From: the human T2T-CHM13v2.0 reference genome, Homo sapiens
Assembly (NCBI RefSeq): GCF_009914755.1
Contig: NC_060925.1
Direction: 5' to 3' (one strand)
Length of the DNA stretch: 64,000 bases
In this document: one piece after another, positions 1 to 64,000 of the stretch
Numbering within the stretch: the first letter of the stretch is position 1
Layout of the letters: the number at the start of each line of letters is the position of its first letter
Notes under the pieces: model-generated
What the model was told of the DNA's origin: nothing
What the model saw: only the letters and a program-made list of their open reading frames with translations
Database searches by the model: none
Program-made: the position numbers and the translations under genes

Positions 1-984
1 GGTATGATTGGAATATTATTCACCTTCATGCAAGACTTTTTTTTTTCATCTCCAGGGTCAACTAATTTTATTTATTGTTATTGCCTGTAACCCTTAAATA
101 TATAAGAATCTCCATATGCATCTATATAAAACAAAGCCTTGAAAGTGTTCCTTCAAAATAGTGATCATTTGCATTTAGTTGGCAGTACAAATTTATCTTT
201 CTGTATAATGCTTCTACATCTTTAAAAAGCCAATATCATAAATGAGATTATCCCCTTAGAAAACAATCTCAGACTAGAATAAATCAAGATATGGGAAACT
301 TACAAATAGCCTTTAATTTAACGAATATTACCAGAAAGTGTGTGCAACTGAAAAGTTCTAAGACAATAATTTATTGCTGAATTCGCAATGTAGGTTTTCC
401 TTTTAAAAATGTATTATCAGCCTCTATCCAATAGTATTAATAATCTTCCATGCTTTTGTGGCTGAGCAAATGCATATAAGATCATATAAATCTAAGTGTT
501 CCAGTCTAACTCCTTCTTTGCAGGGATGAAGAAACTGAGGCCCACAGAAGGTGGGTGATACCTGCAAAATCACAGTGAGTAAAATGCAAATACAAGAAAG
601 TACTTCCAACTCACTAAGAGCTCTTTGTGATACTACACTGATTTGGTTCAAATTTTTCCTTATACAAAACTCTGTCTACAACTTCCATGAGAAACTGAAT
701 AGAATATAATAAACCTCTAATATTTGAAGATGATAATTTGAGGTTTTTTTGGCTAATAAAAACATCTACAGAGTGTTTTCTAACAGCAGACACAAAAGTT
801 ACTAAATAAATAATTGTCCCCAAGCTTGAGGGTATTCCCATGAGATGATTGACCTTCATAATTTTAGTCTTTGTTTAGTTTAGATAATTGTGTGTGTGAG
901 GAGGTAAAGAAAGGAGGAAAGGCAAATTCACCCTATTTCTTATGCTCCTCTCCTTTGGCCTTATTTTTTTTTTATCATAAAACT

Positions 985-2130
985 TTATTGGATTGTTTTA
1001 ACTTTTCAAAAATAGACTTTACTTTTTAGAAAAGCTTTAGATTTGCAACAAAAATTGAATGAAAGACATAGAACTTCCCATATACCCCCTTATCCCCTAT
1101 GCATAGAATCCCCGATTATCAACATCCCCACCAGAGTGGTACATTTGTTACAATTGATGAATCTGCACTGACACATTATTATCTCCCAGAGTCTCCAGTT
1201 TATATTAGGGTTCGCTCTTGGTATTGCACACTATCTGGGTTTGGACAAGTGCTTAATGATAAGTTTCTAGCATTATAGTCTCATCCACAGTATTTTCATT
1301 GTCCCCAAATTCTCTGTGCTCTGCCTATTCATCTCTCCCTTTCCCCAACCCTTGGCAAACACTGACCTTTTTACTGTCTCCATAGTTTTGCCTTTTCTAG
1401 AATGACATATAGTAGGAATTACATAGTAGGTAGCCTTTTCAGACTGTCTTCTTTCACTTAATAATGTGCAATTAACCATCCTGTATGTCTTTCCATGGCT
1501 TTATAGCATATTTCTTTTTAGTGCTGAATAATATTCCACCGTCTTTATATGCCTTAGTTTATTTATTCATTCACCTACTGAAAGACATCTTGGTTGCTTC
1601 CAAGTTTTTGCAATTATGAATAAAGCTACTATAAACATATGTGTGAAGAATTTTGTGCAGACATAATTTTTCAACTCCTTAAGGTAAATACCAAGGAGTG
1701 CAAATTTCTGGATCATATGTTTAGTTTTACAAGAAATTGCCAAACTGTCTTCCAAAGTGGCTGTACAATTTTGCATGTCTACCAGGAATGAATAAGAGTT
1801 CCAGGAATGATTAAGAGTTCCTGTTGCTTCACATTCTCTTCAGCATTTGGTGTTGTCAGTGTTCTAGATTTCGGCCATTCTAGTAAGTGTGTAGTGGTAT
1901 CTCACTGTTGCTTTAAGTTGAATTTCCCTGATGCCATATGATGTGGAACATCTTTTCACATGATTATTTGACATGGTATATTTTTTCTGGTGAGATGTTT
2001 GTTAAATTCTTAGGCCCATTTAAAAAAATCAGATTGTGTTTTTATTGTTGGGTTTTAAGAGTTCTTTACATGTTTTGGGTAACATTCCTTCCTCTGATGT
2101 CTTTTGCAAATATTTTCTTTTTTTTTTTCA
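985..2130 (-). mobile_element. Old 5'-truncated LINE-1 (L1M, MB/MC-type) 3' end: ORF2 C-terminus plus 3'UTR
   Basis: Minus-strand ORF 1567-1776 reads HMFIVALFIIAKTWKQPRC, matching the L1 ORF2 C-terminus (compare [19 protein letters not shown] in the young L1 of this window). L1M-type 3'UTR at about 1005-1500. Boundaries approximate. Confidence 0.85.
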
Positions 2131-3699
2131 CCACAGAGCTTTCATGGTGAAAGAAGAGGGCAAAACTCAACCCGTCTCTTTAGACTTGGGAAGAATATGA
2201 AAGGACCAGGAGGGACACCTTTCCTAATAACCTAGCTGATGGTTCACTTATTGTAAGCACATTCTCAAACAAGGTGACAATTAGGTTCAAATATCGTCTT
2301 TGAAACACAAAGTAGATCTTACCCTTTTTATCCTCTTATTGCTAGTTTAGCTTCTACTGTTAGAAAGTTGATTCTTAATGTAATATTTGTCTAAGGGTCT
2401 GTTATAGGAGTCCTAAACAGATACATCAGCCATTTTATGCTCCTAAATGCAAGCCAGGAAAGAGCTAGAGATAAAAGCAAAGATGTTAATTTATGTAAAG
2501 TACTTAGCATGGTTCCTGGCAAGAATAACAAGTCAATAAATGATATTAATAATAATACTAATACTGTAAATAATACCTAACAAGGCTATTTTTCTTATTA
2601 TTTTTAAAATTCATACAGTCTCTAAAATCTTCAGTTACTTGTTCCTCTCACAGTGTTCCATACTACACCCTGGAGACACTGATCAAGCAGAGAACTGTGT
2701 TTACTTGATTGTCTGAAACAGCAGGCCGATATAGCAGTTGCAAGCATCTTGAGCAATTCTATTCCATATAGAGACATAAGAAACCGAGAGAAAGAGACAC
2801 AATACATAGAAGATTTTTTGCACCACTTAAGTCGCTTAAAAATGAGAAAAAGATATATCCAGTCTTCTTTTTTTTAAAAGACCACATCACATTTTTAAGA
2901 TGTAATCCCTAGTAATCAACATGACAGCCCAGCAGAGCAGAATCAGGAGTTCTTGCTGAAATAATCCTACACACTAACACTTTGTCTAATGTCATAATAA
3001 CATCTGAAGATGCACCTTTTTCTCCAACTATTGAGCGGCTACTTTCTTTCCTCTTTCCCTCACAGCTGTCTCCCAGGCAGATGATTTTAGTATAATATCT
3101 GTAATCACTCCAGAGCTCTTTCCTGATGTGTACTTTGTTCTCTGAACCCTTTAAAGTTGTAGCCCCTCTGATTATTTTAGTCCCAGAGTTTCATGCCTTT
3201 TACACATTGTTATTCTAAATTCCACGAGTCATTTACTTGCTCATAATCCAGGTCTTTCAAGCCTCTTTGAGTTTGCACACTCGGTTCCACACTATTTGTC
3301 TCCATTTTTGTATCATTAGCCAAATTGACTAATATGAAGTCTGCTCAGGATGGTTCAAAATGAAAATAATGTGCTAGCTGAAGAGTAAATATTACTGAGC
3401 TATGAATGATGAAGATTTGCTCAGAAATTTTGCTTATGAGTAGTTTGTTATGAAGCATACAAACCCTAGCATTCATTAGATTTTTTTTTTAGTAAAAAGG
3501 AGTAAATCTTTTCTTTTGTATGCAAAATGCACTTTTCCTTTAAATTTATGAAGTTTATTGGCTTTTTAATTTTCTTTACAATATAATATATTTGCAACAA
3601 TTAATCCTATATTCTTCCTCTTTGAAATACACATTTTCTAAAAACATGTTGATCATGAGGTAGATAGAATAAAGTAGCTTACTTGATAGCTTTTCCAAC

Positions 3700-4210
3700 A
3701 ACCTTCTGATGTTTTTTCTTGTGCTGTAGAGGCTGGAAAGCTGAAAAATGACATTCCCAGACTCCATTGAAATTAGATTTCCAGAGGTGATTTATGTTCC
3801 ACACATCAGATGTATATGCTCAAGATTTGTTTAACAGGGAAGGAGGCAGTGGTGTGTGGGTCCCTTTTGCTCATGTGAATCTTACAGGTATGGGTATGGC
3901 TCTCAAGTTCACAGTGCTGGTTACTGCTTGCTGATCTCAACAGTCTAAAGCAGTTTTTTTTTCCAGAGGCAACAGTTTTGTGATGGACTTCCTAAATTAT
4001 CCAGCTTCTTTATATTGGCCAAAGTAGTAGTTTCCTTGATGAGAAAGGATACAGTGTTCTGGGAGCTAATTCTGGTTAGCCTAGATAGAGCCTGTTATCA
4101 CAGCCCTTTCCAAAACAATTTTGTCAACTCTAATGCCTTGTAAAAAGTCACTTTCTGCTTATGAGACCAGAGCAGTTTCTGCAATTTGACTCCCAGCTGA
4201 ACTGTTTCAA
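3700..4210 (+). mobile_element. Degenerate ERVL solo LTR (LTR33-like)
   Basis: Motifs 'acattcccagactcc' and 'ctttctgctta..agagcagtttctg' resemble LTR33/LTR16-type LTRs; recognised by eye, highly diverged. Confidence 0.45.
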
Positions 4211-4604
4211 GTTTGAGATTCTGAAATCAGGGTTTGAGGTACTGAATATTTTTGAATGGTCTTCAAAGTTATCATTCCATTTCCCAGAGTTCTTTTCCAA
4301 ACAGTGCAATAACTTTCTACCCACATTGTCATTCAGTAACTCACAGAATCAGATTCTTCATCCAATTTTTAGCTATATTATCCAAATATCCTTGTCACCA
4401 TGTAGCATGAACTACCTATATCCCTTCTTCTATTATATTATGAACAGATGCACCCTGACTTCCCTGACTTCAAACACTGTTCAGATAGCCCATCTGAGAT
4501 CCTTATCTTGGACTGTCTGTTTCCTGCAACTACTAATGCAAGCAGAAGTATTATACAATTCAAGATGTAATAAAACTAGAGGTTTTTCTTCTCACAAAGA
4601 TGAT

Positions 4605-4790
4605 GGTGTGGTATAATTGAAAATACTACACAGTTTGGAAACAAATCGACCTAGACTTGAAAACTGGCTCCACTATTTTACTTACTATCTGTGTGACTTT
4701 GGACAGTTATTTGACCTTTTAAGTCTGTTCTCTGAGATTCAAATACCTTACAGAGTTCTTGTGAAGATCAAATGACATATGCTCATAAAC
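4605..4790 (+). mobile_element. MIR SINE
   Basis: MIR core 'ctggctccactatt...ctgtgtgactttggacagttatttgacct...ttgtgaagatcaaatga'. Confidence 0.75.
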
Positions 4791-6234
4791 ATAGCCTGTT
4801 TTTCCTGTTGGAGAATTACTTCTTCCTCATTGTATGTAGTCTTGGTGGACGGATTAAAGATAAACAGATTCTACCATGTAAGCCAAATGAGGCAAATATT
4901 CCCTTTCTCTGTCTCAGGCAACTTAGGGAGCAGGAATAATGGCATATATTCAGCGAATTGGGAGCTCTTTCATGAGGTTTTAAATCTCCCAGGTAGATTG
5001 GAGGTTATTTATTAAAACAACCAAGGTAATAGCAGTGGCCCAAACAGTTTCAGGCTGAGATTCCAGTTTTCTAATTCGTGGCCCTCCAGTGTTTCCTTGT
5101 TCCCTGCCCATTCTTAGGCTGCTTCACCAGGCTCTTATTGATGTTGTAACTCCTAGGATAGTTTTCTAATAAATCCCGTTTTGTGTAAGTTATTCGTGAT
5201 GGTTTCTGTTGTTTCCCACACAAAAACACTGATTGATAGAGTATTTTTTCCTACTCTAAAAAAGAGAAAATGAAGCCATGGAAAGGTTGTGTTACTAATA
5301 CATGGCTGTGTTAATAATAATCCACATAGATAGTAACTAGTAGAGTCATGATTTAATGTCAAGTCTTTCAGACCACAAAATCTGTTCTTCTGCTTAAACA
5401 GAGCTTTTTTCTTTTTTCTTTTTTCTTTTTTTTCCTTCTTAAACAGAGTTGTCTCACTAAGCCCAAATTTGTCTAACTGGCCTTATTTCCCTGGAGTATA
5501 TCCTGGAAGTTTCCATTCAAGCCAATTTAAGTTACTTTAAATTAGGAAAGGCAGAAAACAAAAGCCCAAACCTTTGTAAAGGAGGAGGATTTGCTACATT
5601 GTTCTCAATTCATCACAGAAGAGGATGAAACTGAGTGATTACACTTGCTGGAGAGAAAAAAAGTCCTTCCCCCGCTCACCCCAAATAAAGCATTAACTTT
5701 ATGTTAATCCATGAATTAAATTGAATTGCATTATTACTTAGTGCTAATCTATATAACCTACTTAAAATTTAATTGTATGTCATAGTTTGAATAGATGCAT
5801 GCTATGCATTGTTCTTTACATTATAACATCATCTTGACATTATCAATATGATGTCTATAGAAGACATTAATTTCTTGTTCTGAAATACAGAAGTATTATT
5901 TTTACATTCTTTTGCGGGATTGTATTCTTTTTGCTTATATTAATATCATGTGAAATCCACCCAAAGGTAGCAATAACAATTATATATTTGTTTCAATTTT
6001 GAAATACAAATTTAGAACTAATATGCATTTGGTACCCACCTCACTGAATATGAAATCTCATGACTCTTTACATCGAGTGCTTATGACAACATGCTACAGT
6101 GTGCATGGCCAAACACATTCTTCAAAAAAACAACATAAAGGATATAAAGGCTGACATAAATGAGTATTATTCCTCAGATTGTTCATTGATTTGTTTCATC
6201 TTCTAACACAACATTGATAGACATATAATGTAGC

Positions 6235-6715
6235 AGATATATTCTTCCTTGCTGGCAGAATTCACTGTTTCAAACGTAAATCCCCAACAGTCTAAACCAT
6301 TCTATGCGATGCCATACCTCCTCCCTGTGATTGCTTTACAAAAGAGCATGTGACTCAGTCTTGGCAATGATTGAGTCACACCTTGGCAATGACATGAAAG
6401 GGAAGACTGCTGAGGATTCTGGGGAATGTGTCTTCACTGATGAAACGAAACACAGAAGAAAAAATTGCTTATCTTCCTTTGGCCATTGATGTATCTGCAT
6501 GGAAAGCCCGTAACTGCAGAAATCAACTGGGATTTTAACGGCTGTTCACAGAACACAGCTGAAACACTGGACAGAACTGGCTCCTTGAGTTGCTGAATTA
6601 ACCCACTCTGGAACTAATTTCTTGTTATATGAAATAATAATGTTTCCTTTTTGCTTAAGCAACTTTGAGTAGGGGTTTTCCATGATGTGCAGTCCAAAGC
6701 ATCTTAATGATACAC
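6235..6715 (+). mobile_element. MLT1-type (MaLR) solo LTR, old subfamily
   Basis: MLT1-like 3' end 'gcttaagcaactttgagtaggggttttccatgatgtgcagtccaaagcatcttaatgataca'; internal 'catgtgactcagtcttggcaatga'. Confidence 0.65.
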
Positions 6716-6789
6716 ATAGCAAGTATTTCACAGGAGTTCTTAGCACAATTACCATGACAAGTGCTCACGTAATGTTTATTAAAAAAATT

Positions 6790-7115
6790 CAATTGGCCCT
6801 TCATATTCTTGGGTTCTGAGTCTATAGAATTAACCACCTACAGATCAAAAATATTTAAAAAATTGCACCTGTACTAAACATGTAGACTTTTTTATTGTCA
6901 TTATTCCCTAAACAATACAACAACTATTTATATGGCATTTACATAGTATTAGGCATTATAAGTAGTCAAGAGATAATTTAAAGTGTACAAGAGGATGCGC
7001 ACAGGTTATATGGAAATACTATACCACTTTACATCAGGGACTTGAGCATCTTTGGGTTTTGATATCCAAGGGAGGTCTGAGAACCATTCCCCTGAGGATA
7101 CCAAGGGACAATTGT
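6790..7115 (-). mobile_element. MER2-type Tigger (TcMar) non-autonomous DNA transposon
   Basis: Reverse complement of the MER2 5' end ('gagcatctttgggttttgatatccaagggagg...ggataccaagggacaattg' followed by TA); homologous to the element at 16405-16723 in the opposite orientation. Confidence 0.8.
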
Positions 7116-7583
7116 ACTGAATGCAAGGAGGTTAATATTATCTGACATTATCATGGACTTCAGAAAACGTGAAGGAATATGTATTTATTTGGGCTAAAGA
7201 TGAAAATAATGGAAGTGACTACAAGCAAGTAATGGATAAAATGAAAGTGTTATGATGGAGGGGGAGGCAAGAAAAGACACATTTTGGTACCTCCAATGAC
7301 CACCTCAGGGCTTGACTTTTTTTTTTTTTTAAATGAAAATATGACCTCACAGCAGAGTGTTTGTTCTCACTCTTCATGCTACTGTGAATGTCATCCAACC
7401 TTACCGTGGCCAGCCCGGCCTCTCCACATTTCCAGCCTGTGTGTACCACAGTAGCAAATGTTCTTTCATTCCCAAAGGGCTATGTCTTCAAAATGGAGAA
7501 ACAGGACACACACCAAATGTATAAAACAGAAAATAAGACAGAAGAATGTGCTTATTGGCTTTTTCTTCTATCATTTAATAGAG

Positions 7584-7932
7584 TGCTATGGTTTTTGAAT
7601 GTACGTGTCCCTCCAAAATTTATATGCTGAAACCTAATCACCAAGGTGATGGTATTAGAAGGTAGAACCTTTAGGAGGTGATTAGGTCATCAGGGTTCAC
7701 ATTTCATGAATGAGATTAATTCACTTATAAAAGAGGCATCACAGACCTGTCTCCCACTTTTTGCCCTTCTAAGGTACAAGGACACAGTGCCATCTTGGAA
7801 GCAGCAATGAAGCCCCTACCAGAAACTGAACCTACTGGCACTTTGATCTTGGAGAGCTATGAGAAATGCATTTTTATTATTTATAAATCACCTAGTTTAT
7901 ATCATATTAGAGCAGTAGGAATGGACTAAGAG
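7584..7932 (+). mobile_element. MLT1A/MST-type MaLR solo LTR
   Basis: Starts 'tgctatggtttttgaatgtacgtgtccctccaaaatttatatgctgaaacc' and ends 'aatggactaagaga', the typical MLT1A termini. Confidence 0.8.
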
Positions 7933-8589
7933 ATTGGGCAAGGGTGAAATACAATCTAAAATGCAAGTAAGAGTTTCAGGTATAAGAAAGAAGTAGAGAC
8001 TTACGGGAGTGAGCCTGTCTGCCTCTGTTAAGTATCCCTTGGGCACGGGATAAATTTTCTTTGTAATGGAAACTTCTGAACCATTTATAATAGTGTCAGT
8101 ACCTCTTGAAAGCCATCAATTAAACGTTTATCAAAAAAACATAAAGACCTTTTCCCCATTCTCATTATCAAGATCTCATAGTTAGCTAGGTACTTGATCT
8201 TGAAGCCTGTATCTTCAAGTGTTTATTAATTTCACAATCTCAATTTCTCTCATTTCTTCACCTCTTACGGCTCCTGGTTCAGCTCTTTTTACCTCCCTTC
8301 TCTAAACAGTAAGCAGCTTCTTGTTATTTTTTTCTCAGTTTTATATTGAGTTTTATACACACGGATTTGACTCAGATTTTTATCTCTAAATAACTGTATG
8401 AAAATATTTACTGAATATGTGCAAGACACAAAGCTGGTTAGGTTAAATAAAATGACACATAAAACTTTGACTTTGTTTTCAAGAATCTCAGAATCCACTG
8501 GGAGTCTGATATTTAAACAATTCAACGACAGACATACTGTGATAAGTGCCGTAACAAAAATATGTAAAAAATGAAAACGAAAGTAGCTT

Positions 8590-8990
8590 GCCTCTCACCA
8601 TAGTCTGTAAGGCATCCCCTATTGGGCTTCTCCTTTTATTTCAAATTTGCTATGTTCAAGATAGAATTCACCATCTTTCCTCCCAAAATTGTTCTCCATT
8701 GTGATGATTCTATTTCTCCTAGCTGTTGCACAGTTAGCTTAGTCACTCAGGCTTGAAAGATGGGTATTCTTTGCATTTTTCTTAGATTCATACTCCCCAT
8801 CTAGCCATATACTAAGTTCTGTTCATTTTTCTTTTGAAATATCTGTTTTATCCTTCTGTTCTACAGTCATTACCATCGCCCTACTCCAAAATTGGATCAC
8901 TTTATACTTATATTCCTGCAATTTCCTAGCAGATGTCTATGAATCCAGGCTCTCCCTCATCTAAATCATTCTGTGTACTTCAAAGACCCA
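8590..8990 (+). mobile_element. L2 LINE fragment
   Basis: L2-like pyrimidine-rich tract 'caaatttgctatgttcaagatagaattcaccatctttcctccc...actaagttctgttcattttt'. Confidence 0.55.
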
Positions 8991-9780
8991 CCGAATTCTA
9001 AAATAGGGAGACGTTGACCTCTAATGCAACAATCTCTACAAATCAACCCCAAAATGTAGATGAATACCCATCTACTATCCAAATACTTATTGATGGGAAG
9101 CCCAATTTTTCAAAAAACCTTCTTACTTAATTTGTAGATTATTTTAATTGATAGAAAAATTCCCCTTGTTTTGGTAAGTCTACATCTTTCTTGCTCTATT
9201 TTTCCCCCTTGAATCCTTGTTTGGATTCCCTGAAATGTAAAATCTCATCAAGCCTTTGAAGAAAACTATTTTCTCTTTTTAAGTCTTATGTTTTAAAAAC
9301 TGGTTAAACATATACTGTTTCCATAATTGAATCTGATATAAATTTTAGACCACAATATCTTGATTGCCCTCCTATTGGTATTTTACACTTTTTAGCATTA
9401 TTTAAAATACGGTGTTCAAATATAAAGAGAATACTTCACAATTTCCTTACACAGATTTTTCATTATTCTGCTCATCAACCAAATTCAAGTATCTTAAATA
9501 TTTCCAGTTTTTGTTGTGTCAAAACAAAACTTCTCTCCCTGAGTTCTACCTGACTTTAAAAGCCATCCAGAATTTATGTGTTTTGCTCTAGTCCAACTTA
9601 TTTATCTCAGCTACCTAAAGCATATCCCACATTTGCTGGGATGGGATCCTTTCTTTAGCATCTCCTTTCATTCACTTATTCACATTTCCAATTCTTTCCT
9701 TATGCTTATCCTTTTGCCTGAAGTGACTTATCTTTACCTGATTTTATCTTCTCTTTCCTTGAACACTCAGTTTTAGACAG

Positions 9781-10485
9781 TGTAATAAGGAATTTCACCT
9801 CATCAAAGAGAGGTCTGGCTTTTGCCTTCAGCTACTGGGAGGTGACCTCTAGGTTCCTGCAGTGTCCTGCCTGATAGGAATCCTTTCATTTGCTAGTGTG
9901 TTTGACTACTAGACCACTTAACAAGGTGATTTATGATGGGGACTTTGAGGCCATGCTATATCACCTCTAATCTCATGAAGAACTGATGAGTAAAGGTTGC
10001 CTGACTTTTGTGAGTGGTAGGAGACTAAAGGGCAGCCAATGCCAGCACTATGTGATTAAGCCCCAGTAAAAACTCTGGACACTGAAGGCTTGAGTCAGCT
10101 TCCCTGATTGGCAAACTCTGTGTGTATTGCCACACATTGTGGCAAGGAGGAGATAATACCATCCATGACTCCACAGGAAGAAGACAGCCAGAAGCTGTGT
10201 ATTTGGTCCTCTCTCAGACTCTGCCCTATGTATCTATTCCATTGGCTGAGTTTTTGTATTCCCCTGTAATAACCCATGACTATAATAGTTTTCAATGAGT
10301 TCTGTGAGTCCTTATAGTGAATTATCAAATCCAAGTTTAGTCATTAGAATCCTTTAAATTGTAGCCAGCTGGTCTGAACTGAGAGTGGTCCTGGGGACCC
10401 AGGAACTTTGTGACTTGTGTCTGAAGTGAGGACCGTCTTGTGGGGAGAATTCCCTGAAATTGCATTGTTGGTCAAACTCACCACA
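9781..10485 (+). mobile_element. MER21-family (MER21C-like) ERV solo LTR inserted in an L2 fragment
   Basis: TG...CA termini; MER21 motifs 'ccccagtaaaaactctggacact...gcttccctgattggcaa' and 'tgagttctgtgagtcctt..gtgaattatcaaa'. Confidence 0.75.
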
Positions 10486-10567
10486 CAGACCCACTTCCTT
10501 CCTGAAGCATCCTCTAAGTACTACTTCCCTCACTGATGTTGCTTCCTTCTAAATATCTATATATTGA

Positions 10568-11321
<754 letters not shown>

Positions 11322-14300
11322 TATACTGAATATCACAAAATTTGTCACAGACATAGATCACTGGAGGTAACATATTAAGCTGACATTACGATAAGTACCA
11401 GCAAAGGTTTGGATTTGGGTACCATGGATATTTAGCAATCTTGTAACTTCTGAGATCAGAAGACAATAAAAGAAGGAGAGAGAAGACTATTATAATGCTG
11501 TGAAAAAGTATAAGAAAGAGAGGATGGTAGTGATACTGGCAAGAAGGCATCAATCATTTTCCTAAGGAACCACTGTATTAACAAAATAGTTCAACAGTTC
11601 TATCAACATGTTTTAAAGCACTTACTAGGCACTGAAAATGTGTCATCAACTCTCCAGGGATGAATAGTTGATGATGGTATTTGATAATTCTTGCAACATT
11701 TTTTTTTGATAGCAGTTTATTTCAGAGGCTTCATACTTTGGGAATAGGTCTCTGCCTTTCCCACATCTTACAATTTTATATGAGCAAGACCATCTACATG
11801 CTCTGCCTGTGACTGGTAGTTTTCTTTTTAATTATATTTTTTCCTATTTCTTTTTTCATGAAAGATGCCAATAGTCAGTGTGGTGACCCTGTCAAGTTTA
11901 ACATGAATGGATAATTCTGAGTGATGTGAGATACTCTAAATAGAGAGAAAACAGAAAGAGTAGTCATGAACAGCACATAAGTACAGCAATATGGGAACAG
12001 GAAATAAGAAACCAGAAGGAATAGAGGAATTAAAAGGGCAGAAATGGGCTCACACTGGCTTCCAGAACTAGAAGGAATTGGAGGAAGATATTCATAGAAA
12101 CTCAGAAAAGTTCTGAAATCAGAAATGGTGATGGGTTGATTCTTGGCTTGAGTATAGCAGCAGGTGGTAAAAAAAGGGGATAGAAAGAAGGAAGGTATTC
12201 GTTGGCCAGAAGTTTGATATCCTTTCCTTGTGGAAAACATCTTGCCTTTTGGTTTTATTTTTACTTCTCTGAGAGCTGTAAGGAGACCAGGATTCATATT
12301 TCCTTGGGCTAGGATTATGACAGATTACATTCTTTTTTTTTTATCCCTAGATAATGCTTTTCAGAAAGAAAAACATCTCAAATAGGCATCCTGGAGGGCC
12401 CTGAAGGACCCTAAATTGGGACAATTCTATAAAAACAGGATGTTTGATTATCTCTTGTTCTGCTAAAATCACACTACAGAGCCTGGCTGAGCTGGGGGAT
12501 GTGCAATAGATCAGTAACAAGGCAAGAATTCATTATCCACCTGCTAGAGTTCTATGATAACCTATCAATGGAATAAGTGTGTAAATCTCTACTTTTTAAG
12601 CAGTCTTCATATTTCACAAAACCCCTTTGTAGCTAGTTAAGCCACTTGCAACTTTCCTAACATCCATTTTCACTACTGGAAAATTGATAAATCAAAATAA
12701 TGCGTTAGGTTTTGATGTGCTTAATCTGGTTTCTGTTTGAAACATTAGCATTTATGAATCAGATATGCAAAGTGTGGTGTGTCCGATTTCCATAACTCTA
12801 TCCCTCTTCAGTATACTAGAAATAATTGGGCCACGAGTTTATTAATATTGAAATTTCCAGTACAAAATGCATTTCTAGTTGAAGTGATACCAGCTAGTAT
12901 TTTACATACTGGTAAGTGCTGATCAATTGATAGACGTTTTTTCTATTCCTGATGTTTTAAGAAAAGAGAAACTACCTTTTCTGATTAAAAGAAATGCAGT
13001 CATTCAGTAAGCAATGCACACAATCTTTACAATTTTCTGTGTTCAAATAGTCTTCTGAAATTATACCACATATGTGTGTATATCATAAATATAGATAAAA
13101 ATATCAGCGTTCATTCTAAATTGCTTAAAATGTGTATTTCTCTTTTAAACAGAAACATTTACTATAATTCCATAGTTTTTTTTTCAAATATGCTTTTTTC
13201 TAAGACAATTTAAGGAGCTTTTTGAAACAGGGTTATTGATCTTTTTTATAAGATCAGATGAATAAAGTATTTCCAAGAAAACTGATTCCCAGGATAGAAT
13301 TGGTATGTTGTTTCTCTAAATTGTGGTGGTTTAAGAACTCATCTTGTTCATTTTCAGCATATAATCTATAGTTTTTGAGAAGCTAAATGGAAAGAATGAT
13401 GAAAAAATGCACAGTTGCAAAATTCAATTTTAGAAACACAACTTAAAAGGCTTATTTAATATGCTGCAGGTGTAAATATATGCAGCATAGGAAAAGATGA
13501 TGAGATATAGAACAAACAATTATTTCAGGTAAAATAAAACCTAACACTTGTGTTTTCTGATTAGAACTTCCCTTTCCATTTATTGATATCTGTTTCATTC
13601 AAGACAGAATGCGAAACTATATATCTTCTATGTTTTAGTCAGGGTAGGATGCTAAATTATATTTTTAAAAGACATCATTTAGCTTTTTCCATTGCAGAAA
13701 CAAATGTACACTGAATTAAAACTTAGGAGCTGATAGCTTCCACAGGCTGTTGCATATCACCAAAAACTCAACATGAGTTCATTAATACTTGTTGAATTGG
13801 AACTTTTTTTTAAGTCTGAGCCTGTCCTGTCTAATAAAATATACAAACAAGAAAATATGAACTCATCTAATAGTTGAAAGGTAATGGTCATCTAGTAGGC
13901 TCTTCTCTTGGAATGGTTTAGCAATTCATTGCTGCATGTATTCAGATTAATTTTATAGCATTAAAGTGATAATATTGTAAAACATGCCTATATCTCTTTC
14001 ACATACTTCCTTCTGGTGTAGTAAGGATTCTGCAGTAAGATAGTGTGGTGGACTAGTTGACTTCCCAAGGCCTATTATTCTATGAAGTGAAAATTAATAT
14101 CCTTTTAACAGAAAAGCCGGGTTTCCAATTATCAGTAGAGCAGATGTTGTGCTTTTCTTCTGGATATAAAGAAAAGGGATGTACATATTATGCTTCAAGA
14201 GGTGTAGCAATATAAGTAAGGCTTTTTCACTCTGCTTTACTGCTACCCTGAGGGTAAATTGCTCGGGTGTGCAGCTCCATCCTGCAATTCCTCCAAATAT

Positions 14301-15151
14301 CAGAAATGAAAAGCACAGCTATGAAAGGTCCAGGCTTGGCTTTCCTCATCATAAAATTATGGGAATGTAACTCATACAGCTGCTGTGACTACCTGCTGTC
14401 TGCCAGATCCCCTTGCTTCCATTTTTTTCTGCTCACTGGGTATAGCCAGTCATTTCCAAGAGCTAATTTGCAGTTGATTATGCAATCTGCCAAGCCCAAT
14501 CAATGTGCATACTCATGACCACTCATAAGATCATTTGCCTTAATCATAGGAGACCTGGAGGTCACTACTTCACTATAGGGAATATATTCAGTAGAGATAG
14601 TTGTAGGGGTGCCCACTACCCAGCTGCCTGCCAGGTCTCTTGGCTTCCATCATTTTCATCTCTTGGATGCAGCCAGTTTTATCCAAAGTCGCTTCAAAGG
14701 CAAATCCATTTCCTACCAGTGAGAAATCCTCTGCTGACTACGGACTTCTGAGGCAGCAAGACACATACAAATACCTTGACAAAAATTCAGAATTCAGCTT
14801 TCTTCATTTTCTCTCTTTTTAAAAAATTTAAGTAATGTTAGTTTTCAGCAAGATTTTATTCTTTTCCATGTGACAAAATGAACTGTCATTAGGTGTCTAA
14901 CAGAATGGTCTTCTAAAAATCAGGCCTCTTGTTGGGATTTATTGGGCTCATGATATCTTTCCATATGTATAAGCCAGTTTTTATTTCTTACATTCTGAAA
15001 TTTCTTTTTAAAAATGGACCAGATTATATTTCAATACATGCTTGAGGATTGTGACTTATAGATCTTGGCAGTTTACAATCACCTAGTGCAGAGAAGGCAA
15101 AGATGTACCATGTGTTCTGCCATTCTCCTTCCTCTTTTCCTTGCACATAGT

Positions 15152-15270
15152 TATATATATATGGCACATAATTATATATAACATATATAATTATATATAA
15201 AATGTATATATGGTATATAATATGTATATATAATTGTATATGTTATATATATTATTATTATATATATATT
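15152..15270. repeat. (TA)n-rich low-complexity tract
   Basis: Degenerate tatata/tataat run seen directly. Confidence 0.85.
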
Positions 15271-16404
15271 AGTGTTTACCATATGCTGGGAATTATTATA
15301 GGCACTCAAAATGTGACAAAGAACACAAAGTTCCTGACCTCACGATTGCTTATAATCCCATGAGGATAGAAATATTATAAACTTATCCCAGTATCATTTC
15401 TTCCTGAGCCCTGACACAGCCACATGATCCTTCTTAACCTTTGCAGTAGATGTTCACTACCAATCAATAAGACTAGGCAGGTAGAATGAAATCTGTCATT
15501 CCTGATCTAGTGCAATCTATTGTGATAGAAAAATAATTCACCCACAAAATAAAATCTGTACAACATTTTATTGAAACCCCTAAATTTAAATATTTCACCA
15601 TAATAAATGTTATCAATGTATAGGCCAATAACTGTTTAACCTGCATCTTACCTCAACACTGAGTCTTTTCCAACTGCCAATCACAGCTATCATAATGATG
15701 TGTGATGTGCTTCTCTTTATTGAATTAAAATTCAATTTTAGAAACACAAATTAAAAGGCTTATTTAATGGAGGATATTTTATGAATTTAAAAAATCAAAT
15801 GTAATACCAAAAGCATTAGTTTGTACAGTTTCTTTATGATCTCTCTCCTCTCTATATAAATATACCTCAAGAAAATTATCTATAGTTAAGTTTTGTTTAA
15901 CTCACCATGTCATAAGTTAATAAGGTTACAATTATGTTGGATATATTATTGTCAATGACTGCTTGGTTTAAATAAGTTTTTTTTTCCAGCTATGAGGGTG
16001 GGGTCAGCATCAGAATGAATAAAGCTATGTACGGCCAAATTAATGACCTATAGAATCATCTAAATGAAAAAATGACAATAATCACTTTCTTTATTTTATC
16101 TTAGTCTGAACTTTCCACCAGGACTCTAGTTTTTATTATTTAATAAGATTTAAAAAGTGAAAATTCAGTTTTGGATAAGTGTAATATCTTGATTTTTGGA
16201 ATTAATCAATTTCGTCACATTACATTAAAAGGTCCGATCTTCTTTGCCTGTGTAAACCTTTTTGAACTTCTAAACATCAGATGAAGTGCCACTTTATCCT
16301 CAACATCACTTAATGTTTGTACTGATAATAGTACAGTTATCATTACATTAAAAAGTTATCATTACATTAAATGTCAGCACTTAATGTTTGTAATGATAAT
16401 AGTA

Positions 16405-16723
16405 CAGTTGTCCCTTGGCATCCATGGAGGATTGGATTGAGGACCCTTGGCAATAACAAAATCTGTGAATGCTCAAGTCCCTTATATAAAATGTTGTAGT
16501 ATATGCATATAACCAATGCATAGCCTACCATATACTTTTAATCATCTCTAGATTATTTATAATATCTAATAAAATGTGCATGTTCTTTAAATAGTTGTTA
16601 TACTATATGTTTTATTTGTATTATTATAATTTATGTTTTGTTATTTTTTATTTTTTGAATATTTTTTATCTGGGGTTTATTGACTCCACGAATGCAGAAA
16701 CCACAAAGTCAGAGAGCCAACTG
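16405..16723 (+). mobile_element. MER2-type Tigger DNA transposon
   Basis: TA|cagttgtccctt...agagagccaactg|TA: TIRs plus TA duplication (16403-16404, 16724-16725); MER2 core 'gaatgctcaagtcccttatataaaatg'. Confidence 0.85.
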
Positions 16724-17806
16724 TATGTTTAAACATGCTAATTTGAAACATTGTATTGTAACTTTCTTGTGTGGCCTTTAAAATTGTCACAGATTTTGTC
16801 TTATTCCACAATAAGATTGACATTAATATGCAAATAAGACCAAAGAATGAATATCAGATTGTCAATGTATCTATTTACTGTATACACACATGTGCAGGCA
16901 TGTGTGCACATATACATTTCTGTTAGAGATCTAACAATAAGTTGATATCTGATAAAGACATAGCTTTTTAATAACTTGGCATATATACGCAAATGATTTA
17001 TATTTCTAAATGATGAGATATTTCCTTTAAAATTAATGCATTATTTGTTATGCATTAATTGTGATTCAATGAATGAAATGAACTTTAATCGTATGAAGCA
17101 ATATTTTTAAGATAATTTCTAAATACAATTTGGGGTCTGAAAGATCTCACAGTTTGAAATATTGATGATAGACCCAAATATCATTTTCAGTGTAAAATTG
17201 ATTTGTCCTGAATTGGGAAATGTTAAATCTATGTTCTATAACCTAACTACTACCAAGAGCTGCATGACTCTAGAAAAGTCATTGAGAGGTGGCAAATTTT
17301 AGTTTACCTATCTGTAAAATAAAGAATAGCATATTTCTATGGGCCCTGTGAAATTAAAGATATCAATGATTCTATGTCGATACAAGTATGTCCACTCACT
17401 GGTGACATGTCAAAGAATGCCAAAATCTACAACAATGTGAGAGTGAAAAAATAATGTTCATAAAATTATAAACAAGAAATTTCACATAGCATAACTACAG
17501 ATAAGAAGAATAAAAAATATGTAAAGCTCTTTTATATGTTTGCCCTTGATAGAGTTTATTACAATTATTATAAATTGCACAAAATTATTTGTTGAAATAA
17601 AGCATATTAATTACTTATATATTCAAAAGTTAAACATTGATAAACATCTTGCTATGTGTATGGAACTCTATTGACTTTTTTGTCCAACTTTCTGAAGGCA
17701 AAATACGTTGAAATAAACAAGGAGGAAATAAAAGTGATTCTACTTAAACTTCAGATTATCATAAACATGAATATATAACTAGATGTGCCCTATGGTTATT
17801 TGGTCA

Positions 17807-18267
17807 TGTAAGAAAACATTTTAAATGGTCCATTTTCAAAGCATGATAAATCTAAGTACCGGCAGCCACCCGGCAAACGTAACAAACTGCATTGCTCATG
17901 CACCCAGAAGGTCACGAAAAGGGAACAGAATGTAGAGGAGGGGTCAGCCCATAAAAGGGAAGAAAGTTTCACTATCAGGAAATTGAAACATAAGCAAGAA
18001 AGGGGACCTGGGTATAACCTTATAAGGGGGATAATGAAACTTAGGCAACGTCCAGGAAGATTGCAACCCCATAGTACTCGACCAATGAGGAACTGGGGAA
18101 GGGACTTGCATGCTAGGAGATAAATTACCTGGTGTAACTGCCCCAGGTGTGCCTGCCTACTAGACACCTGATCTTGCAAGATCGCCATTAAAAGTCTCAC
18201 TTCCGCTGTTTTTCATGTCTCTCAGTCCATTCTTTGGATTTGGATGGGTGAATATGTGTTTCTCACA
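17807..18267 (+). repeat. 5' LTR of provirus (461 bp)
   Basis: TGTAAG...CTCACA; direct repeat of 26150-26606; CCAAT box 'accaatgagg'; ATTAAA poly(A) signal near 18187. Confidence 0.95.
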
Positions 18268-18271
18268 AATC

Positions 18272-18289
18272 TGGGGTTTTGTCCAGGAT
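18272..18289 (+). promoter_or_regulatory. Primer binding site, tRNA-Pro-like
   Basis: TGGGGTTTTGTCCAGGAT, 4 nt after the LTR; 14/18 match to PBS-Pro TGGGGGCTCGTCCGGGAT, two mismatches at CpG positions. Confidence 0.75.
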
Positions 18290-18729
18290 CTCTGTGCCTT
18301 CATGGAGTGGGACTCTCGCAGAGAGGGGAGATGCGTCCCACCTGATTTAAGTGGCCCACTCTGTCTGGGCTTACTGGCTCCCTGTAGAGGCTATAGACAA
18401 ACCTGAAACTGTTATTCAGGAGGCAGCAGAGGCAACAGAAGGAGAAAAGCAGGCACCATGGCAACCAGGCAACCTCGTGCATGAGCTGAAGTAAGAAAAT
18501 TGGACTATAAGTTCAACCTTGGTGGTTGGGCATGTTCATAGGTCGAGTGTGTGCATGACTGAGATGTATCCTAGATATGAAACAAGTGCAGAGTCCCAAT
18601 CCATGGTTCAGTTCTCCCGCAAGGGAAATGGCCAGAGACAGAGGCAGCGATTCTTGGGGTGTGCAAGAAACCTCTAGTAGGGAGGGTTGAGTACATGAGG
18701 AAAAGCTCAGATACAGAGACTGACAGGAA

Positions 18730-20309
18730 AAAGGAACCAGAAATTCTAGGCCTAGGGAACAATAGAAAGAGGGAGTCAAAGAGACTCTCTCTGACATTCC
18801 CCTGGATAGTCTGTTGGGGAGAATGCTGCAGGTTTGCAGGGACTACTCTCAAACCAGGGACAAGGAAAAGTTAAAGATAATAAAGTATTGCTGTTTTATC
18901 TGGCCTAAAGACCCTACTTGTAACCCTTCGGTCTTTTGGCCTAAGTTTGGCTCAAATGAGGTTTGGGTGTGCCAAGCTTTAATTCTGTATGTGAATAATA
19001 AAATCCCATCCTCATAGGAGGAGATAGGTTACGTTCTCTGCTGGATCAAGGAATTAGCACCCCCATGTTACCCATCAAAGAAGAAGAAGAAGAGCCTAGT
19101 AAAAAGCCCTCACCCAGCGAAAAGCCCTGAGACCCCCTACAATGCTTGCCCCCTCCATACATCTCACAAAATAGGGGACAGGAAGATCAAGGGGCAACAA
19201 GAGGGTTAGAGGAAGAAATACCTGGAGACCATGGGGGAGCTGAACCAACTGCTTCTTTAAATTCTCGTCCAAATTTAAGAAAAGAATTAGAACAGTGTAA
19301 GAGGGATGTTGAGAACTTCCCTATCCCTTCCACACAGCAGGCATCTAGCATGTTGCCCCTTAGGGAAGTTCCCATAGACAGGGAGAGATTGGCTTTGTAA
19401 GTGCTCCTCTTACAAGTACTGGAATAAGGAATTTCATAAAGTAAATAAAACCACTCCTAGAAGATCCCCTCAGTTTAGCAGACCATCTGGACCAATTCCT
19501 AGGACCCAGCTTTTACACATGGGCTGAAATGATGTCTGTCATAAATATCCTGTTCACAGGAGAAGAAAATGAAATGATTAGGAAAGCGGCCATAACCATC
19601 TGGGAAAGGCAACACCCTCCGGGCAAGAAGTCTCGCCAGCTGAACAAAAATTTCCAAATATTGATCCTGAATGGGATAATAGTGATCCCAGGGATCAGGC
19701 CCAAATGTGGGATCTTGAGGAACTAATAATTAAAGGGAACAAAGAGCTCACTCATAGGACACAAAATGTCTCAGAGGCATTCGAGATTCAACAAGAAAAA
19801 GAGGAAACACCCTCTGCATTCCTGCAGAGGCTCAGAAATTAGATAAAAAAATAAAATAAAATAAAAAAATAAACCTCCAAATTAGATCCAGAGGACCCAG
19901 AAGGGCAAGACCTCTTAAAGGTTAACTTTGTAACTAAGAGCTGACCTAACATTACAAAAAAATTACAAAAAAAGATTGATGGATAAAATGAGAAACTGAT
20001 GGAGGAATTACTGAAGGAAGCTCAGTCGGTCTTTGCAAGGAGAGAGGAAGAAAAGCAGAAACAAAAAGCAAAAATCATAGTTTCTACTGGGGAAAAGGTA
20101 GTCCAAAAAAAGACTAGATCAAGATCCCCCTCACAGGAGACAAAGGAATGACAGATTTCAACACAGAGAAAGAAGAGAAATGCAAGGAAAAACTCCTAAG
20201 ACTATGAGTAAATGTTACAAGTGTAGAAAGCCAGGACGGTTTAAAAGAAAATATCCTGAATGGAAATAAGAAAAAAAAGGCAATCCCCCTCACAACCGTT
20301 GAAGACTAG
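18730..20309 (+). pseudogene. gag: ERV gag remnant (MA-CA-NC), multiple stops/frameshifts
   Basis: MA-like 'DIPLDSLLGRMLQ..KYCCFIWP', PPPY late-domain-like motif (~19149), decayed zinc knuckle CYKCRKPGRFKRKYP (from 20213), terminal GAC-TAG at 20304-20309. Confidence 0.85.
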
Positions 20310-24150
<3,841 letters not shown>

Positions 24151-24153
24151 AAC

Positions 24154-26133
24154 ATGGGCTGGCCCCATTTCTGAAAGTTAATATGGCTAGGATGGGCTAC
24201 TATACGAAAAGCAAAAGTCAAAATGGAAACTGGCAGGGGACTCCTCCCTACCCAATCATGTTGGTAATTAATGTAACCAAATGGTAGCATTCCAAACTAT
24301 AAAATTTAATGCCTTCCAGGTCTTACCCTGTGGGAATTTGGAAAATCAGAGATAGCTCTGGCAGGCAGATAAATATCTTTGCCCTGAACCGAATACAGGT
24401 TACAGTAGGGCATCACCCTGCCGCAGCTGAGATAATGTATGGTGGACTACCCAATTTCAGGGTTGGACAGTAAACACGGGGTGGGTAACTCCAAGCTGGA
24501 GACCCTTAAAGATTAAACTGCATCTGTCCAGGGGCTCCCCGCCAGATAACTGCCAGAATTTAGAATGCAGTCCTATACTTATCACCATGAACAATCCAGC
24601 CATTCTAAACCAAGAACCAAAAGTAGCATCACGGGTATATGGGTGAGGGGCAGACATCACAGGGGAAGACCCCCTAGGGTGATTTGTTCTTAAACTAATT
24701 AAGAACTCAACCTCCCATTTGCCTGGAACTATTCCAACCCCAAACCCTAATACTTTAGTCCACCAAATAATAACCATAAAAGGATAAAAATAAGGTAAAA
24801 GTGAACCTTAGAAATTGAGACAGGGTAAGGGGATGTGAATGCCTGGGTCGAATGGATCAAATTTTTGGTACAAGCCCTCAGGAAGAGTAACTGCTATGCA
24901 TGTGCTGTGAGATGACCTCAGCCACAAGTGGTTCCGTTTCCCCTAGGATGAGATACCAATCCTAAAGGAATGCATTGCATATTGGCTCTATACCAGGACA
25001 AGGATGCATGGGGAAATCAGACTTGTAAGAGTCTGTCATTGCTCTTTCCCACATTGCAGAGGTCAGATCCCAGAGTAATCCCTTAGTTCTTTATAGGAAA
25101 TATGAACCACTCCTCTTGCCTCTCTAGGCAGGGGGCAGAGCCCATGGGATAACTCTTGACTTGTACCCACATCCGACATGCCACTGGTGAGTCAGGCAAT
25201 GGCAGTTACTCAGCTCTCCATATACCCTGGGCTTATGTCTGGTGGAATTGTGGGAAAAGGAAACTTCGTAACTTGTTACCATACAATTGGACCAGGACTT
25301 ATGCTTCAGTCCAATTGGCCATTCCCTTCACTCTGGCATTCCATAAAATACCCAAAAATACACATGGCCACTGAAACTGGAGAGATCTAACAAATTCTTT
25401 TGATCCCAATATATATGTTAACTCAATAGGAGTCCCAGGTGGGTGCCTAATAAATTTAAGGCCTGAAACCAAATAGCTGCTGGGTTTAAGTCAGCACTCA
25501 TCTGGTGTTCGACTATTAATGAAAATGTGGATTGAATTAACTACATCTATTATAATCAACAGAGATTCATCAGTTATACTTGGGATGCCCTCAAAGGGGT
25601 GGCTAGCCAGTTAGATGCCACCAGCCAAATGGCTTGGGAAACAGGCTTGTGCTAGACATAATAATAGAAGAAAAAGGGGGCATATGTGTTATGTTGGGTG
25701 GGAAATGTTGCACTTTCATTCTCAACAATACTGCCCCAGATGGGACCATCACAAAAGCTTTACAAGGTCTAACAACTCTAGCCAATGAACTGGCAGAAAA
25801 TGCTGGAATTAATGACCCATTAATGGGTTGGCTAGAAGGTTGGTTTGGAAAATAAAAAGGAATGGTGGCTTCAATCCTTATATCTCTCATAATTGTGGCA
25901 TGAGTCTTAACAGCAGTGGGATGTTGTATTATCCCTTGTGTAAGGGGACTAGCACAGAGATTAATTAAAACAGCTATTAATAAACAAATGCCCATAACTT
26001 ACCAGCAAAATAACCTGATACTATTAAAAACCAAATTAAACTCACTGTCCTATAAGGAAAAAAGCAAACAACTTCTAGAGTGATTCAAGAATCAAAAGGT
26101 TTAGATGAAAATGAGACCAAAGAAAGTAAATAG
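24154..26133 (+). pseudogene. env: ERV env remnant, EnvP(b)/HERV-IP type
   Basis: ATG at 24154 with signal-peptide-like start; SU CYAC (24892-24903); decayed furin site (25372-25383); TM 'INYIYYNQQRF...QLDATSQMAW', CX6CC CVMLGGKCC (25685-25711) and a hydrophobic anchor; many stops. Confidence 0.9.
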
Positions 26134-26147
26134 AAAAGAGGAGGGAA
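26132..26147 (+). promoter_or_regulatory. Polypurine tract
   Basis: AGAAAAGAGGAGGGAA, 2 nt before the 3' LTR. Confidence 0.9.
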
Positions 26148-26149
26148 TT

Positions 26150-26606
26150 TGAAAGAAACCATTTTAAATGGTTCATTTTCAAAGCATGATAAATCTAAGT
26201 AATGCCAGCCGGCCTACAAATGTAACAAACCACATGGCTCATGCAGCTTGAAGGTCACGATAAGCGAACAGAATGTAGAGGAGGGGTCAGCCCATAAAAG
26301 GGAAAAGTTTCATTATTGGGAAATTGAAACTTAAGCAGAGAAGGGGATGGGGTATAACCTTATGGGGGGATAATGAAACTTAGGTGACATCCAGGAAGAT
26401 TGTAACCACATAGAACTCAACCAATGAGGAACTAGGGGAGGGACTTGCGTTCTAGGAGATAAATTACCTGCTGTATCTGCTCCAGGTGTGCCTGCCTATC
26501 AGACACCTGGTCTTGCAAGACTGCTATTAAAAGTCTCACTTCCGCTATACTTTGTGTCTCCAGGTCCATTCTTTGGGTTTGGGTGGGTGAATGTGTGTTT
26601 CTCACA
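26150..26606 (+). repeat. 3' LTR of provirus (457 bp)
   Basis: TGAAAG...CTCACA; about 87% identical to the 5' LTR by manual count; followed by TSD GTCA. Confidence 0.95.
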
Positions 26607-28328
26607 GTCAGAGAACAAATATTTTGAAAAAGGAAGCAACACTCAGACTGGAAGGTTGGTACATTGAGTGTACTCATAGTTTTCTCAGGTTGTGAAATGT
26701 CTCTCAAGGCATGATTTAGTTAGTAAAACTCTTGAGGCCTGAAACAATATCAAAATGTTCTAAGTCTAGGGCAGACTTCCACAGGGTTACCTTGATAATT
26801 TTGCAGATGCAGGCTACAAGGAACTTTTAGAGGGTGCCTTGGAGAAGAGATGGTAAGACAGAGCATTTTGACTGCTTTTCAGCTATTTTAACCGCAGTTG
26901 ACACCAGCATTCAGCATAATATGCTCTGCAAACTGGATGTTCACTAGTAAGAAAGGAAAGGCAGTATTCCTTGCTGAAGTAAGTTTTGAGAATCCTGAAT
27001 TAAACATGTTATGATGCTTTTAATTGCAGAAGTTCTCAGTATCTCTAATATTAGTTTCTCATGTATAAATTGAGTTTTTAAGACAGTGATAGAGTATGCA
27101 GGGTCTCCAAATCTAGTTGACCAACAGAACCATTTTCTTTCAAAATATGTTACAAGACCAGCATTTGCTATGAAGTATATACATTCCCTTCTGTCTTCTA
27201 AAGCCTTTGTTTCACTATTACAAATAATATATACTGCATTCAATTGTGCATCAGAGGCTCAACTGAACATAGTGGAAAGAGTCTAGGCTTCTAAGAGCCC
27301 AGAGACTTCCCTAGAAGTTCCACAGAATTGAAGCATTATTTTTACTTATTGATTCTATGTAGATCAATGTCAGGATGTTGTGAAATGAATCATCTGATAG
27401 GAACTGCTTTTATGGTTGTGTTGAGATAAGCTGAATCAAAGAGCAATATGTTCTTTTGTTAATGTTCTTAGTGTCACAAAGTATCAGCAGCTGTATTTGC
27501 ACTGAAAAGATTAGTTAAAGACACACAAAGTCAATATTAAATATAACTGATCTGAATAACTATGTATTGAGAAAACATAATGAGGCCCATCTTTCTTTAT
27601 GTTCAAACTTAAATTGGCCAAATTCTACATCAGAATTTTAGAATTAAAGTCAAAGAATATGTCCAATTTAGGTTCATATTATAGAGCCTATAGTAGAATT
27701 ATATTCTGAAAACTTAGGCAGATTTGTTAGAAACGTGTAAACAGTTAGATATACTGAAATTTTAGATGCAAGTAAATGATACGATGCATGAGAAACTCCA
27801 GAATATCTTGTTTAATTAAAGTACTATGAATAGTCTTTATTCTCAAATAAAACCAATATTATCCTCTCAACATACACAACTTTCTTTCTTTCTGTAGAAT
27901 CAAGTGTTATGTTTTTAAAATAACTATCAATTACATTCAAATGGATCTTTTCTGATATGAAATGTTCTCTATTGGGAATATCAAATGTAAAAACAGTTCA
28001 CCCCTACAGTTTACTTAAAAGTATATAAATTAAAAAAAAAATAACATAATGCTTTACTAAACAAAAGTGAAAATGGAAGCAGATTATCTTGTGATAACAG
28101 GACTGTACTCAAGGAAAAAGAATCTGTACTCTTTCTTGTTCTGTATTTCCAACTTTTTAAATGTTATGATATCTAGTTTGAGTACAGTGTATGTATTACA
28201 TTCAATTGTGCACCACAGGCTCAACTAAAGGCAAAATTTGCACAGCATCTGTTGACAGGAAAACTATGTATAACATTCCTAACTTAAGTAGCACTTAGAA
28301 AAAAAAGCATAAATACTAATCGATTTTT

Positions 28329-28618
28329 TTTTTTTTTTTGAGAGTGAGTCTTGCTCTGTTGCCCAGGCTGGAGTGGAGCACTGAGATCTCGGCTCACTAC
28401 AACCTGTGCCTCCCAGGTTCAAGCAGTTCTCTGCCTCAACCTCCCGAGTAGCTGGGATTGCAGGTGCCCACCACCACGCCTGGCTACGTTTTGCATTTTT
28501 AGTAGAGACAGGGTTCCACTCTCTTGGTCAGGTTGATCTTGAACTCCTGACCTTGTGATCCACCCGCCTTGGCCTCCCAAAGTGCTGGGATTACAGGCGT
28601 GAGCCACCACGCCTGGCC
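28329..28618 (-). mobile_element. AluS (Sg-like) SINE
   Basis: Poly-T then reverse-complement Alu ending 'gcctggcc'; diverged TSD atactaatcgattttt (28313) / atactatccgaatttt (28619). Confidence 0.93.
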
Positions 28619-29364
28619 ATACTATCCGAATTTTTAAAATGTGTAAATAAAATAAGCTATAGGAATAAGATACAGTGGAAAGTAATATATTTACATTAAT
28701 TATCAAGAAACTAACAGTTTTACTATACATATAACATCGACAAAAAATACCTCATAATTATAGTACACTAGTCAATAGGGCAGATTAAAGAATTTCTCCT
28801 GATGGAATAGTTTATGGATACAATTATATATACAATTCAGAGAGGGTGGATTTAGATGAATCTTACAGAAATCAATTTTATTACCTTATAATTATACTAC
28901 ATATAATTCAAAAACTTAAATGTGAGGTTTTTTGTTGTTAACTAAGCATATTTAGTTCACTAGTTTGCTGAATATATTTTTCTACCTGTTTTCTGTTTGA
29001 GGAATACAGAAATCTACCCCTACCTCCACCTCTCAAAAAAGTGAGTTATGAGGAAAAGCACACAGGGTGGTTTTCATCTTGGAGAATCTGCCATTATTTA
29101 GGGTCTGGGTCTCAGTTTTGTGGGACCAGAAACCTATTTTTTCTATGTTTTTGAGTTGATAAAATTGGATAAGGGACTCTTGCTGCATAAATTCTGAACA
29201 GGCTAAGGAATACATGCCATTTCCTAAACGTATAACAAAAACTCTGGTGGATCAACATCTTTCTCCTGAAGGCAAGCCAATATTAAATCTGATGTCTATG
29301 TTTATGAAGTACATAGAATTTGTAGACATTTTCTTAAAATATCTCAAAGTCCTATTAGGTATAT

Positions 29365-29436
29365 GTTTTCATCCTGATTTTATAGGAGAAACTGAGATTC
29401 ACGGAAGTTAGGTAGCCTCCTTAAGATCACACAGCA
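29365..29436 (-). mobile_element. MIR fragment split by the L1 (continues at about 35514-35560)
   Basis: 'cctgattttataggagaaactgagattcacggaagttaggtagcctccttaagatcacacagc' is MIR core in reverse; it continues 'aagtgaatcacaaagtc' after the L1. Confidence 0.65.
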
Positions 29437-30354
29437 GAGGAGGAGCCAAGATGGCCGAATAGGAACAGCTCCGGTGAACAGCTCCGGTCTACAGCTCCCA
29501 GCGTGAGCAACGCAGAAGACGGGTGATTTCTGCATTTCCATCTGAGGTACCGGGTTCATCTCACTAGGGAGTGCCAGACAGTGTGCGCAGGCCAGTGTGT
29601 GTGCGCACCGTGCGCGAGCCGAAGCAGGGCGAGGCATTGCCTCACCTGGGAAGCGCAAGGGGTCAGGGAGTTCCCTTTCCGAGTCAAAGAAAGGGGTGAC
29701 GGACGCACCTGGAAAATCGGGTCACTCCCACCCGAATATTGCGCTTTTCAGACCGGCTTAAGAAACGGCGCACCACGAGACTATATCCCACACCTGGCTC
29801 AGAGGGTCCTACGCCCACGGAATCGCGCTGATTGCTAGCACAGCAGTCTGAGATCAAACTGCAAGGCGGCAACGAGGCTGGGGAAGGGGCGCCCGCCATT
29901 GCCCAGGCTTGCTTAGGTAAACAAAGCAGCCGGGAAGCTCGAACTGGGTGGAGCCCACCACAGCTCAAGGAGGCCTGCCTGCCTCTGTAGGCTCCACCTC
30001 TGGGGGCAGGGCACAGACAAACAAAAAGACAGCAGTAACCTCTGCAGACTTAAGTGTCCCTGTCTGACAGCTTTGAAGAGAGCAGTGGTTCTCCCAGCAC
30101 GCAGCTGGAGATCTGAGAACGGGCAGACTGCCTCCTCAAGTGGGTCCCTGACCCCTGACCCCCGGGCAGCCTAACTGGGAGGCACCCCCCAGCAGGGGCA
30201 CACTGACACCTCACACAGCAGGGTATTCCAACAGACCTGCAGCTGAGGGTCCTGTCTGTTAGAAGGAAAACTAACAACCAGAAAGGACATCTACACCGAA
30301 AACCCATCTGTACATCACCATCATCAAAGACCAAAAGTAGATAAAACCACAAAG
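29437..30354. promoter_or_regulatory. L1 5'UTR: CpG-rich internal sense promoter (intact YY1 site) and antisense promoter
   Basis: YY1 motif AAGATGGCC at 29448-29456; dense CpGs; 918-bp length fits the L1HS UTR plus a 13-bp duplication. Confidence 0.9.
29684..29899 (-). CDS. ORF0: L1 ORF0 (71 aa, antisense), open
   Basis: MAGAPSPASLPPCSLISDCCASNQRDSVGVGPSEPGVGY...RCVRHPFL; ATG corresponds to CAT at 29897-29899. Confidence 0.88.
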   Translation of the reverse strand: MAGAPSPASLPPCSLISDCCASNQRDSVGVGPSEPGVGYSLVVRRFLSRSEKRNIRVGVTRFSRCVRHPFL

Positions 30355-31371
30355 ATGGGGAAAAAACAGAACAGAAAAACTGGAAACTCTAAAACGCAGA
30401 GCGCCTCTCCTCCTCCAAAGGAACGCAGTTCCTCACCAGCAACAGAACAAAGCTGGATGGAGAATGATTTTGACGAGCTGAGAGAAGAAGGCTTCAGACG
30501 ATCAAATTACTCTGAGCTACGGGAGGACATTCAAACCAAAGGCAAAGAAGTTGAAAACTTCGAAAAAAATTTAGAAGAATGTATAACTAGAATAACCAAT
30601 ACAGAGAAGTGCTTAAAGGAGCTGATGGAGCTGAAAACCAAGGCTCGAGAACTACGTGAAGAATGCAGAAGCCTCAGGAGCCGATGCGATCAACTGGAAG
30701 AAAGCGTATCAGCAATGGAAGATGAAATGAATGAAATGAAGCGAGAAGGGAAGTTTAGAGAAAAAAGAATAAAAAGAAATGAGCAAAGCCTCCAAGAAAT
30801 ATGGGACTATGTGAAAAGACCAAATCTATGTCTGACTGGTGTACCTGAAAGTGATGTGGAGAATGGAACCAAGTTGGAAAACACTCTGCAGGATATTATC
30901 CAGGAGAACTTCCCCAATCTAGCAAGGCAGGCCAACGTTCAGATTCAGGAAATACAGAGAACGCCACAAAGATACTCCTCGAGAAGAGCAACTCCAAGAC
31001 ACATAATTGTCAGATTCACCAAAGTTGAAATGAAGGAAAAAATGTTAAGGGCAGCCAGAGAGAAAGGTCGGGTTACCCTCAAAGGAAAGCCCATCAGACT
31101 AACAGCGGATCTCTCGGCAGAAACCCTACAAGCCAGAAGAGAGTGGGGGCCAATATTCAACATTCTTAAAGAAAAGAATTTTCAACCCAGAATTTCATAT
31201 CCAGCCAAACTAAGCTTCATAAGTGAAGGAGAAATAAAATACTTTATAGACAAGCAAATGCTGAGAGATTTTGTCACCACCAGGCCTGCCCTAAAAGAGC
31301 TCCTGAAGGAAGCGCTAAACATGGAAAGGAACAACCGGTACCAGCCACTGCAAAATCATGCCAAAATGTAA
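30355..31371 (+). CDS. ORF1: L1 ORF1p RNA-binding chaperone, 338 aa, open (R117S, R159C, I161T vs recalled L1HS consensus)
   Basis: Full-length MGKKQNRKTG...QNHAKM with coiled coil, RRM and CTD. Confidence 0.97.
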   Translation: MGKKQNRKTGNSKTQSASPPPKERSSSPATEQSWMENDFDELREEGFRRSNYSELREDIQTKGKEVENFEKNLEECITRITNTEKCLKELMELKTKARELREECRSLRSRCDQLEESVSAMEDEMNEMKREGKFREKRIKRNEQSLQEIWDYVKRPNLCLTGVPESDVENGTKLENTLQDIIQENFPNLARQANVQIQEIQRTPQRYSSRRATPRHIIVRFTKVEMKEKMLRAAREKGRVTLKGKPIRLTADLSAETLQARREWGPIFNILKEKNFQPRISYPAKLSFISEGEIKYFIDKQMLRDFVTTRPALKELLKEALNMERNNRYQPLQNHAKM

Positions 31372-31419
31372 AGACCATCGAGACTAGGAAGAAACTGCAT
31401 GAACTAATGAGCAAAATAA

Positions 31420-35263
<3,844 letters not shown>

Positions 35264-35869
35264 ACAATGAGATCACATGGACACAGGAAGGGGAATATCA
35301 CACTCTGGGGACTGTGGTGGGGTTGGGGGAGGGGGGAGGGATAGCATTGGGAGATATACCTAATGCTAGATGACACGTTAGTGGGTGCAGCGCACCAGCA
35401 TGGCACATGTATACATATGTAACTAACCTGCACAATGTGCACATGTACCCTAACACTTAGAGTATAATAAAAAAAAAAAAAATTAAAAAAAAACAAAAAA
35501 AGATCACACAGCAAGTGAATCACAAAGTCAAATGCACACTGAAGTCTTAGGCAGCCCATTTTGATATGGTACTTCCAAACTGAGATGTGTAGGAATACAT
35601 TTTAAGAGAAAATATGAAAAAATTATAGACCTGAGACTAGGTGTGTGTACCTGGGGTTTTTAAAACTTTCTCATTATTCACAGCTAAGGAAAGGTCTTTT
35701 AAAAAATATCTAGTAAAATGATTATTTGAGGATTATCTAATACACAAAAAAGACAAAATTTCAACTTTTTTCACAGAATTTGTGGGTCCCTAAAAATATG
35801 GGTGAGAAGGTGGGATGAGAAACTGGCTTAATTTTTAAGTTTGTAGGAGTTGGAGTCAGACGAACTCTG

Positions 35870-36020
35870 ACCATACTTATTAGCTCTCTCAGCTTCAGAT
35901 TCTTCTGTAAATTGGGATGAAAATGACCAGTGGTGGGGTTGTCATGATGGTTAACTGAGATAATGGATTTAAAATTATTTAACACAGTGTCTGCCACAGA
36001 CTAATTGCCTAATAAATAGT
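35870..36020 (+). mobile_element. MIR SINE fragment
   Basis: 'ctctcagcttcagattcttctgtaaattgggatga...ggggttgtcatgatg...taacacagtgtctgccacag'. Confidence 0.7.
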
Positions 36021-38468
36021 AATGCCTTTTATTTGGATTCCACTGCAATGCTGACATGCTGTGGAGACAGGCTGACCTACCTCCAATGTCATAACGTTGC
36101 TCCGTAAGCGTGGAATCAGATGTAGTCTCAAGAATCCATTGCTCTTTTCGAAGCAAACTCAGTTGCATTTTGTGTGCCAGAGAAATCTCCCTTGGACAGG
36201 CTTAAGTGAGGGAGTCAATACATGGTTTTGTCTCAATGATTCCCACTGGCAGGTTATGGACTAATATATACATTCTTTAATTACAATAATTAATGAATTA
36301 GTTACAAATTAACTCAGGTCAAAAGCCTAGAACCCTTTTTTGGTTATTCAGAATTGTGTTTAAGTCTTTGCTCTTTACACTTAAAGGGAAGATTGATGTC
36401 CCAAATAAGTAGTACCTCATTTCAGCTCCTGTGCACTACCCTACTGTGAAGCCTGTCTTGTGTAAAAGCATGTAAAATCAACTAACTATAGCTCCTATTT
36501 AGTGTCATAGGCATGGCTGGGGCAGGGAAAGACAATACAGGAGAGCAGATGGAGAAAATGGGAAGGTGATTTCACATATGACTTAAGAAATTACAAGTTA
36601 CCCTGCTTTTACTTGCCACCAAATGCCTTCTGTCACTCCACCCCAATCCAGCAGGAACTGAAGGTTCATTAATCTGTGATTAGATTAACCCACTGAAAAT
36701 TTCTGTGTTTGCATGAGATCCATGATTTTTGCAAGTTGCTGGAGAAAGGGACAAGTTAGCTGTGACTTGTCACTCTAGGGAATCTTAATTAGCAGCCCGT
36801 TAATTTGGGAATTTGTAGAGTTCTTTTCTCTTAGTTGAGCTTATTTCCCAGAGACTCTTACTTGGGGTCAGAGATTTATGTTTTTCTCATTCTAAAGTCC
36901 TAGATTCAATGTAGATATTTCAAGTACAAAAGCACTACATACCCAGCTGAATGGAAAACGGTCAATTTAACTAAGCTTATAAGGATACCAGAGCAATTTC
37001 ACAGCTGATTTAGACCCATAGACCTTTCATACCCCGTTTATAGGAAACTCATAGAATTTAAGAGATGAAAGCAAAGTTTAAGATTATCTGGCCCAATCCC
37101 TCCACTATAGAGAGACTATGTTACCAGTGGAATGAGATTTGTTGAGTACAGGGGCCACATCTTTTTCATCAATGTTTCTGAATGAGTTGAGACATGCCTG
37201 AAGCCCTAAACATAATTGACTAGACTTCAAACCTTTTGAATAAGTAAGAGTTTCCTAATCACACTCTACTATATTTCTTGAGTACATCATCCTATCTCAC
37301 TCAGTCCCAAACAAATGAAAATTTAAATACAAACAGATTGTGTGGCACAGTATGTTTCAACAACCAGGAAACAGGACTACATTTTTCATTTTTCAATTGT
37401 CAGTAGGTATGAACAGTTTCAATATGTTACCATTAAGTGTATAGGAGCAACTCTTGTTCAAGGGATTAGTACAAATAATAGTCTGATGAAATATTTTTAT
37501 AAGAGGGGAGAAGATACTACAAAATTCAAACACAAATCAGTCTATGGAAACAACACTTGAGAGTCTTCAGCAGAGAATATAGCCCAGAGGTGCCACCTAG
37601 TGACTGCATTCTGCTGGCTGTGAAAAGCATAGTTAACATGGGGGATGAGATTTGTACATATTAATATTTCAAGTCATCTTTAAATACATAACATAAATGT
37701 CTATTCATAATTTTTTCTGCTCTGTCAAATTCAGAAAATAAAATGAGTAATGAACTGAAAGCCTTTGAAAGCCACAAAGGCAAAAATAAAAACATAAGGT
37801 ATTTATCAAAGTGCTTTGCTCTTATGGGTGCACACACATGTCCTTGGTTCTAAATAAATATGATAAATAGAATTTCTAGTGTATGATGGGATTAAAAAGG
37901 ATATAATACATTCCTGACTCCACCATTGTATTTTAGGGTTATATTCTAAGATTTATTTTTATTCGAAGCCCAGTATGTAGCACATAATATATACTAGGCA
38001 AGGGATGTTGAATTAGTGAATGCATTAATGCAAAAATGTTATATAAATCCTTGAATTTAAGAAATTTCAAGAGAGAAGACACTGGCTTGGAAAGTGGACA
38101 GTTCCAATTTGTCCTCACTGTCTACTCAACCAGGTATGATGACTACCTTTGTGTCTGAGTATAATCTCATTTTAAAATCAGAGTAATCCTGATATCAAGG
38201 AAGTTTGGTGGTTTAAGTGGAGGAGAGTGGTAGCGAAAGAGGTAAGGCCAGAAAAGGGACAAAAAAAGTGCTATGAATGAAATACAAAGATTGGTGAAAT
38301 GTCATCATTTCTGCTTGGTAGCAGAAATTATTTCTAATTAAGTAAATTTTAAGTAAATAAGTAATCAGAAATTACTTACTCATGGTGTGGGCCTAGTCAG
38401 CTTGCCCTCATGAATTGTAAAATGGGTAGATAAAATGCTGCTATTTTCCTCCCCTCTACCCCCCCCTT

Positions 38469-38496
<28 letters not shown>
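38469..38496. repeat. (CA)n microsatellite
   Basis: Perfect AC run of about 14 units. Confidence 0.97.
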
Positions 38497-38501
<5 letters not shown>

Positions 38502-38887
38502 ATACTTTTTAAAAACCAAGCCTAACAGTAAAGGTACAGACTCACACGCTCCTATGTGTGCTTGCCTAATAACTGTAATGCCCTGTTGAGCCAGATACAA
38601 TAAAAAACAATAAGTAAATGTGATGAGTATTTCATGAATTGGAAAGATTTTGATTGCCTGGCTGCATGATCAGAGGCATAAAGTCCTCTTGGCCTTATGC
38701 CCACGAGCCAGCCAATGGTCTTTTGAAAACCACAAAAATCTTTAAGACTCAAAGTGTGATATGAAAGATGTCATGTTTTGTTGTTTGTTTAAATGAACAA
38801 AAGATGGTTGGTTCACCTCAGGAAGAAAACTGGTTAGCATTTTATTAAATAAAAGTGCCCAAACAGGGCCTCCCTGATAATCTTCTT

Positions 38888-39005
38888 GGAGCCAATGAGC
38901 AGGTAAGTTTGGGTTGTTGGGTTGTTGTGAGGATGGGAGGAGCCAATGAGCAGGTAAGTTTGGGTTGTTGGGTTGTTGTGAGGATGTTGGGTTGTTGTGA
39001 GGATG
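38888..39005 (+). repeat. Tandem duplication: two identical 48-bp units (period 51) plus a third 19-bp sub-unit
   Basis: GGAGCCAATGAGCAGGTAAGTTTGGGTTGTTGGGTTGTTGTGAGGATG at 38888-38935 and 38939-38986; TTGGGTTGTTGTGAGGATG again at 38987-39005. Confidence 0.95.
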
Positions 39006-40053
39006 TAATTTCATTTACATATGCAGGAAGATCCTAACATAATGCAGAAAGATCCTTAACACATGAAATATTTACTGAATTTCTGGGTTGTTGGGTAAGT
39101 TGTTCAGACTCTCTGAACTTCAAATTCCTTACCTGTTCATATATTGTAAGATTATTTTTGAGAAGTAGATGTTTGTTGAAAATACTTTTTAAACTATAAC
39201 TCACTTTGAAATATGAGTATGAATATTACCACCTTCAAACAAAGCACAAAACAGCCTTGTCTATTTGCACTTGCAAAATATCTACCTAGTTTATTTAAGG
39301 TAAACAATGGGATAAAGATGCAAAGTCGGCTACTGATGCTGGCTAGATGACCAGGCAGAGTCCAAGCATCTGGATTTCTGGATTTAGCGATTTATATGGC
39401 AACAGGAAGGCTCTCCTGCCTACTAATATTCCCACAATGAGCCTGTTTCTAATTTCCATCATTAGAAATAAATTAGGGTTAAATAGGAAGCTTCTTTTAA
39501 AATACAAATAACTCTAGGAAGGTGCATATTTGCAAGCATGCATCAGTTTAACACTGATCTGCTAATAACAACTGGATGAAATTTGCTAATTTTGGACTAC
39601 AGGCATTATTTGTGATCCTCAGTATAGCGAGAAGCTCTGGGCTAGGAGGACTGACAGAAAAGCAAAAATTAGAGGGCTCATATTCTAAGTAATTTTACCT
39701 TATTCTTCTAAATGCAAAATCTTCATTTAAACAATTTTTTTTCATTTTCTGTTTGCTTTTGCTATTTCAAAATTAAGGCCAACTTAAAATATATGCATGC
39801 CTACTTAGAATAACCACAAGCAAGCATTTGCTTGTTGGCTTTTACAGAATCCTATGTCCAGGAAAGAAACTATTTCCTACATGCATTATTGAAAGACTAA
39901 TCATTTATTAGACCGAAAGTCATTAACTCTAATTGTTTCAAGATTTACTTGCATTTATGATTCTTTCCTGTTATAGATGCCTTCTCTAACTATCAGTGGG
40001 CCAGTTGGGATTTATATTTTACATTAAGATCTTGGAGTCTTCTTTTTAAATAG

Positions 40054-40055
<2 letters not shown>

Positions 40056-40098
<43 letters not shown>
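40056..40098. repeat. (GT)n microsatellite
   Basis: About 21 perfect GT units. Confidence 0.97.
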
Positions 40099-40099
<1 letters not shown>

Positions 40100-40351
40100 T
40101 ATCAACCAATTTGATAAAATATTGTAAAATTATTGGTAATATGGCTTGATAAATATAATCTTTTCAATGAAAATCATTACCTTTTTAATAGTAAAATAGT
40201 TGCTTATAAACATTTACTATAAAAGTCAATATTCAAATAGCTTGTACTCTAACAAAATTCATTACCTGAATATTGGAAAAATTCAAGGAGGCTTGGTAGG
40301 TTCTGAAGGAAAATATTAGATGTAGAAAAAAGGAAGTATTTGTTCACCTGG

Positions 40352-40855
40352 TATGGTTTACGGAGTGATGACCGTCCAAAGATGTCTACATTCTAATTCC
40401 CGAAACCTGGGAATTTATTACATTATGTAGCTAAGGGGAATTAAGGTAGCAGATTGGATTATGATTAGCTGACTTTAAAATAGGTAGATTATCCTGGATT
40501 ATCCAAGTAAATCCAGTGTAAACACATGTATTCTTAAATGCAAAAGAGGGAGACTGAAGAGTCAGTGTCACCGTGATGTGACATGAGAAAAATTTGAGTG
40601 GCCATTTCTGGCTTTGAAGATGGAAGAGGCACATGAGCAAAAGAACATGGACAGCTTCTAGAAGTTGGAAAATGCGGAAAATAGATTTTCTCCTACAGCT
40701 CCAGAAAAGCACACAGCCCTGCTGACATCTTGATTTTAGTCAGGGAGACCCATTTTGGACTTCTGACCTCCAAAACTATAAGATAATACATTTATGTTGT
40801 TTTAAGCCACCATATTTGTGATAATTTATTACAGCAACAAAAGGAAATTAATACA
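40352..40855 (+). mobile_element. MLT1D-like MaLR solo LTR
   Basis: 'gattatcctggattatcc', 'ggacttctgacctcc', end 'ggaaattaataca'; 5-bp TSD cctgg/cctag. Confidence 0.85.
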
Positions 40856-42299
40856 CCTAGGAAATCATTCATTCACCCATCCATTCTTTCATTCAACAAA
40901 TCTTATGTGTTTCCTAAGTGCAAGGCACAATCACATTCATCTAATCAGTGTTCAGCCTGTAGGGCTGTCTTTTGTTAACTTCTATTTTCTTTCTTTCCAC
41001 TGGTAAACCAGAAATAATTAGGTGAGGAAAAAATTTTTCCCTTCCTCTTAGGAATTTTGGGGGGAAATTCTATTTTCCACCAGCCTTTGTTTCCCTTCCT
41101 TTTTGCAGATATATTTTGGAAATGCTCTCCCATTATAAATCTGGCCTCTATGCTGGACTTGCAATAATCAATGCTTATTTGACTTAAAATCTAAATTATA
41201 AAGATAGGTATTTCAATTCTTCTAATTTCCCATCCAGCTGAAATCCTCCTCACATTAACTCACTCATTCATTTATGCATTTATGCAGTGAGTTCAGTTCT
41301 TACCATGCTTCACTCACTCTTTCAGACACTGTACAGAGAATGATTTTTTAACAAGGAACAAAAAACTTGTTTCCTGTTCTAAAGAATCTTGCAATCTAGA
41401 GTTGTAGCAGACACATACCTCCAAATATAATGTAAGGTATTAAGTGTTTTGGTAATTGTGATGTCACTCTATAATTAGACAGTACAAGATACTTGCTATA
41501 TACTTAATAAGGACTTACATTTATAAGTCTGTTTTATGTATATAAAACAGAGTAATAGTAATCATCAGTCATTTTAATACTTATGCTATATAACAATCAT
41601 TTGATTTAACATATTAAATACTTGTGATTAGTACACGTGGTGCCTGACTTTGAAGCATTGATCTATATCTTTAGTGGCATGTTACTTTGAGCCGAGAGTA
41701 AATCATAAGCCAAATAGCCTAAAATAATATTTTGAGACAGAGCTGAAGATATGTTAAGGAAGAAAGAATTGAATAGTGAGAAACAGAGATTAGAAAGCAC
41801 CTACTTTTTTATCTTTTTAAATAATGAGCATCATATTCTAAATTGCATCGTAGGTTTTCTGCTATACTTTTATCTGGAAATTAATCAACTAATTATGGAT
41901 AATTATAATTAATATCTGAATTCATTATATTCAGGCATATTAATTGGAATTTGAAATATATTCTGAGCTGTCTTAAATTTTTTACACTCTAACAATCAGA
42001 GAATAATGGAAGCTTGATTATTTTAAATTAGGAAAAAACCCTACAAACCTTAAAATAAGCTTTGTAATAATAGACTTTGCTTGATGCCTCCTCACTCTCA
42101 TTCTTACCTTTCTTATTACTTTTACAGTATTATGTCTGCACAGTATACACAGTAATAGTATTCTCCTGTGTAAAGTAAAATAAAACACTGAATCTTTTGT
42201 TCCAAACAACAGGATAAAGTCCAAGACATTTGGCATGACATTTATGGTATTTTCCCCATCTCGGTTGGTACCCCACCACCCACAGAGAGAGGTGGGAGT

Positions 42300-43010
42300 C
42301 ATCCTTGTTTCACTCTCTCCCTGTCCTCAGAATCAAATCAACAAGTAAGCCCTGATATGTTTGCCGTTGCAATAATTCTTGAATTAGTTCCATTCTCTCC
42401 TTCCTACTATCACTATCACATATGAGGTTTTCATCATTTCTTTCCTGGCATTATATAATAACCTTTTCTGATGCCCGTCTTATTCACGTTAATTAGACCT
42501 TGATCCTGACTCTCAGAGTTACATAGGAAGCCTAATAATCAGCCTATGCCTACGGGTAAGTAGATCAAGCTTACAGCAAGGAACACAAGACCCTTCAGTG
42601 ATCCAGCCTGTCTACTTTCTCAGCCTCACTGCACTTTCTGCTCAGTTTACACTCCAGAAATTATTTGAAGTTTCCCTCAAACACACCATATTCTTCTATG
42701 TCTCTGTACCTTTGTCCACATTGAACTGTTTGTCTAGAATGGCTTTTGCCTAAACTAACAAATTCATGAATCACATCCTCTAGAAAGCCTTTTATGATAT
42801 TTTTAAAGCCATATCTGAGTTTGAAGAGTGCATTACACATATTTCTCTTATAGCACATATTGTATTACATAAATCTGTTTTGTTTTCATGTCCCTCTCAT
42901 TCATTGAAATGTGAGATTCACAAAAATAAATAATGGTCCAATCACTTTTGCATCTCTGATGCATGGTTCAGTGTCTCACACATTCAGATGCTCAATAATT
43001 TTTTGAGAAC
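42300..43010 (+). mobile_element. L2 LINE 3' fragment
   Basis: L2 3' motifs 'gaactgtttgtctagaatggc...catcctctagaaagcctttt...gatgctcaataatttttt'. Confidence 0.65.
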
Positions 43011-43106
43011 TGACAGAAACCACAGAAGGTGACTTACTCCCAACTTCCACCAGTTTCCCTACTTTTCTAAAGCTCTACCTCTATGAACCACAAATAAGTG
43101 TGTCTT

Positions 43107-43172
43107 CCATTCATCCACCATCCATCCATCCATCCATCCAACCACCATCCATCCATCCATCCATCCATCCAT
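43107..43172. repeat. (CCAT)n tetranucleotide microsatellite
   Basis: Interrupted then perfect CCAT run. Confidence 0.95.
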
Positions 43173-46100
43173 CCATCCATCCATCCATCCATGGGTAATC
43201 AGGCATATGCATCTGGTCTAGTCATTAAGATTTTCGAATTTTGTTTAGTAAACAAATAGATAAATTACCCAACCTTCTTGCTATTGTGTGATTATTTGAT
43301 AGTTGAATATTTTCACCCCTCTCTATTCCCGAATGAGTTTTATTAGAGTACACTATCACAATCTATGAGATTCCTTTTATGTTCTACTTCTGTGGATTAC
43401 TTATGGGTTTTCTAAAGCATTCATTCACTAATTTATTTATTCACTTATGGAGGAAAGATAATCTATTGACAATTGGACTTTTTTTTTTAGCATAGAACTT
43501 GATGATACAATTTTAAAAGGTTGTTTATTATCCTATTTCAATTACCATAGGAAATGCTAGCATAAAAAGTATTTTTAGAAACCTCTATTATCTATAAATC
43601 ACAAGAGAGTGAATATTGGTAGTAAGTTAATTTTGGTAGAAAATTAATTCTGTTTTTTATTGTATTGTCTTCTCTTACATGGGTTTTTTAAATGATGAAA
43701 GTTAGACACAACCCAATGTAAAGCAAACAGTGTTACGTAGCTTTTGTCAGGAAACTAACTTCTGTATTCATTTTTTTGGTTCAAACGCTTTGCTAAGTGG
43801 TTCAGCATTTTTGCTGAAATCATCTGGCATACATGGAAGACCTGCTAAATACTAAGCACTCTATTAGATAATAAAGATATAGAAATTAAGTCAGTTTTTA
43901 CCCCTAGTCTTCTACATTTTCTACCATTTTGACTTTTTAAGTTTTTGCTTGCTATGGTACTCCCATTTCTTGCTAACTATACCTAATCCATGAAGATTCT
44001 GTTCATATATGTGAAGATTTCCCCCAGGCAAAATTGTCTGATTTTTCTTTAGTATGAAACTATAGAATATATCATATTAAGTAATGGATAGTTATACATA
44101 TGCCTATCTCTTTTATAGATTATAAACACCTTTAAGATAATAACCTATGCTCCTAGTACTCAGTGCTTGATACAGCTGTTACTCAATAAAGTTTTGCTAA
44201 ATGACAAACTATATCCTTCACAGGAAATAGAAAATGGATCTTCCTGGGGTAAGTTAAACAAAGACATTTTCCTTTTTAACAAAATACAGTAAACTAGCAA
44301 AGTGAAAAATTATTTTCTAAGTACATGAATCAGATAGCATTTATTCAATTTAAAGTGGAATTTCTTTACATAATATGGTATCTTGTGGTGAATTTAAATA
44401 ATTCAGTTTACAAACATTAAATTCTGTTTTTTCAAAAACAGTTCTGTTGTTGAAAATGAGGCAAACATTTGATGATATAGCTGTAGGCATTTCAATATTG
44501 GTTTGGCTGTATGCTTGCTCAGTGACCTTTGGTAAAAAAACAATTGTTTCGGTTTTTTCCCTTGACTGTCAACGGGAACTAGATTGTTTCATAGACTTAA
44601 AAATGATCTTAAAACACCCATAAATACAATGTGCTTAATGATAGCCATTTTAAAATAGTGACACTGTACAAGTCCAACTTAAGAGTCTACATTGACTTTT
44701 TTTGGTTTATTTTTAGGTATAGATGAATCGTATTTCAAAACTACTTCTCCATTTGTCTAAAGACACATAAATAAAGCATTTTTTTTACTATGAATAACAA
44801 CAGCATTCAGTTAAAGATTAAATTATTTTCAGAATAAAAATTTTTAGTTGATGACTGCTAAAGATTATTTCTAGGGACAAAGTAAGGACAGATGCTAGGT
44901 GGGGTATTTGCGGTGCATTAAACAAATATTTAATTTTAATCATCTGCCTATAGACTAAAAATGGTTTGCCGAATTAATGTTTATTAAATGTTTTGAATCT
45001 ATATGAAGCTAAGTGAATACTGGTAGGACTACAATTTTAACTTTTTAGATTATTAGCTTGATGCTTTAGAGATAATTATGACCTAGGAATATAAAACCAG
45101 CATTAGGGCATTATTGTGAATTTAATCTAGATTGGGAAGTTCAGTCTTGAATTGCAGGGATCAAGGTCACAGACTACTTGTGTAATGTATTCAGACAGAC
45201 AGGCTACACAAAGCAACCCAATAAATAATTTTAGGATTAATAGTTTGTTTTAGGCAGAGTAGATACCCTTAAGCTCCTTTCCACTCTTTAAAATAAAAGT
45301 CCAACATAAATATTAAAATACACTTCGAAGATGATCTCAAGAATGTGTTTGTTTTTTTCAAAAAGTAAATAGAAATGATTTATGTCATTGAATAAGATTA
45401 CACTGGTTTAGTAAGAGATGGTAAGCATTTTTAGCTCGATGGCCATTGTCCAGAATAACTTATAGTCCAGCACAACAATTACAATAAAGGTAGTATGAAT
45501 TTGCTAATTCACCATATATCTCATTCATTGTGAAAAACGCCCCTTACCTTTCAAACTGAGACTGAGACTAATGAAAGAATAGTTTTCTTTCATTCTTATT
45601 ATGTACTATATTTCATAGCCTTTTCTTGAATAATGATGTTAATAATTCAATTTTCATTCCCTTCATTTGAAACAGATTCTGACTTGTCAAGAATATATAA
45701 AGCATAAGTTATGACTTCAGGACCTTCATTTCTTCAGAACTTATGATCATAAATGATATAAATCCACTTACTTCAATCTATTTTCAGTGTGTCCAATATT
45801 TTCATAACTATATCCACTTTATCTCTGCTTTAACTCTCTGGCAGTAATATTAGGAAATATGAGATCTGTGCTGAGTTATTTTACATTCTCTTTTTCCACT
45901 TATGTAGAAGCAGTAAATGGGGTAGTTTGCAAATCTAATATTTATTATCTCCTGAATACTTTTGTGAGAATTTTCATTTACTATTTTCATTTGGATAACA
46001 TTTTTTAAAGCTTTGTTTGAAACAACTGGAACTTTTAGTAGTTTGATTTTATTCACAGAGTAAATTATTTTCCCACCTGCCTTTATGTTCTTTTGCTTAG

Positions 46101-46679
46101 TTATATATTGCCAAATCCTTCTCCTTTGTATCTTGCTCAGCAGATTGAACATTCTTTTAAAAGCTTTTGTTTATCATTTATACCGCTCTTTCAATCCTGC
46201 TATAACCACATACTCTTTAAATCCTTGCCTAACCAAACTGTTCCCTGGAGGCCTTCAACAAATTCACAATTAATGAAGGGTGAGTTTCATTTATAGCTGC
46301 ACTTGTTTTTTATCTTTCAATTCAATTCAACACGTATTTATTAAATTTCCCTACAATAATCATTTCTAAAAGTTTATATTATCTTTTTTTAAAGACTGTG
46401 GTGCTAAGAAATTCAATTTTAGACTATTTTTCACACATTCATAGTTTCCAAACATTTAACCCTAGCAACAAATTGACCAATTCTGGGACATAATGGCTGC
46501 TGCTTGGGCATTTTAGAAGTCGTGCCAACAATTATTATGTCTCAGAGTGCTTGAAAGGCTAAGCAGTCCAAATTTTTGCCTTTAAGCACATTAGTAAACT
46601 TTTTCCATATCTGGGTGTCATGAGGAGGTGTGTGTGTATGTGTGTGTGTGTATTTTTCCCCCAAATTTAACCTACACTT

Positions 46680-46840
46680 CTATCATACTATGTACTAGGA
46701 ACACTTATAGTTACTTTACCAATATTGACTTACTCAATTTTCATAATAACTCCATGTACTAGGTACTATCCTTATTGTACACCCACCCCATTTTACAAAT
46801 GGAAACTCTGAGTATAGAGTGGTTAAGTAACTTGACTTGA
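46680..46840 (-). mobile_element. MIR SINE
   Basis: 'cccattttacaaatggaaactctgagtatagagtggttaagtaacttg'. Confidence 0.7.
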
Positions 46841-48606
46841 ATTTTTTTCTAAGAAGCCCAACCATGGAAAGATCTTTTGATATAAATAACATACTGAAAA
46901 AATAATCTCACTATACCTATTCCCAATAAAACCTTTTCCAAAAACATGAAGTCAGAAAATATGCTATTACTGGATGCCACTAGGTACCACTTCTTAAAAT
47001 ATTTTGCATTCTACTATTCTTTGTTTGAGTAGATAAGAAAGGTACTGTGTCCTTTTAATTTATGAGGACTTCAACCAATAATTAGGGCAATGACCAAAAA
47101 AGGAAAGTAAGAACTTATCTAATCTTTACGTCAACCCATCAGGTGACATAGCTATATGGAAGTTACTTAATATCCTCATTAAAAGTGATAGAGAAAAGAA
47201 GATCAAAAAGTTTACTAGCAAGATTATGATCTCATATGAACCTGAGATTATATTAATCTGTAGAGGACAAAGGCATTAGTAGGAATCACACCTAATAAGT
47301 CTTTATAAGTTAAAAGAAAAATTAGATTCCCATGATGACTGGTTCTAATTATATTAATATGACACTCAACTTTGAGAGACTAACCCCTGTAAAATGGGAA
47401 ACTGTTATTAATCACAAAACTTAAACTTTGTGTGCATTAACTATAAAATGATTTTAAATAGACCACTCAATATGTTTCAGTTTGAGAGGTTATGAAAAAG
47501 TATTCTATAATTTGACCAGAAAGTGTTATATTATGAGATTCTTTAAATATATAATCATAGACTTGCTCAAACATGTTTCATTTTGGGGTGGGGGTAATTC
47601 ATAATCATCTAAAGCAATTTAAAGCATTTTTGATTGATTACAATTTGAGATAGAATTTTTTTTTTCATTTCTAAAACACTCAGTTTCTCAGATCAGCAAA
47701 TCCTGTTTTAGACTAAAATTTAGTGCCATTTCTGGAATGAGAGGAGAAAAAACTATTTAACTAACTTATACCTCTTTATGTGTAGGCAGCACCAACAAAT
47801 CCTTTAACTCAGCAGTTACAAGAAATCCCTATGAACTTTTCAAAGCTGAATAACTTTAGCATTTCCACTTTCTTCTTTAAATAGCCAGCAGCCAACATTC
47901 AGAATGAACTGCTAAATTCCTATATAACGAGAAAAAGGTTGTTTCTAATATCAATTGCTTTTATCTCGATTTCATGTCACTCAGAAATGTTCACAGTTGA
48001 AAACAACTTTTAAAAACACACTTAACAGCAATGGCCTATCTTTTCAAAGTATTTGTGGCTGAATTAGGAACAATCTGAAAATAAAGCCCAACAACTGAAA
48101 TAAGTCCTCTAACTTGATAGTTTCAAGAGACCAAAATCTCCTACTATAATATTGCAAGAGTAGAAGTATAGGTTTTCCCCTAGCTATTGTTCCCTTTAGA
48201 AGCACTAAATACCTTCTTGCTTCATAATGATTTTATAACAATGGAATACCAAGCCATAGTAAATAGTTTTTTAATAGCTACTCCAAAAGCCTTGTAAACT
48301 CTCTACAGCTCTGTTTGCAAAGGCATTGCAGAAGCTAATCACCTTGCAACTATTCTACAACGTGACACATATTTACCGCATATGCCCTACAGAATGAAAT
48401 CAAAGACGTAAACTTCAAATCAGGGTCAGATCACAAAATCCAACAGGAGGACATATCACAGATAGACGAGGACAAGTAACAGACATTAGAGCAGTACCGC
48501 AAGCATGCGGCCCATAATCAACTTGGTTTATTTCTATAATGATGAGAAGGTCTTGTTTAATGGAAAAGTACCCAGACATACTTTGAGAATGTATGTGGAT
48601 ACTGAC

Positions 48607-48648
48607 CTGGACTTGTGACAGGACTAGAGGTAGTAGGTTCAATAATTT
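48607..48648 (-). CDS. NEGR1: 42-nt cassette microexon (phase 1/1) encoding (Q)IIEPTTSSPVTSP(A); probable NEGR1 alternative stalk exon
   Basis: Minus strand: tttttcttttctttccttttccctttttgtAG | AAATTATTGAACCTACTACCTCTAGTCCTGTCACAAGTCCAG | GTcagt. Length divisible by 3, no stop in phase 1, Ser/Thr/Pro-rich. The peptide matches my recollection of NEGR1 isoforms ...PLN-QIIEPTTSSPVTSPA-PSTAQ... (not verified by search). Confidence 0.75.
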
Positions 48649-51600
48649 CTACAAAAAGGGAAAAGGAAAGAAAAGAAAAACATTTTGTGTATTAATCATA
48701 CATAAAAGACAAACACTCATGAGACAATCAACAGTCATGCAACATATACACAGATGGTCTTTGATATGAAGACTTCCCTGACCGTGGACACAATTGACCA
48801 AAATCCAATTTTATGAGGTTTACACAACACCCCATCACTGACTTTGATATTAGGCCATCTTTCATTCTGAGGCAACATTTAGGAGTCATTTCCATATCCT
48901 AGACTATAGCATCAAGCTCTGCTGTGCTAAGGTTAAAGACATGCCCTTAGAATTCCCAATCAACAGTTTATAAGGTTTTCTTATAGTAAAATATTAAAAC
49001 CTACATGTAGAATGTCTTCCTCTTAGAGGATGTCAGTTCCCTAAAAAGTCTTTCAATCATGTTGTTTCTTAATATGTTCTATAAATAAAAATCATTGATA
49101 AAGCTCAAATTGCCCCAAAATAACTTTTCAAAGGTAAAATCTCATTATTCACTAACATACCTCCAAACTTGGCCACATAGAGGACCAATTATATCTGCTT
49201 TTATGTTTTTGTGTAGAAAGTAAATATACACACACATGCACATATCCCTATACATCTCACACATATACACACAAACATGTACATGTTTTAAATTACCTGG
49301 AATATATTTGTGTGTCTACAAGGCACTGTTGGCTATGTCTCAGGCAAATCAAAGGATATCTGTGTCAGTGGAATATCAATATAATTTTCCAGCAAATATC
49401 TAACAAATAAATTCTATGGTATTTTAAACAATGTATATAGTTGTATTTAAGATTTCTATTTTTAAACTTATCTTCTTAATAGAATTGTTTCTTTTGAAGT
49501 GTTAAATGATGGTGATAATAAAAGTACCAGTGATACAAAGACTAAACACCATCACTGGCAATGCTAAAGGATATTAACAATTTTTCATAAGGAATAAAGC
49601 AAATACCAGAAAAACATTGCATTTTTGAGAAACTCTAATGTAGTAGCCTGAGATCCTTAATTCAGCACTCATTTCACATAAATAATCTACTCCTTTTTAA
49701 CTTAGTTAATAAGGAAATTCTATAATAGTAAGAAAACCAGATTAGATTCTTAAAACTTCACACAGCGAGTGTGGCAGTGGGAAGTAAAAGCAAAGATTCT
49801 TATGTAAAATCTTGCCTTGGGACTCTCCTCTGTTCAACTATGTTCCCATGACATACAAGAAATGTTGCTGAGCAAAAAACATGCAAACAAACAAAACTAC
49901 AACCCCTCCCTCTTTAAAAAAAATTTCCAGTCCCTTTGGAACTCTTGGTTTTTCTCTGAAAAGGCAGTGGCAATGACCTATTCCAGTTAATAGTGAACTC
50001 ACATTCCTTCCTTTTTAGTCGAACTATTGGTTTGAATAATAAAACCCTAGTTTAGCAGTAGTTATAAAATAAGCTGTCCAAAAGACATCTTTTGTGGGTA
50101 TGTGGGAGACTAAAGTTTACATGTGTCCCGTTCTGCAGGGCTGATTCTTTGGGCCCTTTTCTGACTGTTCTGGGCCATGGATCATGCTGCCTAGCTGACA
50201 GCCAACAGGATCATAGTCTAAGTTACAACAGATCTGGCATGAAAGAATATACTTTTGAAGAAAGATACTCTCAAATGGAAAATAATTAATTGCATAACAA
50301 GCTACAATTAAAAATTCAAAAGTCCAGTCATCTATCAGACATTGCAATTTGTTGTTATTGAGAAGTAGAATCTTACTAAGGAGAGTCTGTATTAGACTAC
50401 TTAACGATGTGAGAATTATTCCATTTTCCATTTGCAAGGATAGCAATTATTATATTCACAAATAATATTTAAATTCCTTGTATGTGTCAAGCAATATTCT
50501 AGGAGCTGAAATCATAGGAGCTAATAAAACAGTTAGAAATGCCAGGCCTCATGGGGCTTATTGACTATAAAATGTCAGGTTTCAAAATGTGAGAGCATTC
50601 TTATCCCCAAATTCCATTATTTATAAAAATTTAACAAAATTTTAAATAAAAAATTATATCAGAGAAATGATGTTCTAATGAACACTGTCCTTTTGGTGGG
50701 CTAGCAATAGTCTCTTAAAATTTTTTTGTGACTATTATACTTTTATTTTTAAAAATGAACTTCAAAATAATTAAAATTTATGTTAAATTAGTTTAATGCT
50801 ATATAATACATCGTAATTTATAGAGTATGCACTCAAATGAAAACATTTTATAATTCAAAAAAATGAAAGCATAAAATGGCTTGAAAGGTAGAAGTTTAAT
50901 CAGAATATTTATTGATGGGAAAACTAAATTTAATGGGACAGTGAACAGGCTTTTCTATGTTCCGTAACTTGGACATGTGATCTTCAATTTCCTCGACTGT
51001 TTGGCTCCCATTGTTTTGAATTTCTAATGCTGATTTGAGAGTTCATTGAAAAAGACGGGTGGCATACAACTACAACTTCATCTCAATAAAAGGATAGTAG
51101 AAACAAATAGCTATCCCAATGAACCAAGCTCTTCTTTGTACTTGCTTATGTAGAGCTAAATTGCTTATGTAAAGCCACATTGTCTCATAGAAAGGCTTTT
51201 AAAAGAATACAGGAATTTACTGCATAAAAAATTATGTTGCGTGCAGGATCCACTCTATAATTTCAGCTTCACAGTCAATCCAAGATTTTTTTCCCCACGT
51301 AGGCCAAGATAAAGTAGAATTCCTGGCGAGGTAATTTTATGTAAAACAAGAATTGAGAATAGAGAAGTTGGTTGAGTTGGAGATTCATGGTTGCACACAG
51401 GGCTAGATGAGGATGAAGCAGAAGAGAAACCAAAGTGAGATCAAAACAAAGAGATTTGGAAAAGCTGGTGCTACAGGCAGTAGATGATGACAGTCAGCTA
51501 GATTCCTTGATGTGAGATAGTTCAGTGAGTTAGAAAGGACTCAGATAAAATAGGGATCAGATCTTAAACCTAACTAATTATTTCACTGCATGGTAGAAAG

Positions 51601-51970
51601 CAAGTTAATGAATCTCTCCAACCCCTAGTGTCGTCATTTATCTAATTTGGATAACAGTTCCTATTTTATAGGGTTTGGAAGGATTAAAGACACTGTACTT
51701 TATATAAACAACCAAGTGAGAGTGAGTAAATGTAGTTATTTCTTATTATTACTTATAGAAGTGAATGGAAAAATTTGCATATGAAACAATGAAGAAGAAA
51801 TTAAGCAGACTGTTAGACTTAAGGGAAAATTCAACCTTACCAAGTAGAAGCAAAGAAGAATGGCATGAGTAAGGAAACTATATAATTAACAAAATTCTAC
51901 CTACGATGTAGACATTGATTTTTTCCAATTATAACATGGTGAATATATTGTGTTTTAGGGTAATTATTTG

Positions 51971-52361
51971 TGCCATGGCTTGCATATGGTATGTTTTGCT
52001 TCACCAAGTTCCATGTTGAAATTTGATGCCCATGGTGTTTGGGCTACGGAAGTGGATCCCTCGTGGATGGCTTGATGAAATTCTCTCAGGAGTGAGTGAG
52101 TTTTCACTATTCCCACAAGAAGTGGTTGTTGAAAAGAGCCGGGAATCTTAGGCCTGCTCCCTCTTGCCATGTGATCTCTTCACACACTGGGTCCCTTTCA
52201 CCCTCTGCCATGAGTGGAAGCAACTTGAGACCTCATAAATGCAGATGCTGGTACCATGCTTCTTGCATAGCCTGCAGAATCACAAGCCAAATAAAACTCT
52301 TTTCTTTGTAAATTATCTAGCCGCAGGTATTCCTTTACAGCAACATAAATGGACTAGGACA
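51971..52361 (+). mobile_element. MST-type (MSTB/C-like) MaLR solo LTR
   Basis: Start 'tgccatggcttg', core 'ctcttgccatgtgatctc', AATAAA, end 'aatggactaggaca'; TSD atttg/atttt. Confidence 0.85.
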
Positions 52362-52839
52362 ATTTTGGGAGTCATACTGGTTGCTAGAAGATAACTATAG
52401 AATCCAGAGTATTTTTAACAGTTCTGATTCATGTAAAAGTTTAGAGTATAAATTTATAGATCAAGATCTTAAAATTTTTGTGAAGGACAAATGCACTCCT
52501 AAAATGGGAATTTTGTGCCAAATTACAGGCATGTATTTTTAACACATCCAAGAAATATTTAAAATTAAACTTTCTCCCTTTATATCTCTAAACAGATCAG
52601 AATGATCCCACTGACTTAATATAGTCAAGCTCTTTTGTTAAAGAAAATAATGATATTTTATTACTGAGAAAATACATTGTAGGTAATAGTTGAAACTAAC
52701 TAGAGCCAATAAATCTACTATAGATTTCCTTATACTATTCAGAGTTCATTGATTCAGTATTTCAGAAACTACTTATTGAACAGCTGTTGTAACAAGTCAT
52801 TATTATAATTACATTAATTACAATTCTGAGAATTATCTA

Positions 52840-53060
52840 ACTCCTACTATGTAACAAACACAGTCCTAAATGTTTTACATATATTAATTCATTTCCTCCC
52901 CTCAACAACTATGAGGTAGATATGAGCATTAATTCCCCTTTTACAAATAAGATAATGGGGCACAGAGAGATTAAATATCTTGTCCATAGTCACACATGTA
53001 ATAAGGAGTAGAGATGAGAGAAATACTATGCTAGGATGTCTTAGCATCCCATTCTCTACC
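52840..53060 (-). mobile_element. MIR SINE
   Basis: 'caacaactatgaggtag...ccccttttacaaataagataatggggcacagagagattaaatatcttgtccatagtcacac'. Confidence 0.8.
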
Positions 53061-54754
53061 TTCCAGAAGAAATATCCTATTAACATTCATTATATCTATA
53101 ATTACTTAAATGGGGACATTCCTATGCAAGGGATCATATAAGACTTCAGTACTAGTAGCTTTTTCAATAATAGGGTCTTTTTATTAAAGGTACCTAATAA
53201 GTGAGTAGCTTTTGTCACCAAAACTGGAAGAGAGGCAAATTCAATGTTAATTCCTGGAGATTTCTATCATAATGGACTTTGCAGGACAAAAGAGTTTACA
53301 CACAATTTTCCAATCTTGTTCTCACATTTTAAGCCAACACCAAATACAGCTATCTGCTTCTGTATAAGCCTTGATGCCATAGAGGGACAACTCGTCTGAT
53401 AGTTCAGAGGATGTTAGCATAACAGAATTACACAATTAAATAAGCATCATGAACTTGTAAACCCTTATTCTGTTAAAACAGTAGTTTAACCAGAAATTAC
53501 TTAGCTTTCAAGAACTTTGTTGTTTTTATATGGATTGGTTTTTGAGCTCCTGTTTTGTCATTGGAGTCATTAACTTGTAAGCAGTGAAATATTCTTCACG
53601 AGGTGCCAAGTAGGCTTTTCTGATGAGCAACAGTAAAGGTCCTCAGTGAGATTTTCTTATGGGTCTTATTATGTGGAGAATCAGAGTGAGCATGCCAAGG
53701 CTAATGGTGGAATATATCACTGTGGGCTATTTGCATTACTGTGGGGAATGACCTTAGCAAAGGGATAGTTTTAATTGTACATAAAACAGAGGTGAAGAGA
53801 AGTTCACCAAGACAGACATTTTCAATAGTTATGTGGGAAAATAAGGTATCATGTAAAATAACATTTTACTTCCTTAGTAAATGTAATTTTGGCCAGATAG
53901 AAGGAAATTCCATTAAAACAAGGTATTGAGGAAACCATGTGTTACAAGAAGGAACCATTTGTAATGGCCCTCTCTATAGACTACATTAATGATTGTTTTA
54001 TAACTCTGCACACACGATATATTATTAAAATTGTTCAGTATCAAAACACTTCATTTCTATGTATTTTGGAAGGTTACATTTGGTTTCTAGGTTGTTATTT
54101 TATCTTTATGTTATTATACAGTAGAGGTGTGTGTGAGTTATCTTTTAGACTGTTGAGAGATAACATGATTGTGTTATTGAGACACAGCAGAAATTAATCC
54201 TTTTGGTTGCCGTGGTTTCATCTGAAAGCTCTGACTCCCAGTCATTGTGGAGTGGAAGCAATGTCATTTTCACAGTAGAATGAGAGTGGGTTGCCCTGGA
54301 ATGACCAAGGTTAGTGCTGATGAAGCCTCAGAAGACAAACTGTGAGCTAAGTTAGACACAGAAGGCAAAGAAGGTTACCCTTACTTTTCACCTTTATGAG
54401 AAGGCCCATAAAGTATATGCCAAGCCTCTTAGAGCACTGGAATAGCAGAGGCTTCGTGCATGGAGTACAATTTAGAAATCACACTTTTGCCCTAAGCAGA
54501 AGAAATACATGATCTGTGAACTTTCATGTATTTATAGCTAACATCAGAGTACACAAGTTATTACTGTCTAATACAGACAGCACTGTCCTGGAAGTCAGAA
54601 GACTCAGATTCCATCCCATCTGGTGATCTTAGGTGTGTGACTCTAACCGAAGCTCCAGACTTCATTTTTCTTATACATTACTAATAGGTTATAATAGTTG
54701 GTTCAAATACTTCACTAGGTTACTTTTGTTTCCATCACATGGTTGTTGTTTAAA

Positions 54755-54985
54755 GGATGGTTTAGCATAGTGGTTGATAATAGAGTTTCTGGAGGAAACT
54801 TACTTAGCATCAAATCCTGGCTCCAGTACTTAGGAGCCACTCATTTTCTCTAAGTTTGTGCAATTATTCAATGGAGATAATGATGATATCTACCACTCAA
54901 CATTGTAGTGAGGTTAAATGAGACAATGCATACAAATCACTTAGCAAATAAGCATCACTCTATAAATGTTAGCTTATTTTCTAAT
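54755..54985 (+). mobile_element. MIR SINE
   Basis: 'tagcatagtggtt...caaatcctggctccagtactta...gtgaggttaaatgagacaatgcatacaaatcacttagc'. Confidence 0.75.
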
Positions 54986-56461
54986 TGAAATTACTTTAAA
55001 ATCATCACAGCATTATGAATATTTCATCTTGTAAGTGACTATCATATAATTCAGCCTTAAAAGTAATTTTTTTCCCTCAAGAAAACCATTTCTATTAATC
55101 TACTAAACAGATTGCCAAAAAATATTTCTGAATGTTTGCAAAGGAAAGCCTACGAAGGAAAACATTAGCTGCACTCGGCCACCAAAATTTCACTGTGACT
55201 TAACAAATGCACAAGATAGACTGCATTTATTTTGTAGAGGAAGTTTTTTGTCCCTACATGCAGCTATTGTTTGGAGGTGTTCGAGTAGATGTGTGTATAT
55301 GATGGAGTAAAGGAAGATTCACAGAGGGCTAAGGATTACAGTGTTCCTATACGTATCTCTGTATATATATACCTCCAGTATTCATTTGAAGAAAAAGTCC
55401 AATGTCAAAACTAAGAAAAGATGCGTGTTTATTATCATCCTGGTAAATATCCTGAGACAGTATAAATATTGCCATACTTAATAGGTCAAAACTACTTTGA
55501 ATAAAAAAAATCCTCTTAGTTAATCAAAAGCCAATTCTGGTTTGAGTTAGAAAAACATCGTTTGTAGTAAAAAAGAAGTACTGATAACAACTGGTGCATT
55601 TCTATGCTTAATAAAATTAATAAAATAACTTTATACTTATATTCAAAGTTGCTCCAATATATTTTCCTACCTGCTGAGATTTGAAAGAATGATTTGGAAG
55701 TATTTTGGTCCAGGCTATGAATTACAACCAACCAAAATGTTTATCCCAGACTTCTAGGTATGTTTCTATCTACTTCAGTAAATAGAGCATTAAGTCAAAA
55801 GCGCATTGAAGAACTTTGGGTTTTAGTGAATATTTCATACAGCACTCTGAGGCTAAAGACTGACTTTCATAATTGTGTAGATACTAATCTCTGGAAAAGA
55901 TCTGATGAGAGTGTGGTATTATTTTCTTCCATTATCACAGAAGAATAAATGTCTTAGTTTTCAGCAAACTCACTTGGTTTTCTCTCTAATACAAATTAGA
56001 ATGTAAATAAAAATAAAGGGAATGTGGTCAAGGATACAACAAGAATCCAACAGAAACTGATAGGTTTATAAAAGTCCATTGTATTGATGCCATGCAAAGA
56101 AAGGCAGGGCCTAGATACCTGGTAATTAAGAGTCGGACTGTTTATTTCCTTATACCTAGAAAACCCTCATTACTCCTAGGAACTGAATTACAACCTGTTA
56201 GCTCTTTCCAGTTCTTCCTCATGTATGATTATAGAGAGGAATGGCTTTTAGTTATTGCTTCTGATTTTTTTGTTTTGGCTGGAGTATTGACAGATCTCCA
56301 AGGGCTTAGCAAAAGACCCTATGCTTTGAGACACCCATTCCACAGATTAACACATTACTCATCAGTTTGACATGCTGAATCTAAAAGGGGATTTGGCAAA
56401 TTCAAATCGGCACTCTAACTAAGACTTAGTCATATGAGGTATGTCGTTAATGCTTGGAATC

Positions 56462-56873
56462 TGTATCAGACTGTTAAGGTATTGTTATAAAGAAATACCT
56501 GAGACTGGGTAATTTATAAAGAAAATAGGTTTAATTGGCTAATGGTTCTGCAGGCTATACAGGAAGCGTGGCACTGGCATCTGCTTGGATTCTAGGGAGG
56601 CCTCAAGGATCTTTTATTTAGGGTGGAAGGCAAAACGGGAGCAGACACATCATCACATGGTGAGAACGGGAGCAAAGGAGAGAGAGTGAAGGTCGGGGAG
56701 CCACACACTTTTAGAAGACAAGATCTCATGAGAACTCACTATTGCAAAGACAGCACCAAGCCATGAGGGATCCACCCCCATGATCAAAACACCTCCACCC
56801 GGCCCCACCTCCAGCACTGGGAATTACAATTCAACATGAGATTTAAGCGGGGACAAATATCCAAACTATATCA
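56462..56873 (-). mobile_element. MSTA-like MaLR solo LTR inserted into a MIR
   Basis: 'ataaagaaatacctgagactgggtaatttataaag...ccaaactatatca'; perfect 5-bp TSD GAATC (56457-56461 / 56874-56878). Confidence 0.9.
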
Positions 56874-57822
56874 GAATCAGACAGACCTGGTTACAGGTCT
56901 CTGCCATAAACTAGCTGTGATATATTTTGTAGGTCATTGATTGTAGGAAAGGTTTTTTTTAAAAAAAGAATATCCAAGATGAGAGATCTAGCACAGTGAC
57001 TGGCATATACAGGTAGATACCAATTTTTGTATCTCTCATTTCTGACCTGGGTCCACAATTTCTGACATAATAGAAGAAAGCCCTTAATTTCTAGCCATGC
57101 TTAGGCCTTATTTGAGAAGCACATATTAGACGACTGACAAATAAAGAAGCTGAAAACAAGTAATGAAAAGGCAGCTTGAGGGTGGAAGACAGATATCCCT
57201 GGAGTATTGGCTTTACATTTTGGGGATATATAAATAGTAAGTCGACCTGCTGAGCAGCATGAAATGGTCTACAATGGCAAACTCTCTGACAACGAAGGAT
57301 GCTACGGGACATGCGTTATAGGCATTAAATGAAGTTTCACTTCATGCAGTTTCTGTAAGCCAGGTGGGTAAGGACAGATTCAACATGGAACAGCAGGAAC
57401 AGAACGGGCTGTCAGAATATGCATTATTACAGTTGTCTCAGCGCTGTACTTGAAGCAATGTAGCAGCAATGCAGCTTTCTGGGAAACCAATGCCAGCAGA
57501 AAACCAGGCCTGCCAAAGAGCAGCTGTACTATTGGCTCAGTTAAGAAAAAATACCAAAGGCCAGGAGCAAAGCCATGAAGGGTGACCAGGGAGGCTTTCC
57601 TACAGAAGAGCTGTTCGATCATTGCCACACTGACAAATCAGATTATTCTGGACTTATTTATTCCTTTTTCAATGCACCTTTGAGTGTATTCCATTTTCCT
57701 GACACTATTCTAAGTGCTGTTGATACAAGAGTGAATAAGAAATTCTCTGTAAAATGTATTGTAACGGAGACCATAAATAAAAACAACAAAACAATTACAT
57801 AATTGACACTATTGGTGGGAAA

Positions 57823-57938
57823 TATGGTAGGAAATATGAAAAATAAGTCCTGGTGGTAGGAACTGTGAAAAATAAGTCCAAGGTACTTCTATGATAACAC
57901 TATGGTAGGAACTATGAAAAATAAGTCCAAGGTGCTTC
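57823..57938 (+). repeat. Three imperfect copies of a 26-38-bp unit inside an L2 fragment
   Basis: tggtaggaa(a/c)t(a/g)tgaaaaataagtcc in copies beginning near 57823, 57854 and 57901. Confidence 0.9.
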
Positions 57939-60169
57939 AGAAGCATGAAGCCGGGGAACCTCTCATGGTCAAGGTGTTGGAAAAAGCCTCTCTGAGAACT
58001 GCCATACTAAACCTTAGTTTCCATATTCGAATCATATGCTCTGTCCAGGCTGGTGACAGACAACACCAGAAGGGGAAGTCAGATGGATTCTTTGCTGGTA
58101 CGAGCCTGTTGACAAGTTTAGCAACAGCACATTCTGTACTAGGCAATGCTGTTGAGAATATGAGATGTTGACAGGGCATGAACAGAGAGGTACTAAGGTA
58201 AATGATTCCAGCTATAGGCAGAGGATGTTACAGCCTGATGAAATTTTAGAGGGCATTCTGATTCCATCAGTTCCTCCTATTGAGAAGGAAAATGAGGGCC
58301 CAGCAGATACAGTGATATGCCCAAATCATACAGCCAGTATACTGCAGGGATGGAATTAGAAGCCTGGCCTTTTCACTCCCAATCGAGTGACAATGAAGAA
58401 GAAAATCTTTGCAATGTTTCACCACAACAACATTACTCTAAATATGACAAATCAGCAAGAGCCAAGTGTTTTTAGCAATATGCCAGGGCAGGTGGTATCA
58501 TAATGTCACTCCTATGATAACATTTGCTCCTCATAACTCCATGATGCAATGAGAGCAAGTGACTAAAGATTAAGAGCTCCACAAGCAATTTTTCCTGATC
58601 CAACCAATTCTGGAGCACATTTAACTTTGGAAAAAATTGCCACTCTCAGACTGACCTGAACAAGTACAACTGTGTGTACGTATATATAGCGGAATGTAAG
58701 GTGAATACATACATACACATACATATGTGTGTGTATGTGATATGACATGAGTATGTATATATGACATGAAAAACCACTTTTGCTTATGTAGTTCCTGTCT
58801 TTCTCACTAGACTGTAAGCTTCATAAAGCCAGGAACTGTTTTACTATTTTATTCTCAATAACTGAAACAGTCTTGGCAAATGGTAGGTACTCAGTAAATA
58901 TTTACTAGATAAATGAAAAAACACATACACAATTGCAAATATGTATGTTTTGGTGTGGACATTTGTACATTCTTACATCATGTGCTTGTGACAACCCCCC
59001 AAAATCTGCTGGTAACAGGAGGATTCATGGAGAGTAGTAGTCACACACCCCAACCAAACATTTTCATAGTTGATATCAGATCTCAAGATGGTAAGAGTTC
59101 TATTACGAAGTGCCAATAAAAGCCTCAGCTTGATCTGCGTATAAAACCCTTCTTAAAAAGTTAAAGCAGTTTCTATTATGCAAATTGAAATAGTAGAGTC
59201 TGACCAAGATATGTGCTTTCCTGACCATATCATAATTTTTAAATGTTTTATTCTCCTGCTATTTAGTTACAAAATGATTCCTTATCAACAGAAAGAAAAC
59301 ATAATGTGGGAGGGCATAATGAGTTGGACCTAAGTGTATCCTAATTGCACAATTCACTGTACATACATAAAAGAAATATGTGATTTCAGTAAAGTTTGAT
59401 TTTAGAGAACAAACTGGTATCAAACTCAACACATCTAGGTTTTGCTTGGTCTAGATCTTCTAGTAGATATTAATATAAAAAACTTTAATAGTCCCCTTAA
59501 ATTTATTCATTTGAGAAAAATCTCAGTTATGACCAAGTCTTGTACCAAATTACATCTTTCAGTGAAGAAAGTGATTCTTATGCCTACAACATTAAACTCT
59601 TGGAAAATGAATCCAGGAAAAAGCACTAAGTGGTTAAGTTGGATAGAATGTTTAGCCATTAAAACCATATGAGGTTTTAGGCCTTATATGAAGTCAAAAC
59701 TTTTTTTTTAACATTATTTGTTTGTTTGACTTCCTTGTCCCCTGCAGCTGTTTATGAGGAAGATGTATTCATTGAGGCAACTGCCAGAAACCAACCTTAT
59801 CTAGATACTGCCTTGTGAAATGCAGTCACTTTTGAGATTTTCTCCAACCTGTAGGCTTTCCGTTCCTTCCAGCTCACTAAATATTTCAACTATTTGCTGA
59901 AATAGTATATGTTTTAGGTGATATCTGTTTAATGTTTATTTATCTAAATCATTTAAGTAGTATATATTTTTTGCTAAATTAATATTAGTTTTGCATCAAA
60001 AGTGTCTAGGGGCAAGGGTGATAGGAGAAAAAACATATTTTTGATAGAGGCTGCAAACCTTGGGTTTGGGAACAGGTACTGTCATTTACTAGTTTGGTAA
60101 TTTTGGTCTAGTCACAAATGCTTTGAGTTCCACTTTGTCACTGAGAAAATCTAAGTAATATCTGCCTAC

Positions 60170-60365
60170 TTTATCTAACAGTGTGACATTGAGTAAATTA
60201 AATACTTTCTCTGGGCTACAGTTTACTAACCTAAAAAACAGGGAAAATAATAACTTGCCTCATGAGGTGATTGTGAAAATGAAGTAACTTTTGTAAAGAT
60301 TTTAGTAATTTTTGTAAAGATCTTAGTGCCTGGCACATAAAAAACATTATAAAGTTAGTATTATT
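60170..60365 (+). mobile_element. MIR SINE
   Basis: 'gtgtgacattgagtaaattaaatactttctctgggctacagttt...cttagtgcctggcacata'. Confidence 0.7.
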
Positions 60366-62249
60366 ATTAATGTAACTTCAACAGATTATATACACTTTAA
60401 GTATTAGACAGTACAATTATCTCCTGTCTGACAGCCCCGTATAGGAGATTGTTGGTGAGACAGGGGAGAGGCAGTCTGAGTAGCTATGGATGAGATGGTA
60501 TCAATGAGAATAGTTTATAATTCCACTGAGGTTCATTTTACTTTATAAGAACACAGCAGGTCCAGTGGAAAGAATGGAAACTTGGAAATCTACCCTGGTT
60601 CTGGTCCTGTGGATTGTTAATTCTGCAGCCTTGAGCAACTTAACCTAACCTCTTTCCAGGCTCTTTCCTCCCCTAAAACTGAGATGAGTATTCAGGTTTC
60701 CTGAGTGCCTGGGCAGGTCTCTTGCTATAGCAGCTGATTGGCTGCTGGCTTAATGAAGCATCTCATTCATTATTTCATGCCAGAAAGACTATTAATTATT
60801 ATATGCTGAGTGCTATGTTAGATGACTGAGAGATAACAGCCTGCCCCCCAACCAAAAACAACAACAAAAAAATGAACTGCCCCAAAGAAGCCCTTCATCT
60901 AGTAGTGGGGGAGTGGTGTGGGGTACAAGGTCCCATGCTGGACCTAGAGAACAAGTCCCATATTTGAAATTCAGGATCTGTTTGTCTGCCTTTGACCAGT
61001 CTACAGAAGGAACAAGGGGTGCTTTATGCTTCTTAGGTAGATGCAACCTACACACCCCTCCTTTTTTAGGAGTTTTTCTGGCTTTCATGGCAACTGCCAA
61101 ATAGGTTTGGTAGGCAAGAAATGCTCTCCTGAACTTTCCTAGATTGGAGGTGATTAAACTCCTTTGGAAGCCAATGCCCTTTGCTGATTTCAGTGTGTCA
61201 ATATCCTTTTAAAAATCCAGTCTTGTAGATTGTCCACCATCTTCTATATCTTCTGTCTTTCTATCTATGTCTATTGTGCTGTCTGACTCTGTCTCTCTCT
61301 TTCTGTCCCCTTCTTGAGACATATTCTTAACTCTTTTCCTTTTTTTTAGCTGTGTGGACTGTGATGTTTTTCAGAATATGATTCATTGTGTGCCAAATCT
61401 CTCAATATTTCTATTTTCTATGGATCTGATAAGCGACAAGGAGCAGGGCATTACTGGCAGCCGCCTCTATAGAAAGAACTCAGGCCCGAGGGGAAAACTC
61501 AGGCTGTGTGTAGAGAAGTAGCCCATTGAAGCAGAACTCTAGCGTTGGTGAGGATGGAATTTCTCTCTAACTCCTCCCATGCATATATTTCTATATTTTG
61601 GATCCTAATTAGCTGTGTAATTTTGGCACCATTTGCTACTTTCCTCTCTGTAAAATTAGCAATCTAAATATATGATATCCATGATGTAATCCAACTTGGA
61701 AATATTATGGCTCAACCATTTCTATGGTTCAAATGGTTATATCTGTGGAAATAAATCTGTGTCTGATAAACAGACAGGAGTTAAACCACCAGAAGGAAAA
61801 GTAATATTTAGGATTTTTGTTTAATTGACACAACAGCTCTTTGGTCACAAGTCTTTCTAATTACAAAGTTATATAACCAGCGTTCAGTTATAGTTAGTGT
61901 AAAGGTGATTTGATCCAACCTTCTTTGAAATCTACATACATAAGGAATGTCCATGGCAAAAACAATTTCCAGACACACTCAACAGAGGGTAAAATGAAAA
62001 TTTGACAGTGAAGAATAAAGCAACTTGATGCACCTATTAATTAATGCATTTATCTATTCAAAAGTTGATGGAATACCCATGATGTGCCAAGTATTATACA
62101 GTGTGCTAGGGTACAAAGATAAATAAGACAGCATATGCTTTCTAGTGGGCACACAACAAACTATTTAAAATAAAAATAAATATAGGATAACATAAAAACT
62201 TAAAATTTTACCAAAAAATAAAGAAGGCATATAGGTGTTTAAAAGTGGT

Positions 62250-62500
62250 GATGATAGTAGTATGTATGCATTGAGTACATGCCAGACAAAATTTTAAGTG
62301 ATTTAAACACATTAACCCTTTTAATATTCACAACAACTCAGAGAAGTTGGCAGTACTATTATTATCATCATTACTAAAGAAAAGTAAACTAGGCATATGG
62401 AAACTGAGTACCTGTACAAAGTGACACAGATAGTAAGTGCCATAGCCAGAGTTCAAATCCAGAGGGTCTGGACTCTGGAGCCTGTGTACTTAATACTTAA
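62250..62500 (-). mobile_element. MIR SINE
   Basis: 'cattgagtacatgccagac...caaagtgacacagatagtaagtgccatagccagagttcaaatccag'. Confidence 0.75.
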
Positions 62501-63488
62501 GCAGTGATTCTTATAAAGTATTGGGTAAGGGGTGGCCCTCAGTGTGACTGAGTAGAAAAGAAAGCCTGCAGGACTTGAGGAACAAGAACAATGTAGGTTA
62601 AGACCTGCATTATCTACTGTCAGTTTCCTATATAAAGAGGTGCCCTATTGGTTGCCACCTCTATATATCTTTTCTAGCTCCTAGTCAATCAGGCCGCAAA
62701 TTTAGATGGACCATAATGAAGTAAAAGTAGAGAGAGGCTGGCAAGTTGGTTTGATACTCTAATCACTGTTCAAGTTGCTTTTGCTCTTATTTTTAAAACA
62801 AATTTTCTAACACTTATGACCTTATTGAACTGGGGGACAATTGTGTCCACCAAATTCCTTTTCTTCCAGAAAGTTTTGATGTTTTTGTTTCCATATAGCT
62901 AAAGTAGGAAGAGGAAAACTCTTTATGAATAGCTCCCTATTAACCTCTTCTAAATTTCTTTCTTTGAATCCGATTTTACTGCCAACTCCAGGCAATAGTC
63001 CCTTCCCTTGTTGTCTGGTACTGCCCATCTAACTTGTTCATTTGTCAAGAGACAGAGACAATAGACTGGGAAGTATTTGTTAGGCGATAATTAATTGGAA
63101 ATGAGAGCATGTGTATTTTGCAATTTAGCAAAGTTACCGGAGTGAAAAAGGGATAGGCTGTTTCTGCTCACAGTCTATTCTTGTGTCTTCCCTGTTGGAG
63201 AGGACGTCTTCTAAAACCTGGACTCACAACATTGCAGCTTTAATGTCATTTGAAGAAAATTAGAAATGAGAATAGCCCACCAAAGAAACAGAATAGAAAG
63301 AGAAAGATATTTCGAGATGTCAAAAGATTTACAAAATGAGAGATTAATAAATAGGATATTCTTTCATATCAGTGTGGCCCCAGACAGAAGTGAAGATTTC
63401 ATGCACATTTTGGAAAATTGACCTAGCAGAGAAAAATAAGAAGGCAGGGGAGAGCACTGCTTTGCCAGTTCTATGCAGCCATGGCATC

Positions 63489-63984
63489 TGTGGTTGCCAG
63501 CTTTTGAGATGGCTCCCAATGATCCTGGTTTCTTGGTATTCACATCATTGTACTGGGATCGGTGTATCTGACCAAAGGCATGTGACAGAGGTGCTGGTAT
63601 ACAACTTTGCTCTGAATTAAAAGAGTCACTGCAATTTGTGTCTTGTGTGCTTCACCCACTGCCCACCACGTCTGATCAGTAGCCTGGAAGAAGGCTACTG
63701 TTGTGGGCAGCTCTATGAAAAAGTCCACCTAGTGGGAGACTGAGGTTTCCTACTAACAGCCACCCTGAGTGATCTTGGAAACAAATTATCTGGACTGATC
63801 AAACCTCAGATAACTACAGCCTTAGCCATCATCTTGATTACAGTCTCATGAGAGACCTTGAATTAGAACCACCTTGGTAAGCCACCGCTGGAATCCTGAC
63901 CCACAGAAACGGAGATATTATGTTTGATGTTTTAAGCTGCACAATTTGGAGATATTTATTATGCATCAAAACATAACTAATACA
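63489..63984 (+). mobile_element. MLT1F-like MaLR solo LTR
   Basis: Start 'tgtggttgccagc...gatggctcccaatgatcct', 'aatcctgacccacagaaac', end 'ataactaataca'. Confidence 0.8.
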
Positions 63985-64000
63985 GCTCCATCACTTATTT

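What the first reader, a model, noticed from the sequence alone, without database searches (positions are those of the whole stretch)
48607..48648. Hidden 42-nt microexon adding a mucin-like spacer, probably in NEGR1
Seen: a ~28-nt pure pyrimidine tract, an AG-free zone of ~65 nt, a branch-point-like TTAAT (~48691-48696), TAG acceptor and CAG|GTCAGT donor around 42 nt that read xIIEPTTSSPVTSPx in phase 1. It lies in a long stretch with few recognisable repeats and is invisible to the ORF track. Recalled: canonical NEGR1 reads ...PLN|PPSTAQ... across a phase-1 junction before the GPI-signal exon; inserting this exon gives PLN-QIIEPTTSSPVTSPA-PSTAQ, which I remember from predicted isoforms. Inference: a switchable 14-aa O-glycosylatable stalk between Ig3 and the GPI anchor that could change reach across the synaptic cleft or metalloprotease shedding. 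It is absent from the canonical protein and I know of little functional study.
Basis: partly seen in the sequence, partly recalled or inferred. Interest (0 to 1): 0.8.

Follow-up and report, generated by a model that had tools for sequence, protein, structure and literature searches.

The report
Known alternative stalk exon of NEGR1
This is a real, deeply conserved 42-base optional exon of the brain adhesion gene NEGR1 that lengthens the tether between the protein and its membrane anchor, but it was already reported in 2025 and its function is still untested.

Summary
On the minus strand, 48648..48607 is a 42-nt, phase-1/phase-1 exon. It has a 28-nt pyrimidine tract, a 65-nt AG-free zone, a TAG acceptor and a CAG|GTCAGT donor.

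The window lies wholly in NEGR1 intron 6. Splicing the exon between exons 6 and 7 gives PLN-QIIEPTTSSPVTSPA-PSTAQ.

It is not new. Genome Biol 2025;26:298 reports this 42-nt exon: Sanger-validated in human brain, 5.1% of NEGR1 TPM, giving a 368-aa protein. Predicted NEGR1 isoforms of mammals, birds, turtle, lizard, caecilian and frogs carry the same 14 residues, and six positions are always Ser or Thr.

I add two points:
- It is the NEGR1 member of a paralogous set of stalk micro-exons in LSAMP and NTM. All start with AA and share the rare donor G|GTCAGTAT.
- Gene models in nine species read through the donor to a C-terminus without the GPI signal.

The proposed function is inferred, not shown: a longer, probably O-glycosylated stalk that changes reach or ADAM10 shedding.

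Verdict: real, ordinary in kind, already known. Interest is low to moderate.

The parts
48607..48648 (-). 42-nt alternative cassette exon of NEGR1. It is phase 1 at both ends and encodes (Q)IIEPTTSSPVTSP(A).
   Evidence: for the sequence and frame. It matches the 42-nt exon of PMC12455821 in coordinates. The same peptide is in 36 of 131 held NEGR1 proteins.
48649..48650 (-). Acceptor AG, in the context TGTAG|A.
48653..48680 (-). 28-nt uninterrupted polypyrimidine tract. It holds two UCUU motifs.
48651..48715 (-). 65-nt AG-free zone upstream of the acceptor.
   Evidence: AG-free length 65.
48691..48695 (-). Branch-point-like TTAAT (fits yUnAy; candidate branch A at 48692, 43 nt before the exon).
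   Evidence: This is a sequence match only and was not tested.
48601..48606 (-). Donor GTCAGT, with the unusual C at +3. The extended form G|GTCAGTAT is shared with the LSAMP and NTM stalk exons.
48557..48606 (-). Read-through frame if the donor is not used: GQYPHTFSKYVWVLFH, then stop at 48559-48557. It would give a C-terminus without the GPI signal.
   Evidence: Homologous read-through gene models exist in 9 other species.
48567..48603 (-). Predicted hairpin that pairs intron positions +4 to +10 of the donor with downstream sequence.
   Evidence: -14.3 kcal/mol, z -4.0, 0 of 200 shuffles as stable. But 4.1% of all 53-nt windows and 4.9% of GT-anchored windows of this strand fold as well. Weak evidence.
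48527..48532 (-). AATAAA hexamer 75 nt after the donor. A possible poly(A) signal, probably chance.
   Evidence: The background rate on this strand is 1.05 per kb.

Best explanation
This is a genuine alternative cassette exon of NEGR1, lying in intron 6. Inclusion is low in adult human brain. It is conserved across tetrapods.

Shown:
- When included, it replaces the junction codon for Pro314 with 15 residues, QIIEPTTSSPVTSPA, a net gain of 14.
- The insert lies between the end of the third Ig domain (N313) and the GPI attachment residue (G324). The unstructured stalk grows from about 10 to about 24 residues.
- It adds six invariably hydroxylated residues and three prolines.

Well supported: it is the NEGR1 copy of an old IgLON-family module. 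LSAMP and NTM have a paralogous first stalk micro-exon at the same phase-1 junction. That exon also starts with AA and uses the same weak donor, G|GTCAGTAT.

Inferred, about 40% likely: the insert is O-glycosylated and acts as a stiff spacer. It would change how far the Ig domains stand from the membrane and how readily ADAM10 sheds NEGR1, as juxtamembrane alternative exons do in CADM1 and UNC5B.

Inferred, about 25% likely: the weak donor also allows a third outcome. Read-through to an intronic 3' end would give a soluble NEGR1 without the GPI signal.
For: Anatomy and chance control.

Place in the gene:
- The paper's primers map to exon 6 (C1:71470637-56) and exon 7 (C1:71285238-57).
- The in-silico amplicon is 86+68 = 154 nt without the exon and 196 nt with it, as in Table S7 of the paper.

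Identity with the published exon:
- The T2T-to-hg38 offset is 122,259 for this exon.
- It is 122,266 at the gene's 3' end and 122,236 at the paper's 58-nt exon, which I located and which reads HKKEVSS-stop as published.

Expression (PMC12455821; main-text section, Table 1 and supplementary tables read): Sanger-validated, 5.1% of TPM, 368 aa, 'high 100 vertebrate conservation'.

Conservation:
- All 36 proteins with E<=0.001 among 136 candidates carry the insert.
- Overall 36 of 131 held NEGR1 proteins have it, always 14 residues long.
- Positions 6, 7, 8, 9, 12 and 13 are Ser or Thr in 36 of 36.
- The taxa are squirrel, many birds, turtle, lizard, caecilian and 8 frogs.
- Similarity stops at the donor. 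The mammalian read-through (GQYPHTF...) and the bird read-through (GWISEKG...) are unrelated.

Paralogy:
- All five human IgLON genes end the Ig3 exon in phase 1.
- LSAMP isoforms carry KRVLPTIPHPIQ and EIGTTVHFKQK. The human exons were located.
- A blind scan of the NTM last intron found ELNEPTSSTLLQ and EVKTTALTPWK. Both were later confirmed in predicted NTM proteins P0303, P0312 and P0300.
- GGTCAGTAT occurs at 4 distinct sites in about 700 kb of held sequence, and 3 of them are these donors.

Shedding context:
- NEGR1 is an ADAM10 substrate (review PMC10606101, passages; table row in PMC4786429).
- CADM1 and UNC5B are the precedents (abstracts).
Against: - Inclusion is only 5.1% of TPM in adult human brain.
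- I found no peptide, glycopeptide or functional data. The peptide string is in 0 papers.
- The LSAMP paralogue has only one Thr, so the family-wide property may be linker length or proline content rather than O-glycans.
- No insert-bearing fish protein appeared, and sturgeon P0067 lacks it.
- OPCML and IGLON5 gave no counterpart.
- Flanking RBFOX-type motifs and the AATAAA are at background frequency.
- The cross-species proteins are mostly automated gene models. These can borrow from each other, although each genome must still encode the peptide.
Confidence: 0.8

Rival explanations
1. The main use of this sequence is as a composite alternative last exon. The acceptor is used, the weak donor is ignored, and the transcript ends in the intron. 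The product is a secreted NEGR1 without a GPI signal. The cassette form is a minor by-product.
For: - 10 of the 36 insert-bearing proteins continue past the donor (...TSPGQYPHTF[ST]KYVWVLF...). They come from marmoset, squirrel, mole, mouse, rat, sheep, duck and a flycatcher.
- The LSAMP and NTM paralogues show the same read-through, starting GQY.
- Mouse Negr1 is stated to have two RefSeq transcripts with alternative 3' ends (PMC5288359, passage).
- The human amplicon study primed in the 3' UTR of exon 7, so it could not see such ends.
- A secreted IgLON isoform, CEPU-Se, is known. I saw only its title in a reference list.
Against: - The read-through frame stops after 16 codons in human, 24 in marmoset and squirrel, and 56 to 79 in mole, rat and mouse. 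There is no mammal-bird similarity. This looks like conserved intron rather than coding sequence.
- Such models can arise from pre-mRNA reads.
- The human AATAAA at +75 is at chance frequency.
- 26 of the 36 proteins splice on to exon 7.
- I could not confirm which mouse transcript carries which 3' end.
Confidence: 0.25
2. It is a passive linker. The exon is real and conserved but only adds length and proline stiffness. It is not glycosylated and has no effect on shedding.
For: - The LSAMP paralogue KRVLPTIPHPIQ is proline-rich with a single Thr.
- All paralogues add 11 to 14 residues at the same point.
Against: In NEGR1 six positions stay Ser or Thr in 36 of 36 proteins and exchange only with each other. 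This points to selection on the hydroxyl groups.
Confidence: 0.3
3. It is a chance pseudo-exon or splicing noise with no function.
For: Inclusion is low (5.1% of TPM). It was absent from the catalogue the authors used: tx1 is classed novel_not_in_catalog, and Fig. S14 names GENCODE V44 and RefSeq RS_2023_03 as its annotation tracks.
Against: - The 14 residues are near-identical from human to caecilian and frogs, with a constant length.
- Conservation ends exactly at the donor.
- The exon is unique in the window scan.
- Paralogous exons exist in LSAMP and NTM.

Confidence: 0.02

Closest known systems
NEGR1 'novel exon' of 42 nt (hg38 chr1:71,532,866-71,532,907) in PMC12455821, Genome Biol 2025;26:298
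   Same: It is the same exon. Size, intron, GT/AG sites, frame retention, amplicon sizes and mapped coordinates all agree.
   Different: Nothing differs in substance. The paper labels it 6a in Table 1 but 6b in its supplement. It gives no paralogue comparison and no functional test.
LSAMP and NTM stalk micro-exons: A (36 nt) and B (33 nt), between the Ig3 exon and the GPI-signal exon
   Same: - The position is the same and the exon is phase 1 at both ends.
- The exon starts with AA and the donor is G|GTCAGTAT.
- Read-through forms start GQY.
- NTM A reads ELNEPTSST against NEGR1 IIEPTTSS.

   Different: - The NEGR1 exon is 6 nt longer and richer in Ser/Thr.
- Amniote NEGR1 shows no B exon. Xenopus and Ascaphus NEGR1 have a second insert of about 19 residues.
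- LSAMP forms with both inserts carry a curated-style name: mouse 'isoform 4 precursor', P0149.
Juxtamembrane alternative exons that set shedding: CADM1 exons 8/9 (PMC5385562), UNC5B (PMC12480741), ALCAM (PMC5816644, search listing only)
   Same: Each is a short optional exon in the stalk of an Ig-superfamily adhesion protein that is a sheddase substrate. In CADM1, O-glycans next to the cleavage site block shedding (abstract).
   Different: Those proteins are transmembrane, while NEGR1 is GPI-anchored. Isoform-dependent shedding of NEGR1 has not been tested.
SRRM4-type neural microexons (definition recalled, not from a call)
   Same: It is a short, frame-preserving, brain-expressed exon with a strong pyrimidine tract and conserved flanks.
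   Different: It is 42 nt rather than 27 nt or less. There is no UGC motif between the pyrimidine tract and the AG; the nearest TGC is at -93.

Membership tests
Published NEGR1 42-nt alternative exon (PMC12455821) | Same genomic place | tested here: met
   The T2T-to-hg38 offset is 122,259 at both ends of the exon. It falls between 122,266 (gene 3' end) and 122,236 (the paper's 58-nt exon).
Published NEGR1 42-nt alternative exon (PMC12455821) | 42 nt, GT/AG, keeps the frame, lies between exons 6 and 7, amplicon 196 against 154 nt | tested here: met
   86+68 = 154 nt, and 196 nt with the 42-nt exon.
Published NEGR1 42-nt alternative exon (PMC12455821) | Present in spliced brain mRNA | not testable with these tools
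   Taken from the paper: Sanger validation and 5.1% of TPM. No read data are available here.
IgLON stalk 'A' micro-exon (LSAMP, NTM) | First optional exon after the Ig3 exon, phase 1 at both ends | tested here: met
IgLON stalk 'A' micro-exon (LSAMP, NTM) | Starts with AA and uses the donor G|GTCAGTAT | tested here: met
   One search shows the contexts. In one search, 3 of the 4 distinct GGTCAGTAT sites in about 700 kb are these donors.
IgLON stalk 'A' micro-exon (LSAMP, NTM) | Recognisable peptide similarity | tested here: inconclusive
   The E-P-T-(T)-S-S core is shared with NTM. With LSAMP only P-T and P are shared. The exons are too short for statistics.
Neural microexon (SRRM4 class; criteria recalled) | Length of 27 nt or less | tested here: not met
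   The exon is 42 nt. It meets only the looser limit of 51 nt or less.
Neural microexon (SRRM4 class; criteria recalled) | UGC motif close upstream of the acceptor | tested here: not met
   The nearest upstream TGC is at -93.
Mucin-like O-glycosylated stalk | Ser/Thr/Pro-rich, with conserved hydroxyl residues | tested here: met
   9 of 14 residues are S, T or P. Six positions are S or T in 36 of 36 proteins.
Mucin-like O-glycosylated stalk | O-glycans actually attached | not testable with these tools
   No predictor or glycoproteome is available here. The peptide is in 0 papers.
Shedding-tuning juxtamembrane exon (CADM1, UNC5B type) | Lies in the stalk of a sheddase substrate | tested here: met
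   The insert is 10 residues before the GPI attachment residue G324. NEGR1 is an ADAM10 substrate by the literature.
Shedding-tuning juxtamembrane exon (CADM1, UNC5B type) | Isoforms differ in shedding | not tested
   This needs an experiment.

The most novel reading that the evidence does not exclude
The exon is one arm of an ancient three-way switch shared by IgLON genes. A deliberately weak, conserved GTCAGTAT donor lets each cell choose among three outcomes:
- skip the exon, giving a short-stalk GPI form;
- include it, giving a long, O-glycosylated, shedding-altered GPI form;
- read through it, giving a soluble form without the anchor.

For NEGR1 this choice would set the pool of soluble protein that signals through FGFR2, independently of ADAM10.
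Probability: 0.15. Interest if true: 0.6.

Novelty: already known. Interest (0 to 1): 0.3.

Why it matters
NEGR1 is a leading GWAS gene for depression, obesity and other traits. Its soluble, shed form is thought to act on neurons. An optional stalk segment next to the anchor is a plausible control point for reach and release.

A 2026 preprint still describes the gene as having 7 exons, and I found no functional study. The practical value here is modest:
- The exon is confirmed.
- It is tied to the published report.
- It is shown to belong to a family-wide stalk-exon module, which suggests simple isoform-specific experiments.

Tried and rejected
I searched with the exon-6 translation and with a region of a found isoform instead.
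- Earlier findings were not open.
- The amphibian second insert (KYSVKHY...) has no credible match in the window or in the rest of intron 6 down to exon 7. A 7-residue match in L012 lies upstream of the exon, in the wrong order, at E 0.2, and I take it as chance.
- The lax splice scan found no exon-B-like candidate in human NEGR1.
- OPCML and IGLON5 gave no A-exon counterpart in 121.5 kb and 10 kb. One weak hit had no splice sites.
- Rfam gave no hit in the window.
- The 161-nt fold around the exon is unremarkable, z -0.47. The donor hairpin looks strong against shuffles but sits only in the 4-5% tail of real windows and is not shared by the paralogues.
- RBFOX-type GCAUG, TGCATG and AATAAA near the exon are at background rates.
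- MAFFT put the 6-nt length difference at the 3' end, so its column marks understate the shared donor.
- The neurotractin paper (PMC2133198) and the mouse IgLON structure paper (PMC5288359) do not describe this insert in the passages I searched.

Full report
**1. What is in the sequence**

On the minus strand the window reads a 28-nt uninterrupted pyrimidine run (48680-48653), then GT, then the acceptor AG (48650-48649). Forty-two bases follow (48648-48607), then GTCAGT.

- The nearest upstream AG is 65 nt away, and a yUnAy-like TTAAT lies at 48695-48691.
- The donor matches 8 of 9 consensus positions; the mismatch is C at +3.
- In phase 1 the exon reads (x)IIEPTTSSPVTSP(x).

**2. Is it more than chance?**

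I scanned both strands of the window for AG...GT intervals of 9-120 nt. They had to be a multiple of three long, open in phase 1, and pass thresholds on pyrimidine content, pyrimidine run, AG-free zone and donor match.

- This exon was the only hit at its own values and at two relaxed settings: 1 on minus, 0 on plus.
- At very lax settings there were 6 on minus and 3 on plus.
- The thresholds were set after seeing the exon, so this is a descriptive control.

An independent test is stronger. The first insert peptides of two frog NEGR1 proteins, searched by tblastn against all 64 kb, hit only this exon (E 5e-7; next best 0.9).

**3. Where it lies**

The held genome is the window's own assembly.

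- The exon-6 and exon-7 primers of PMC12455821 (Table S7) map once each, at C1:71470637-56 (minus) and C1:71285238-57 (plus).
- The window therefore lies entirely inside intron 6. Exon 6 is about 60 kb upstream of the exon and exon 7 about 125 kb downstream.
- Exon 6 ends ...CTG CCT CTT AAC C|gtaagt. Exon 7 begins ag|CT CCA AGT ACA GCC CAG.
- Inserting the 42 nt gives PLN-QIIEPTTSSPVTSPA-PSTAQ.
- The paper places the GPI attachment residue at G324. The insert therefore sits 10 residues before the anchor and takes the stalk from about 10 to about 24 residues.

**4. It is already in print**

A search for NEGR1 plus microexon found one paper, PMC12455821 (Genome Biol 2025;26:298). I read its NEGR1 passages, section 10, Table 1 and the searchable supplements. 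The figures themselves are not held.

What the paper reports:
- Nanopore amplicon sequencing of human brain found a novel 42-nt exon at hg38 chr1:71,532,866-71,532,907, between exons 6 and 7.
- It is GT/AG, frame-retaining and Sanger-validated, with 'high 100 vertebrate conservation'.
- It lies in transcript Tx1, which is 5.1% of TPM and encodes 368 aa.
- A second exon of 58 nt carries a premature stop (9.4% of TPM).

How I tied it to this window:
- My in-silico amplicon is 86+68 = 154 nt without the exon and 196 nt with it. These are the paper's sizes.
- The T2T-to-hg38 offset is 122,259 for both ends of this exon.
- The offset is 122,266 at the gene's 3' end (Table S3 against the hub's gene span).
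- The offset is 122,236 for the 58-nt exon. I found that exon at C1:71,465,107-164. It reads HKKEVSS-stop with 35 nt left after the stop, as published.
- The identification is therefore secure.

The paper calls the 42-nt exon 6a in Table 1 but 6b in its supplement. The authors classed it as not in the catalogue; Fig. S14 shows GENCODE V44 and RefSeq RS_2023_03 tracks. The hub lists 4 RefSeq transcripts and shows only one, so I cannot say whether the current RefSeq holds the exon.

**5. Conservation**

*First search.* I searched the 5.8-billion-protein collection with the exon-6 translation. It gave 190 hits with E<=0.001 among 199 candidates, of which 120 were listed. Among the 120:
- 16 carry the insert spliced on to exon 7.
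- 9 carry it followed by read-through of the donor.
- The rest are canonical or fragmentary.

*Second search.* This one was restricted to 42 residues around the insert of a squirrel isoform. It returned 36 proteins with E<=0.001 among 136 candidates, and all 36 have the insert.

*Taken together.* 36 of 131 held NEGR1 proteins have the insert, and it is always 14 residues long.
- Taxa: squirrel, many birds, a turtle, a lizard cluster of 113 members, a caecilian and eight frogs.
- Human QIIEPTTSSPVTSP is identical to 10 clusters. Birds differ by T12S.
- Positions 6, 7, 8, 9, 12 and 13 are Ser or Thr in all 36 and exchange only with each other.
- Q1, I2, T7, S9, V11 and S13 never vary.

*Where similarity ends.* It ends at the donor. 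The mammalian read-through peptides (GQYPHTF...) and the one bird read-through (GWISEKG...) are unrelated.

*Limits.*
- No fish protein with the insert appeared, and sturgeon P0067 lacks it. Because of how candidates are chosen, this is weak evidence of absence.
- Most of these proteins are automated models.

**6. A family-wide module**

All five human IgLON genes end the Ig3 exon in phase 1.

*LSAMP* (255 hits among 270 candidates, 120 listed):
- The proteins show two optional inserts at this junction: A, KRVLPT[IVT]PHPIQ, and B, EIGTTVHFKQK.
- They occur together, singly or not at all, from mammals to frogs.
- One cluster with both inserts is named mouse 'isoform 4 precursor'.
- I located the human exons at 36 nt and 33 nt.

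*NTM:*
- The same blind splice scan on the 121.5 kb between NTM and OPCML picked out a 36-nt exon, ELNEPTSSTLLQ, and a 33-nt exon, EVKTTALTPWK, in the NTM last intron.
- Both were then confirmed in predicted NTM proteins. P0303 and P0312 have both exons, and P0300 has A followed by read-through. These were among 15 proteins fetched.

*Shared features of the three A exons:*
- All start with AA and end ...CAAG or ...CCAG|GTCAGTAT.
- GGTCAGTAT occurs 5 times in 708,610 nt of held sequence counting both strands. That is 4 distinct sites, and 3 of them are these donors.
- NTM A and NEGR1 share the core E-P-T-(T)-S-S.

*Gaps:*
- OPCML and IGLON5 gave no counterpart.
- Xenopus and Ascaphus NEGR1 have a second insert of about 19 residues after the first. 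It has no credible match in human intron 6.

**7. How it probably works**

*Shown.* The exon adds 14 residues rich in Ser, Thr and Pro, immediately before the anchor.

*From the literature.*
- NEGR1 is released by ADAM10 (review PMC10606101, passages).
- Its level in the secretome of ADAM10-deficient neurons falls to 0.23 (PMC4786429, table row).
- In CADM1, alternative juxtamembrane exons and nearby O-glycans decide whether the protein is shed (PMC5385562, abstract). The same group reports this for UNC5B and other proteins (PMC12480741, abstract).

*Inferred.* The NEGR1 insert is an O-glycosylated spacer that changes reach and shedding. The strict Ser/Thr conservation favours this reading. 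The Thr-poor LSAMP paralogue argues that length alone may be what matters.

*Regulation is open.*
- There is no UGC motif near the acceptor.
- GCAUG and TGCATG occur at background rates.
- Two UCUU motifs lie in the pyrimidine tract.
- A hairpin pairs donor positions +4 to +10 and is stable against shuffles (z -4.0). It lies only in the 4-5% tail of real windows and is not shared by the paralogues.

**8. Second mode**

Ten of the 36 proteins, from eight species, read through the donor, and the LSAMP and NTM A exons do the same. In human the frame would end after GQYPHTFSKYVWVLFH (stop at 48559-48557), with no GPI signal.

PMC5288359 states that mouse Negr1 has two RefSeq transcripts with alternative 3' ends and leaves them unstudied. 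I could not check which one this is.

The variable stop position and the lack of mammal-bird similarity suggest conserved intron rather than coding sequence. I therefore keep this as a rival or additional mode at about 25%.

**9. Verdict**

Literature searches for further reports found nothing more on this exon:
- NEGR1 plus cassette exon: 3 papers, none describing it further.
- The peptide string: 0 papers.
- IgLON splicing and gene-structure searches.

A 2026 zebrafish preprint still describes 7 exons. Function remains untested.

Noticed in passing
G000 C1:71,465,107-71,465,164 (L012 5107-5164, minus strand), outside the window: This is the paper's second NEGR1 intron-6 exon (58 nt). It reads HKKEVSS-stop in phase 1, with 35 nt left after the stop, and would give a NEGR1 without the GPI signal.
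   Followed up: partly
L023 2969-3004 and C11:132,368,672-704 (NTM last intron): A blind splice scan predicted two NTM stalk micro-exons, ELNEPTSSTLLQ and EVKTTALTPWK. Both were later found in predicted NTM proteins P0303 and P0312. The second resembles LSAMP EIGTTVHFKQK.
   Followed up: yes
P0078 (Xenopus) and P0133 (Ascaphus) NEGR1: Frog NEGR1 carries a second insert of about 19 residues (KYSVKHYARSSSDKPHYA or similar) after the conserved 14. No credible human counterpart exists between the 42-nt exon and exon 7.
   Followed up: partly
L037 (G000 C7:65,776,001-65,779,000), minus strand about 1028-1947: An intronless IgLON-like copy on chromosome 7 has a 256-aa open frame. It is 96% identical in DNA to the IGLON5 Ig3 exon over exactly that exon's 153 nt. 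It looks like a young processed copy of IGLON5.
   Followed up: partly
window 48567-48603, minus strand: A 13-bp hairpin overlaps intron positions +4 to +10 of the donor. The one residue that differs between the human read-through peptide and most of the other mammalian ones (marmoset matches human) falls in its loop. It is only in the 4-5% tail of real windows.
   Followed up: partly
window about 33757-33846, minus strand (inside the masked block 29434-35518): A 90-nt open, splice-site-flanked stretch (…[29 protein letters not shown]) recurs three times in the chromosome 11 NTM-OPCML interval. It is an interspersed repeat, not an exon.
   Followed up: no
PMC12455821, Table 1 against its supplementary files: The paper's labels 6a and 6b for the two NEGR1 exons are swapped between the main table and the supplement.
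   Followed up: yes
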